NCBI GenBank assembly: GCA_000165345.1
Contig: CM000434.1
Coordinates: forward strand, 704,001 to 768,000
Reading direction: 5' to 3'
DNA length: 64,000 nucleotides
Within the stretch, counting starts at the first letter, position 1. Each line of letters opens with the position of its first letter. This document shows, piece by piece, positions 1-64,000 of the stretch. Under the pieces are notes generated by a model. That model made no database searches and was not told where the DNA came from. It worked only from the letters and a program-made list of their open reading frames with translations. A program made the position numbers and the translations under genes.

Positions 1-2223
1 GAAGGTGGAGTTGTGACTACTCCAGAATATCCAGGACATTTGGATATTCCAGGAGAAACTGGTCCAGAAGATTTTCCACAATATGAGACTCCAGGTTCAC
101 CATATTCTCCAACTCAAACACCAGAACAATTTCCACTTGGCAGTTTCTCAGATAATTGGAAGTCACAATTTGTTGGTACCAAACAATCTGATTTTCTTAA
201 ATTTGGAGTTGATGGGTCTGAATATGAATCAGATCCTGCTGCTAAAGCAGCCTTTTCTAGGTATATTCAGGCAACTTCCAATGGAGTCTCTGATTTTAGC
301 TCTTCCTTAAGGAGTTTATCGGAATGTAAAATAATCGCTGAGAGACACATTATTTTCTTGCAGGCTTTCATTCATCATTTCTCAGCCTTATCAAATATTC
401 AACTACAACCTGAATTATATTGTTTGTTATTCACAAACTCAATGAAGCCAAACATTTTCTCGTTTGTTTCAAATTTGAAAAATTATTTGAACAACAACAA
501 ATATACATTTGAGGAAGAACATTTAGCTCGATCAGTGAATATTGGATTGAACTATTTAGCAACGAAGACATTCACAAGGAAAGACCTTACAGTTACAGGA
601 GTTAAGAAGCTTGTTAAAGAAAATAGAGAATTGGCATTAGAATGTGATGCTGATAATGTCATATTTGCTACTTCTTTATTGCTTTTAACAAACATTTATT
701 CAGATAATCTTGGAATGAGCTCTCAAATCAATTTGGCTGATATTTGTAGTATACTCAAAGGATACCAAGACTTAGAATCAAGAGTACGTGAAATTGTTTC
801 TCTCTTTTACAGAGCAGGTGATGTTAGCAGACACTCATTATTCGATTTGTCAATCTTGGTTAAAGAATCTTTGGAATCAGCATACAGAGCTCTTTCAATT
901 CCATTCTCAGATTACTTCTTAGATACTGACAAAAAAACTCTCAAGAGTCTTACACCAATGAGCACTACTATCAATGTTGATGAAATTATTAAACCAATCG
1001 ATCATGATGATGTGATTAGAACTTCTGATAGATATATTTCTGGTAAAGTTCCAATTCCAGAGATTCCAGGTCCACCAAGCCGTCGTGGAAGCGGTCCTAT
1101 TTCAGATAGAGTCATTCCAACTTCAACTGATGAGATCTTTAAACCATTAAGAACTTCCAAAGATTATCAACCATTTAAAAGAGGTAGTCTATTACATCCA
1201 CCTACCCCAGAGAATCTCCCTGATAAGGCTTCAGGCAGAGGATTTGTAAAATCTTTACAAGTTCACATGAAACCAAGAGAGTATGAGACTGAATTTATAT
1301 ATGGAAGCTCAGGGTTTGTTAGTCCTCAGTTAACTTACTTTAAGAGAGTCTCAGAACGTGAATATAATCATGATAAGAAAATTAAACAAGCCAAAGAAGA
1401 ACAAAAACGTCTTGAGAAGAAGAGAGAACAGAGAATGACACGTGGATACAAGGACTTGAGAGGAGTTAAAGAATTAGATGGTGCTGACGAAAGCGTTTCA
1501 GAATTACCAGATATTTCTGAAGAGCCTTCTCCACTTCCAGAATTTGAAGAGCCAGAAAGAATTATTCCATCCAAATTTGAAACTAAATTACACAAGCTTG
1601 TTCCAAAGAGTAGCAGTATTTACACTCAACCATCACAAAGATTCCATTCAACGCCATTAGCATATACCACTTTGAAACCAATGAAGGGAATGCTTAGTAC
1701 TGAGAGTAGATTGAATTCCGATTTAAGCTCTGAATTAGAGTTGGATGAAGCTTCAGAAGGAACAATTGGTCTTCCTTCTCAAAAAGGAGACGACGCTGCG
1801 GAAAAATCTCATGAAGGAGATGTTTCTGTTTCTGATGAATTTTCAAATCTATCGATTTCAAAGTCTGAAAAAACTCTTACAACTGAAGTTGCTGCTAGAG
1901 AATTATTAATAAAGTGCACAGATTTATCTAGATCACAAAAGAAAAGAGCTCTTAGCTTGTTTAGAGTTCTCAAATACCTATATAAAGGACATACAACTGG
2001 TTGGTATATAACTGCATTCTGTAGAGCTGTGTACTTTGCAGAGAAGGATGTATGCATTTCTAAAGGAGTAAAATCTTTAAATATTAAAGAAATGGCATCT
2101 GAGTGTTTCAATGCTTTAAATAGCTCTCCATTCATTAAAAAAAATCCAGAACTTTCAAATCTAAGTCGTCAAGTATGTTATTCATATTACAAGAAGAGAG
2201 CAGCCACTGTTTGTTTGGGGTAA
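1..2223 (+). CDS. Hypothetical protein, 5'-truncated at the window edge (C-terminal 740 aa)
   Basis: The frame is open from nt 1 (EGGVVTTPEYPG...), so the annotated M at 13 is probably internal. Long uninterrupted ORF with P/S/E-rich low complexity. No recognisable domain. Confidence 0.5.
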   Translation, partial: EGGVVTTPEYPGHLDIPGETGPEDFPQYETPGSPYSPTQTPEQFPLGSFSDNWKSQFVGTKQSDFLKFGVDGSEYESDPAAKAAFSRYIQATSNGVSDFSSSLRSLSECKIIAERHIIFLQAFIHHFSALSNIQLQPELYCLLFTNSMKPNIFSFVSNLKNYLNNNKYTFEEEHLARSVNIGLNYLATKTFTRKDLTVTGVKKLVKENRELALECDADNVIFATSLLLLTNIYSDNLGMSSQINLADICSILKGYQDLESRVREIVSLFYRAGDVSRHSLFDLSILVKESLESAYRALSIPFSDYFLDTDKKTLKSLTPMSTTINVDEIIKPIDHDDVIRTSDRYISGKVPIPEIPGPPSRRGSGPISDRVIPTSTDEIFKPLRTSKDYQPFKRGSLLHPPTPENLPDKASGRGFVKSLQVHMKPREYETEFIYGSSGFVSPQLTYFKRVSEREYNHDKKIKQAKEEQKRLEKKREQRMTRGYKDLRGVKELDGADESVSELPDISEEPSPLPEFEEPERIIPSKFETKLHKLVPKSSSIYTQPSQRFHSTPLAYTTLKPMKGMLSTESRLNSDLSSELELDEASEGTIGLPSQKGDDAAEKSHEGDVSVSDEFSNLSISKSEKTLTTEVAARELLIKCTDLSRSQKKRALSLFRVLKYLYKGHTTGWYITAFCRAVYFAEKDVCISKGVKSLNIKEMASECFNALNSSPFIKKNPELSNLSRQVCYSYYKKRAATVCLG

Positions 2224-2666
2224 TTTCAAACTGAATGATTATATACAAAGAAACAAAAAGTGTGACTATAAGGGAAGATGAGATGAAAATGGGAAAAGGA
2301 AAGTTGTTTGAGTGGGGTAAAGTGAGAAAATTTGGTTGATGGGGAGAAAATGTAAATATTCCCGTCTTAAGGCCTTTGATTTTTCTCCTAATCCTGAGGA
2401 CTAAAAACACTATTTACTTTTGTTAATAGTGAATAATAATCCTTACATCATTGTTCTATTCCCTTCATTACTCTTCTCTAATTCTCAGTTTTTTTTTACA
2501 ATGGTAAAATGCATGTGACTTTTGGACCTTTTCTATTCTCAACATTATTCCATCAACCCATTCAAATTATACTCAATATCATCCTCTAATCTTTATTTCT
2601 ATTACCATCAATCCACCACGTATTAATAAAAAACCTCTCCAAGCTTTTTTTTCATTTTTCCCCACA

Positions 2667-2703
2667 TTGGCGCGCAAATGTAACTTACATGTGATTGCAT
2701 GCA
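2667..2703. promoter_or_regulatory. E2F-like TTGGCGCGCAA plus TGCATGCA motif pair in an intergenic spacer
   Basis: Motifs seen directly. Both are known over-represented upstream motif classes in Cryptosporidium (E2F-like GGCGCC/GGCGGG; GCATGC AP2-type). Confidence 0.35.
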
Positions 2704-3707
2704 TTTACATGAAATCACTTACGTGTATAGTGTTTTTGACGCGGGAAGAGTATTTATGAAGTTATTCATAATAATATAATGATTATAATGAATTTTCTTT
2801 TTGAGACCAAGAAGATAGATAATGAACTTCCGTTTTCCAGATGATTTATGGTAAATGAATGTAATGGTAAAACGTGGTGAAAGTTCTATGTAAATCTAAT
2901 AATTTTCGCATTGGAGGGGTGAGGAGAGATGAATAGAAGGCAGAAATAAGTGAGGAAATGATTTAAATGCATAGTACTTTGTACGGAGGAGAAGATATTA
3001 TCTCTTTATCAAGAATATGGATATTAGTTGATAAAAGTTGGTATGGATGATTATGTAATTTTAAGAATATAATAAATATTATCAAGGGAGTATAAGTAGG
3101 TAGCGATTGCATTACTTACCTATTTAGTTTTGAGTACAGGGATAAATTGAAATAGATTATTGGATTTCACTCTTTCTATAGCTAGAGTTATGCACATGAA
3201 TACTTTGAATAAAATTCAAAAATATCAGACTTAAAATATTACTATGATAGAAATACTTAGCACTTATTAATCTTTAATAAAAAAAAGTTCAAAGCTCTTC
3301 TTTTTTTCTTATTTATTATGTTTTATGATTTAAGGCTTATTTTTACACTCATTATTTAAGCTTAAATATTAAATTTCTCTCTTATCTGGACCGGTGGGGG
3401 AGTGGGAAAGAAAAATTCTGTCTTTTTCTCATTCCAATAATATTAAGTATCAAATATTGTTACAAGGTCCGGGAGGTTTGGGACAAAATAGAAGGAGATA
3501 GAGGGTTAAAAATAGGAAAATTCAATCAAGTAGTAACGAATTGATATAACTTGTAAATTGTAGTCAGGTTTATAGTAATTTTGATTTTAGTAAAGTAAGA
3601 AAAGAAAGAAGATTGTTACATTTTAGATATAATAATAGCAGCTTAAGTTAAGTTAAATATATTATTGGCCTAATATATTCCATATATAAGTAAAATTAAA
3701 GTGAAAG

Positions 3708-4447
3708 ATGGCAAGTTCTTTATTGGAAAATGATATTATTAGTCAAAATATTGGAAATGGTCTCATTTCAAAGAAAAAGAGTAAAAAAAAACTAAACAAG
3801 TTCTCAAAATCAAGTAATAGTGAACTAGAAAAGCAACAAAATGATAAAAAAGAATACTATCCAACAAAAAATGCCATGATGGAAAGCGAAGATGATGATC
3901 TAACAGATGAAGAATTTGAGGAATATGAGGAATACGAGGAAGATATGAGTAACTTTGATTATTTAAAAATCTTCAAAATTCCCTTAATATTATTTATTCT
4001 TTCATTCATTAGTGTTTTATTTGTAGATTTATTCGGAAAAGACTATCTTGGGAATGAATTAGAGAATGGAATATATAATATGATTGATCCTAATTATGGT
4101 TCTTTTATTTGGAATCTTTCAGGTAAGTAAGCTAAATTTTCATGATAGCTTCTTTTTTTTAAAAAGGAGAAACTAACTAACTAAATCATTTTCTTGCAGA
4201 AAAACAAATAGATAAAGTAAGAATTGAAGACATTCAAGTGGCAATTCAAATGCTATTGATGTATGTTGACAATCATTTTAACCAAACAAAGCTGACATTA
4301 GACGGATTGGAGTCAAAACTAAGCAAAAGTATTACAGAAAATAAAGATACCTTAATAGAATTAAACAACCAAATTGATAAAATTGAGCGGGAAATTTCAC
4401 ATAAGACTGACTATTTAGAGAAAATGATTTCAGAATCCAAGCTTTAA
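3708..4447 (+). CDS. Hypothetical membrane protein, two exons (3708-4122 and 4200-4447), with a single TM helix followed by a coiled coil
   Basis: ORF 3708-4130 ends just after a canonical donor (cag|GTAAGT at 4123-4128). The acceptor TTTCTTGCAG ends at 4199. Splicing keeps the frame: ...IWNLS-E-KQIDKVRIEDIQ... runs into ORF 4238-4447 with no stop. Hydrophobic stretch IPLILFILSFISVLFVDLF. Acidic EEYEEYEED run. Confidence 0.5.
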
Positions 4448-4691
4448 AGCTTGTGAAAAAACTTCCGGCTAAAATTTACTATGATCAAAACTATCTTAGA
4501 AAAACTAAAACCTAGAAAGAGCTAAACTAAATTTCTATATATTTTTTTTAATAATAAACTACTGCTCTTCTTGGTCATTTTCATTATTTTTATTAATATT
4601 TTATTGCATGTAATAATTACGTGTCATACATGCAAATTTGCATAATTTTTGCAAAATTGCTATACCGGTTTGACAGTAGATTAATCGGAAA

Positions 4692-4704
4692 TTTCCCGCC
4701 AAAA
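4692..4704. promoter_or_regulatory. E2F-like site TTTCCCGCCAAAA about 300 bp upstream of gene 4998
   Basis: Reverse complement TTTTGGCGGGAAA equals the canonical E2F consensus. Flanked by ATACCGGT and GCATG/TGCAAA elements at 4617-4670. Confidence 0.5.
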
Positions 4705-4997
4705 GTGACAATTCAAAAAAAAAAAATAACCCAAATTAAAAAAAAAAAATAGTGGTGAATTTTTAATAAGATAGGAAAATAACTGGGTAAGAGAGGGCTT
4801 AAGATTAAGAATTTGGAATTTAAATAATTCAATAACAGTGATTTTATTGCAATTATAGATCAAGTATAAGAGAAATTACTCATTGCGAAGGTTTATTCGG
4901 GAATGTAATTTTGTACAAAATTTCGGCTCAGCTTATTACTGGCAGAAAATTTGACTTGAGTCTGAATAATTGATTTAGAGTATTCTGCTGTGAAGTA

Positions 4998-6797
4998 ATG
5001 ATTTTCTTACTAACCTGTATATATTTATTTGGCATTACTTTGCTAGAATTCAAGGCCAATGCACAGAATATATTGGATGATTGTGTAAAGGCTGGGTTGG
5101 CAAGCTACAAACGACAAAATGTATTTCAAAAGTTTAGGTTAAGACTTGATGTGTCGGATAATATTTCAAAATATGAAAATTTTTTGAAAAATTATAATAC
5201 TTTGGATGAGAATATTTCTTTTATGGATGAGGAATATCTTCAAGACATTTCAAGATTTTTATTTGACAGGAATGAAATTTTGATCGATTATTTTTGGGAC
5301 TCAATGATGGATTCTCTGCCTCCTACTTGGCATGTATATGGAATAAGGCCTATACAAGCTTCAATTATAAGGACTAGATTCATGGAATCTTGTGTAAGCA
5401 ATATATATAGTTTATATAAAGAAGGTAAGATAGAGAAGTTTCATACTGCAATTCCGAACCTTAGGGATGCAAGGTATCTTACTTCAGGTAAGGTGAATGA
5501 AATATGCCGAAATATCAAAGGAAAGATTGAGAATTTTGGTTTTGAGATACCACCTGTAATTAAAACAATTGGGAGATCAAATTTACCAGTATACTACAGA
5601 TGTTCAGAAATCCAAAGTGACGAACTAGCTGACGTTACTATCTTTATTTTAGACAAGAAGATTCCAAAGTTCAATATTCCAAAGCAAAAGATTTGTGAAA
5701 TAGTGAATGTAATGATCAGAGAACCAGCTTCATTCCATAACTCTTGTTTTGGAGTTTTGTCTTTTGGTTTGAGAGGATATCTTCCCATTGACAATGAAAC
5801 TAGAGATAGCTTGGACTTTGCTTGTAAAATTATGGATAATATTAGAAAATATACAAGATTATTTTCCAAAGAGCCAATACAAATGCCTAATAAAAACATT
5901 AAAGACATCATTGTTGAAAATTTATTGAGAATTTATCCTAATATTGAGTTAACTGGTATAGGAATGGAAATTGTTGAACAAGTGAAGATTAGTGAATACA
6001 GATTCATAGAAAGTTGTACGAACTTTTCGGAAACTCTATTCGCATTGCAAGGTTTTAAAATCATTGAAAAACAAGTTTCTAAACAAAATGGTATGAAGAC
6101 AAATGGTTCATCTGATGAACAGAAGGATGAAGAGGATAAGGAGATTGATAATAATATTGCTCATCCATTTGAGGGGGATCCTAGAGATCTCAGGAAGAAA
6201 CTTTTACTTGCTTGTTCTGGGATTCATATGCATTTATTTGAAATTAAACCAAAAGGAGTATCATTTACAAAACTAATAAACTCGAGGATTATTGTTCAAG
6301 AAGATTTTTCAAAGGTTTCAAAGTCTAAGCTACTTTATCTTGATATGTGTGACAATAAAAATGCAGTGATTTTGGATAAGCATAGTATCACCCAAGATAC
6401 TTTGGCTGAGATTATTCTCTCAGCCATTTTACACTCCTCTAGCAAGTCAATGAGCTCTATAGCCCTTTATAATGGATTTGTTAAGGAATATATTTGTTCA
6501 ATTTCCGGAGAAATCATTAGTTCATTGAGAAACAATTTTGAAACATTCCCAAAATTCGAAGAAACTGGTTTTATGAACAGTTGTAGACAAATTATTTCTG
6601 AAGAGGTTTTTCCAAGACAAAAAGAGAAATCAATGAATTTTATGCTCAAAAAATCCATTATCAAACTTTGTAGTATTGTTGTCAATTCCCTTATCCAAAT
6701 TTCTCAGCTACTAAACTCAAATTCAAGCCTCGATAACATCAAAGGCCAGGATGATGACGAATTAACCTCTAGTGAGTATTTAAGCGAAGAAATCTAA
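4998..6797 (+). CDS. Hypothetical secreted protein (599 aa)
   Basis: Long ORF with an N-terminal signal-peptide-like stretch MIFLLTCIYLFGITLLEFKANAQ. An E2F-like site lies about 300 bp upstream. No recognisable domain. Confidence 0.55.
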   Translation: MIFLLTCIYLFGITLLEFKANAQNILDDCVKAGLASYKRQNVFQKFRLRLDVSDNISKYENFLKNYNTLDENISFMDEEYLQDISRFLFDRNEILIDYFWDSMMDSLPPTWHVYGIRPIQASIIRTRFMESCVSNIYSLYKEGKIEKFHTAIPNLRDARYLTSGKVNEICRNIKGKIENFGFEIPPVIKTIGRSNLPVYYRCSEIQSDELADVTIFILDKKIPKFNIPKQKICEIVNVMIREPASFHNSCFGVLSFGLRGYLPIDNETRDSLDFACKIMDNIRKYTRLFSKEPIQMPNKNIKDIIVENLLRIYPNIELTGIGMEIVEQVKISEYRFIESCTNFSETLFALQGFKIIEKQVSKQNGMKTNGSSDEQKDEEDKEIDNNIAHPFEGDPRDLRKKLLLACSGIHMHLFEIKPKGVSFTKLINSRIIVQEDFSKVSKSKLLYLDMCDNKNAVILDKHSITQDTLAEIILSAILHSSSKSMSSIALYNGFVKEYICSISGEIISSLRNNFETFPKFEETGFMNSCRQIISEEVFPRQKEKSMNFMLKKSIIKLCSIVVNSLIQISQLLNSNSSLDNIKGQDDDELTSSEYLSEEI

Positions 6798-6871
6798 TTG
6801 GTTACATTTTTAAAAGTTTTAAAGAAAAAAACAAGAAAAGAGCATTTTTAATATTCAAAATTTGTAGATCA

Positions 6872-6882
6872 GGGCGCCAAAA
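6872..6882. promoter_or_regulatory. E2F-like GGGCGCCAAAA about 480 bp upstream of gene 7363
   Basis: Seen directly. Confidence 0.4.
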
Positions 6883-7362
6883 TGTGTGCATTTATCCGAT
6901 ACCCAAAATAAGAATTATGTCAGAATTTATCCTTAAATTGGAGCATAAATAAATATTTCAGATTCCTAGTATAATAGATTTTGTGTGATTTGGATATTGT
7001 ATGTATATTCATATCATATATGGACGTATATGCATCCCTTATTTGAAATTTCTTAATTTCCAGATTTATTTCCGCCCTATTAATTTTTACCCTCTGCTTT
7101 GGGGGGAATCTCCTCTGAAAGGCGGCAAGTCTAATAATTAAAAGATTCAGGTGCGTTATGTCGACGCTTGGAGATGATTAGTTGATAAAGCAATAAATTG
7201 ATAAAAAGGTAAAGTGGGATGTACACTTGTACACAGTTTTAGGGCTTTGAAGAAAAAGAAAGTGTGAGAGAAAGCCATTATATTTGAAGCTTGTACAAGT
7301 TTTTATTTGAATTGATTCAGATTTTCTTTTAAGCATTGTTAGGTGGAAAAGAACAAGTGAAT

Positions 7363-9315
7363 ATGAATAAGAAGACTTATGTTTTGGGAGCAATTGGGTG
7401 TATTATCCTTGCTGTTGGGGGAGTTCTTGGCTCTGAGACTGATTTATATGGGTCTGACATTTTAGGTTCTGCTGGTGAGAAATCTTCATCAATGTTTCCA
7501 AGTAATGAAGAGTCAGCATCAGCTTCTGGAGAAGATCTCGCAGGTATTTCTAGTGACTCAGAAGTAACATCTTCTTCGGGATCTGGTATTGATGGTTCCA
7601 ATTTGGATATGAGTAAATCGCAATCCCAAGGTGATTTGAGTGCTTCCGTAGGAGGAATTGCTCCCCATTCTGATTTTGTTGGTGGAGATGCTAGTGAAGG
7701 TCTTAGATCATCATTAGCATCTTCCATTCAACCAGATATTACTGTTGAACCATCAACTTCTCAACAAAGATCTATTGGATTTGTTGATAAATCAACTGAT
7801 GATACTTCTAAGCCTGAAGAGAGGTCTTCAAGGATGGAATTTGTTATTACAAGAAATGCAGAAATAGCAATTGAAAACCTTTTCCCATCTTTAGAGTCTG
7901 CCAATATTCTTACAGTTAGTGATATCTCCAAGTATCCAAGTGTTGAACTTAATGATGAGAAGGTATTGGAAAGTCAACTTAATAAAAAAATTAATTATTA
8001 TAAGGTTGAGCTTCCAATGACCCACGATACAATTTCTGGACTCTCTACTAGTGATCCTAGAGTTGAAATTGGAGTAAAATCCAAGTTTGAATTGTTAGTT
8101 GATGAAAATCAGCCACGTATGGAACGTATTCTAAGGTTCTTAGGCTCAAATCCTGTTGATTTAGCTGGTCAAGATAAATTCGATTTAGCTACAATATTAT
8201 TCTCTGTAGTTGCTTATGGAGAATGCATTAAAAGATTGAATGGAATCAACTCCGCTCTAGATGTTGTTGAGATTTGTACCCAGCTTTCCAGAGAAGATGT
8301 CCTTACAATTCAACCAGAAGATCTACCAAAGAATGTACTTAAAGAGAAGATTGAACTCTTTAAGCTTACTGGAACTGTTATATCCATTCCTTTACCTCTA
8401 TTTACTGAAGCTTCAAACTTGAAATGGAGACATGTTTCAAACTCTAATGGAATTTACCAAGTATATAACAGTGGAGCAATTGATGGTTTTGCTCATTTTG
8501 ATTTCCTTTACAAAAAGCTCTACGATATTATTAATACCATTCACTACCCAGGATTCCAGTTTATCGATGATGTTAGAGTAGATTTGTATTATGGTATGAA
8601 AGGAATTAGACTTCAGCTTGGAAATGGTGAACAAAGCAGAAGAGTCAAAAAGAATATTTCAAATATCATGGAATTTTATGATGATTGGTATAAAGGACCA
8701 AAATCCAAGAGATTATGTTCACAAAATTACTATAATTCTTTATTGGCTGTGGGACCAATATATGATGCTGTTCGCGAAATGACCAAAATCCTCAAATCTA
8801 TACAAGATGAAATGGTTGCCAATCCCAGTGTTGTTGAAGAAGAATTTAATGGAATCCCAAGACAATCACTTTTTAATATACATTTTAACGAAAGAAAATT
8901 CTTTACTAATAATGTTGTTCCAATATTTACCAATATTAACGATGCAGTTAAAGCAGGCAATGTCAAGCCAATCAGATCTGAAATCCTTCGTATTCTTGCA
9001 ATTCTTGAAGAGATTGAATTCAATTCTAAGGAAGTTATCAAAGTTCTTCAAGATCTTAACAAATGTATTAAAACTTCTGGACATAACTTTAATTATGAGC
9101 TCGGGTATATTAAGCGCGACTATTACAAACTTGTTAAGGCTGTCAGGAAAATCCATCCGAGACATCCCTTCCCTCTTCCTTCCAGTCCATTATACATTAA
9201 AGGGAAAAAGTTCGGAATCAAGAATCTCTTCAGAAAGAATGCTGCTAGAGCCAAACTCGGATACTATCGAGAAATTAATCCTTTCAATAAGTCCGAGAAA
9301 ACTTCGAAGAAGTAA
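7363..9315 (+). CDS. Hypothetical secreted Ser/Asp-rich protein (about 650 aa)
   Basis: ORF 7336-9315; the likely start is the second Met (MNKKTYVLGAIGCIILAVGGVLGS, signal-peptide-like). A Ser-rich acidic low-complexity region follows. Confidence 0.5.
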   Translation: MNKKTYVLGAIGCIILAVGGVLGSETDLYGSDILGSAGEKSSSMFPSNEESASASGEDLAGISSDSEVTSSSGSGIDGSNLDMSKSQSQGDLSASVGGIAPHSDFVGGDASEGLRSSLASSIQPDITVEPSTSQQRSIGFVDKSTDDTSKPEERSSRMEFVITRNAEIAIENLFPSLESANILTVSDISKYPSVELNDEKVLESQLNKKINYYKVELPMTHDTISGLSTSDPRVEIGVKSKFELLVDENQPRMERILRFLGSNPVDLAGQDKFDLATILFSVVAYGECIKRLNGINSALDVVEICTQLSREDVLTIQPEDLPKNVLKEKIELFKLTGTVISIPLPLFTEASNLKWRHVSNSNGIYQVYNSGAIDGFAHFDFLYKKLYDIINTIHYPGFQFIDDVRVDLYYGMKGIRLQLGNGEQSRRVKKNISNIMEFYDDWYKGPKSKRLCSQNYYNSLLAVGPIYDAVREMTKILKSIQDEMVANPSVVEEEFNGIPRQSLFNIHFNERKFFTNNVVPIFTNINDAVKAGNVKPIRSEILRILAILEEIEFNSKEVIKVLQDLNKCIKTSGHNFNYELGYIKRDYYKLVKAVRKIHPRHPFPLPSSPLYIKGKKFGIKNLFRKNAARAKLGYYREINPFNKSEKTSKK

Positions 9316-9775
9316 TAAGTTGGGACTTTTTTTTAAGTTAACGAGGGGATTATTCATTACTCCTGGGTTGTATCGTGGCGGCGATGGTGGTATACCTTTA
9401 TTACAACTTTTCTCTCCTTTATCCACATAAATAGCTATATTACTTCATCTTTAGTTGGAGGATTTTCAACACTTGAATTTCAAGTTTTATATTTTTATTA
9501 ACTTAGGATAATATTAGAGATCAGCAGTTGGAAATTGGTTGGTAGTTATTAAAAATAAATGAACTGATAATACTGATCGGAGTAAATAAAATGTATATTG
9601 GATTCAAAGGATTTCCATAAAAAAAAATAACAGAGAAAATGATTCTGTTTTTTTTTATAGAAATACTCTTTACCTATATATATAGAATTTGAAGTTAATT
9701 CCTTTTATTATTTACAATATATTCTCTTTCCTTAGTAGTTATTATTTCTTGTAAGAATTATTAAAGTTAGAAGAT

Positions 9776-12700
9776 TTATTCCTCTATAAATTCTGAGAAT
9801 AACAACTCTTGATATTGTTGAAAATGATATTCAGAATTAAAGAAGTTCTCAATTAATGATGAATGATCCATTATTGTTTCAAAATGAATTGTGACTTCTC
9901 TTTCAAGCTCTAGAACCCAATCTTGAAAGAGTGGACATACTAATTTTCGAATCGAAATAAACTCCAAATCTTGGTTATTTTTAAATGTTGTAATTAGATT
10001 GTACCAAACAATTAATACCATTAAAATCTTCCATTTAATACATTTAGAGCATACTTGAAAATAAAGATATGAAATTTGATATAAGGAAATTTTAGTATTT
10101 ATTATTCCATTTTCAAATTGTTTTTTATCAAGTTTATTAACTTTTTTTTTGGAAAAGAAGGCACCAGAGTTAGAAGAAATACTTTTTGTTGAGTTAACTT
10201 TAATTTTATTGGAAAAAACAATATCAAATATCCCAAAAAGTAGATTTGTAATAATTGCAGGAAATGCAGAAATTATTTCATTGTTTCTTCGTTTATACAT
10301 ATAATTTAATATAATTTGTAGTCCAATAAAAAATAGTTTAGAATCTTGATTGAGAGAATTTTCATATATTAATAGAGAAATTTGATTTGAGAGCCCTTTA
10401 TAAATTTGAATTTGTTTGTCTTTGATTATTTTATTATCTAGAATAGGAAAATCTAGATGGTAAAAATGATCAAAATTATCCTGATACTTGACTTGAGTGA
10501 GTTTATGATCTGAATATGTTCCTAAATCGAAATAAATTCGATGAAAAATGAGTTGTTTTTTAGATAAGTCTGAAATTGATTCCAATAGATCAATTGCAAT
10601 AATTCTTGCATGATTTTGAAAGGTAACATTATGGATGAGCATGTTGGGAAAAGAAATAGAAAAGTCTGCAACTTTCAACTTCAATTTGTTTCCAAAAGCA
10701 ATAATGTGATCAATTGACTGAGAATAGGTGGTAATATCGGTATTAATAGAATCATAATTTCTTTTAGTTTTTGAAATATCCAAACAGCTTATAACTCTTG
10801 TAGAAACAAGCTCCAAAGCTTTGTCAGTATCAAAGTTTTTCTCAACAAGAAAAAAAAAGAACTTTTTGTGATCAGATGGAGATCTGTAAATAAGACCTGA
10901 TTCAACTCCCTTGAAAGAATAACTTCCTGAGACAATAAAAGGATCTTTATGAAATTTGTGAGTATTAGTAGAATTACTGTGAACTGAAATAAGTTGAAAA
11001 ATAGTATTTGGTATAAAATTTTGATTTTCACCACGGTTAAAAACCTGAAAAAAGCTATCTTTTCCATTGTTTGGAAATATTTTGAATCTGAAATTTTCTT
11101 CAAAGTTTGAATCATTATCATTAATAGAGTAAGTTTTGGATCCACATAAATTAGCATCTGAATCAAATAGAAAAAGCTGCGAGCTGATTCTTGTGGGACA
11201 TTTATTTGAGTGTGAGTCTGGAATCCAATTCTCAATGTTAACAACAATCCAAGAGTTTTCTTTTAGATAAATCATATTTTCAACTTTATGACGAGTACTC
11301 TTCAAAGGCAAAACTTTGTCGCAACTTTGAAGTTTATTTGATTCCACATTAACTAGCTTAATATATTGATTTTCATGGCCTTGAAGAGATAAAAAGTAAA
11401 GATGATCATAATCTTGGTAATTTTCAGTAAATTGGGTAATAATAGAATAAATTGGAAATTTTAATCTTTTAATATGGAGAATTTTGAGAAATTTTTCGTT
11501 TGTCTCAAGCAATTCTGTATATAAATAATCAGTCATTGATCCTAAAATAATACGATTTTTCCATATTTGATTATTATTAAAAATGTGTCTTCTTTGAGTT
11601 CCAATAACTTTCAAATTAAAAACTTCCTGAGAAGAAATATGAGATTTTAAATTAATAATAATTTTTTTGTATTTGGTTTGATTTGTTTGAAACTTTTCTT
11701 GAAATAAATCTTGTGTAAATTGAATTAAACTAAAAATACATAAGAATCCAAAACTTGTTGTAATATATATATTATCATGAAAATTATTGTCAAATTCAAT
11801 AGAAGTGATCATTCCAACCTCAGAATCAAGAAAATGGTTCAGGTTGAAGTTAGATTTAATATTCTTCAAAGGATTTTGTATTGATGATAAATTTGCAAAT
11901 ATTTGGCTATGAGGATCTCCAATTAGAGTTAATATTACATGAGAAGAATTATTTAATATTAATTTTTTGGATTCAAATGATGAAATAATAGGGATATAAG
12001 TTAATTCATCTTTAATATCAAAATGAAAAAGTTGAAAAGACTCGATTTTTAACTGAATTAATTTATGTCCTTGAGTAATAATCATTAAGTGATTATCATC
12101 AGCCATTTTAGCATACATAATTAAATCAGGATATTCCCATAAATCTTTTATATTCGGTTGAAAATGATCAATATGATTTTGATTTTCAAAAGCTTTAACT
12201 TGTTCAGAAATTCCCTGGTATAATAAAATACGAGATTCTGTAACCTGTAGCATTAAATTATGACATACTTTAACACATAAAATAGTTGAATGACCACTTA
12301 TTAAAAAACCATTAATTTGAATTTTTTTTAAATAATATTTATTTTCAGGAATGGATTCTTGCTTTATAAGTAAATCAATTTGGCTTTCAAGGAACTTTGA
12401 ATAAACAACCAAATACCTGTTTTTTTCGATGGGTATAATAAAAATTTCAAGTACTCCTTTTTTTAAAGAATCAAATTGGGCTATTGTGGAAATCTTTAAT
12501 GAATTTAAAAATATATATCTTAAAACAAAATCATATTGAAAATAATATCCACCTTTAATTTGATCAAAGCAACATTGATATCTTCTGGCTGCTAATATAA
12601 ATTTATTATCAAAACAATTTGGAGCCATAATAGCCTTTTCCATTTTCAAAATTTCAAGAATTTTTGGGGCAAAAATAAATTTTTGTTTAAAGTTTGGAAA

Positions 12701-14296
12701 AGTTATCATTTTAATTACACCAAAAGTTGAGCTTACTATAATACTTTTTACAATGAGACATTCTTCATTATAATACAAGTATGGAGAAACACTTGAAATA
12801 TCTGATAATTCAAAACTTGGAGAATTGATTTGTAGCTTTATTATATCAAATTCTTTCATCTTATTATCTTGAAACTGAAGATTTAATATAAACATTTCCA
12901 TACATTTTGAAGAAATGAAAAACTTAATTCTTTGTTCATTAACATTTTCTTCAATGATTACGACATCTCTTAAATCAATATAAATTTTATCTTGATAATA
13001 TTCATTTAAATTTACGGTCAAAATTTCCTCATTAAATTCTTCAGCATCTAATTCACATAAAATTAATTTTAATTCATTCTTTTCATAATTAAATATTAAC
13101 AATAATTTTCTAAATCTACATATACACCCAGAATTAATAAAGCCAGACTTATATCCACATGCACTTGCACATGCAAGCACCGGTATTGATTTGTCATTTA
13201 TAGACCTCCCCACACTTACGTGTATTGATTTCATGTGGATTACCGGTATATGTGTGCAAAAAATGCGCATTTGATATAGTTGGGGAGAAAATGACGTGGA
13301 TGAAGAGTTTATTAATGGAATCAGATTGGTTTCAGATATTGGTTTTTGATAATTATCTCTGGGATTAATTTGATTTTTAAGTAAGTTATTCCAGTCAAAA
13401 AAGAAAGTTTTTCCATATAGAATTTGGTTTTTTAAATCACTAAAGAGGCAAAATACAATTGGTTGGATTTTTGTGTAGTTTTTGCATGTTTTAGAAAATG
13501 AAATACATTCAAGTTTGTATTTAAGCGAGTCAAAATGGAAGAGATTTTCAGTCTGAATTTTCAACTCCAATTGTTCAATAATACCATTTTTGTTTACTAT
13601 TAGATTTGGAACAATAAGAAAAGAATAAGAAGAAATACAGACAATAATATATCCAGTATCATTGTCTATTGCAATACAATATTCTGGTATTAGCTTTTCA
13701 AAGATTATAGGGAAGGAGTTGGCAAATTTTATACTGTATTCATAAGGTCTAATAAAGTTAATTTTTGGAATTGTCTTATTCTTGGAGAGTGAAATCGAAA
13801 ACTCATTTTTTATTAAAAGCTGGTTGCTGAATATATTTGGTTCATTTTCTTTAATATTATGGTCCTTAATTATTGTATTAATACTTGTTGGAAATGCAAT
13901 AAAGGAATTTGGAATCTTATATGAGATATAAGGACAATCATGCTTGGAATGAGGAATAGAAACGCTTTTCAAAGAAAATAAATGAAGATTTTGAGAACAA
14001 TCCAATACTAAAATTAAATCAAATTGACTTTCTTGAATTGAGTATCTCCAAAAATCAACACAAGTATCTTCAAGTTTAACTGTTATTGATGCTAATTCTT
14101 CATTATTTGATGGAATGAATTCACTGAATACCGTTAATTCATTATATTTTAGTGTGGAAATATCAAGAAATTGTCTATTTTTGTTTAATGGGAAGAATTT
14201 TCCTGTAATTGTTTTTAATACTGAGGAGTCATTATAAAGAACATTTCCCAATATAGAACAGTTTGGATTCATGCTCCGATTTAAAGCTTTATACAA
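9776..14296 (-). CDS. Large hypothetical protein (1506 aa), Asn/Ile/Lys/Phe-rich, no recognised domain
   Basis: Single uninterrupted 4.5-kb ORF on the minus strand. Composition is consistent with AT-rich coding. I could not match any family (possibly beta-propeller-like). Confidence 0.55.
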   Translation of the reverse strand: MYKALNRSMNPNCSILGNVLYNDSSVLKTITGKFFPLNKNRQFLDISTLKYNELTVFSEFIPSNNEELASITVKLEDTCVDFWRYSIQESQFDLILVLDCSQNLHLFSLKSVSIPHSKHDCPYISYKIPNSFIAFPTSINTIIKDHNIKENEPNIFSNQLLIKNEFSISLSKNKTIPKINFIRPYEYSIKFANSFPIIFEKLIPEYCIAIDNDTGYIIVCISSYSFLIVPNLIVNKNGIIEQLELKIQTENLFHFDSLKYKLECISFSKTCKNYTKIQPIVFCLFSDLKNQILYGKTFFFDWNNLLKNQINPRDNYQKPISETNLIPLINSSSTSFSPQLYQMRIFCTHIPVIHMKSIHVSVGRSINDKSIPVLACASACGYKSGFINSGCICRFRKLLLIFNYEKNELKLILCELDAEEFNEEILTVNLNEYYQDKIYIDLRDVVIIEENVNEQRIKFFISSKCMEMFILNLQFQDNKMKEFDIIKLQINSPSFELSDISSVSPYLYYNEECLIVKSIIVSSTFGVIKMITFPNFKQKFIFAPKILEILKMEKAIMAPNCFDNKFILAARRYQCCFDQIKGGYYFQYDFVLRYIFLNSLKISTIAQFDSLKKGVLEIFIIPIEKNRYLVVYSKFLESQIDLLIKQESIPENKYYLKKIQINGFLISGHSTILCVKVCHNLMLQVTESRILLYQGISEQVKAFENQNHIDHFQPNIKDLWEYPDLIMYAKMADDNHLMIITQGHKLIQLKIESFQLFHFDIKDELTYIPIISSFESKKLILNNSSHVILTLIGDPHSQIFANLSSIQNPLKNIKSNFNLNHFLDSEVGMITSIEFDNNFHDNIYITTSFGFLCIFSLIQFTQDLFQEKFQTNQTKYKKIIINLKSHISSQEVFNLKVIGTQRRHIFNNNQIWKNRIILGSMTDYLYTELLETNEKFLKILHIKRLKFPIYSIITQFTENYQDYDHLYFLSLQGHENQYIKLVNVESNKLQSCDKVLPLKSTRHKVENMIYLKENSWIVVNIENWIPDSHSNKCPTRISSQLFLFDSDANLCGSKTYSINDNDSNFEENFRFKIFPNNGKDSFFQVFNRGENQNFIPNTIFQLISVHSNSTNTHKFHKDPFIVSGSYSFKGVESGLIYRSPSDHKKFFFFLVEKNFDTDKALELVSTRVISCLDISKTKRNYDSINTDITTYSQSIDHIIAFGNKLKLKVADFSISFPNMLIHNVTFQNHARIIAIDLLESISDLSKKQLIFHRIYFDLGTYSDHKLTQVKYQDNFDHFYHLDFPILDNKIIKDKQIQIYKGLSNQISLLIYENSLNQDSKLFFIGLQIILNYMYKRRNNEIISAFPAIITNLLFGIFDIVFSNKIKVNSTKSISSNSGAFFSKKKVNKLDKKQFENGIINTKISLYQISYLYFQVCSKCIKWKILMVLIVWYNLITTFKNNQDLEFISIRKLVCPLFQDWVLELEREVTIHFETIMDHSSLIENFFNSEYHFQQYQELLFSEFIEE

Positions 14297-14654
14297 TAAT
14301 CAAGTAACATCCAAATTATGAGGTTAATCTCATAAAGATGTATTTCTTTTTTTTGTGTGAATTTTAATTCCTCACAAAAAAAAAATGGTATATTTCTTGA
14401 ATAATACTTGTCGTTATAATATACATACATAAATTTAATATTCAGTTTGAGCGCCAACAGTCGAATTTAATAATCCTTGTTAATGTCAAAATTACAATAA
14501 AGAATTTCAAGTGAGAAGCGGAAATAGTTTCCAGAAAACGATCAGATTTGGAGTTTAATACTATTAGAATAGTTTTAATATCAAGGTTGCTTTAGAGTTT
14601 TTATTCATTAATTTTGAAAGCTTCTTGTTTGGTTAAGGTATAAGCTGATAACAA

Positions 14655-14891
14655 ATGGGTAAGGGTGGAAATGCTTGTAAGAGAAATCAATGTAGAGAAA
14701 GAAAGGTTGCTAATGGTGCTAAGGAGGGTAAGTCTCAGCTTAAAGTAAATGCTGAGGCAATGAGTTTGAAGTGTCAGATCTGCTTACAACCTTTTATGAA
14801 AGTTCAGACTGGGCCGTTACTTAAACAACATTGGGAAGCCAAACATCCAAAGAAGACTTTTCAAGAATGTTTTCCAGGGATAGAACTTTGA
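14655..14891 (+). CDS. ZNF706-like small C2H2 zinc-finger protein with an N-terminal 4F5/SERF-like basic region
   Basis: 78 aa. The C-terminus LKCQICLQPFMKVQTGPLLKQHWEAKHPKK matches the ZNF706 signature YTCTVCRTQMPDPKTFKQHFESKHPK. The N-terminal MGKGGN...KRNQ basic stretch resembles the 4F5 domain. Confidence 0.6.
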   Translation: MGKGGNACKRNQCRERKVANGAKEGKSQLKVNAEAMSLKCQICLQPFMKVQTGPLLKQHWEAKHPKKTFQECFPGIEL

Positions 14892-15164
14892 AAGAATTTA
14901 ATTATAAAAATTTATATATAAAAAGAGAAATAAGTCAGAAATAATGGGATAAATATATTGTTATTATTTTTAAAGAGAGAAATAGAAAGAAATTATTCAA
15001 AAAGCTTTATAAATTACCAGAAAGGTTTGAATTAGCAGTTTATTTCTCTTTTTGAGTTAAGTTTAATAAAAATGAATAGTAAAATCTATTTGATTTTTAT
15101 TATTACAAATTATTTTTACCATATTTTTTTTTCAATTCAATCTTAATCCAATCAAAAACATAAT

Positions 15165-16298
15165 CTAAGGAAAGTTAAAACTAATCATTTGAGCAATTTG
15201 TGAATTTGATGGATGAAGTAATTTGAAGATATCTTCATTTTCAGTGGGACTTATTATGTTATTATCAAGCCCTATTTGGTTAAGAGTAAATATTAGTGTT
15301 GCGGTAATTTGCATTTTTCTGAGGTAAGATACTATAACTGATGCAATTGATACAGTTTCATTTGTAACTCTTGTCCCAACAATCATTATTGGGAATATAT
15401 CCTTTGGATCTGGATTACTTTCTTCAAGTTCTTTGAACGATTTAATTGTTTCTTCAATTGGTAAATTAGAATAAATCAAATATTCATCCTCTATGGGAAT
15501 TTTGGATTCTGAATTATTTACATGAATAATTCTTACTTCATTATTACTTGCTGATTTTATTTTATTTGGAGTAAAATCCATAATAGTTTTTATTCCCAAA
15601 CTTTTAAGAATCTGAGGATGAACACTTTGAAAAACATTTCCAAGATAAATTTTATAAGTTTCACCCCAGCTGATAACAAGTGGATATTCTATTGAAGCAA
15701 TAATCTTTGATTTTAGATTCTGGGGGATGTTTTTTATTGATTTAATACTTGAAATACATTCGGCATCTATACTACAACATATATATGGAAATTCAAGACT
15801 AAATGAAGAATATCCATTTTTTAATAAGTAAATGGATTTAATTGATTGTATACATTTTTTCAAGTATTCCAATACTTCTCTTTGTGAGATTTCTAAATCA
15901 CTGGTATTTGTAAGTCTTCCTTCAAAGTCATAAATTATTACATGTTTTCTCTTTATTCCAATAATTTCAGAGCTTTGATTTCTATTGGATTCTGGAAATA
16001 TTCTTTTAACCCTATCTAAACTATTACATTCAATTGAGCCATTTATTTTAGTCCTTGATTTTATTATTTGATTTTTTGTTCTAATATCACAAATTACTAC
16101 TGGCTCATTATCAATAATGGAAGCTGAATTCTTTTCAATTTCTTTTAAATTCTTGCAAAGTAAGAGTTGACAAATATTAAATAACTTCTTGTTAGAGATT
16201 GGCTTACATTCCAGCTCCTTGCCTTTCTTAATAAGGCTAGCAACGTCTCTTGATTCATTCAAAAGTCGATTATATTCTATTGCTCTATGGTTCTCCAT
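15165..16298 (-). CDS. Rhodanese (CH2) plus dual-specificity-phosphatase-fold protein lacking the catalytic Cys/Arg. An MK-STYX-like pseudophosphatase.
   Basis: N-terminal VVICDIRTKNQIIKSRTKINGSIEC...KHVIIYDFEG fits a rhodanese/CH2 domain. C-terminal IYLGN...LKSLGIKTIMD...IMIVGTRVTNETVSIASVIVSYL fits a DUSP fold. The HCxxGxxRS loop reads IVGTRVTNETVS (Cys to Gly, Arg to Glu) by my manual alignment. Confidence 0.5.
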   Translation of the reverse strand: MENHRAIEYNRLLNESRDVASLIKKGKELECKPISNKKLFNICQLLLCKNLKEIEKNSASIIDNEPVVICDIRTKNQIIKSRTKINGSIECNSLDRVKRIFPESNRNQSSEIIGIKRKHVIIYDFEGRLTNTSDLEISQREVLEYLKKCIQSIKSIYLLKNGYSSFSLEFPYICCSIDAECISSIKSIKNIPQNLKSKIIASIEYPLVISWGETYKIYLGNVFQSVHPQILKSLGIKTIMDFTPNKIKSASNNEVRIIHVNNSESKIPIEDEYLIYSNLPIEETIKSFKELEESNPDPKDIFPIMIVGTRVTNETVSIASVIVSYLRKMQITATLIFTLNQIGLDNNIISPTENEDIFKLLHPSNSQIAQMISFNFP

Positions 16299-17055
16299 CT
16301 TCTTTTTTTTATTTATATATAATAATTCTTTAAGAGTAAAATAAAAGGCTAGAATTGACTTCTCAGATGAATGAATGAGTAAATAAATAAATGTATAAAT
16401 ATAAATATATATATCACGTAATTACCTGCTTTATTTCTCCTTTTATTTTCTATAATATATATTCCACAATTTCTTGTTTTTTTTTTATTTAGGAATTAAT
16501 GATTGTAAATTCTTCCATATAATAACTTGTTATATTAATAGTATAATTAATAATAATCACTTTATTTTCCAGCTAAACTTCCAACTTTTGATTTAATCTT
16601 ATTTTCATTAAAAAAAAATTAAAATCTCTAATATATTTTATTTCTCGTTCAATATCTTGACAGGAAATTTTTACTTAATATAATATTAATATTGCGAGAC
16701 GAGACACGTACACATATAAAAAAATGCATGCAAATTTGGTTAACAATAATTATGTTTATATATTTTTTAAAAACTTTAATTGGGGGGTGGAGGGGTGTTA
16801 CAGAAAAGGCGGGAAATATTCTTTAAGTCAAAAAAAATTGTATACCGGCATTTGCATGCAAAAAAAAAAAAAAAATGACATATTAATAGGTATTCATACG
16901 AAAAGGTAAATAAATTATATGATTTAACTTCCTACTTATATGTGAAATTTCTCACATCTATTATTTAATTAAATGAATAATTATATCCAATACATAAACT
17001 CAAATGATTCAAATATGAATTCAATATACACCTGAATTAATAATTAAAACATAAT

Positions 17056-18915
17056 TTAAGCTAACAATGGGGTAGAAAGATCTGATGAAGTCTGGACTGA
17101 TACAACCATTCCTTTGTTTATCTTTGAATTTGGAGAGAGAGAAAAAGAGTCACCTCCTTCTTGTTGAGAAAGAGCTGCGGAAATTAAAGTAGAAGAACCA
17201 GTTGAATCTAAATTATTAGTTGTCTTTGAATTACTTTCATGATTACCTGAAATTAAAAAACCATTCAAACTTTCTCCTCCTTCATTTTCATTAAATGTTC
17301 CATTCATAAACATGTTTCTTTGAGATGAATTTCCGATACAAGTATTATTATTATTTGCACTTAAAGAGGTATCTTGGTTTTGAAATAGAGGAAAATTGTG
17401 GATAAGAGAACCCGTCATGAAGTTGGGATGTCCTGTAATAATGTTCCCGCCAACTCCAGTGATAGTTAATCCAGCTAAATGGTTTAAATACCCAAGATGA
17501 TTGAAAAAATTGAATTGGTTTTGAAAGGCAATTTGGTGAAAAGTTTGACTCAAAAAATTGTTCAAATCTGGCCCAAAAATTCCGTTACAATTTGGAGAGA
17601 GTAAATCTGGGAAAGAAGAGGGAGGGCTACTAGTTGAATTAAAATGGGTTGTTGGCACGTGATTTTGTATTCCAGGTGGTAATTGATTTGGGAAGATAGA
17701 CCCCATGAGAGTAAAGTGGGTTCCCATTCCTACTCCTCCTAGACCTGTTCCTGCTATTCCTCCAATTCCTCCTGTTCCTCCAATTCCACCTGTTCCTCCA
17801 ATTCCACCTGTTCCTCCAATTCCTCCTGTTCCTCCAATTCCTCCGGTTCCTCCCATTCCTCCTGTTCCTCCCATTCCTCCTATTCCACCCATCCCTGCTA
17901 ATCCCATTGTTCCTGCTGCTCCTGTTCCACTTAAAAATGGGTTCTGCTCATTTATACTAGAAATTACACGATTAATCATTGTGTTGAATCCATCGATATC
18001 AGAAGAAAATTGCTTTTTCAGACGACTATTATTGTTAATTCCATTTTCACTTTCATTGTTAAAATCAGTAGATGAAGTAATATTTGGAATAGGTGGTATT
18101 TGAATATTGCTAAGAAAATTATTACTTGAGCTTTTCTTTATGTGATTACTATTTGTACTAGAAATACTGACTTCTGGCTCATTCTTTGTTGTAGATTCTT
18201 CAGTAATTGAGATTCCATTTTCGATTCCTTCTCCTGCTCCCACTCCTCCTACTCCTGCTCCTCCTACTTCTCCATTATTACCACTACTATTCCCACCAGA
18301 ATTTGTGATAATTGATAATGGTGATAGTATTCTGGATTCATTTGGTGAGTTATGATTACTATTATTTAAGATTCCAAAGTTAGGCTGTGATTCGATTTGA
18401 AATTGTTCTCTAAGATTATTGAGATCTGAATATTTCTCAGTTTTAGTTAATTTAATTGGTTGTTGAGGAGATGTACAAGATATATTACTCATAGTAGGAG
18501 ATTGTGTTTGAGCTAAAGTGTATAATGGAACAATACTTGGTTCAGATATATTTTTATTATTAGAATTGCCACTATTTTTTGGTTTATTCTTCTTTTGTAA
18601 AGCTTTTCTACTTTCATGAAGTGCACTATAATATTCGATTAATTCTTTTTTGGCTGGATCTAAAATTGGAGGATCATGAAGATCATCCGGTACTACACCT
18701 TTTACATCGATATAGTCAAGAACCGCTCTAGAAAGTAAAGATGCTGCTTCTTTACCATATTTAGCTTCACTAAAAGAACATTGTCTTCTACTAGGTTTTG
18801 TTGATTCATGAGTCCAAAAAACTACTCTCCATTCTTTTTTTCCACCTGGTTTATATACTCTTTCTCCCCTTGCTCTTGTTGGAGTTCTATTCTTATTAAT
18901 TAAGGAAGTTGTCAT
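17056..18915 (-). CDS. ApiAP2-type DNA-binding protein with an internal Gly-rich (GGTGGI)n repeat
   Basis: The N-terminus RVYKPGGKKEWRVVFWTHESTKPSRRQCSFSEAKYGKEAASLLSRAVLDYI fits the AP2 pattern W..W....R..SFS..KYG.E.A..LA (approx. nt 18705-18890). The middle carries GGTGGMGGTGGIGGTGGIGG repeats. N/S-rich low complexity. Confidence 0.6.
   Translation of the reverse strand: MTTSLINKNRTPTRARGERVYKPGGKKEWRVVFWTHESTKPSRRQCSFSEAKYGKEAASLLSRAVLDYIDVKGVVPDDLHDPPILDPAKKELIEYYSALHESRKALQKKNKPKNSGNSNNKNISEPSIVPLYTLAQTQSPTMSNISCTSPQQPIKLTKTEKYSDLNNLREQFQIESQPNFGILNNSNHNSPNESRILSPLSIITNSGGNSSGNNGEVGGAGVGGVGAGEGIENGISITEESTTKNEPEVSISSTNSNHIKKSSSNNFLSNIQIPPIPNITSSTDFNNESENGINNNSRLKKQFSSDIDGFNTMINRVISSINEQNPFLSGTGAAGTMGLAGMGGIGGMGGTGGMGGTGGIGGTGGIGGTGGIGGTGGIGGTGGIGGIAGTGLGGVGMGTHFTLMGSIFPNQLPPGIQNHVPTTHFNSTSSPPSSFPDLLSPNCNGIFGPDLNNFLSQTFHQIAFQNQFNFFNHLGYLNHLAGLTITGVGGNIITGHPNFMTGSLIHNFPLFQNQDTSLSANNNNTCIGNSSQRNMFMNGTFNENEGGESLNGFLISGNHESNSKTTNNLDSTGSSTLISAALSQQEGGDSFSLSPNSKINKGMVVSVQTSSDLSTPLLA
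17744..17905. repeat. 18-bp tandem repeat (about 8 to 9 copies of cctgttcctccaattcct) inside the ApiAP2 CDS
   Basis: Directly visible periodicity. Encodes (GGTGGI)n on the minus strand and generates the spurious PIPPVPP ORF on the plus strand. Confidence 0.85.
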
Positions 18916-19602
18916 ATTTATTAAATAATGAAAATAATTAATTATAATACCAAAAATAGGTATTGGAATGGAGTTACAATATCCTAAAACAAGAGATATT
19001 GAATAGATTTTCTTTTATTATGATTATGATTATTATATGAATTCCTCTAGTTTCAAGCTTATTAATTCAAATAAAATAGATATATATGTTTTTGTAATAT
19101 TTTAGATTCTATTTATTTACTTAAGCCTACTTTAAAAGCAAAAAGCCCGAAAGGCCTAAAGCTTTAAGCAGGAAACTTGAAAACAAAAATCCCGTAACTC
19201 CAAAGCCTGAAATTTAAAAGCAGGAAACTATTTGTTTTTTTTTGGTATTGATAATATATAAATACTGCTTTTCTTTTATTCTGAATATATTAAAAAATCT
19301 CTATAACTAGAACAATTGTCTTATTTTAAATATATTCGATTTTTAGAAATAATATATTAAAATAGTTTTACCTCTTTATATTTCTCTATTATTTCTTCTT
19401 TCTCTCCTTATCTTTATCTCTATATCTCTATATAATTTCACTAACAATTTTCCGATTTATAAGTATTAATGTTAAAAAAACAATGAAATAATAATATTAG
19501 TGTTATGAATGAAATATATATTAAAGTTATATTACTTTTTAATGTTTATTATATAAATCCAATTGTCAAAGTTAGACTATAAATATTATACATATATTTT
19601 CC

Positions 19603-19621
19603 TTTTTTTTTTTTTTTTTTT
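19603..19621. repeat. Poly(T) homopolymer tract (19 nt)
   Basis: Seen directly. Confidence 0.9.
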
Positions 19622-20424
19622 AATTTTCTGATTAAAATGGATTAACTTTATATTATTGGATAAGACTTATTTAATAGTAATTCAATAATATTGGTATTAG
19701 AGGAGTGTAATTTTTGATAGAATTTTACTTCTATCAAATACTCACTCTTTATAGATTTCTCAAGTCAAATCCTTATTTAATAAAAATAAGAATAATAATA
19801 ACTTGACCAATATCTGAATTAACCAATTTTATCCCTTTATTTTCCTTTTCTTAACTTTATTTATATAAGTTCTCCATAAACGTAGATTTTTTTTTTCTAC
19901 CTATAATTTTTGCTGACCTATTTTCCAACCATATACCCCACGTAAATCAATATATAATATATTATATCTTGCCTCTTTTCTCTTTATCTATCCCTATCTA
20001 ACATTTAATGTTACACCGTGACTAAGCGTCTGTCATACCGCAACTCAGTCTAATGCATTAATTATTAGATAAATTCACTATTTAATATTATTTTAATTAC
20101 CGGGGTGTGCTAAATAATACGTATACTCCCGTTTGGCGCCAAGTCTTTTATCAAATAGGGTGTACCTATGGGGAAAATTTGGGATGAAAAAAGATTAATA
20201 AATTAGAAAAGATTTAGTAAGAATTAGTTTTTGATATAAGTAATGATTAGATTTGTTCTATAAAAAAAGAGTAAACAATGTTTTTTTTTGTTTTAATGGT
20301 GAATTTTCTTTCAAAGCATTCAATGATTTTTCTATTGAATTTTTTTTTGTTTTTTTTTTCTTCTTGTTCACCCACAAATTTTATGTTTCATTATATATTT
20401 ATTTGAAAAGAATAAATTAGAATT

Positions 20425-20450
20425 GCATGCGTCTTCCCGCCAAAGCATGC
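20425..20450. promoter_or_regulatory. GCATGC - TTCCCGCCAAAG (E2F-like) - GCATGC composite element in the AP2 / 21568 divergent spacer
   Basis: Seen directly. Confidence 0.4.
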
Positions 20451-20451
20451 A

Positions 20452-20480
20452 ATATATATATATATATATATAATATATAT
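20452..20480. repeat. (AT)n dinucleotide microsatellite
   Basis: atatatatatatatatataatatatat, seen directly. Confidence 0.9.
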
Positions 20481-20484
20481 AAAC

Positions 20485-20548
20485 GAAAAGGGGGGAGAGG
20501 GGGGAAGAAGAGAAGAGAGGGGGAGGAAGAGAAGAGAGGGGGAAGGAA
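20485..20548. repeat. 64-nt uninterrupted homopurine (GA/G-rich) tract
   Basis: gaaaaggggggagaggggggaagaagagaagagagggggaggaagagaagagagggggaagg. All purines on the plus strand. Confidence 0.9.
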
Positions 20549-21375
20549 TGAGAAATAGGGAGAGATGAGATAGTTAAAAAGAGAATGGTAGTAATAATAA
20601 CTATAGAGTTTTTTGATTAAAAAAAACTTGTAGGGCTTGTAAATTATATTTTCTCTTATAGTTTTAAATATATTATTGCGAACATTTTTTTAATATAAGA
20701 AAAAAAATATTTGTATGACGTGTGCGCGGCAACTTTTGGGATTTTAATATCATTACATGTCAATGCAAGTTGCATGTAATAATGATTTTTTGTAATTATG
20801 CTTGTAATGTATTGTAAGTTGCATGCAGAATAGTAATAATAATAAGAGAAGGAAAATGATGAGAAGAGAGGAAAGTGAATGGAATAGATTGTATTTGATT
20901 TGTTTGAATGATTTTTTCTAAATGAATTGGAGGAAAAAAACTTTTAAGTACATTAATTATATACCTAATCAATGTATTGAATTTTATGTGAGTTCAAATA
21001 TATATATGTAATTTTTTTTCTTTAAATTTAGTTGAAAGTTTGGCTAAATTGGAAAATTTAGCCGCGTATAATATTAAGAGCACAATAACTTAGAAAGTTT
21101 TAATAATATATATAAATAATAGTTTTGAGTAATTGACACGAATAGTAACAAATTATAACTATTTTTCTTTAGGTTAGGTTAGAAAAGTCAAATTAAAGAT
21201 GACGATAATAATAATAGTAATAATAATGATACAAATATAATGTTACTAATAATTAAATAGAAACATAGGGAGAGGGGGGGGGGCTATATTATATTACAAT
21301 AGTAATAATAATTTCCATAACTCTATATAATATTTGCATGCATGAAAAATTTTAAAATAATTTTTTTTTGAATAT

Positions 21376-21388
21376 TTTGGCGGGAATA
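21376..21388. promoter_or_regulatory. E2F-like TTTTGGCGGGAAT about 190 bp upstream of gene 21568
   Basis: Seen directly. GCATGCATG lies at 21335-21345 nearby. Confidence 0.45.
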
Positions 21389-21567
21389 ATGAGTTGGCAA
21401 TAAAATTGTGGTTGCGCATGCAAGCAAAAGTATTTATGTGGCTTAACAAAATATTAATAAAATAATAAACACAAACATTGAAAAAAAAAATCCGAGAAAG
21501 AAAGAAAAAGAAGGAATATTTAGGAGTAGTATATAAACAGAAAAAGTGAAGAAAATAGGAGGAGAAG

Positions 21568-32617: not shown

Positions 32618-33123
32618 GTTATTATTTTTTCATTAATATAAGGTAAAGGGGAAAAAAGTAATAGGGAGGGGTGGAGAGGGGAGGGGTTTGGGTAGGGAGG
32701 ATAAAATAAAATTTTGATAAATGTGAAAAAAACTTAAGTGGGAAGGGTGGAAAAGGAGTTAAAAGAAAAATATTGATTTGCAATTAATAGTTTAAATCTT
32801 AATTTGAATATTGGGAACATATAGGAAGTGCTCACGTTGCAATCCTTTAGATACGGATTGAGGGTGAGGCATCGATCCACGCCTTAGTGAGAGAGGTAGT
32901 ATAAAAGGTATTAAAAGGAGGTAATATTGGGCTTATTTTTCAGCTTTAGCATTGAGATTTATCGTATTAAGGGAATCTGAAGAGTGTCAAGACGAGAAAA
33001 GGAGAGAAGTTACTGAGAGTAACAAATTGCATGCAAAAGTGTGTGGTTACGGAGAGAGAAAGACTGGATTTAGATTATATAGAATAGAGCCAGAGGCAGA
33101 TAGAGACTATAGAATAACAAGAT

Positions 33124-35610
33124 ATGGAGACTGAAAATAAAGTTGAGGTGATTGACTTTGAGATTGGTGAGAAAGGAAAGGATAATGCAGATACAAAAGA
33201 AATGGAACAACTTCTGGCCCTGGACGACTTTAAAAAGGTGATTGGACTATTAGAAAGAGCAAAGGAATCAAGCCTAAGGAGGTTGGATAGGACTTTATTA
33301 CTAATAGAAGAAAATTTTGAGCAAGTGAGTAAAAGGTTCGATCAAGACGATCTATCATGCCTGGATTATCGCATGTGTGATGTGGATCTTCCTGAAATGG
33401 AGGTTGATCCAACTGAAGAAGAAATTAACAATACTGTGAATTGTTTTTTGAGCAAATTAGTAGAAACAGGAAAGATCCAGCTTAGGCAGCTAAAGAGAGA
33501 GCTGAGCGAAGTGAAGGAAGTCACGGAAAGTATCCTAGTTTCAGAGGTAAATGAAGAAGAGAATAAACAAATCTTTGAAAGCCCTAAACCAAAAAAGGTC
33601 AAGGATGAAAGCGGGTTTGTAGCGAGTATGAAACGTCTCTGGGAAAACAAGACCCCAAAGCTTTCCTCAATTTGGAGGAGGAATGAAGAGAGTAAGAACC
33701 TGATTGTTAATAAACTTGGAGTGTCCAGATTGGATAAGTTGGATATTGTGGACGGCTTTTTGTTTAAAGACGATGATACAGAAAAGAAGGATGGAGTCAG
33801 TTTGGATATAGAAATGGAAAGTATTGTGGAAGCTGAAGCTGATGTTGAGGTTGATCCTGAGACTGAATTTGGGGTTGAGACAGAAATTGAAGGAACTGGT
33901 GAGGCAGAGGCAGATATGGAGCAAAATATAGAAACAGAAACGGAAGTGATGACATCTGCCAGAAATAATACATCCTTCAAGTCGATTTCTAACGAGGACG
34001 TAATTTCTCCAAAACCTCCAAACGCCATTTTGTCTATGGGAGGATCATCTCCACTTCAGAGCCCACCTTTGTTAGTTCTCACTCCTTCTACTCCCATCCC
34101 GATTGTTCCAACTACAATATCTCACCAGGCTCAAGGAGGAGAAGCAAGGAACTCCATCGCAAAGGTTCAAGTAGGGGAAACCTCTGCAGGGACAGAAATT
34201 CTAAGGACTTCAGTAGTTATCGGTTCGGGTGAGATCGAAAGCCATACAATAGAAGGAAAAGAAAGAGTCTCAAAGTCTACGACAAATGCTAACGAGGATT
34301 CCCCTCTACCTCCAAGGCCAATCAGAAGACAAACAAGTGAGAAGATGCAGGAAAAAGGAGAAAATAGGGTTGAGGAAGTTGAGGGAGGAGAGCAGACTCC
34401 AATTCTAAAGGGAGGATTGGAGGGAACTCCCATAGATAAAAATAGAGAAGAGGTGGGAGAAAATGATTTTGTTCGACCAGAGAGAATTAGCCATGTAAAA
34501 AAAAGTGGATTGAGGTCCATTCTCCACCACTCTGCCAATAGGATTCCTTTGGAACAGACGATGTCTTCCTCTGGGCTTGGAACAGGAGCCGGAGGAGGAG
34601 CTGGAGCAACTGCAGGAGCTGGAGAAAACAATAATACTGCTAATAGAGGAAGTATAAATACTGTCAGACAAAGTAGAGGATCTACAGCTGCTAATAACTT
34701 GGTGAAAACTCCAATCAACAAGGGATTCTGCGAAATGGAAACAGAAGGGAAGGACAAACTTAGAATTGGAGAAAGCCCATGTAGAAGGTACCATAAACGC
34801 CTGAAACTACTTCCTCCTGTAAATCCAGATGAATGTTATGTGCTAACAGACAGTGAAGATGAACAACAGAACTGTGGAGTAGGAGGAAATGGAGGTGGAG
34901 AACTTAAGATTACTAAAGCTCAAAAGAAAATACCACTCTGGGCAAGAAGCATGAATTGGATCCCAAAAATGAAGGAACAAAGAAATGTAGATCCATTCAG
35001 TATCTTTGGAGACTCTTGTATGTTCATGGACCTCGAGGATGTATTCCAAAGACCTTGGTATATCTCCACCATCGCTAGAGATAACAGAATCAAGTCGTGG
35101 CAAAATGATCGGCTCACCTCTCTCAACTGGAGTGAAGACTCTCTTACTTCTGACGAACTCAGACAATACAAGATGAGAATGAACCTCTATATTGATAAAT
35201 CCAATGAAGTCTATGTCACAGAACCTTGCTTCACTCCTTCCCCAAATCCTCTTGCCAATGGCGCATGGAACCATATAAACAAACAAAGAATCAACAGTGG
35301 AGGCACCACAGTCATTCGAAAAGCTCTAAATCTATCCATCCATAGACTTAACAATAGCATCTCCAATAAACCCAACTCCTCCATTCCTTCCTCTCATCTA
35401 GCTCCCCCATCCTCTTCAGTCTCATCTTCCAAACTTGGCGAAGCTACCTTAAACCATCTACAAACAGACAAAAATTCCTCCATTTCCAATATTGAAAACA
35501 ATAATATCGCAAACTTCCTCTCCAAACCAATTAATTCATCCAAAGACTGCCCCAATGTCGCACATCAACACAGCAATCACATTATTGGTAATTCATCCTT
35601 CCTTCAGTAA
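33124..35610 (+). CDS. INCENP-like chromosomal passenger protein with a C-terminal IN-box
   Basis: IPLWARSMNWIPKMKEQRNVDPFSIFGDSCMFMDLEDVFQRP...RLTSLNW (about nt 34930-35170) fits the IN-box pattern P.WA..........DP..IFG......LE..F plus a TSxxW motif. Upstream is acidic ETE repeats and coiled-coil. Confidence 0.65.
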   Translation: METENKVEVIDFEIGEKGKDNADTKEMEQLLALDDFKKVIGLLERAKESSLRRLDRTLLLIEENFEQVSKRFDQDDLSCLDYRMCDVDLPEMEVDPTEEEINNTVNCFLSKLVETGKIQLRQLKRELSEVKEVTESILVSEVNEEENKQIFESPKPKKVKDESGFVASMKRLWENKTPKLSSIWRRNEESKNLIVNKLGVSRLDKLDIVDGFLFKDDDTEKKDGVSLDIEMESIVEAEADVEVDPETEFGVETEIEGTGEAEADMEQNIETETEVMTSARNNTSFKSISNEDVISPKPPNAILSMGGSSPLQSPPLLVLTPSTPIPIVPTTISHQAQGGEARNSIAKVQVGETSAGTEILRTSVVIGSGEIESHTIEGKERVSKSTTNANEDSPLPPRPIRRQTSEKMQEKGENRVEEVEGGEQTPILKGGLEGTPIDKNREEVGENDFVRPERISHVKKSGLRSILHHSANRIPLEQTMSSSGLGTGAGGGAGATAGAGENNNTANRGSINTVRQSRGSTAANNLVKTPINKGFCEMETEGKDKLRIGESPCRRYHKRLKLLPPVNPDECYVLTDSEDEQQNCGVGGNGGGELKITKAQKKIPLWARSMNWIPKMKEQRNVDPFSIFGDSCMFMDLEDVFQRPWYISTIARDNRIKSWQNDRLTSLNWSEDSLTSDELRQYKMRMNLYIDKSNEVYVTEPCFTPSPNPLANGAWNHINKQRINSGGTTVIRKALNLSIHRLNNSISNKPNSSIPSSHLAPPSSSVSSSKLGEATLNHLQTDKNSSISNIENNNIANFLSKPINSSKDCPNVAHQHSNHIIGNSSFLQ

Positions 35611-35629
35611 TTTGTGCATCACGTGAGGG

Positions 35630-35643
35630 TTCCCGCGCGCGCC
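35630..35643. promoter_or_regulatory. E2F-like TTCCCGCGCGCGCC
   Basis: Seen directly, just 3' of the INCENP stop. A second site TTTTGGCGGTAAAA at 36018-36031 lies about 320 bp upstream of the Sel1 gene. Confidence 0.35.
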
Positions 35644-36346
35644 TCCATCTGCATTTTACTCTAAGTTGGAATATTTCTAGTGCTTCTAAAAGTTAATTAA
35701 GGATTAATAAGTTGAATATCTTTCAAATAATTGTTTATATATATACGTATGTATGTATATGCTTATTTATTTATATTTCTCAGAAATTTCTGACTGTTGT
35801 ATTCCCTATTCTTCAATATTAGTTTCCTTATCATCAATTCTCCCTTACCAATACTGCCAATCCCTTATAAATTTGATTCTTGAATCTTTTCAAATCTTTA
35901 AACAACTTTCCTTTTGGCTTTGGAGTCAATCCTTCCCTCCCCCCATCTACCCACTCACCAATTCTTTCGTTCACCCCTCCCCCTCTTCTCTATTCTGAGA
36001 TTGGAAGGTTTCGCATGTTTTGGCGGTAAAATGTGAGTCAGAATTATTAGGTAAAGGATTATCCCACTAAAGTATAAATACATCAAATACGCTTCAAATC
36101 TCAACTAAGCAAGTAAAAAGGAGTGAATATACCTTAGGATTACTGCTCTATAAAAATAGGCAGGAAGGGAAATTAAGCAAGAAACACGGCTTTATAGCCT
36201 TGTTAAAGTACATCAGCTAAAAATAGAATGAATCTAGGGAGGAGCAAAAGTAGAGGCTTGGCTTAGGAATCATTTTGATGTGATGTTAACTAAGTGTTAT
36301 AGGAAGAAAACTTTAACCCACAAAAAGAAGAAGAAAAATTCTTGTA

Positions 36347-38824
36347 ATGATTAAAGAAAGAATGAAAATACAAGCCATGTTTTTCTTAAATATCATCAAA
36401 ATTATATTTATTATACATTTTTTCACTTTAATACACGGTACCGAATTCAAATTAGATCATGATCAAGAATTTGACCAATTTGAAAAGTTATATAGAGAAA
36501 AAAAATATGAGAAGCTATATAGAGAATTAAAAGAATGTGAATTTAAAGACTCAAGATGCGCACAAATATTGGGAGAAATGTATTTCATAGGATTGCATGT
36601 CGATCAAGATATTGTTACAGCAATATCATACTGGAAATTATCTTCAGATTATGGAAATTCTGAAGGTCAATTTTGCATGGGTATGGTTTACACGCTTTTT
36701 CCGTTCTTGGACTCACTTGAGTGCATCACTAATAGTCATGTTGGCGCCAAACACCCAAAAATTACATTGGACAATTTTCTAGAAAATGGTAGTCCGATAC
36801 CATGTGATTTTTATCCATATTCAAAAGATGACGCTCCAAAATTCTTAAAAAAGTATAAGTCTCTAATAATTAATCACTCTTTTAATGATCAAGATTACGA
36901 AAAGGATGCAAATGTTATAGAAAAAGTGTCAAAATCTATACAGCTTTCAAATCTATATTTATATTTTTCTTCACTCTCTGGTCATACTGGAGCACAGTTA
37001 GCCTTAGGATTTAGATATGAGCATGGACTTGGAGTACCTAGATCATGTGAAGCTGCAATATCTAACTACATTGAGACAGCAAAAACTTCAGTTTCATTTA
37101 AAAAACAAGGATTTTCAGAAAAAGAACAACTAATACGCCTTTCAATTCCGGACTGGGAGCCAATGAAAAAGCTTTTTAATCCAACAGAAAATAGGAATCG
37201 TGAAGATCTAGCTATAAATTTGGCAGAATCTGGAAGTATTACAATCCAACTAGCCTTAGCTAAAAGATATCTATTAGGAGTAGATGGATTTAAACAAGAC
37301 GCTACTAAAGCTTATAAATATCTAAGAAAAATTGCTGATAAAGCTAAATCAATGGTTGGAGTTGTATTAGATATTCCTTCTACACTTATTTATGGCGAAG
37401 CTATTGGGTTACTTGGTTACATGCATGCATTAGGTATCGGTACCTCTCCAGATCTAAAAACTGCATCTGAATATTTTTCAATTTCAGCCTTTATATATAA
37501 CGATCCAGGAGGCCATAATGGTATGGGATATGTTTATTTTCATGGATGTGAAGGATTTGAGAGAAATTTTAGATTAGCTTTTCACCACTTTAATGAAAGT
37601 GCTTTTCATTTATTTGCTGATGCACAATATAATTTAGCGTCTCTTTATCTTACCGGTATGGGTACCCCTCAATCATATTCAGATGCAATTTCTTGGTATA
37701 CAAGAGCTTATGAGCAGGGACATCTTCCATCTGCATATGCACTTTCACAGTTAAATTTGAATGGGCTTGGTATAAATAGAGATTGTAATACAGCTTTGGG
37801 ATTTCTTAGAGAAATTATACAAAGATCAAATTGGACAAATAATTTGATTTCAATTACCAATAAATTTTCAAGATCCAAAAGTAAAGATGAAAAGAATCAA
37901 ATGATTCTCAGTACAATGAAACTTGCAATTACAGGATATGCACCATCTATATCTAACTTAGCCTCTTTATTAGATCAAGATCTTAGAAATAATAAACATC
38001 TTGAATGGGTATCGTCCATAATTGGAATCCCTCTTCCAGATTTTTCATTTAAGCCAAATAGAGTTGAGTACTGGTTTAAGTTATTATCAGCCAAAGTTAT
38101 CCCAAAAATCCTTTTAAAGTTTTTTCCTGATCTTGAAAATATTAATTTAGATACTTATAATATAGGTAACGAAAATAATGAAAAAGGTATCGAAAATATT
38201 AATAAATGGTATTTACCACAAATGTTTTTAGAATTTTCAATATATAATGAGAATGTTGATTCAATTATAAGATATGGAGATTACTCATACTATGGAAAAG
38301 GAGTCGAACTTAGATATAAACTTTCTCCAAAGCTTTTAGAGAATTCTTCTAATTCTAGCTGGATTAGACCTTTAGAGCTCGAAATTGTTTCTATGGAATC
38401 TCCAAATTATTTGGCAGCATTCGATCTTTATAAGATTGTCTCAAATAGCATAATAACTTCTAGATGGATGATTTCTCCTATTTCAGAAGCCTCCTTTAAT
38501 TTAGCATTTATGGCTCAATTCGGAATAGGAATTGTGCAAGATCTTCATTTTGCAGAAAAGTATTATAAAAAGATGGTTGAAACTGGGAGTATCAATAGAA
38601 TAAGCAATGGTATTGGAGATCTTCTTATCTATTTTACGCAAATCCATAGAAGTCTTAATAAAACTATTAATTCTTTAAATAAGATTTCATATCAGGACCT
38701 AAAGGCCAATGGGAATTTCTTCCTCATTCTCAAATTAGGCCACCTCTTACTTTTCCTATTGATTCTCAAACTACTCGTCTATATTTATACTAAATGGACA
38801 AAAACTAGAGGAGATTCTTCTTAA
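36347..38824 (+). CDS. Sel1-repeat protein, Hrd3/SEL1L-like (ERAD adaptor), with signal peptide and C-terminal TM
   Basis: Multiple Sel1 repeats (AQILGEMYFIGLHVDQD, AQLALGFRYEHGLGVPRSCEAA, GHNGMGYVYFHGCEGFERNFRLAFHHF, AQYNLASLYLTGMGTPQSYSDA, SAYALSQLNLNGLGINRD). N-terminal hydrophobic signal. C-terminal FFLILKLGHLLLFLLILKLLVYIY transmembrane segment. Confidence 0.7.
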   Translation: MIKERMKIQAMFFLNIIKIIFIIHFFTLIHGTEFKLDHDQEFDQFEKLYREKKYEKLYRELKECEFKDSRCAQILGEMYFIGLHVDQDIVTAISYWKLSSDYGNSEGQFCMGMVYTLFPFLDSLECITNSHVGAKHPKITLDNFLENGSPIPCDFYPYSKDDAPKFLKKYKSLIINHSFNDQDYEKDANVIEKVSKSIQLSNLYLYFSSLSGHTGAQLALGFRYEHGLGVPRSCEAAISNYIETAKTSVSFKKQGFSEKEQLIRLSIPDWEPMKKLFNPTENRNREDLAINLAESGSITIQLALAKRYLLGVDGFKQDATKAYKYLRKIADKAKSMVGVVLDIPSTLIYGEAIGLLGYMHALGIGTSPDLKTASEYFSISAFIYNDPGGHNGMGYVYFHGCEGFERNFRLAFHHFNESAFHLFADAQYNLASLYLTGMGTPQSYSDAISWYTRAYEQGHLPSAYALSQLNLNGLGINRDCNTALGFLREIIQRSNWTNNLISITNKFSRSKSKDEKNQMILSTMKLAITGYAPSISNLASLLDQDLRNNKHLEWVSSIIGIPLPDFSFKPNRVEYWFKLLSAKVIPKILLKFFPDLENINLDTYNIGNENNEKGIENINKWYLPQMFLEFSIYNENVDSIIRYGDYSYYGKGVELRYKLSPKLLENSSNSSWIRPLELEIVSMESPNYLAAFDLYKIVSNSIITSRWMISPISEASFNLAFMAQFGIGIVQDLHFAEKYYKKMVETGSINRISNGIGDLLIYFTQIHRSLNKTINSLNKISYQDLKANGNFFLILKLGHLLLFLLILKLLVYIYTKWTKTRGDSS

Positions 38825-38917
38825 ATCCTAATGATATTGAAATAATATAATTTTTTATTTTCCTTTATATATTTTCTCCTATTTAATTAATCTTTTTAAC
38901 ATTATTCGCCTATGCAT

Positions 38918-38930
38918 GTTTTGCGCGCCA
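38918..38930. promoter_or_regulatory. E2F-like TTTTGCGCGCCAG about 350 bp upstream of RPS15
   Basis: Seen directly. Confidence 0.4.
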
Positions 38931-39278
38931 GTTTGCCGGTGTTTAATTTAAAAGGTAACGTGTCTCGTAATTATATAAAATATTATTAAAAAATTTTATT
39001 CAATATTATTTAATAATATATGTGAAATGTTAATAAATAAAAAAAAATTTAATCAGACCAAAAGGCGGCAACTTCTAATGGCAATTAGAAATTTCTGTCT
39101 ACAATTTTAAATTGTCAAAAATTAATGAATTAAATATTAAATTGCTGATCATCTTATTTAAATTATTAAAATTATATTCCGCGTAAATAATTAATAAAAG
39201 AATAATTCATCCAAGTTCCCATTGAAACTAAGTAAGAAGTCTTGTTTTAAAAGATAAACTTCAACTCGAGAAAAAAAA

Positions 39279-39716
39279 ATGGCAGATACTGAACAAAAGA
39301 AGAGAACCTTCAGAACTTATAGTTACAGAGGTGTTGACCTCGACAAGCTCCTTACCATGAAATTGGATGAGGTTGTTGAGCTTTTACCAGCACGTAAAAG
39401 ACGTAAGATAGCCAGAGGTTGTCTTAACAGAAGAACTGCAGCTTTTATCGCAAAGCTCCGCAAATCTAAGGCTGAATGTCCAATGGGAGAGAAACCTGTT
39501 GCTGTTCGTACCCATTTACGTAATATGGTTATCCTCCCAGAAATGGTTGGTTCTGTTGCAGGTGTCTACAATGGTAAGACTTATGTTACTGTTGAAATTA
39601 AGCCAGAAATGATTGGAATGTACCTTGGAGAGTTCTCTATCACTTACAAGCCAGTACGTCATGGTAAGCCAGGTGTTGGTTCAACCAGTTCTTCCAGATT
39701 CATTCCTCTAAAGTAA
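39279..39716 (+). CDS. RPS15: 40S ribosomal protein S15 (uS19)
   Basis: 145 aa, near-complete identity pattern to eukaryotic S15 ([17 protein letters not shown]....PEMVGS..GVYNGKT...[34 protein letters not shown]). Confidence 0.95.
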
Positions 39717-40833
39717 AAGGTTATTTTAAGTTACCACCATTATTTATAAGAAAATATTTGGTGCGTATTATTGATTGGCCCTACCATATTCTATTTACAG
39801 AAAAGTTTGTTAACTTTGGAAATATAATAACATGGTCTCTTCTTAAGGGAAATAATCCAGTACTTTCTTTTTTTTCATGTGCTCGGTATGTTCTGAAATC
39901 TAAGGTTGAGAGGATATTGAAGGAGGGGGTCCTCATTTTTTGTATTATTATTCCTTAGAAAAATGGCTCGACCTGCAATTGAAGTAAACAATGAAGAATA
40001 GAAGAAGATGGAATTTGGCATGTAGCTTATTATGAGAGCTTTACAATCATTAACACTGATTTTGTTGAGTATTTGGTACCTTTTCTTAAAATTTGGACTA
40101 TTCCAAAATATTTAACTATAACTCACATTTCAAATCTTATTCTAAAACCTTTATTGATTATATACAATACATCATTATTGTATCGTTTCATGCTCTAAAT
40201 TCCATTAAAGTTGAATAAAACTAACAGCCGCCCCTCCAGTCTTGAAACTATTGGTAATAGATGTATAAATATATATGTATGAGAGACTTCAGCTTCACCA
40301 TTGTTTGGTCTTGGACAAGACAGCCTAAATAATTGATGAACAAAACGATATTGAACTGTCAATTTCTCCTTGAAGTATGCCGCTACACTGACTTTGTCTG
40401 ATTATCAAGTCAATTCCGCATGATTATACCTCCCTAGTGTATATTATGTTGGTGTAGTATGGTCATGTTTATGATGATTATGATGTGGGTCTCTGAATAC
40501 TGATTGTTTACTATTCTAATAAGGTGAAAAGTTTTGATGAATATTGATAAAAACCATTGACTAGCTTTTTTTCAAGAGAGGCTATATATCGATATTTTAT
40601 TCATTTTAGTTCACTTTCTTTTTAGATAGAGGAGGATCTTTATAATTTTTCAGAGTTTTTACTCTTTTCTTTATTTCCTTTCCCACTGCATTTTATATTT
40701 ACCTTTTAAATAATCGATATCAATTCTAATGCATTATGCCTTTGCCTTTCTATGTGACCACTTTTTCCCCACCCGCTAATTTTCTCTTTTGATGCATTTC
40801 TTTTCTTCCCATCAACATAATTTTTCACAAATA

Positions 40834-40888
40834 TGGCGCCTAAATGCGAGACGACAATGACCCGGTACTGAAACTTTATGGCGCCATT
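40834..40888. promoter_or_regulatory. Two E2F-like sites (ATGGCGCCTAAA, TATGGCGCCATT) 190-240 bp upstream of RPL4
   Basis: Seen directly. Confidence 0.45.
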
Positions 40889-41072
40889 CTAAAATATTAA
40901 TTTTTATTTGTAAATAGATTTTAATTATATTTAATTATTATAATATAATTAACTATTTACAAAAAGAGTCATTTAAAGAAAATTTTTTTTGCCTTAAAAG
41001 AAAATTTACTTCTTTTAAAATAACAAATTTTTGAAATTTTGGGACTTTTGTAATTTTAAAGTATTTCCAGAA

Positions 41073-43310
41073 ATGACTTTTGCAAGACCAATTGTTAGTG
41101 TTTTTCCATCAAACGACTCTACAAAGGCTACTTCCAGTATTCCTTTGCCAACAGTCTTTGTTTCTCCATTAAGACATGATCTTGTTCGTTATGTTTTCAC
41201 CAATATGTCAAAGAACAAGAGACAAGCTTATGGTGTTTCCACTAAAGCAGGTAAGTTCTTGAAGATTCAACAGAGGAAATGTAAATGATTTGGTCATTCG
41301 TGATGAAAGCTATTGATAGGGACATCTGAATTTTCCATGATGTTCTGAAGAAATATTCATTATTTCTAAGATAGTAGATTCTGATCATTATGTATATAAT
41401 ACGCCACTTTTACATTTCAACTATATTAATATTATCCAATTGTCTTGAACATCGATTAATTTCTATATTCCACTTTTAGGCCACCAACATTCTGCTGAGT
41501 CATGGGGTACAGGTAGAGCTGTTGCTCGTATTCCTCGTGTTTCTGCTTCTGGTACTAGCAGATCAGGTAAGTTAATGGTAAAACTCATGTTAATAAATGG
41601 CTTGCTCAGTTGATTGGTTAATCTATTTAACTGGGATTAAATAGTATTATTTTCCAAGTGGTGCCATTCTTTTTTTATGGATATAAAGAGAATAACCGGG
41701 ATGAGAAAATTTGATGATCAATAAATATGGAGAGCTTTTTGGTAGACAAATGATGTTAATAAGTCGTGCACCACACTGAATATTTTATGTGGATAAAACG
41801 ATTCTTTGCTGCCTGTTTTAGAGAAAAAGGAGAAATCTTTTGTATCTATAACAGGTAGTCTGACTAACCAATAACTTTCCAGTGATGGTGGATCGTCAAT
41901 GAAACTAGCAGTGTTCATTTTAACATGAGATATCACTTGATTCTAAATCAACTTTATTTTTTCAACTTTTCAATTATAGGCCAGGGTGCTTTCGGTAACA
42001 TGTGTCGTGGTGGTCATATGTTCAGTCCAAACAAGACTTACAGAAGATTCCACAGAAAGATCAATACCACTGAAAAGAGACATGCAGTTGCAGCAGCCAT
42101 TGCAGCTACCGGTTGCCCATCTTTGGTAATGGCTCGTGGACATCGTATCAATAATGTACCAGAATTACCTTTGGTTATATCCAATGAAATCCAAAACATC
42201 AACAAGACTAGTACTGCTGTTGAATTCTTCAAGAATTTCGGTAAGTTTTGAGATTGTATTTGGCCAAAAGATATTTAAGATGATGAGGTACTATGACAAG
42301 CAAGTTTTGTATCTCTTGCTTTTTATTATATGAATGGGAATTTGGTAGTGGTCTGTATTTGATGGATTCCTGTTTCTATATTTGCATTTTTTGGGATGAT
42401 TTTGGAAGTTACCCAGCTCATACTGAAATATGTAACTGTTGAGAATGCTTCCTTTATTTTATATCTGAAATTATGCAGGTAAATTTCTCTGCCTTCTTAA
42501 CTCGTAAGAAAGTGAGAAATAGAAACATTCATATATATTTGTTACTTTATCATCTTTATGATCATGATCATTCCATTTGTCAATAATATTGGCCAAATAT
42601 ATTTATTATATAACCATTAGTAACAATTTTTAACTTAATATCTTTTTAATTCAATAGGTCTCGAAGAAGAAATGAAGCGTATTGAATCTTCAATAGCTAT
42701 TAGATGTGGTAAGGGTAAGATGAGGAATAGAAGAAGAGTCTGCGCTGTAGGACCATTAGTTGTTTATGCTGAAGATAATGGTATTGTTAAGGCCATGAGA
42801 AATATCAAGGGTGTCGATACATGCTCTGTTGAACGTCTTAATCTCTTGAGACTTGCTCCAGGAGGTACATTTGGTCGTCTTACAATCTTCACAAAGGGTG
42901 CCATTAAGAGACTCCAAGAGATCTATGGTAGCTATACTCATGGCTCATCTTCAAAGGTTGGATACACATTGCCACGTCCAGCAATGACTAACGCTGATAT
43001 TACCCGTATCATCAACTCCACTGAAGTTCAATCTGTATTAAGACCATTACGTGGATTCAGATGCATGGGTAGTATGGGTAGATCCAAGACTAAGAAGAAT
43101 AACTTGACAAATCTCACAAAGAGAGCATGCTTGAACCCAGCATACACCAGCCTCAGAAAGAGCGCAAGATTAGCCCAAATCCCAGGTACTAGACTCCATG
43201 CAATTAAACAACGCCAAAAGGCAGCAAACCGTGCACTCAAGAAGTCAATCAAACAGAAATCTGAGACAGCTCTTGCTGCTAAGGCCTTATCTGGTCATAA
43301 CCAAAATTAA
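41073..43310 (+). CDS. RPL4: 60S ribosomal protein L4 (uL4), four exons: 41073-41250, 41480-41566, 41980-42240, 42658-43310
   Basis: Spliced product [11 protein letters not shown]...[53 protein letters not shown]...[33 protein letters not shown]... matches L4 throughout. All three introns begin GTAAGT and end TTTTAG/TTATAG/CAATAG. Each exon is phase 1. 392 aa. Confidence 0.9.
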
Positions 43311-43763
43311 ATCTGTCTTGAATATGTTTCTTTTTAGACCATAGTAATGGAGATGACGATTTTGAAGGGGTTACAACTCTTCGTTACACAAGTAGATTTT
43401 CTTTTTGTATTAGACTTTTGATAACTGATACTTATTAAATATTTACGATTTGTTTTATTTGTATTAATACTTTAGTAATAAGATGTATATCGTACTCAAG
43501 GAATAAAGACTTGGGATTACGGTCTAGTAATGATTATGATGATAATTATAAAATTAAGATTACTCTCAATCACCAAATTTACTTAAGTCATAAGGTTTAT
43601 TCATGATATACTTTCAATTGTGATATTTACTCTAGGATTTGCCTTTATCAGTCTTTTTCCCAATTGTTCAGTTAATTCTGTTAATTCTTTGATATAGTTT
43701 TGTCTGAAAATATATTTTAAAGATTAAGCTATAGTCATAAGTTAGAAATCAGATTACTCCAAC

Positions 43764-45258
43764 TTACCTTTCTTCTTCGTATCTTTTCTTGGATATATTT
43801 TTCAAAATATTCTTTATTTTGAGTAATCTTTGTTTACTCTCTAAAATTTGATCTTCTGTATTACTTAACTCTCTCTGTTTCTTAAGTAACTCAGAATTAA
43901 GCATTCTAGCTTTGTTAATCTTTTCATTAATTTCAATTTGAATCTCTTGTATTTTATTTGAATTCAAATCTTGTTCTGATAACTTTTGTTTTATTATCTC
44001 AATTTCATCTATCAAACTATTTTTTGTTATCATCAACTCTCCATTTTCTCTTATATAAACTGATATATTAAAATGACTATCATTTAGTTTATTATTGGCT
44101 TCCATAATAATTTCTTCATCATCAAATACCTCATGAATATTGAAATCTCTTTTTGTTTCCCACAAGTACTTTATTACTCGAATTTTTTCATCTAGTCCAG
44201 ATAACTGAATTTTTATTGCATTCATTGTTGACTGGATCTTATTCAAATTTGAATCCTCAATTGTATTCTTTCCTTTTATACTGATTAATTGTTCATTTAA
44301 CTTTTCTATTATTTCAATTTTCTTGCTTTCCTCACTTTTCAATTGCAATATTTGCTTTTTATTAATTAATATTTTCTTATTCAATTGTTCAATCTTTATT
44401 TTTGTATCCTTTCCTGCTCGAATCAGCTTATCTCTCTCAGTTTCTAAACTTTTTACCATCTTTTTCTTTTGTTCGTTAATTTGAGCATACTCTGTTCTTA
44501 CTGACAATATTGCAGTATTCTCCATTGACATCATTCCAAGTATACATCTTGTATTATCCTCCAGCTCTTTTAATGTATCCTCTAAATTTATTATTTCTTT
44601 CCTTCTCATTTTTGAACAAGATTCTAATGCAACAGTATTTAACTGTTTTATCATTAATTCATGTGATAACTCCTCATTCTTTTTTATTACATTACTTAAA
44701 TTCCTATCACAATTTATCTTCATTCCCACCTTCTCTTTGAGCTCCTCTTCATTTGTAATCAACCTAGATGATAATTCAGCAATATCATCCTCAATAAGCT
44801 TCAATTGACTTTTATAATCCTCCTCTTTACTTGATAATCTACTCGTTTCATTCATATAGTCGGATATCAAATCTTTAATTTCTTTAAAATTTTTTTTTAC
44901 TTCAAAATATGTACTATTTTTCATCGTTTCTATTGATTTTCTTACTCCTACTATAATCTCTTTTTCCTTTTGATACTCATCTTGAATTATCGTAAATTTT
45001 GACCAAATCTAAAACATAAAAAATTAGTAATTAATTTCTATCTTTTTTTCCTTCCAAAATCAAAGTTTTCAACCCAAATTGGTTAAATACTTCAAGTACT
45101 ATGGTTCATTAAAAAAAAGAACTTACCTTTTTAAGATTTTCATTGTTGTTTAATACTCTTTCAAATCTATGATAAAGCTCTTTAGCCTCACTTGGAGTTA
45201 CTTCCTTATTATTTATATAATTTTGGACATATTTTGAAATTTTTGAATTCAACATCAT
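43764..45258 (-). CDS. Coiled-coil protein, two exons (45258-45127 and 45008-43764, minus strand), about 458 aa
   Basis: ORF 43764-44924 is K/E/L/I-rich heptad-like coiled coil. The frame continues 28 codons upstream to an acceptor TTTTAG (minus strand, plus coords 45014-45009). A 118-nt intron begins GTAAGT (45126-45121). Upstream exon MMLNSKISKYVQNYINNKEVTPSEAKELYHRFERVLNNNENLKK is preceded by an in-frame TAA. Confidence 0.5.
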
Positions 45259-45812
45259 TTAATTAATATTCCTGCTAATATTATTACCCATCAAAACAAA
45301 TATATTATAGCTTTCTCTAAAAAATTGATTTGATTTTATCCAATGAGAAATTTAATTAATTCCTAATTTTCCGTTCCTTGCTTTTCTATTTACAGCTTTC
45401 AACATTTATTTTAATAATTTAATCATAAAACTTGTCGAAAAATTGCAAAAATACTCAATTTTACTCAATTTCTATTTTTTACTCTTTTTTTAGTACTTTG
45501 TCGCATCTGCATTATGGGCCGCATGCAATTTGCAACTAACCTTGCAATAATTTGCCCGGTATGCAACTGGCGTTGTCCACATGCAAATTATTATTACTAA
45601 TAACATCGGTATGTGCAAGTTTGCATGTAAACGAGCGCAAAAAAAAAAATATTACGTAATGTAAAAATATACAAAACAAAAATACACGTGTCAAAATATA
45701 TGTTAAATAAAATGGTTTATAAAAAATAAAAAATTTACTTAATATTTGAAGAAAGTATGAGAAATCAAATTATCGTATTTTATTGTAAGTAGTCAGAAAG
45801 ATGCTTAAGTAG

Positions 45813-47255
45813 TCAAATTTTTTTCTTAAAATGTGACTTTTTGATATTGTTGAGCTTAACTTTGAGCATCCAAGAAGGTACATCTGCGCCAGAAGACTTT
45901 ATAACCTTTGCAATGGACTTAATTTTTGGAATGTCTCTTAAAGTAAAGAAGGTTATTGCATATCCAGTTCTTCCAGCACGGCCACAACGTCCCACTCTAT
46001 GAATATAATTACTTGGAGAATGAGGGAAATCATAGTTAACTACGCAAGAAACGTTCTTAAAATCAACTCCTCTAGCCATTAAATCAGTGCAAATTAATAT
46101 CCAAATCTTACCAGTCCTAAACCTCTGAATAATGTTATCTCTCTTTACTTTTGGCATATCAGAATGTATAGCTTCCACAATCAAGTTATCATACATAAGT
46201 TTCTTAAAGAGTCTTTGAGCATCATCCTTGCTGTTTGTGAATACAAGAGTAGGAAGCATTATTTTGCCTTGCTTAATAAGTTGTCTTAATGATTCAATTT
46301 TTGCATCATCTTTTGTGACACAAACAAGCTCTTGAATGATGGTACTTGAAGCAGCTAATCTATGGCCAAGTGTTACTTTCACTGGAGATTTCATTATAGA
46401 ATCTGCTAAATTTATTACAATTTGAGGTAATGTTGCAGAAAATGCTGCAATCTGAACCTTTCCACCCTTTGGAATATTTGAATGTGATAGTATTTCATCA
46501 ATTTGAGGAGCAAAACCCATATCCAATAACTTATCAACTTCATCTAAAACAATCATTGAGCATCCTTGCAAATTAATTATATTATTACGACAAATATCTG
46601 CTAAACGATATGGAGTTGAAACCGCTATATCTAACCTCTTTGTGTTACTTTCTTGAGCTTTATCAATCTTGCCACTAATATATCTGCAACGATACTTTTT
46701 GCCATGAATATCTAAAATTATCTTAATCTCACGAACTATTTGCTGTGCTAACTCTCTTGTTGGACTTAAAATCAAGTTTGCACAGTATACTTTATCATTT
46801 TTTAATCTGCCAAGTATTGGAAGTATATAACATAAAGTTTTTCCCGAACCTGTTGGAGATTGTACAAGCAAATCAACTCCAGAAAATAGCAGAGGGATTA
46901 CCTGAGACTGGATTGCTGTTGGCTTTTGGTATTTCAATATGTTCATTATATTATCTAAAACCCAATCTGGAAGATTTCCACATTCTTTTATTTCTTTAAA
47001 TGTTAGTAATGGCATAGTCTTATTGTCTCCATCTACTGCTATATTCATTGAATTCCTCTTATCAATAATATATTCCTCATTTATTATCGTTTCTCCTTTA
47101 CTTTCTTTATCTTCTTTTTCAAAATTCTCTACGGAATTGCCATATTCTTCCAATCTTGCTTTTTCATAAGATATCTTCTCCCAAAGCTCTCTAGATTTTC
47201 TTCCGTTTGTAAATGATGTACCTGAAGCCAAAATTGAGAATGATGAACGATCCAT
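45813..47255 (-). CDS. DEAD-box (DEVD variant) ATP-dependent RNA helicase
   Basis: Motifs Q (TAIQ), I (SPTGSGKT), Ia (PTRELAQQ), II (DEVD), III (SAT), V (ARGVD), VI (HRVGRCGRAGRTG), all in order in a 480-aa ORF. Confidence 0.85.
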   Translation of the reverse strand: MDRSSFSILASGTSFTNGRKSRELWEKISYEKARLEEYGNSVENFEKEDKESKGETIINEEYIIDKRNSMNIAVDGDNKTMPLLTFKEIKECGNLPDWVLDNIMNILKYQKPTAIQSQVIPLLFSGVDLLVQSPTGSGKTLCYILPILGRLKNDKVYCANLILSPTRELAQQIVREIKIILDIHGKKYRCRYISGKIDKAQESNTKRLDIAVSTPYRLADICRNNIINLQGCSMIVLDEVDKLLDMGFAPQIDEILSHSNIPKGGKVQIAAFSATLPQIVINLADSIMKSPVKVTLGHRLAASSTIIQELVCVTKDDAKIESLRQLIKQGKIMLPTLVFTNSKDDAQRLFKKLMYDNLIVEAIHSDMPKVKRDNIIQRFRTGKIWILICTDLMARGVDFKNVSCVVNYDFPHSPSNYIHRVGRCGRAGRTGYAITFFTLRDIPKIKSIAKVIKSSGADVPSWMLKVKLNNIKKSHFKKKI

Positions 47256-47468
47256 TCTTAGTTTGTTATTGTAACTATTGCCACTAACTTATGCTTTAAG
47301 CTTTATTTAATAATTTTCTAAGCTAATACCTAATAAGAACTTTCCAATTATTATTTAGTCTCCAAATACAGCTTTCGTTATTTATCTAACTTTCTTTTTT
47401 TTTTATTTCCGAGAAAACTCCTTAAAGGCATACTTAACCTCTAATTTATATTATAAGATTCCTACGAA

Positions 47469-47484
47469 TATTGGCGCCAAAAGT
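47469..47484. promoter_or_regulatory. E2F-like ATTGGCGCCAAAAG about 215 bp upstream of the DEAD-box helicase (minus strand)
   Basis: Seen directly. Confidence 0.45.
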
Positions 47485-48176
47485 CAAATTATACAAATAT
47501 TGGTTGAGTTGAATAATGCATTAAGAATAAAATAAATTCAAAATAAAAAGAAACATATTATAAAAATATAATTATAGTTAGAAAAATGGTTAGCCTTACA
47601 AGTAATTCTATTATTAAAAATAACAATGTAAGTTGAACTGTACTAAGGACTTAAGATGCTTTAACTTCAAGTTAGCTAGTAATAGCAAGAGAAAAGTCAA
47701 GAAGATTATCAGAATTCCTTTTATTTCACTAAAAAGATTTTCAAACCTAACATGTAATTTTAATTCATCACTTAAACCAACTTGACATCAATCCCTCAAA
47801 CTTGAAATCTGTTCTGTCCTCAATATCATTTCAAAATAAGCATTAAAATAAAATAGAGAATTCCAATTTAGTATCCTCAATAAGCCTTATAGATGCTAAA
47901 AATAGTTTAAATTAATTAAGTTAACTCAAAATATTTATTTCTTTAATAGTTTTAATGGTTCATCAGAAATTTGAGCGAAGATTTCTGTTTTCAACTGCTA
48001 TTTAACAGATTCAATAGGGGAATCTTTGTTTCATCATATTAAACCATTAATGACATTATAAACTTACATTTTAATTTAAACCTTGAAAAAAAATAAGAGA
48101 ATATTTACTTCTGATTCATTTTGTCCCAAATAAATTTTTAGTACTCCGTGAAATACCAATTAAGACAAAAATCCAG

Positions 48177-48210
48177 AATGGCGCCAATTGTCATGGATGT
48201 GGCGCCAGAA
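48177..48210. promoter_or_regulatory. Paired E2F-like sites AATGGCGCCAATT and GTGGCGCCAGAA in an ORF-free spacer
   Basis: Seen directly. About 930 bp from the helicase ATG and 3' of Rab1, so the target gene is unclear. Confidence 0.3.
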
Positions 48211-48630
48211 CATGCAATTTGAAGAAACCATTCAGAGAATGTTTTGAAGCAACATCAAGAATGGCAATATAGAAAAGAAGCAAGAAATCCGTATGGGAAA
48301 TACAAGTCATACACCGAAAGAAAATAGTAAAAACACGGTTTAAGTCATGAAATCTTTAATGACATTGCAATTGTATGCTATCTAAAAAAATATATATGTA
48401 GGTAACAAGTTCAAAGTAATGTTGCAAAGCTAATAATATTCAAACTCAAAATTGAAAATAGATACTGGAAAACTTTATATCAATTTAGCAATTTATAATA
48501 TGTAACCATGTGTGTTCCTAATGGATAGTAGCATTGTAAGTATCAACACTTGCAATAATAATCTAAACGTTATTCCATATAAATAAAAACCAAAAGTGTC
48601 AATTCTACATAAGAGCTACAAGTGCAATAT

Positions 48631-49242
48631 TTATGAGCAGCATCCGCCTTGTCTAATTGGCTGAGCTCCTGCTAACTTGGGACCTTGTTGCGCAGAGCCC
48701 CTTGTATTCTGACTATTCACTTGAACTCTCTTCTTGATCTCACCAGCCATTGTATGGAATGCTTGCTCAACATTATAAGCGTTTTTAGCAGAAGTTTCTA
48801 TAAATTTTATTCCATGAGAATCTGCAAGTTCTCTTCCCTCGTCTGATGTTACCACTCTCTTGCTCACAAGATCGCACTTATTACCTACTAACAATTTATT
48901 AACATTCTCCATTGCGTATCTATCAATCTCTTGGATCCATTGTTTAACATTATCAAAAGAATCTCTATCTGTAACATCATAGACAATAATGATTCCATGT
49001 GCCCCTCTATAATAACTAGAAGTAATTGTTCTAAACCTTTCTTGTCCTGCAGTATCCCAAATCTGTAACTTTACTGTCTTATTCTCCAAACTTATTGTTC
49101 TTATCTTGAAATCAACCCCAATTGTTGAAATATAACTGTCAGTATAGGTGTCATCAGCAAATCGTAAGAGTAAGCATGATTTACCTACACCACTATCTCC
49201 TATTAAAAGTAGTTTGAATAAGTAGTCGTACTCAGGATTCAT
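48631..49242 (-). CDS. RAB1: Rab1/Ypt1-family small GTPase
   Basis: 203 aa. [23 protein letters not shown]...[11 protein letters not shown]...[31 protein letters not shown]...GNKCDL...ETSAK...CCS, with effector and RabF motifs typical of Rab1 and a C-terminal CC prenylation motif. Confidence 0.9.
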
Positions 49243-49445
49243 CTGAACCTATTATCCTGAGAAACTCTAAATTTTATATATTGTAATCACTTGATCCTTC
49301 CCTTATGTATCACCCTTACAACACAAAAAAAATTATCCTTTTCACTCAAGTTAGCGCTGAAGACGCCAGTAATTTGTATGGTTAAAATGCTTTTTTTCCC
49401 TCAAATTCACAATTTATGCTAGCCTCCAAAAAATGTGGTTCACAG

Positions 49446-49470
49446 ATGGCGGGTTTTGTGGCGCCAAGAG
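49446..49470. promoter_or_regulatory. E2F-like ATGGCGGG / TTTTGTGGCGCCAAGAG about 210 bp upstream of Rab1
   Basis: Seen directly. Further TTTTGTGGCGCCAGAG plus CATGCATG/GCATGC at 49718-49769. Confidence 0.45.
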
Positions 49471-49770
49471 TTCAAATTTTGTTATAATTTAATTTAAAAT
49501 ACTAATTAACTATGAAAAAACAAATATTGAAATAATAAAAATATTTTTAAAAAAAGTTATTATAGTTATCTTTAATACCTCAAAAAACAACTAAGTGGGT
49601 TAAAAATACAAAGTGAGCTACCTGAGAAACTTCCTTGTCTGTGGTTGGTTTACCAATATATAAATTAGTCTTGGAATTTGCTTCTCCCCACATATTATAA
49701 TTTAATGGTGCACGTAATTTTGTGGCGCCAGAGTCATGCATGTAAAATAGTGTATTGGATTTTGCATGCG

Positions 49771-51399
49771 CTAGTTTACTTTGACATTGGGCTTTTTATG
49801 CAAGGGTTGTGAGCTTGATTTATCAGAATTCTGTTTAAGAGAACGAGAAAGCATTCTGTCTCTCTTACCGGGTTTATTCTTTGACTTTTTAATAGGTGAA
49901 ATGGTGTTAAGAATTTTAGAATCTCCTGAAGTATTTTTGATTTGTTCTTGTTTAGAATAATCAGAGTCAGCTACTGGATCAATCTTGTGTATAAGATCAT
50001 TAGTCCATTTTTCTTTGCCCCAAGTCTTGATGTAGCTATTTGACTTGCTTCTGTCTTTTTTAATTTGTTTAGGAATATCATTCGAAATCTTTTTAAGCTT
50101 AGCAACGAAGAAGCCATCCATATTATTGAGATGAGGGTATATTCTTCTAGTATATGTGGAAATTGTAGGATTAAATCTATGCTCCCTAAACTTGGAGATA
50201 CCATTTGATCCAATTTCAACTCCTAAAGGAACCAACTTAACATGACGAGTTCTTAAAATATAGTCAATAACCATCTCATTTTCCTCAATAGAAATAGAAC
50301 AAGTAGAATAAACAATATACCCACCTGTTTTGCTATTAGCATCAACCATATCAACAGCAGCTTTAAGGAGTTCCTTTTGCAACAAAGAGTGTTGAGCCAA
50401 CTCTTTAATGCTTCTCTTTACCTTAACAGATGGATCCCTTGCAATAATTCCAAGACCTGTGCATGGAGCATCAAGTAGTACTCTATCAAGTTTTGGAAGG
50501 AATGATCCTAACTCCTTACCATCCATATTAACTACAATACTATTATTAATACCCATTCTATGAAGATTAGCAATCAAACCAGTACATCTGTCCTTTCTTA
50601 AATCATTTGCATATAATATGCCAGAGTTCTTCATTAATTGTCCAATATAAGTTGTTTTACCACCTGGAGCTGCTGCCATATCAAGAATCTTCTCTCCTGG
50701 TTGAGGGGCTAATGCCATAACTGGAATAAGACTAGAAGCGCTTTGAATCATATAATGTCCGGCAAGATACTCTGGAGTTGCACCAATTGGAACACTACTC
50801 GAATATATTGTAAGTCCAACCTTGGTCCATTCACCTGTAGGATCTACGTTTGCACCTCTAGAAATCAATTTCTGTGCCAAATCTCTTCTTCTACTCTTAA
50901 GCATATTGGTTCTAATTGTTAAAGGTCTCTTATTTTCATTTGCCTCAAAGAAATCTAAAGCTTCTTTTGGAGAAAACAAGTTTAATATGTAGTTTGTAAG
51001 CTCAGTATTATATCCATATAGGATTGATATATCATCCGCTAATTTATCCATCAATTCACTTCTGGATGCTTTTTTTGAGTTTAAGCCTTTATATTCTATA
51101 GTGGCTTTACCTGGACCTTTTGAGTCCAAATACTCAACTATTGATTCTACTCTTGATTTTATTGTTTCCAAATCTTCACCAGTAACTCTTAATCCAAATG
51201 GGCCAATAGTATCGTCATCACCTTTCTTAATATTTATGGCAATTTCATCTTCATCATCCCTTTCTTGATCAAAATTTGTTACAAATTCGTCATTTATCTC
51301 CTCTCCTTCCTCAGATTGTAAATCAGAATCTGAAAATCCCTCGTTTGAGAAATGATCTTCAGTCTCCGAATCCGTAGATAATACGTCCTTACCCTTCAT
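49771..51399 (-). CDS. NOP2: Nop2/NSUN-family rRNA (cytosine-C5) methyltransferase
   Basis: SAM-MTase motifs ILDMAAAPGGKTTYIGQLM, ANDLRKDR, DRVLLDAPCTGLGIIARDP, GGYIVYSTCSI (both catalytic Cys present). Acidic N-terminus and basic C-terminal tail. Confidence 0.85.
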   Translation of the reverse strand: MKGKDVLSTDSETEDHFSNEGFSDSDLQSEEGEEINDEFVTNFDQERDDEDEIAINIKKGDDDTIGPFGLRVTGEDLETIKSRVESIVEYLDSKGPGKATIEYKGLNSKKASRSELMDKLADDISILYGYNTELTNYILNLFSPKEALDFFEANENKRPLTIRTNMLKSRRRDLAQKLISRGANVDPTGEWTKVGLTIYSSSVPIGATPEYLAGHYMIQSASSLIPVMALAPQPGEKILDMAAAPGGKTTYIGQLMKNSGILYANDLRKDRCTGLIANLHRMGINNSIVVNMDGKELGSFLPKLDRVLLDAPCTGLGIIARDPSVKVKRSIKELAQHSLLQKELLKAAVDMVDANSKTGGYIVYSTCSISIEENEMVIDYILRTRHVKLVPLGVEIGSNGISKFREHRFNPTISTYTRRIYPHLNNMDGFFVAKLKKISNDIPKQIKKDRSKSNSYIKTWGKEKWTNDLIHKIDPVADSDYSKQEQIKNTSGDSKILNTISPIKKSKNKPGKRDRMLSRSLKQNSDKSSSQPLHKKPNVKVN

Positions 51400-51705
51400 T
51401 TTTCAATTTATATATGTTACCTTTTATGCTAATTTACCTACAAACTTCGGCTAATATCTAAAAAGTTTCACCCTTGAATGGCAACTAAATCAATACTTTG
51501 ATTCTGCCTTACTTTATTATTATTATTGGCTTCTCTTAAATATCTTCCAAGTTTATTTTACTTATTCAATAAGTTCAACCTAGAAGCAATTTTGACCGGT
51601 TTAACTAATTTTTTATGCTCTAGTCATCTATCAAATTCTATCTAAATTATCAAATTTGACTATTGCTTTTTTATTTCTATATTATTTAATTTCTATCATT
51701 TCACC

Positions 51706-51767
51706 GTTGGCGCCCAACCAGTAGGTACCGCATGTAGCTACCGGTATATAAGCCATGTTGGCGCCCA
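51706..51767. promoter_or_regulatory. GTTGGCGCCCAA - CTACCGGTAT - GTTGGCGCCCA cluster 310-370 bp upstream of Nop2
   Basis: Seen directly. Confidence 0.45.
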
Positions 51768-51888
51768 TTTTCATTTAAAATAATTGATTAATCAAATGTG
51801 TGGAAAAATAAATATAAAATTAAAAAGTAATAAAAATTTAAATTATATTGATCAAAATTGATTTGTATTCAACTTTTCTTAGTATTAA

Positions 51889-53646
51889 TTAAAATATAGA
51901 AATGTTTTTGAGACTGAGTTGAATAGGCCTGGTTGTAATTACTATTCCAAAAATTATAAAAGCGCTTGTAATTGCGACAACATTGAAAGTCATTGTATGG
52001 TCTAAAAAAACCGTTGGAATTATATTTATGTTGTGATATATAGTTTTATAATCATTATTATTTTCCTTTAAATCTTCTTGAATTTTCCAATAAGATAGTG
52101 AAGGAGGAGATATCTGCCCTCTTTTAAGCTTTGCACCAAGATATACAAGTGGGAGAAAGTATTTTTGAAATTTGAATATAACAATAACATTTGTATTTGG
52201 AGTTAAATCGATACAAAAGTTTACCAATATATTTTCTGATTTATAAATCTTAATATTTAGAAACTGTAAGGCTTTAAAAGAGTCCAAAATTAGAATATCA
52301 TCATTTTTGTTATGTATATCTATAATATTTTTGATCACTTTGGATCTTGCTAATAAGACTCGGGTATTGTAGAACCAAGGATTAATATATCTTGGGAACT
52401 GCTCCCAGTGACAAATTCTTATTGTTTTCTTAGAAAGAAGATTATCAAAAGCAATTATTAAACTTCCTTCTGTTCTATCATTCTTAATGTCATTTCCTAT
52501 TACTGACTTGACATAGGATCTATCTATATGTAAAAAGTTTAACTTTGACTTATTCTCAAGTTGTTCCCGAGGATGTAAAGCAGAAATATCTTTGATCCAT
52601 TTTAATCCACATACTTGTTTTAAAAACTCTAAACTTAATTTTATTGTTGTGTTATTTAGGTTTAATGTATTCATCTCTAAGCTAAATAGATCCTCATGTA
52701 TTGGGTGTTTATATGGAACAATATTGCAAATATCGTTATTTTCATGATCTAATACATTTTTTTTCAGAGGTATACTATTTAAAAAATAACTAATCTTGGA
52801 CTCTGCAACAACTGAACAAATAAAATCTTTGTAATCTGGTTCTTCAAGATCAATCAATGACCATAAAGTCTTGTTTTGCTCCTTTTCTATTGTATATAAA
52901 GGTTTTCCTTTCAAAACTATATTAAAGAAGATCCTGAAATATGCTTTTTTTCCTCTTTTCTTGAGCTCTAATCCTATTGATTTGTACGATGCTTTTACAA
53001 AAGAATCCAATGATATATTCTTGAGTATGCCATAAGATCCTATTTTACTTGAAAAGTCTAAAGTTGTACAAGGAAGTAACTTTCTCCAGCAATTCAAATT
53101 ATCCATACATAAAGTATCGTCATAGTTATTACATATTTGTCTATTTAAACCGGTACCTTTCTTAATTTGAGTACAACTCTTTTCTCTATCTAATGAATTA
53201 CTAAAGACTGTCAAAGAATTACACATCATCGAAGAAACTCTAGTTAATATGGATGACCATAACTCTTCTGAAACTAAGCTTGCATCTGAAAACCCCAGAT
53301 TTAATATTGAACCTGTAGTATAAATATCAACAGGAGGTTCTCCCCAGTTAACTGTTCTCCACATTCCTTGTGTTGAAACTACTAACAAATCGTCAAGTAA
53401 AGGAATCTGCAATAATCCCAAAAGTTCATTTGGAATAAACTTATCATCTTTATTGGTCAAATTATTATCTACTTCTATCTCCAACTCGTATCCTAAAAAA
53501 TATTTAGTTTTATGAGGTAGTCTATTAATTGTAGTCTTTTCCAGATACTTTTCCCTATTTTCGTTACTTTGAACAAATCCAACTAATACTATAAATATCA
53601 AAGATATTGTCAAGAAACTCATTTTGAATAAACTCATGTCCTTCAT
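51889..53646 (-). CDS. PIGT: GPI transamidase component PIG-T/Gpi16-like type I membrane protein
   Basis: Signal peptide MSLFKMSFLTISLIFIVLVGFVQS. STQGMWRTVNWGEPP compared with human PIG-T TQGFWRTRYWGPP. CWRKLLPCTT compared with PWKKLLPCSS. Single C-terminal TM (FNVVAITSAFIIFGIVITT). Length 585 aa, similar to PIG-T. Confidence 0.6.
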   Translation of the reverse strand: MKDMSLFKMSFLTISLIFIVLVGFVQSNENREKYLEKTTINRLPHKTKYFLGYELEIEVDNNLTNKDDKFIPNELLGLLQIPLLDDLLVVSTQGMWRTVNWGEPPVDIYTTGSILNLGFSDASLVSEELWSSILTRVSSMMCNSLTVFSNSLDREKSCTQIKKGTGLNRQICNNYDDTLCMDNLNCWRKLLPCTTLDFSSKIGSYGILKNISLDSFVKASYKSIGLELKKRGKKAYFRIFFNIVLKGKPLYTIEKEQNKTLWSLIDLEEPDYKDFICSVVAESKISYFLNSIPLKKNVLDHENNDICNIVPYKHPIHEDLFSLEMNTLNLNNTTIKLSLEFLKQVCGLKWIKDISALHPREQLENKSKLNFLHIDRSYVKSVIGNDIKNDRTEGSLIIAFDNLLSKKTIRICHWEQFPRYINPWFYNTRVLLARSKVIKNIIDIHNKNDDILILDSFKALQFLNIKIYKSENILVNFCIDLTPNTNVIVIFKFQKYFLPLVYLGAKLKRGQISPPSLSYWKIQEDLKENNNDYKTIYHNINIIPTVFLDHTMTFNVVAITSAFIIFGIVITTRPIQLSLKNISIF

Positions 53647-53761
53647 AAGGACCTTCCCACACTCAAAAAGTCTCCAAGCTCCTCCCTTCTCTTTAACTCA
53701 AATTATACTCTTTCAATTCCTCTTCAAACCTTAACTATATTTCCTTTTATTAATTAAAATG

Positions 53762-53771
53762 TTTTGGCGGG
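53762..53771. promoter_or_regulatory. E2F-like TTTTGGCGGG in the PIG-T / 53906 divergent promoter
   Basis: Seen directly. Confidence 0.4.
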
Positions 53772-53905
53772 CTTTCTGGCATCAAAGAAATTTTACAAAA
53801 ACTTGAAATCAAGTTAAGAAGTAGAAATAATGAAATTTTGATGTGTTCTTTGTGTGAATTAGATGAATAGAGCAAAGTACTTTTAATCTGATTAAGAATA
53901 CAGAG

Positions 53906-54583
53906 ATGTCAGATGTTAGTGAAAATACGCTCAAGATTATTAAAGCAGCAAATAGGTCTCTTCAGCTTCATCAAGATAGGCTAGGAAAGACAAAAATAGC
54001 AGAGAATAAGGAGAACTCTCAATTTAAGAGCCAAAATAAAATAGAACTTGGGGATGAAAAGTCTTCAAGATTAAAGACTAAGCGAGTAAATTCAAAAAAA
54101 GAGATAGAAATAGTAACAAAGAAGCAACATGACGAGGAATCAATAGAAAAAACTCAAGAAAAAGTCAGAGAACTTGAAGACCAGATCTCTAAAATACTGG
54201 AATATTCATCAGTACTTGAAGAAACTTTAAAAAAAAATATTGACCAAACAAACAAAATTAATAAGAACCATTGCTGTTGCAATCAGCAGACCCACAATAA
54301 GAAACTTGACAAATTAATGATTGCTGATATAGTAAAAGATGTTGTTTACTCACTAAATAGAAAGAAAATACAACCCCAAGTCAAACCCTACATTATTCAC
54401 ACTAAAACACAATCAAAAATTAATTCTAATCTATCAATTTACACATCAACCGTGGAATATCTTTCAAACTTCATCCTAGAACTATGTATTGATGATATTC
54501 TAACCTCTTTAGACACTTCCATACACAATTTTTCTGTCAAACTTGTAAAAGGAAAGTATTTTGAAACTGAGACCATCCCATAA
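53906..54583 (+). CDS. Hypothetical K/E-rich protein (225 aa)
   Basis: ORF sharing a divergent promoter (E2F-like TTTTGGCGGG at 53762) with PIG-T. No recognised domain. Confidence 0.4.
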   Translation: MSDVSENTLKIIKAANRSLQLHQDRLGKTKIAENKENSQFKSQNKIELGDEKSSRLKTKRVNSKKEIEIVTKKQHDEESIEKTQEKVRELEDQISKILEYSSVLEETLKKNIDQTNKINKNHCCCNQQTHNKKLDKLMIADIVKDVVYSLNRKKIQPQVKPYIIHTKTQSKINSNLSIYTSTVEYLSNFILELCIDDILTSLDTSIHNFSVKLVKGKYFETETIP

Positions 54584-54587
54584 ATAC

Positions 54588-54609
54588 TTGGCGCCATGTG
54601 GCGGGAACT
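54588..54609. promoter_or_regulatory. Tandem E2F-like CTTGGCGCCATGTGGCGGGAAC
   Basis: Seen directly, immediately 3' of the 53906 gene and about 150 bp 5' of the candidate small gene at 54756. Confidence 0.4.
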
Positions 54610-54755
54610 CTGGGAAATTAAGAGTAATTGGATAAGCTTGAGTAAATAAATTAAAGCAAGATAGGAAAAAAATAATAAGGAATTCAAAATTTAAAGAATT
54701 GGCCATAAGAGAAAGATTTTTAGGAGTATTTCTTAAGTAAGAGTATAAAAAGAAG

Positions 54756-55002
54756 ATGTTAAGCAAGGTACTTAGTTCTATAGTTTTTTGTCTGGTTAGT
54801 TTGTTTTGTTTTGCAAACGTAAGTTTAATAATTACACAACAAAAGTTGTGAAAAGAATAGGAATAAAATTTAACTTTAACCTATTTTGTTTTGTTTTTTA
54901 GGCTCAATCTGTACCAAGAGATGCAACAAGTATACAAATTACACTCTGGTTGAGTGTTTCTCTGGTTGCAACTTTGATAGTCTTTTTATATTTTATGATT
55001 AA
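54756..55002 (+). CDS. Candidate small secreted peptide gene, two exons (54756-54818 and 54901-55002), 54 aa. Speculative.
   Basis: ATG 54756. Exon 1 MLSKVLSSIVFCLVSLFCFAN (signal-peptide-like) ends in phase 0 at a GTAAGT donor (54819-54824). Acceptor TTTTGTTTTTTAG ends at 54900. Exon 2 is AQSVPRDATSIQITLWLSVSSGCNFDSLFIFYD then stop. Tandem E2F-like sites (54588-54609) lie about 150 bp upstream. Confidence 0.2.
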
Positions 55003-55332
55003 GACTGCTCCAAATACTGGAAGAGACCCCTTGTTGAATATGAGAATTAAATCTGAGGCAGATAAATCAAAGTAAGCCATCTATTAGATAGCTTAATTGA
55101 AATAGTTATTATTTGTGAGCAAGCAATAGCATCCATAGAATTTTAAGCTCCGCATTATATTCAGAATGTCTTTCTTTTATATCTATCTCTTTATATAATT
55201 ATGAAATATCTTCCATAATTGTCCCACATATTATTAATTTTGTATTACTACTTAAATCTACCATTCTTCCCTTTGCTTTTTTTTTCCCCTTTTTCATCCA
55301 TATTTTCTTCTATTATAGGTACCTTATTATGT

Positions 55333-55347
55333 TTTGGCGCCAAAATA
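55333..55347. promoter_or_regulatory. E2F-like TTTTGGCGCCAAAAT about 230 bp upstream of gene 55563
   Basis: Seen directly. Confidence 0.45.
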
Positions 55348-55562
55348 ATACATGATCCTGTGAGTAGGAAAAGTGGTTGAAAAGGAAAAATTGAAGAGAA
55401 TTTGTGATTAGGGAAATAAAGTAGCTTCTTATTTTTTTCTTGTAATAATTTTGAGGTTTGAATAATGAAATAGATTTCCCAGATCTTGGATTTTTTTTAT
55501 TATTACAGAAATAAACTTGCAAGTAATTTTGGAAATGAGATTTCAAGTTCTGGGTTGAATAA

Positions 55563-58223
55563 GTGATTGAAAAGACAAAAAAGAAAATTAAAATGAGCTC
55601 TGAAAGAAAACACTGCATTCATGTAATAGCAGCCAAGAAGTTTCTACAAAGCTTCTTAAAGCTCCCTGAGGAAGCTCTAAGAGAGGACTTTGATATATGT
55701 TATAACAATCAATGCAATTCCCAAAATAAGTCTAAAATTGAATACTTTGGGATCCCAAGAAAAGAATGTCAAATACCACACGAATTTGTTGGTATTGGAC
55801 TTAATACTGGAGAAAATGTCCCTTTTGAAATGAAAAAAGTTACTAAAATGAAGAATCCAACAAATAGTAATCAGATTGATAAGTTATTGGGAGATATTGG
55901 TGAGCCTACATATAGAGAAATTGCAGTTCGTCAGGAAGACTCTAGAAAGGCAATTAGAGAGATTTTTACTTTGTCCCATGAGATAGAAAAGGATTTAAGA
56001 GATAATATTACTCATAGATCTCGATCAATAGCTTTTTGTCCAGAATCTGAGTTCAATAACGAAAATGAGTACAATCTAAATTCTGTTGAAGTATCTAATA
56101 ATAGTAATAGATCCAAAATACTCAATTGGTTTAGAGATCAAAAACCAATTTGGGATGAAGAAGACTATTTTGTAAAGAGTGAATTGTTTAGGTCAACCCC
56201 AGACTGGAAAAGACTTGAGACTTATAAAGACCTAATTAGTTGTGAATGGGGATCTGCAAAGGTTTTGATGATTATTCAATTCTGGCAGACTTCTTTAACA
56301 TTTACAGACAGGCTAGTTAATAATAGAGATTCTTCTATTATAGAGTATGTTGGAGGAAATGAAGAGAGTTGTTTACCTTTGAGAATACTAATCAAGTTTG
56401 AAAGAAAAACATTAAAAGATAAAGATAGAGAGAAACCAATTAATGAAACAAAGACTTTACATTTTGAAGAAAAGTTGGAGATGAGACAAATGAAAGATAC
56501 TCAAATTAGTCATGAGACAAGTAAAATAAGAAGAAAGGATCCAAATGAATATAGCTCAAGCTTAGAATCATTATCAGAGGATGAGATCTTAACTAATAAA
56601 GATCATGAGACACAAACCAATCAAATTAATATAAAGTATTTGGAGATGGTCAAGTACATTCAAGGAAAAGACAAATCCAAGGAATTTAAGTTTCTCGAAA
56701 ATAGATTCAAAGATTCAGATAAATCACATTGCTATTTATATATTGAAAATAAAAAAGATTTCTTCCTTAAGCTTCAAACTAAATATGATAAGGAAATTAT
56801 CCATATGATTAAAACATGTATTAAAGGTAGAAAGTATGATAATGAAAATAAGCTTTGGTTGCTTCCAATTGATACAATTTATGAATCAGTTCGTATAGTT
56901 GAATTTCTTGGAGGAACTATTGACAAGAATGTTTTGGCTCTATTAGTAAACGGAAACAAAACAGATTTGGATCATGAACTAATGTTTTCTACAGATGAAC
57001 TGGATAACTGGAAAAATCTGTTACCAAAATCTTCTCAAGGAACATGGTATAGGTTAAGTATTAAATTTCATTTGAACATTTTAAATGAAATATATAGAGG
57101 AAATACTGAAAGGTTCAAAGATCATACATTTAAGCTCACATTTTTTAAAGAGGGAATTGATGAACATTACCATAGTGAGTTAATTAAGACTCTTAGAAAT
57201 AACAAGATTTCAATGAAGTGGGACACAAATGAAAAGAGTTGGAAAATACCGATAGATCAATTCACAAAAGTAATTAGTACATGTAGAGGAAGTCTAGAGT
57301 TTTACTTTTCTAGCATGTTTGACCATATAGTATTTAAACAAGCACAAGAAATGATTAAGAATCCAAACTTTCAAAATAAGAGAAAAGAATATGGATTAAA
57401 TAATTCAATTAAGAAGAAGAGACTGACAGCATCAGAATCAGATGAAGAAGAAACAATAAGAAGTAGCCAAAGGATTAGATATGATGAAGATGATGATGAA
57501 GAAAACATTGATTTAGGAAGAAACGAACAAGCTTTAATTCTAAGCTGTCTTGGGAAAGATGACCATGATAATAGAAGACTTGAGGTAAAAATATCAAATA
57601 TGATTAGAAATATGAAGACTCCTAAACATATTGATAAGATTGAATTTGTGCTTTGGCCTAGGCATTACAAAGACTGGGAATCTATTTCATTTCTAGTATT
57701 ATCAAAAGATTTCATAATGAACGTTTACCATCCAAAACTACTTTTATCTATTGTAAGCAATGTAATGATTGTCTCAGAAGGAATGATTGATTATTTAACA
57801 AAGAAGAATACTTGGCCTGATAATTCATTTGAAACCAAATTCGAACTTGTCAAAGGACTTCCTTCTTTAGAATCTAGACTCTACATTAGCGAAGGGATAT
57901 TTTGTAAAACAAAACTATTTATTGTTGGACCACCAGGAAATAATCATTTCAAATTATGTACTCGTTTAGCTACCTTAGGAAATGCTTCGTTTGTACAAGA
58001 TCCATTATTAGCGGACTATATAATAATTTGTGATGAATCAGACCCAAATGCTTTGAAAATTAAGAAATCAGTACCTAAAAAGCAAGCAAGTAAAGTACAA
58101 AACACACATGGAGAGACTCATTCAATTCAGGTGACTCCAAAATGGGTATATGATGTAGTTTTAGATTTTACCATTATTAAGCCAACTTCCAAACGAAATC
58201 ATAAAGCCTGGATGATTGAGTAA
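55563..58223 (+). CDS. Hypothetical protein (886 aa) with a duplicated W-x-[IL]-P-I-D module and a possible C-terminal BRCT-like region
   Basis: Long ORF (alternative start at 55593 MSSERK). Internal repeats ENKLWLLPIDTIYESVRIV and EKSWKIPIDQFTKVISTC. C-terminal KLFIVGPPGNNHFKLCTRLATLGNASFVQDPLLADYIIICDE is loosely BRCT-like. E2F-like site about 230 bp upstream. Confidence 0.5.
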   Translation: MIEKTKKKIKMSSERKHCIHVIAAKKFLQSFLKLPEEALREDFDICYNNQCNSQNKSKIEYFGIPRKECQIPHEFVGIGLNTGENVPFEMKKVTKMKNPTNSNQIDKLLGDIGEPTYREIAVRQEDSRKAIREIFTLSHEIEKDLRDNITHRSRSIAFCPESEFNNENEYNLNSVEVSNNSNRSKILNWFRDQKPIWDEEDYFVKSELFRSTPDWKRLETYKDLISCEWGSAKVLMIIQFWQTSLTFTDRLVNNRDSSIIEYVGGNEESCLPLRILIKFERKTLKDKDREKPINETKTLHFEEKLEMRQMKDTQISHETSKIRRKDPNEYSSSLESLSEDEILTNKDHETQTNQINIKYLEMVKYIQGKDKSKEFKFLENRFKDSDKSHCYLYIENKKDFFLKLQTKYDKEIIHMIKTCIKGRKYDNENKLWLLPIDTIYESVRIVEFLGGTIDKNVLALLVNGNKTDLDHELMFSTDELDNWKNLLPKSSQGTWYRLSIKFHLNILNEIYRGNTERFKDHTFKLTFFKEGIDEHYHSELIKTLRNNKISMKWDTNEKSWKIPIDQFTKVISTCRGSLEFYFSSMFDHIVFKQAQEMIKNPNFQNKRKEYGLNNSIKKKRLTASESDEEETIRSSQRIRYDEDDDEENIDLGRNEQALILSCLGKDDHDNRRLEVKISNMIRNMKTPKHIDKIEFVLWPRHYKDWESISFLVLSKDFIMNVYHPKLLLSIVSNVMIVSEGMIDYLTKKNTWPDNSFETKFELVKGLPSLESRLYISEGIFCKTKLFIVGPPGNNHFKLCTRLATLGNASFVQDPLLADYIIICDESDPNALKIKKSVPKKQASKVQNTHGETHSIQVTPKWVYDVVLDFTIIKPTSKRNHKAWMIE

Positions 58224-58365
58224 ATGGTGAATATATTAGGTGCAGATGATTAACTTTTTTCCATTTAGTTTATACTTTTGTCCAAAATAAAGCTGATAAA
58301 TTTGACAATTTTTCTTTAACTCAAAAATTTGTTATAAGCATGACTCCTTTTCTAAGATTAGATGA

Positions 58366-58391
58366 CATGTGGCGGGTAAAATTTGGCGCTC
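58366..58391. promoter_or_regulatory. E2F-like CATGTGGCGGGTAAAATTTGGCGCTC about 190 bp upstream of RPN11
   Basis: Seen directly. Confidence 0.45.
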
Positions 58392-58570
58392 TGGGTTGGG
58401 TTATGGGGGTTAAAATGTTTATGTGAGGCTAATAAGTACAAGTAGGGAAATAATAAGAGGAAATTGAAATTTTGTGAATCCTGGGGGGGGGGAAAAAAAT
58501 TAAAGTTAAATAGGTTAAGGAGAGAATTTCTTGACAATATAGAGGAATCAAGGAGTTAGTTTGTAAGCTG

Positions 58571-59536
58571 GTGGTAGGTGAAAAGAAAATGTCAGGGTTT
58601 CAATCAAATATACGTAGTATGTTGGGTAATTTGCATGGATTTGGAGGTTTAATGGCACAAGATCCAGATGCTCCGATACCAGATACATCAGAACAAGTAT
58701 ATATATCATCATTGGCTTTATTAAAGATGTTGAAACATGGAAGAGCAGGTGTTCCAATGGAGGTAATGGGACTTTTGTTGGGAGAATTCATTGATGATTA
58801 TTCAGTACGTGTAGTTGATGTATTTTCAATGCCTCAATCAGGAAATAGTGTCAGTGTAGAAGCAGTAGATCCAGTTTATCAGACGGATATGTTAGAAATG
58901 TTAAAAAGAGTTGGAAGATCAGAATTAGTTGTAGGATGGTATCACTCACATCCAGGTTTTGGTTGCTGGTTTTCAGGCACAGATGTAAGTACTCAGCAAA
59001 GTTTTGAGCAGTTAAACCCCAGAGCAGTGGGTATTGTTGTTGATCCTATTCAATCTGTGAAGGGGAAAGTTGTGATTGATTGTTTTAGATTAATTAGTCC
59101 TCACTCAGTAATTGCAGGTCAGGAGCCTAGACAGACAACTTCAAATATAGGGCATCTCCAAAAACCTTCAATAACAGCTCTAGTTCATGGACTTAATAGA
59201 AATTACTACTCTATTGCTATCAGATACAGAAAGAACCTTCTGGAACAGAAAATGCTTTTGAACCTCCACAAGCCTACATGGAGTGAGCCATTAAGATGTG
59301 ACAAAGAGGAGAATTTTAACGAAAGGAACAATTCAATGATCAAGAGGATTTGTGAAACTAGCAAGCAATATCACGAATCTACCAAGCTTGGGTTATCAAA
59401 AACTTCGGAAGAATTCGAATTAGAAAATGTTGGTAAGATTGATGCCAAGAAAAGGTTGAATGCTGATGTTGAAACAGTTTTAACTGATAATATTCTCCAG
59501 ATTCTTAAATCAAACATCGCTTCTTCCGTATTTTAG
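58571..59536 (+). CDS. RPN11: 26S proteasome lid subunit Rpn11/PSMD14 (JAMM/MPN+ deubiquitinase)
   Basis: [33 protein letters not shown]...[26 protein letters not shown]...[19 protein letters not shown] motif HSHPxxxxxxSxxD is intact. Near-identical to human PSMD14 along the full length. Confidence 0.9.
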
Positions 59537-59684
59537 TCATATATTCAATCATAAAACAACACATTTTATTGCATTATTAGCACTTTTTATACACTACATT
59601 AATTTCTCTACTCTTATTATTATTATTTTTTTGCTGTTCTTGTTTTAAATAGTTTATCCACATTGCAGTTATTTTTTTAATTGC

Positions 59685-59725
59685 ATGCATGCAATTCAAT
59701 GTGGACAATACAAATGTTGTATATA
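59685..59725. promoter_or_regulatory. TGCATGCATGCA palindrome plus ATACCGGTAAT element in the spacer upstream of glgB
   Basis: attgcatgcatgcaattcaatgtggacaatacaaatgttgtatataccggtaatgc. Confidence 0.35.
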
Positions 59726-60531
59726 CCGGTAATGCAAAATTTGCAAGTAAATTACGTGTGAAGCAGATGGATAGTGAAAATGGAAGCAACTATTAATTAA
59801 TTATTTAAAATAATGTAATAATTTTTTTTGGGAGAAAGAATTTTTTTTGAGTTGAGAAAATAGTGAAATAAAAGTACCAAAATTAAGGTTAAATAAAATT
59901 AGCAATGATAATATTGTCATAAATATTACGAAAAGTAATATTATAAGTGAAATTTGGAGTGGGAATATTTTAATGGGGAAAAAATCCAATAAATTGAACA
60001 GAAATTTTCAAGGCTCGTAAAAAAGTGTTAACATTTTTTCGATAGTGAGCCCCCCACAGAAATCAATAAATAGGGGGAAAATAAAGAGTGTCTATTAGGC
60101 TTAAAAGATTTATATATTTTTCTCACTGTTAAAATAAAAGTACAAATATAAAAGGAAAGTTGAAAGAATTGAAGAGTTTTTTAACTACCAACTGTTTGTA
60201 TTCTTGTTTAACACGGCCTTAGAGGTGGCAAAGAGGCAGAGAAAATAAGATAGTATTCACACGGGAGAATTTTGTGAAGTGATTCAAGAAAAATAAAGGG
60301 TATAAGGCTTTAAGATATTAATTTTTAGTTAATTGGTTTATATATTATATAATTTATGGAAACATAGTATAATTTGAATACAGGGACTTCAAATACAATC
60401 TAGAGAAGATTTAAAGTGTTTATACAAAACATAATCTTTTTTTTTTGAATATAAAATAGAGATTTATGATCCATTTTTCTTTGAAATACAGATTTTAAAC
60501 GTGATTCCATTGCATGAAAGGCCCGTGAGAA

Positions 60532-63500
60532 ATGTCAACAAGAGGAGTTTTGCAAAAGTATAACATGAAGTCATTGAAAGAACAAAAGATTGACACAACA
60601 TTATCGGGGAAACAAAAGACTGAATGTAAAGTAAAAAGCAGCAGCAAATTTACAGGCGAAGTATTGATAACAAGTAAGAATATATCTAGCCCAACACAGA
60701 GTCTGGAAAAGAGTGATTCACTACCTGTTTCATCAAGTGATAATTCTAGGATTGAAAGTAGTGTTCCAACTGCAGCAAATAGTCCAACTTCATATTCAAG
60801 TTCAATGGCTTCAATTCCAGATGAGCGAGGCGATATTTACGAAGCCTTGGATAGAGTTCCAGATGATGGAAAAATTCTGGACCATGATTTACATCTTTTA
60901 AATAAGGCTTTACATCCTGAACCATTTGGTGTTCTTGGGTATCAAAAGTTTGGTGATGATGGCCAATACGAATATTATGTCGTTAGAGCATGGGTCAGGA
61001 ATGCTAGAAGAATTCAAATAAAAGCAATTGACTATTCATTTTCTTCTATTGGTACTAACAATACGCCTGTTGAAATGGAACAAAGATATATTGATGGTAA
61101 TCCAAGTTGGATGTTTGAGAAAGCTTTTAAAACACTTAAGGAAAAGATACCTACTTGTAGAACCCACTTTTGTGGATATGACGAGAATTTGGAGAATTCT
61201 AATATTGAAAATAAGAGAATTGGAAACCAAAGCAATAAGGATGATTATTCAACCGATAAGTTTTCAGATGTTGGGTCTGAAGCTAATAATAAAGTAAACA
61301 AAAATACGATTGTTTCTAAGAAAAAAGAAATTACTGCCGATTGTAACTCGATTGTGGAAAAAACATATTCTAATGTTATTGTAAATACTCTGAATAAATC
61401 GAAAACCAATTTGGTTCCGAACAAGGAATCGCATAAAGGAAATGAAATGCCTAAGCTTGAATTGAACCAATCAAATTTGATGTCTTCAAATATTCCGAGA
61501 AATAAAAATATTAGAAGTGAAGCATGCAGTTCAGATGAAGCTTGTAATTGTTATGTGCATGACAACATTAACTCTCAAGAGTGTGTGAGAAAATTATATT
61601 ACGAATTGCTTGTTGAATACAATGGAGATGATTCTGGTAAAGTCTATGCTATTAGAGATACCTATTCGTTTGGATTACTACTATCAAATGGTGATATGGA
61701 GCTTTTCCAATCTGGTAGTTGTTGGCATGTCGACAATATTCTAGGTTCCCATATTATTGAATACAATGGAGTAAAAGGGGTAAGGTTCTCAGTTTGGGCC
61801 CCCCATGCCAAATATGTTCGTGTTGTTGGAGACTGGAATTCTTGGGATGGAAGAGTAAATCCCATGCGATTTCGTCATGGCGTTGGAATCTGGGAGTTGT
61901 TTATTCCGCATCTAGGCCCAGGTGAGAAGTATGGATATGAAATACACTCTCAGTCAAACGATGTGTTTGTTAAAATTGATCCATATTCACAAGAATATGA
62001 GGTTCCTCCACGATATGCTTCCATTATTAGTGCTTGTGATGATTCATACAAAGATGAGACTGACCGTTTTCGTTGGGAGGATCAAGAATGGATAAAGAGA
62101 AGAGAGCAATTGGGTTCCAAAGGTGAGATGAGAAGGCAACCTATGTCAATTTACGAGGTTCATCTTCCAAGTTGGATGAGGAGAGAAAATGGAGACTACT
62201 TGGGATATAGAGAGATTGCCGAGAGACTTGTTGAACACGTTAAAAACCTTAACTTTACTCACGTTGAGTTCCTCCCTCTTGCTCAACATCCATTTGAAGG
62301 AAGCTGGGGATATCAAGTAACTGGACAATATGCTCCATATAGTCGTTTAGGTACTCCTGATGATTTTAAATACTTGGTTAACGAGCTTCACAAGGCCAAG
62401 ATTGGAGTCTTTATTGACTTTGTTCCTGCTCATTTTTGCAAGGACGCTTGGGGATTGGTATATTATGATGGAACTCCGACTTACGAATATGGTGATCCAA
62501 GAGAAGGTGAACACAAGCAGTGGGGAACTGCTGTATTCAACTTTAGAAGAAATGAAGTTCGTTCATTCTTGCTTGGAGCTGCTTACCATTGGTTGCGTCG
62601 TTACCATATTGATGGGCTAAGAATTGATGCTGTTAGCTCAATGTTATACAGAAATTACTTAAGACCGAATGGTGAGTGGATCCCCAATGAGTTTGGAGGA
62701 GATGCAAATCTTGAAGCTGTTAGCCTTCTACAAGAGCTTAACTGGGTTATTCATAAGGAATTCCCTGGTGTTTTCACTATGGCTGAGGAAAGTACTGCTT
62801 GGCAGGGAGTTACACACAAGGATGGAGGACTTGGGTTTGATGCTAAATGGGACTTGGGATGGATGAATGATACTCTAAGTTATTTGTACACCCCCCCTGA
62901 TAATAAAAGCAGTAAGCATAATAAGCTTACATTTAGAGGGCTTTACATGTCTCATGAACATTGGGTTTTGCCATTAAGCCACGATGAAGTTGTTAATGGA
63001 AAGGGAAGTTTACTTGATAAGTGTGGATTCACTGGAGCGCCTTATATGGATAGAATTAGGACATTAAAAACGCTATTTGGATATCAGGTTGGAATGCCTG
63101 GCCGTCCTTTGCTTTTCCAAGGGGCTGAAATTGCTCAAGGTAGAGAGTGGAAGGAGAATAGATCTGTTGATTGGCATGAAGGAGAGGAGGACGTGAGAAA
63201 AAAAGTCTGTATTTTCCTAAGCGATTTATTAGCTGTTTACAAGAATAACGTCAGTCTCCATGCTGGAGATGATGAATCTTGGAACTTCCAATGGGTAGAT
63301 TGTGAAAACTCTCAAGATTGTATTATTGCTTTCCTTAGAAAGTACAAAGAATGGTATAACGACGTAGTGGTCGTTTGTAACTTTAGCTCAAGGCGATACA
63401 ATCATTATCCAATTGGAGTTCCTCATGGAAAGGAGTGGCTTGTAATGCTTAATTCGGATGATTGGAAGTATGGAGGAGCAATGTTTGGTCCTGGAAACAA

Positions 63501-63624
63501 CTCCACTGTTCATGCTTCTCACGGAGGGAGAGTTGGCTGGGATTATTGTCTCTGGATTGACATACCCGAGTTCTCTTGTATGTATTTAAAGCCTTTATTT
63601 AATCCTAATGAAAATGATTCATAA
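60532..63624 (+). CDS. glgB: 1,4-alpha-glucan branching enzyme, bacterial GlgB-type (GH13), with a roughly 400-aa low-complexity N-terminal extension
   Basis: From about nt 61730: VRFSVWAPHAKYVRVVGDWNSWDG...GSWGYQVTGQYAP...IDFVPAHF...YYDGTPTYEYGDPREGEHKQWGTAVFNFRRNEVRSFLLGAAYHWLRRYHIDGLRIDAVSSMLY...EWIPNEFGGDANLEA...MAEEST...GGLGFDAKWDLGWMNDTLSY...LPLSHDEVV.GK.S. Collinear with E. coli GlgB at high identity, including the catalytic Asp/Glu/Asp positions. Confidence 0.85.
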   Translation: MSTRGVLQKYNMKSLKEQKIDTTLSGKQKTECKVKSSSKFTGEVLITSKNISSPTQSLEKSDSLPVSSSDNSRIESSVPTAANSPTSYSSSMASIPDERGDIYEALDRVPDDGKILDHDLHLLNKALHPEPFGVLGYQKFGDDGQYEYYVVRAWVRNARRIQIKAIDYSFSSIGTNNTPVEMEQRYIDGNPSWMFEKAFKTLKEKIPTCRTHFCGYDENLENSNIENKRIGNQSNKDDYSTDKFSDVGSEANNKVNKNTIVSKKKEITADCNSIVEKTYSNVIVNTLNKSKTNLVPNKESHKGNEMPKLELNQSNLMSSNIPRNKNIRSEACSSDEACNCYVHDNINSQECVRKLYYELLVEYNGDDSGKVYAIRDTYSFGLLLSNGDMELFQSGSCWHVDNILGSHIIEYNGVKGVRFSVWAPHAKYVRVVGDWNSWDGRVNPMRFRHGVGIWELFIPHLGPGEKYGYEIHSQSNDVFVKIDPYSQEYEVPPRYASIISACDDSYKDETDRFRWEDQEWIKRREQLGSKGEMRRQPMSIYEVHLPSWMRRENGDYLGYREIAERLVEHVKNLNFTHVEFLPLAQHPFEGSWGYQVTGQYAPYSRLGTPDDFKYLVNELHKAKIGVFIDFVPAHFCKDAWGLVYYDGTPTYEYGDPREGEHKQWGTAVFNFRRNEVRSFLLGAAYHWLRRYHIDGLRIDAVSSMLYRNYLRPNGEWIPNEFGGDANLEAVSLLQELNWVIHKEFPGVFTMAEESTAWQGVTHKDGGLGFDAKWDLGWMNDTLSYLYTPPDNKSSKHNKLTFRGLYMSHEHWVLPLSHDEVVNGKGSLLDKCGFTGAPYMDRIRTLKTLFGYQVGMPGRPLLFQGAEIAQGREWKENRSVDWHEGEEDVRKKVCIFLSDLLAVYKNNVSLHAGDDESWNFQWVDCENSQDCIIAFLRKYKEWYNDVVVVCNFSSRRYNHYPIGVPHGKEWLVMLNSDDWKYGGAMFGPGNNSTVHASHGGRVGWDYCLWIDIPEFSCMYLKPLFNPNENDS

Positions 63625-64000
63625 AAGAGAACGTTCAAAGAGAGAGAGAGAGAGAAGAAAAAAAGTAAGCAAAGAGTACTCTTTAACTCCCAGATAAATT
63701 TCATATTTTTGGATATCATATTAGAATTTAAATAATAAACTATTTGGAAATCCTTCTTTCATTTCCACATATTTCTCCCACCACCACCTTAAAAAGAATA
63801 GATAAGACTCGAATTCAAGATATACTCAGTTTCAAGATCTACGCAATTTAAAAATACTACACTTGATCATATATAAAATATTACTTAAATTCCTGAAGAA
63901 CCTAATAAAGAAATTCTACTCTGACATTATATATATCCATATATTAAGTTCAACTGGTGAAATATAATCTTAAAAATAAATCCAGGGAAAATCACCAGGG

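What the first reader, a model, noticed from the sequence alone, without database searches (positions are those of the whole stretch)
15165..16298. MK-STYX-like pseudophosphatase: rhodanese plus DUSP fold lacking the Cys-x5-Arg catalytic loop
Domain order and local motifs match MAP-kinase-phosphatase architecture. At the position where HCxAGxxRS is expected the sequence is IVGTRVTNETVS. If the alignment holds, this is a catalytically dead phosphatase-fold protein. Such proteins act as signalling scaffolds or substrate traps in other systems and are rarely annotated in apicomplexans.
Basis: inference. Interest (0 to 1): 0.5.

Follow-up and report, generated by a model that had tools for sequence, protein, structure and literature searches.

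The report
Dead MKP-like phosphatase of Cryptosporidium
A conserved Cryptosporidium parvum gene that databases call a "dual specificity phosphatase" has the two-domain shape of a MAP-kinase phosphatase but has lost every catalytic residue, so it is a non-enzymatic pseudophosphatase: a known kind of protein that is mislabelled here.

The parts
15165..16298 (-). Complete intronless CDS, 377 aa plus stop. Identical to C. parvum Iowa II EAK89940.1 (probably cgd6_3100).
   Evidence: orthologues; dN/dS 0.08-0.13
16209..16298 (-). N-terminal amphipathic helix (aa 1-30). Not a signal peptide.
   Evidence: Model helix H4-24. Maximum Kyte-Doolittle(11) hydropathy in the first 60 aa is 1.51, at aa 38.
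15771..16208 (-). MKP-type rhodanese / CH2 domain (aa ~31-176), non-catalytic.
15999..16013 (-). KIM-like segment R96-V-K-R-I100. It aligns with the LMKRRL kinase-interaction motif of DUSP16. The basic pair is conserved only in the C. parvum-to-C. canis clade.
   Evidence: HMMER alignment; species table
15927..15932 (-). Y123-D124, invariant. This is the position of the rhodanese/CDC25 active-site loop. There is no Cys, matching the inactive MKP 'YD' loop.
   Evidence: Alignment to DUSP16 'VVVYDQSS'; invariant in 15 species
15687..15770 (-). Inter-domain linker (aa 177-204), with a helix at 193-201.
   Evidence: Model. It aligns with the short STYXL1 linker.
15168..15686 (-). DUSP-fold pseudophosphatase domain (aa 205-377). 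It contains no cysteine in C. parvum, C. hominis or C. tyzzeri.
15348..15389 (-). Degenerate P-loop I304-MIV-G308-TRVTN-E314-TVS317. G308 is at the catalytic Cys position, V311 at the Gly position, E314 at the Arg position and T315 at the Ser position.
   Evidence: Model strand 304-308, loop, helix 313-327. Bridge alignments A2 and A5 to ciliate P0013 'VLMFCKDGNSIS', whose Cys aligns with the catalytic Cys of DUSP1, DUSP4 and VHR. Sub-threshold HMMER alignments to STYXL1 and 8dhi use the same register. Species table.
15450..15461 (-). P280-I-E282-E283. This is the position of the DUSP general-acid loop (IPxxD), which is shortened here. The Glu residues are invariant and there is no Asp.
   Evidence: Alignments A2 and A5; table; model helix starts at 281. 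The register here is less certain than at the P-loop.

Best explanation
The gene encodes a non-catalytic member of the MAP-kinase-phosphatase structural class. An inactive rhodanese/CH2 docking domain is packed against a DUSP-fold domain whose active site has been dismantled: Cys to Gly/Ser/Thr/Ala, Arg to Glu/Lys/Ser, P-loop Gly to Val/Ile/Leu, and no general-acid Asp. SHOWN: the architecture and fold, the absence of all catalytic residues in every Cryptosporidium species, and strong purifying selection on both domains, so the protein is functional but cannot be a Cys-based phosphatase. INFERRED: with an acidic or neutral residue in place of the phosphate-clamping Arg, and a P-loop that varies between species while its flanks and helices alpha1 and alpha3-alpha4 are the best-conserved parts, it probably does not bind phospho-residues in the old pocket. 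It more likely works as a docking or scaffold subunit that binds a partner protein through the rhodanese domain and conserved DUSP-domain surfaces. The most plausible partner is a CMGC-type kinase such as an atypical MAPK or CDK-related kinase, by analogy with MKPs and PfMKP1. A non-kinase partner, as with STYXL1 and CCT, is also possible. Binding would sequester, localise or shield the partner.
Against: There is no direct Pfam DSPc hit in any Cryptosporidium orthologue. Sequence-only profile comparison with human DUSPs covers just 34 columns at 48% probability, so the assignment of the P-loop half of the domain depends on a predicted structure and on two bridging sequences. The good model used an MSA of only 11 sequences. 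The docking mechanism and the partner are inference: the KIM-like basic pair K98-R99 is absent in C. felis (one basic residue), C. bovis/xiaoi and the C. muris group, which argues against classical KIM-mediated MAPK docking as the conserved function. There are no expression, localisation or interaction data, and no paper in the library mentions cgd6_3100.
Confidence: 0.8

Rival explanations
1. It is an active dual-specificity phosphatase, as the database name says, using a non-canonical nucleophile or a shifted active site.
For: It is deposited as 'dual specificity phosphatase' and is counted among the five C. parvum DSPs in a review table. It has a DUSP fold.
Against: The DUSP-fold domain of C. 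parvum, C. hominis and C. tyzzeri has no cysteine, and there is no CX5R at the P-loop in any species. The Arg position is Glu/Lys/Ser, the Gly position is Val/Ile/Leu, and the nucleophile position varies among G/S/T/A. A catalytic residue would be invariant. The general-acid loop is shortened and has no Asp.
Confidence: 0.03
2. It is the true orthologue of metazoan STYXL1/MK-STYX, meaning an ancient eukaryotic pseudophosphatase with a conserved job such as CCT/tubulin-folding cofactor or axonemal radial-spoke component.
Against: PDB holds no full-length active MKP, so only STYXL1 can score on both domains. Per domain, DUSP16 rhodanese scores nearly as well (37.9 against 44.1 bits). The DUSP domain of the ciliate relative best matches DUSP1, DUSP4 and VHR and does not list STYXL1 at E<=1e-3. 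That ciliate protein keeps the Cys and Chromera has Asp, which suggests independent loss. STYXL1 keeps the Arg and this family does not. From general knowledge, Cryptosporidium has no flagellated stage, so an axonemal role is excluded.
Confidence: 0.1
3. It is the Cryptosporidium orthologue of Plasmodium PfMKP1 (PF3D7_1305500) and, like it, regulates entry into S phase during schizogony/merogony. This is a more specific version of the best explanation.
For: The C. felis orthologue is named 'putative mitogen-activated protein kinase phosphatase 1' by its depositors. PfMKP1 has the same description: a rhodanese domain, a degenerate DUSP-like region and no CX5R.
Against: An exhaustive profile search of 1.84 billion representatives returned only Cryptosporidium, one unidentified transcriptome sequence, Chromera and one ciliate at E<=1e-3, with no Plasmodium or Toxoplasma protein. 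PfMKP1 is 771 aa against 377 aa here. I could not obtain the PfMKP1 sequence to compare directly.
Confidence: 0.3
4. The rhodanese domain is the functional enzyme, acting as a sulfurtransferase or a CDC25-like phosphatase.
Against: The active-site loop position carries an invariant Tyr-Asp, as in the non-catalytic MKP CH2 domains. There is no Cys there and no CX5R.
Confidence: 0.02
5. The C-terminal half is not a DUSP domain, and the resemblance is an artefact of structure prediction or of chance sequence similarity.
For: No Pfam DSPc hit. hhalign probability is only 48%.
Against: A Cryptosporidium-only profile reaches Chromera (9e-5) and a ciliate rhodanese-DSPc protein (9e-4) in a library of 1.8 billion sequences, across the domain boundary at aa 141-248. 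That ciliate protein has Pfam DSPc at 6.7e-15. Both models give the same beta-alpha topology, and both retrieve DUSP domains first.
Confidence: 0.04

Closest known systems
STYXL1 / MK-STYX (metazoan MKP-family pseudophosphatase)
   Different: STYXL1 keeps the P-loop Gly and the phosphate-binding Arg (F-S-T-x-G-I-S-R-S, PMC8907265). This protein has Val and Glu at those positions. Specific orthology is not supported. STYXL1 sits in axonemal radial spoke 3 (PDB 9d2f, 9fqr), a structure Cryptosporidium lacks.
Classical MAP-kinase phosphatases (DUSP6/MKP-3, DUSP16/MKP-7, DUSP10/MKP-5, DUSP1, DUSP4)
   Same: Same architecture. The rhodanese domain has the inactive 'YD' loop. The beta1-beta3 motif is conserved: YP.xI....IYLGN......L..LGIKTI.D.TPN against DUSP6 FPVEILPFLYLG...LEEFGIKYILNVTPN. 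In the C. parvum clade a V-K-R-I segment aligns with the DUSP16 KIM.
   Different: No HCxxGxxRS, no general-acid Asp, and a shortened acid loop. The KIM basic pair is not conserved across the genus. No Pfam DSPc hit.
Plasmodium falciparum PfMKP1 (PF3D7_1305500 / PF13_0027)
   Same: An apicomplexan protein with a rhodanese domain and a DUSP-like region whose catalytic residues are poorly conserved. It lacks CX5R and has been proposed as a possible pseudophosphatase.
   Different: It is 771 aa against 377 aa here. No sequence link was detected, so orthology is untested. PfMKP1 has a genetic phenotype (pre-S-phase delay), whereas nothing is known for the Cryptosporidium gene.
STYX (single-domain DUSP pseudophosphatase)
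   Different: STYX has no rhodanese domain. From general knowledge, it retains the Arg and phospho-binding, and a Gly-to-Cys back-mutation restores activity. Here at least three P-loop positions would need to be reverted.

Membership tests
MKP-type DUSP architecture (rhodanese/CH2 + DUSP) | N-terminal rhodanese/CDC25-homology (CH2) domain | tested here: met
MKP-type DUSP architecture (rhodanese/CH2 + DUSP) | C-terminal DUSP (PTP-superfamily) fold | tested here: met
MKP-type DUSP architecture (rhodanese/CH2 + DUSP) | Pfam DSPc (PF00782) sequence signature | tested here: not met
   No hit at E<=10 for the window protein or at E<=1 for 11 Cryptosporidium orthologues. Only the ciliate relative (6.7e-15) and, weakly, Chromera (0.03) hit.
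Catalytically active Cys-based DUSP/MKP | HCxxGxxR(S/T) P-loop with nucleophilic Cys and phosphate-binding Arg | tested here: not met
   The sequence is V307-G308-T-R-V311-T-N-E314-T315. The domain has no Cys and there is no CX5R. In 15 species, position 308 is never Cys and position 314 is never Arg.
Catalytically active Cys-based DUSP/MKP | General-acid Asp on the loop before helix alpha2 | tested here: not met
   The aligned segment is L-P-I-E282-E283, with the loop shortened and no Asp. The register is less secure here than at the P-loop.
MAPK-docking MKP | Kinase-interaction motif (cluster of Arg/Lys followed by hydrophobic residues) in the rhodanese domain | tested here: inconclusive
   V97-K98-R99-I100 aligns with K-R-R-L of DUSP16. 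The basic pair is present only from C. parvum to C. canis. C. felis has M-K, C. bovis has I-S, and the C. muris group has K-E or K-K. Binding was not testable.
Pseudophosphatase (PTP/DUSP fold, inactive) | Phosphatase fold retained, essential catalytic residue(s) substituted, and the gene maintained by selection | tested here: met
   Fold; substitutions; dN/dS 0.08-0.13. Actual lack of activity is not testable with these tools.
STYX-type phospho-binding domain | The rest of the P-loop is intact (Gly and Arg kept), so phospho-residues can still be bound | tested here: not met
   The Arg position is Glu/Lys/Ser and the Gly position is Val/Ile/Leu. The P-loop is variable between species.
STYXL1 orthologue | Groups specifically with STYXL1 rather than with active MKPs | tested here: inconclusive
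   It is the top PDB hit, but that is confounded because PDB has no full-length MKP chain. The DUSP domain of the ciliate relative prefers DUSP1, DUSP4 and VHR. No phylogeny was possible with the sequences available.
PfMKP1 orthologue | Reciprocal best relationship with PF3D7_1305500 | not testable with these tools
   The PfMKP1 sequence was not obtainable. The exhaustive profile search did not return Plasmodium or Toxoplasma proteins. Only the depositor's name for the C. felis protein suggests the link.

The most novel reading that the evidence does not exclude
The Cryptosporidium and Chromera proteins, with a ciliate relative that keeps the Cys but already lacks the Arg, may represent an ancient alveolate lineage of MKP-architecture pseudophosphatases that is orthologous to metazoan STYXL1. 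In that case a 'dead MKP' would predate animals and would carry a conserved non-catalytic function, such as a chaperonin/tubulin or CMGC-kinase cofactor, that survives even in an organism without flagella and without a canonical MAPK cascade.
Probability: 0.1. Interest if true: 0.55.

Novelty: new member of a known kind. Interest (0 to 1): 0.3.

Why it matters
C. parvum has a very small phosphatome. A review counts 35 S/T/Y phosphatases, of which five are DSPs and none is a PTP (PMC8949495). If one of those five DSPs is catalytically dead, the parasite's Tyr/dual-specificity dephosphorylation capacity is smaller than catalogued. The gene should then be re-labelled as a rhodanese-DUSP pseudophosphatase with no signal peptide. 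It also gives Cryptosporidium a counterpart to the rhodanese-DSP class listed for Plasmodium and Toxoplasma, where the C. parvum column is empty. Because the protein is under strong constraint, it is probably a regulatory subunit worth a knock-down or proximity-labelling experiment. Conceptually it is a standard pseudoenzyme, not a new mechanism.

Tried and rejected
1. Single-sequence Pfam, PDB and NCBIfam searches found nothing useful: only chance-level Spc24, and a rhodanese-related model at 0.0026.
2. The Cryptosporidium-only profile against PDB gave only sub-significant DUSP16 (0.11) and STYXL1 (0.28) hits, plus spurious histone H2B matches.
3. Two further word-indexed homology searches, with broader alignments A3 and A4, were swamped and returned nothing new. 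The third was wasted.
4. The first AF2 model, from a 9-sequence Cryptosporidium-only MSA, was poor (pLDDT 43.5). I used it only as a circularity control.
5. The AFDB Foldseek search, intended to find PfMKP1 or Toxoplasma relatives, was unavailable.
6. The primary PfMKP1 paper (PMC3811562) is not held, and no paper mentions cgd6_3100.
7. hhalign of Cryptosporidium-only sequences against three human DUSP fragments aligned only 34 columns, so it could not fix the P-loop register.
8. Pfam scans of four neighbouring ORFs gave no domains, and the window has no tRNAs. The genomic context is uninformative, as expected for a eukaryote.
9. I considered and rejected three readings: an active rhodanese or CDC25-like enzyme (the loop is YD), a secreted protein (no hydrophobic N-terminus), and a decaying pseudogene (dN/dS about 0.1, with an intact ORF in 15 species).

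Full report
THE OBSERVATION. The window is AT-rich (about 30% GC) with long intronless ORFs. The flagged interval 15165..16298 is exactly one minus-strand ORF of 377 aa with an ATG start. Its product is identical to C. parvum Iowa II EAK89940.1, "dual specificity phosphatase, signal peptide", also deposited as QOY41195.1 "hypothetical protein". The same name is attached to cgd6_3100 in Table S1 of a phosphatase review (PMC8949495). The identification with cgd6_3100 rests on that name match and on a chromosome-sized contig of 1.33 Mb, so I call it probable. The quoted peptide IVGTRVTNETVS is aa 306-317.

A REAL, CONSTRAINED GENE. Full-length orthologues exist in C. hominis, C. tyzzeri, C. meleagridis, chipmunk genotype I, C. 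ubiquitum, C. canis, C. felis, C. bovis, C. xiaoi, C. muris, C. andersoni, C. serpentis and two unnamed assemblies, at 99% down to 41% identity. The neighbours are conserved: a 78-aa zf-met2/SERF-like gene and a gene of about 1500 aa. Nei-Gojobori dN/dS against C. meleagridis, chipmunk genotype I and C. ubiquitum is 0.127, 0.096 and 0.081. Both halves of the protein and the P-loop/alpha3 segment are similarly constrained, at 0.06-0.14. This is not a decaying pseudogene.

DOMAIN ASSIGNMENT BY SEQUENCE. Pfam gives no Rhodanese or DSPc hit for the C. parvum protein, and PDB gives nothing by phmmer. Three of nine close orthologues, plus C. bovis, hit PF00581 Rhodanese, with a best E of 1.2e-5 and C. 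bovis at 27.4 bits against a cut-off of 22.2.

An exhaustive HMM search of 1.84 billion representative proteins with the Cryptosporidium-only profile found only six clusters:
- three Cryptosporidium lineages;
- one unidentified transcriptome protein (1e-9);
- Chromera velia Cvel_24457 (9e-5);
- a ciliate protein from Pseudocohnilembus persalinus (9e-4).
The matches span aa 141-248, that is, the end of the rhodanese domain, the linker and the first third of the second domain. The ciliate protein has clean Pfam Rhodanese (3e-6) and DSPc (6.7e-15) hits. Chromera has Rhodanese (2e-3) and weak DSPc (0.03).

A family profile that includes these sequences (A3) hits PDB chains of STYXL1 (MK-STYX) at 1.5e-10 and 2.9e-9 over rhodanese, linker and the start of the DUSP domain. 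It then hits the MAPK-binding rhodanese domains of DUSP16 (1.2e-8), DUSP6 (8.7e-6) and DUSP10 (2.6e-5), then CDC25 (about 4e-3), and weakly the catalytic domains of DUSP6 and DUSP9.

As a control against circularity, I also searched the poor first model, built from Cryptosporidium sequences only (pLDDT 43.5). It has the same secondary-structure order in the C-terminal half, and it still retrieves DUSP-family domains as top hits (AtPFA-DSP1, DUSP26, DUSP9, DUSP7, Yvh1, MKP5; E about 3e-3 to 1e-2). A Cryptosporidium-only profile compared by hhalign with human DUSP1, DUSP4 and VHR sequences (taken from the printout) aligns only beta2-alpha1-beta3, with E 1.8e-4 and probability 48%. Sequence signal is therefore confined to the N-terminal third of the domain.

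THE ACTIVE SITE. The strongest evidence does not depend on any alignment. The C. parvum, C. hominis and C. tyzzeri proteins have no cysteine after residue 181, and no C-x5-R anywhere. Other species have a few scattered, non-conserved Cys residues, none at the P-loop.

The P-loop register is fixed by four concordant lines:
1. In the model, strand 304-308 (IMIVG), loop 309-312 and helix 313-327 form the canonical strand, P-loop and helix of the PTP fold.
2. Two MAFFT alignments (A2 and A5) put the ciliate VLMFCKDGNSIS over IMIVGTRVTNET.
3. That ciliate Cys aligns with the catalytic Cys of VHR and with the same position in DUSP1 and DUSP4, which are Cys-to-Ser crystal constructs (E 1e-9 to 4e-8).
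4. Sub-threshold HMMER alignments to mouse STYXL1 (LVFSTRGISRSV) and to a Tyr-phosphatase (HCTAGKDRT) use the same register.

Thus His maps to V307, Cys to G308, Gly to V311, Arg to E314 and Ser to T315. Across 15 species, position 308 is G (4), S (4), T (4) or A (3). Position 314 is E (11), K (1) or S (3). Position 311 is V, I, L or S. The flanks F302, P303, V307 and V316 are invariant. A variable loop between invariant flanks is the opposite of what an active site shows.

The general-acid loop is shortened to L-P-I-E-E with no Asp. In the rhodanese domain, the position of the CDC25/rhodanese catalytic loop is an invariant Tyr-Asp, as in the non-catalytic CH2 domains of MKPs such as DUSP16 VVVYDQSS.

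MECHANISM. What is shown: this is a two-domain MKP-shaped protein that cannot perform Cys-based phosphoryl transfer and that is kept by purifying selection. What is inferred: STYX and MK-STYX keep the Arg, but here it is replaced by Glu in most species and the pocket residues drift. Phospho-residue binding ("substrate trapping") in the old pocket is therefore unlikely.

The best-conserved blocks are aa 221-240 (alpha1) and aa 321-340, with high conservation continuing through the C-terminal helices to aa 377. This points to protein-protein interfaces. By analogy with MKPs, and with PfMKP1's cell-cycle phenotype, the partner may be a CMGC kinase. The KIM-like V-K-R-I that aligns with the DUSP16 KIM is conserved only in the C. 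parvum-to-C. canis clade, so classical KIM docking is not a genus-wide feature. STYXL1 shows that such a rhodanese domain can bind non-kinase partners, namely CCT1, CCT6 and CCT7, with a degenerate KIM (PMC10761714).

COMPARISON WITH KNOWN SYSTEMS. In architecture and fold the protein is MK-STYX-like. Specific orthology to STYXL1 is not established. PDB contains no full-length active MKP, so STYXL1 is the only chain able to match both domains. DUSP16's rhodanese domain alone scores almost as well (37.9 against 44.1 bits). The DUSP domain of the ciliate relative prefers active DUSP1, DUSP4 and VHR, and does not list STYXL1 at E<=1e-3. The Cys is retained in the ciliate and replaced by Asp in Chromera, which suggests a loss independent of the metazoan Cys-to-Ser change.

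The closest described apicomplexan analogue is PfMKP1 (PF3D7_1305500). It has a rhodanese domain and a DUSP-like region with poorly conserved catalytic residues, has no CX5R, is possibly a pseudophosphatase, and its disruption delays the pre-S to S/M transition. The depositors' name for the C. felis orthologue ("putative MAPK phosphatase 1") implies that link. My exhaustive search did not connect the two families, and I could not obtain the PfMKP1 sequence.

In the review's table, the "DSP (RHOD)" row lists Plasmodium and Toxoplasma genes but no C. parvum gene, while cgd6_3100 is listed as an ordinary DSP. No paper in the library mentions cgd6_3100 or Cryptosporidium pseudophosphatases of this type.

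VERDICT. The protein is more degenerate than MK-STYX because the Arg is also lost. It is MK-STYX-like by architecture, not by demonstrated orthology. It is already annotated, but as an active enzyme with a doubtful "signal peptide". It is a new member of a known kind (pseudophosphatases of the MKP class) and a useful annotation correction for a small parasite phosphatome. It would not surprise a specialist. Interest: 0.3.

Noticed in passing
window 15606-15662 (-), aa 213-231 of the ORF (ETYKIYLGNVFQSVHPQIL): The Cryptosporidium profile gives weak local matches (E 0.02-0.9) to the alpha1 region of histone H2B (E[ST]Y.[IV]Y..KVLKQVHPD) from many species. In the DUSP fold this segment is beta2 plus alpha1, not a histone-fold helix, and the E-values are not significant. 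I judged it a chance resemblance.
   Followed up: partly
window 16209-16298 (-), N-terminus of the ORF: The GenBank/UniProt name includes 'signal peptide', but the N-terminus (MENHRAIEYNRLLNESRDVASLIKKGKE...) is hydrophilic. The maximum Kyte-Doolittle(11) value in the first 60 aa is 1.51, at residue 38, and the model shows an amphipathic helix at 4-24. The signal-peptide label looks wrong. No dedicated predictor was available.
   Followed up: partly
window 14655-14891 (+): A 78-aa gene with Pfam zf-met2 (3.5e-17) and SERF-like_N (1.5e-4) domains, convergent with the pseudophosphatase gene. The same neighbour is present in C. ubiquitum, C. meleagridis and chipmunk genotype I.
   Followed up: partly
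window 17056-18915 (-), repeat at 17744-17904: A 619-aa ORF with no Pfam hit. It contains a Gly-rich GGTGGIGG-type repeat encoded by an 18-bp tandem array of 7.7 copies at 93% match. The antisense ORF at 17705-18103, which reads PPIPPVPP repeats, is a by-product of this array. In C. ubiquitum and C. felis the corresponding neighbouring genes are 528 and 447 aa, so the length appears variable.
   Followed up: no
window 9776-14296 (-): A very long ORF (1506 aa as listed from a TTG) with no Pfam domain. It is conserved as a neighbouring gene of 1509 to 1525 aa in C. ubiquitum and C. felis. Its function is unknown.
   Followed up: no
relatives P0013 (Pseudocohnilembus persalinus KRX10958.1) and P0012 (Chromera velia Cvel_24457): The ciliate rhodanese-DSPc protein keeps the catalytic Cys, but its P-loop (FCKDGNSIS) has Ile at the Arg position. 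The Chromera protein (FDVGGHDSA) has Asp at the Cys position and carries a C-terminal extension of about 450 aa. Both may themselves be inactive, which hints at stepwise decay of the site across alveolates.
   Followed up: partly
P0014 (C. hominis GY17_00000321, 138 aa): A deposited C. hominis gene model covers only 37% of this protein at 98% identity. It appears to be a truncated annotation of the same locus in one assembly.
   Followed up: no
window 20001-22000 and 20495-20554: There is a local GC-skew spike (+0.417 in the 20001-22000 bin) in an apparently intergenic stretch. It contains a purine-rich 19-bp tandem repeat (GAGAGGGGGGAGGAAGAGAA, 3 copies) and an (AT)15 run.
   Followed up: no

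Follow-up and report, generated by a model that had tools for sequence, protein, structure and literature searches.

Bacterial-type glycogen branching enzyme of Cryptosporidium hominis with a predicted N1 domain divided by a genus-specific insert

An open reading frame close to the end of the 64,000-nucleotide stretch of DNA analysed here (the window) raises two questions: how a branching enzyme that resembles bacterial GlgB came to lie among eukaryotic genes, and what its long N-terminus consists of. Cryptosporidium oocysts and sporozoites store their energy as amylopectin. The frame (60532-63624, forward strand) starts with ATG, encodes 1030 aa and ends with a stop codon at 63622-63624 according to the ORF listing. 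It is genuine, its product being identical (100% identity over 100% of the length) to the NCBI entry ‘Glycogen branching enzyme [Cryptosporidium hominis]’, a protein encoded on a C. hominis contig of 1.3 Mb. We are therefore highly confident that this is the annotated C. hominis starch (amylopectin) branching enzyme, of the bacterial GlgB type. The gene was already annotated and its horizontal origin was published in 2004, so the observation itself is not new; the enzyme (GBE) has also been placed on the metabolic map of C. parvum oocysts (PMC3542205). The eukaryotic context described in the initial annotation was borne out, as the neighbouring genes on this eukaryotic chromosome encode RPN11, a HARP-like protein, Gpi16, an NOP2/Sun methyltransferase, a Rab GTPase, a DEAD-box helicase, RPL4, a Sec7-TBC protein and Rad9. 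No second branching-enzyme paralogue or other GH13 gene was detected in the window among the 20 other ORFs scanned, out of its 24 ORFs of at least 200 aa.

Family assignment and predicted activity

The whole protein scored above the curated cutoffs of the GlgB equivalog models. NF003811 (NCBIfam) gave 758.8 bits (cutoff 741) in an end-to-end match (residues 388-1020 of the protein, profile positions 2-618 of 619), and NF008967 and TIGR01515 gave 732.9 bits (cutoff 577) and 681.3 bits (cutoff 464), respectively. The placement in GH13_9 or GH13_8 was judged by similarity to the solved members of each subfamily. In phmmer searches against the PDB, the GH13_9 enzymes scored 576 bits (Cyanothece BE1, E 1e-171) and 526 bits (both E. 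coli and M. tuberculosis), compared with 125 bits for rice BEI and 116-117 bits for human GBE1, both of the GH13_8 type and only 23-25% identical to the query. The Cyanothece enzyme has been labelled GH13_9 (PMC8695356). The Foldseek comparison of the AF2 model pointed the same way, with E values of 1e-83 to 1e-62 for solved bacterial and cyanobacterial GlgBs versus 1e-45 for GH13_8. Moreover, no GH13_8-type eukaryotic sequence was present among the 114 homologue matches or among the 150 best representatives listed. These results support the earlier assignment of the enzyme as a bacterial-type (GH13_9-like) GlgB, and the best similarity was not to the animal, fungal or plant GBE/SBE enzymes of the eukaryotic GH13_8 type. 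The reported collinearity with E. coli GlgB was likewise observed, but the term ‘high identity’ was generous, the E. coli structures being about 38-42% identical to the branching enzyme.

All the GlgB motifs quoted in the initial annotation were found, namely WGYQ (residue 592), DFVPAHF (629), IDGLRIDAV (693, with GLRIDAV at 695), MAEEST (750), GLGFD (766) and LPLSHDEVV (813, with LSHDEVV at 815). The GH13 conserved regions I-IV and the Asp/Glu/Asp triad were present and invariant or nearly invariant in 77 homologues (R697 and A751 invariant; D699, E752, H817 and D818 nearly invariant). In the AF2 model, the catalytic domain consisted of alternating strands and helices with pLDDT above 90. The roles of the triad residues in GH13 enzymes are well established and are the basis for the assignment of Asp699, Glu752 and Asp818 (Table 1). 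The enzyme would act by the retaining GH13 double displacement, in which Asp699 would serve as the nucleophile, Glu752 as the acid/base and Asp818 as the transition-state stabiliser; an alpha-1,4 chain would be cut and the segment rejoined via an alpha-1,6 bond, and the resulting branches would be those of the amylopectin granules, the energy reserve of the parasite. We infer the branching activity from the equivalog status and from the probable Toxoplasma orthologue, TgSBE1; the recombinant TgSBE1 branches amylose with a Km of 127 ug/mL, and its knockout abolishes amylopectin (PMC9241709).

Table 1. Features of the branching-enzyme locus (positions within the window; residues of the 1030-aa product)
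Feature	Position	Strand	Basis
In-frame 4-codon mini-uORF (ATG AAA GGC CCG TGA)	60514..60528	+	Read from the sequence; ends one codon ahead of the main ATG
Ser/Lys/Thr-rich leader, predicted disordered, residues 1-97	60532..60822	+	AF2 pLDDT <50; composition
Predicted GlgB N1 beta-sandwich, first and larger part, residues 98-206	60823..61149	+	AF2, alignment, hhalign
Asn/Ser/Lys-rich insert in N1 loop, predicted disordered, residues 207-350 (144 aa)	61150..61581	+	AF2 pLDDT <50
Predicted last N1 strands (357-363, 372-374) and linker helix to CBM48, residues 351-400	61582..61731	+	AF2, phmmer, hhalign
CBM48 (N2) carbohydrate-binding module, residues 404-486	61741..61989	+	Pfam PF02922, 81.4 bits, E 6e-23
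GH13 (beta/alpha)8 catalytic domain, residues ~537-915 (approximate bounds)	62140..63276	+	Pfam PF00128, AF2, motifs
Asp699 codon, predicted catalytic nucleophile, GH13 region II	62626..62628	+	Position within GLRIDAV
Glu752 codon, predicted general acid/base, GH13 region III	62785..62787	+	Position within MAEEST
Asp818 codon, predicted transition-state stabiliser, GH13 region IV	62983..62985	+	Position within LSHDEVV
Alpha-amylase C-terminal all-beta domain, residues 921-1021	63292..63594	+	Pfam PF02806, 66.1 bits; AF2 strands 919-1021

Composition of the N-terminal 400 residues

The first 400 aa had been described as an S/N/K-rich addition without a bacterial counterpart. The second part of this description had to be abandoned, as residues ~98-206 and 351-400 corresponded to the GlgB N1 domain according to hhalign, AF2 and structural superposition, and the first part holds for residues 1-97 and 207-350 but not for residues 98-206 and 351-400, whose composition is ordinary. 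The hhalign comparison with the N-termini of distant bacterial GlgBs gave a probability of 98.4% (E 4.7e-15) over template positions 10-125 of 126; the match comprised residues ~113-205 and 352-400 and jumped over the stretch between them. The alignment to bacterial GlgB N-termini revealed L135 and G136 as invariant and P131 and R152 as nearly invariant, and Y357, D376 and Y378 were also conserved with bacteria. The phmmer alignment to Cyanothece BE1 began at query residue 356, equivalent to chain residue 104, upstream of CBM48. The full AF2 model had a pTM of 0.79, with pLDDT above 90 for residues 98-206 and 351-1021; taken separately, residues 98-206 reached 91-97, with strands across residues 101-202, and residues 351-400 reached 82-95. 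In Foldseek, the target-normalised TM scores against full-length GlgBs that include N1 were 0.94 (V. vulnificus) and 0.92 (M. tuberculosis).

The Pfam GlgB_N model (PF22019) scored only 14.4-17.4 bits on the N1 region (profile positions 3-46), versus a gathering threshold of 27, and residues 98-400 stayed below this cutoff even after the insert was spliced out. The GlgB_N match of 29.5 bits obtained with the whole protein lies on the CBM48 region (residues 402-485). The N1 homology is therefore claimed from the profile-profile and structural evidence instead, by which residues ~98-206 and 351-400 are predicted to form jointly a canonical GlgB N1 domain. Together with Pfam, hhalign and AF2 superposition, this gives the type 1 domain order of N1, CBM48, catalytic barrel and C-terminal beta domain. 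The domain map is thereby corrected: much of what was taken for an extension would be a normal GlgB N1 split by a genus-specific disordered insert, and the lineage-specific parts predicted to be disordered are only the 97-aa leader and the 144-aa insert.

The leader contains 25% Ser and 11% Lys. Among seven Cryptosporidium species, its residues 1-75 are variable and residues 76-97 are conserved, including the genus-invariant motif VPTAANSPTSYSSS at residues 77-91. A hydropathy scan detected no signal or transit peptide (maximum Kyte-Doolittle value over 11 residues, 0.45), and the missing signal sequence suggests a cytosolic location. The insert (17% Asn, 12% Ser and 10% Lys) is hypervariable and rich in indels among Cryptosporidium species, with invariant edges, and is flanked by invariant Cys/His residues (H212 and C214 on one side; C332, C338, H343 and C351 on the other). 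It is missing elsewhere, other apicomplexans, chromerids and bacteria having 0-35 residues at this site. Pfam searches with the leader, the insert and the insert-spliced N1 identified no carbohydrate-binding module, zinc finger or targeting domain, and returned only the sub-threshold GlgB_N match. The conserved Cys/His segment 332-351 was modelled by AF2 with low confidence (pLDDT of 37-45). It is conceivable, although we regard it as unlikely, that the leader and the insert form a Cryptosporidium-specific regulatory module in N1 that tunes branching. In such a module, the Cys/His cluster bordering the insert would be a candidate metal site or redox-sensitive staple, VPTAANSPTSYSSS with its Ser84-Pro85 would be a candidate phosphorylation or docking site, and amylopectin branching could be switched or tuned, e.g., while oocysts form. 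A link between N1 and the length of the transferred chains has been reported (PMC6339891).

Origin of the gene and alternative explanations

Orthologues were found in six other Cryptosporidium species, Toxoplasma, Neospora, Eimeria, Cyclospora, gregarines and Vitrella. The phylogeny was evaluated with our own bootstrapped neighbour-joining (NJ) trees based on Kimura distances, in which the taxon sampling is biased by the search tools and the cyanobacteria are represented by one sequence, Cyanothece BE1. Apicomplexans and chromerids grouped with 96-99% bootstrap, and the clade that also includes dinoflagellates reached 100%. A group of Planctomycetota was sister to this alveolate clade with 70-97% bootstrap, falling to 70-76% with added taxa; two metagenomic proteins, P0213 and P0231, fell between the myzozoan and planctomycete clades, and the deep bacterial nodes had bootstrap values of 0-30%. 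The genomes nearest to the closest bacterial homologue were two Planctomycetota MAGs (60% identity versus at most 51% for others). Dinoflagellates carry the same clade, with Planctomycetota as the first bacterial matches, and an exhaustive HMMER search returned no bacterial clusters closer than the planctomycete-like ones. The NJ trees thus suggest that the nearest living bacterial relatives are the GlgBs of Planctomycetota, which may represent the donor lineage. Horizontal acquisition, as proposed in the initial annotation, is the explanation generally accepted. The enzyme was described as a eubacterial transfer that Toxoplasma also possesses by Huang et al. (2004; Genome Biol 5:R88, PMC545779). 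A single ancient bacterium-to-eukaryote transfer would have preceded the divergence of dinoflagellates, chromerids and apicomplexans.

The proposal of a plastid lineage with an endosymbiotic origin, in which the red-algal-derived plastid ancestor of Myzozoa, and not a bacterium directly, would have supplied the gene to the nucleus, was not upheld, and we consider it improbable. The best match among solved structures is indeed cyanobacterial (Cyanothece BE1), the clade is common to lineages with an ancestral plastid (dinoflagellates, chromerids and apicomplexans), and the possibility was raised by Huang et al. (PMC545779), according to whom, however, the phylogeny lends a plastid origin little direct support. 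The ranking of PDB matches depends on which enzymes were crystallised. In the NJ trees, the single cyanobacterial sequence did not appear as sister to the alveolate clade; it grouped with other bacteria, never with the clade, and was far from it (distance of 0.87, versus 0.66 for the planctomycete-like P0030). The HMMER result also speaks against a plastid source. Plant plastid branching enzymes belong to GH13_8, and the plastid enzyme rice BEI was only a weak match of that type. An assembly contaminated with bacterial DNA, or a transfer that occurred very recently and only into Cryptosporidium, would be in line with the strong resemblance to bacterial GlgB and with the GC content of the catalytic part (0.41), which is somewhat above the window average. 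Against this, the gene is flanked on the same contig by eukaryotic genes such as RPN11, Gpi16 and Rab, its third-position GC (0.23-0.33) is typical of the host genome, and the protein contains low-complexity inserts in the Cryptosporidium style; the orthologues are 63-88% identical throughout Apicomplexa, chromerids and dinoflagellates, compared with about 52% for the best bacterial homologue. Synteny and distribution effectively refute both.

Two further readings concern the product of the gene. The long N-terminus might be an annotation artefact, with translation starting at an internal Met, e.g., Met389 (nt 61696), so that 1.2 kb ahead of it would be untranslated; residues 1-97 and 207-350 are of low complexity and poorly conserved, and the 4-codon uORF lies directly upstream of ATG 60532. 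This is highly improbable, as the 400 N-terminal codons are open at ~30% GC (chance of about 2e-15) versus 13 and 64 stops in the other two forward frames, and the indels among the seven Cryptosporidium species are all in frame. In addition, conservation across apicomplexans extends to residues 98-206 and 351-400, which are homologous to the bacterial N1 and fold onto the remaining enzyme with pLDDT above 90, and a start at Met389 would remove this conserved domain. Alternatively, the GlgB fold might serve mainly another activity (hydrolysis, 4-alpha-glucanotransfer or non-catalytic granule binding), with branching carried out by a second paralogue on the same chromosome. Huang et al. (PMC545779) reported two branching-enzyme genes on chromosome VI, and several activities are possible among GH13 enzymes according to a 2026 review. 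We regard this as very unlikely, as the equivalog-level GlgB models were passed, conservation extends to all the catalytic and region I-IV residues, and both branching of amylose in vitro and a requirement for amylopectin have been documented for the probable T. gondii orthologue. The reading that we prefer is a full-length branching enzyme acquired by ancient transfer from a bacterium.

Comparison with known branching enzymes

The branching enzyme is a textbook case of ancient bacterium-to-eukaryote gene transfer, recognised since 2004. The domain map, the evidence for a transfer older than the dinoflagellate-apicomplexan split and the nearest bacterial relatives, which point to Planctomycetota and not to cyanobacteria or plastids, are modest additions that leave the understanding of the gene unchanged. 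A bacterial-type branching enzyme without a human GH13_9 counterpart could in principle be a selective drug target, which has likewise been recognised since 2004.

The enzyme described by Huang et al. (2004) belongs to the same family in a sister species, its gene likewise lies on chromosome VI, and the conclusion regarding its eubacterial origin, shared by T. gondii, is the same. TgSBE1 (TGME49_316520; Yang et al. 2022, PMC9241709) falls in the same apicomplexan GH13_9-type clade and is the probable orthologue; the T. gondii match P0008, probably TgSBE1, was 71% identical over a 666-residue core. The Toxoplasma enzyme likewise has the order N1, CBM48, catalytic and C-terminal domain with a long N-terminal leader, but it has ~35 residues at the site of the 144-aa Cryptosporidium insert and lacks both the H212/C214...C332/C338/H343/C351 cluster and the VPTAANSPTSYSSS motif.

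The bacterial type 1 GlgBs (E. coli 1M7X/4LPC, M. tuberculosis 3K1D, V. vulnificus 9U77 and Cyanothece BE1 5GQW) share the fold, domain order and catalytic motifs, and their N1 is homologous to that predicted here. Superposition on these enzymes gave TM scores of 0.92-0.96 and rmsd values of 1.6-7 at 29-42% identity (29-32% for the chains that contain N1). Unlike them, the Cryptosporidium enzyme is eukaryotic and nuclear-encoded, its N1 is broken by the 144-aa insert predicted to be disordered, and it carries the similarly disordered 97-aa leader. In the classification of Wang et al. (2019; PMC6339891), type 1 enzymes have N1 and N2, and type 3 enzymes have ~100 extra residues before N1; the leader resembles that of the bacterial type 3 in length only. 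The GH13_8 enzymes (human GBE1, 4BZY; rice BEI, 3AMK) catalyse the same reaction and share the GH13 barrel and CBM48, but their similarity to the Cryptosporidium enzyme is much lower (116-125 bits and 23-25% identity), and they differ in subfamily and in the type of N-terminal domain.

Identity and genomic setting of the branching-enzyme gene

The ORF and all of the motifs quoted in the initial annotation were present, and both the Pfam domains and the NCBI equivalog-level GlgB models were in agreement with them. The latter covered residues 388-1020 end to end and all scored above their curated cutoffs (NF003811, 758.8 versus 741; TIGR01515, 681 versus 464), and the observation is therefore confirmed. 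Along its full length, the protein showed 100% identity to an NCBI entry, 'Glycogen branching enzyme [Cryptosporidium hominis]', located on a 1.3 Mb contig.

Features of the branching-enzyme ORF and its protein
Feature	Position	Strand	Source
Branching-enzyme ORF, ATG-initiated, 1030 aa	window 60532-63624	+	ORF listing
Variable leader zone	residues 1-75		seven-species Cryptosporidium alignment
Motif VPTAANSPTSYSSS	residues 77-91; window 60760-60801		
Conserved block	residues 76-215		seven-species Cryptosporidium alignment
Cys/His residues H212, C214 / C332, C338, H343, C351	window 61165-61173 and 61525-61584		
Hypervariable, indel-rich stretch	residues ~216-331		seven-species Cryptosporidium alignment
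Second conserved block	residues 332-400		seven-species Cryptosporidium alignment
CBM48	residues 404-486		Pfam, 81 bits
WGYQ motif	residue 592		protein sequence
DFVPAHF motif	residue 629		protein sequence
IDGLRIDAV motif	residue 693		protein sequence
MAEEST motif	residue 750		protein sequence
GLGFD motif	residue 766		protein sequence
LPLSHDEVV motif	residue 813		protein sequence
Alpha-amylase catalytic domain			Pfam
Alpha-amylase C-terminal domain	residues 921-1021		Pfam

The proposed assignment to the bacterial GH13_9 type, rather than the eukaryotic GH13_8 type, was borne out by a search against all PDB sequences and by model superposition. Solved GH13_9 enzymes (Cyanothece BE1, M. tuberculosis, E. 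coli) scored 526-576 bits, whereas the GH13_8 enzymes (rice BEI, human GBE1) scored 116-125 bits; the Cyanothece enzyme has been classed as GH13_9 (PMC8695356). The AlphaFold2 model (77-sequence alignment, pTM 0.79) gave target-normalised TM values of 0.92-0.96 against bacterial GlgBs and 0.82-0.83 against human GBE1 (23-25% identity).

The eukaryotic context was likewise evident from the neighbouring ORFs. All of these are ordinary eukaryotic genes: RPN11 lies immediately upstream, followed by a HARP-like protein, Gpi16, an NOP2/Sun methyltransferase, a Rab GTPase, a DEAD-box helicase and RPL4 and, more distantly, by a Sec7-TBC protein and Rad9. The matches listed included orthologues from six further Cryptosporidium species, at 68-88% identity; over the C-terminal two thirds, identity was 63-74% for those from Toxoplasma, Neospora, Eimeria, Cyclospora, a number of gregarines and the chromerid Vitrella. 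The third-position GC of the gene was host-like (0.23-0.33). Contamination or a recent transfer is excluded by these neighbours, the spread of orthologues and the third-position GC.

The window is AT-rich (GC of 0.23-0.41 per 2 kb), with an unusually high GC skew of 0.417 at 20-22 kb. Eight ORFs of 377-1506 aa at 13-25660 had no Pfam match at E <= 0.001. A single 1291-aa ORF at 26336-30211 (-) joins a Sec7 Arf-GEF domain (residues 287-465) to a TBC Rab-GAP domain (1095-1245). For the ORF at 42672-43310 (+), the match was restricted to the final third of the Ribosomal_L4 profile (positions 131-189) and the L4 C-terminal domain; the N-terminus of RPL4 must be encoded by another exon, and the region, initially described as intron-poor, thus probably has at least one intron. 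The C. canis orthologue (P0003, P0286 and P0287 are KAJ1609268, KAJ1613156 and KAJ1612088) is named in NCBI after the adjoining gene ('26S proteasome-associated Mov34/MPN/PAD1-like and JAB domain-containing protein'), which looks like an annotation slip.

Composition of the N-terminal 400 residues

Translation of this region is indicated by the chance of 400 open codons (~2e-15 given the composition), by 13 and 64 stops in the other two forward frames and by every inter-species indel in the seven-species alignment keeping the frame. An internal start at Met389 (nt 61696) was rejected, as it would remove a conserved, confidently folded domain. The C. ryanae protein begins at the equivalent of Met12, and the predicted start in C. 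hominis is Met1 or Met12. An in-frame upstream ORF of four codons (ATG AAA GGC CCG TGA, 60514-60528) stops one codon ahead of ATG 60532.

The first 400 residues had been considered to lack a bacterial counterpart, which held for residues 1-97 and 207-350 and failed for the rest: approximately 160 of them are a canonical N1 domain, the N-terminal beta sandwich of GlgB. When aligned with apicomplexans, chromerids and bacteria, residues ~113-205 and 352-400 matched the bacterial domain (L135 and G136 invariant; P131, R152 and Y357 nearly so), and the stretch between ~205 and 352 had no counterpart beyond Cryptosporidium. In the AlphaFold2 model, strands 101-202 and 357-374 jointly formed the sandwich; pLDDT exceeded 90 at 98-206 and 351-1021 and fell below 50 only at 1-97 and 207-350. 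Full-length N1-containing GlgBs superposed over 917-938 aligned columns (TM 0.94, V. vulnificus 9U77; 0.92, M. tuberculosis 3K1D). Profile-profile comparison of alveolate N-regions with N-termini of distant bacterial enzymes, from which the nearest bacterial relatives had been excluded, gave 98.4% probability (hhalign; E 4.7e-15, 116 columns, template 10-125 of 126) and skipped the insert cleanly. Pfam GlgB_N alone reached 14-17 bits versus a cutoff of 27, matching only the first half of the profile whether or not the insert was spliced out.

Lineage-specific sequence is therefore confined to a 97-aa leader (25% Ser, 11% Lys) and a 144-aa insert in an N1 loop (17% Asn, 12% Ser, 10% Lys). Other apicomplexans likewise have long leaders, but their insert site spans just 10-35 residues. 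Kyte-Doolittle analysis detected no hydrophobic segment in the leader (maximum 0.45), giving no sign of a signal or plastid-type targeting sequence, and Pfam found no carbohydrate-binding or other domain in leader or insert. By default, both parts are taken as disordered expansions that the protein tolerates, as is typical in AT-rich genomes of apicomplexans. Less probably, they may have a regulatory or metal-binding role, given two features. Within the otherwise variable, disordered leader, VPTAANSPTSYSSS hardly varies among Cryptosporidium species and holds a Ser-Pro site (S84-P85), making it a candidate phosphorylation motif or short linear motif. The Cys/His residues (C-x5-C-x4-H-x7-C) flank the base of the disordered insert, are invariant in 7/7 Cryptosporidium species and are missing from other apicomplexans; they could form a metal site or staple. 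Their segment (residues 212-214, 332-351) matched no Pfam family and has low AlphaFold2 confidence.

Origin of the enzyme

An exhaustive HMMER search covered 1.84 billion representatives. Among the best 150, the apicomplexan clusters were followed by a eukaryotic cluster (P0117, 54%), a bacterial-looking 730-aa cluster (P0118, 54%) and bacterial tandem double GlgBs (P0116, P0119), past which identity was <= 48%. In these metagenomic tandem proteins (1178 and 1215 aa), the second GlgB copy is intact, the first having lost its catalytic motifs. P0117 and its relatives (P0288-P0305) are dinoflagellate proteins (Cladocopium, Durusdinium, Effrenium, Polarella, Symbiodinium, MMETSP transcripts), and their first bacterial matches were MAG proteins named Planctomycetes or Planctomycetota. 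Among 185,579 species-representative genomes, the two nearest to P0030, the bacterial homologue closest to the Cryptosporidium protein (52%), were Planctomycetota MAGs (60%; others <= 51%).

Neighbour-joining trees (Kimura distances, 570-596 columns, 194-365 taxa, 100-200 bootstraps) united apicomplexans and chromerids (96-99%), these with dinoflagellates (100%), and all three with a Planctomycetota clade (P0316, P0317, P0320, P0330, P0337, P0343, L001, L002) at 97%, 76% and 70% with growing, tool-biased sampling. The suggested horizontal origin holds; the plastid lineage offered alongside it does not. Cyanothece BE1, the one cyanobacterial sequence (transcribed from the PDB-search alignment), fell outside the grouping (distance 0.87 versus 0.66), and rice BEI, which represents plastid enzymes in the solved structures, was a weak match of GH13_8 type. 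Huang et al. (PMC545779) also remarked on the scant direct support for a plastid origin. The search ranking and trees therefore make a single ancient transfer from a planctomycete-like lineage to the myzozoan ancestor the best reading of the sequences, and the clade common to dinoflagellates, apicomplexans and chromerids dates it before the myzozoan radiation.

Predicted activity and known enzymes

All four domains of the GlgB architecture were present, as were the conserved GH13 regions I-IV with Asp699, Glu752 and Asp818. From established GH13 chemistry and by analogy with the Toxoplasma enzyme, we infer retaining double displacement, in which an alpha-1,4 chain would be cleaved and then moved to a 6-OH, a transfer that would build cytosolic amylopectin. 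The enzyme and its origin had been described before: Huang et al. 2004 (PMC545779) reported it as a eubacterial acquisition shared with T. gondii, GBE is part of the metabolic map of the C. parvum oocyst (PMC3542205), and Isosphaeraceae planctomycetes were already among the closest bacteria in the tree of Yang et al. 2022 (PMC9241709). In the N1/CBM48 typology of bacterial enzymes by Wang et al. 2019, N1 is tied to transferred-chain length (PMC6339891). In Toxoplasma, recombinant TgSBE1 branched amylose and its knockout abolished amylopectin (Yang et al. 2022, PMC9241709).
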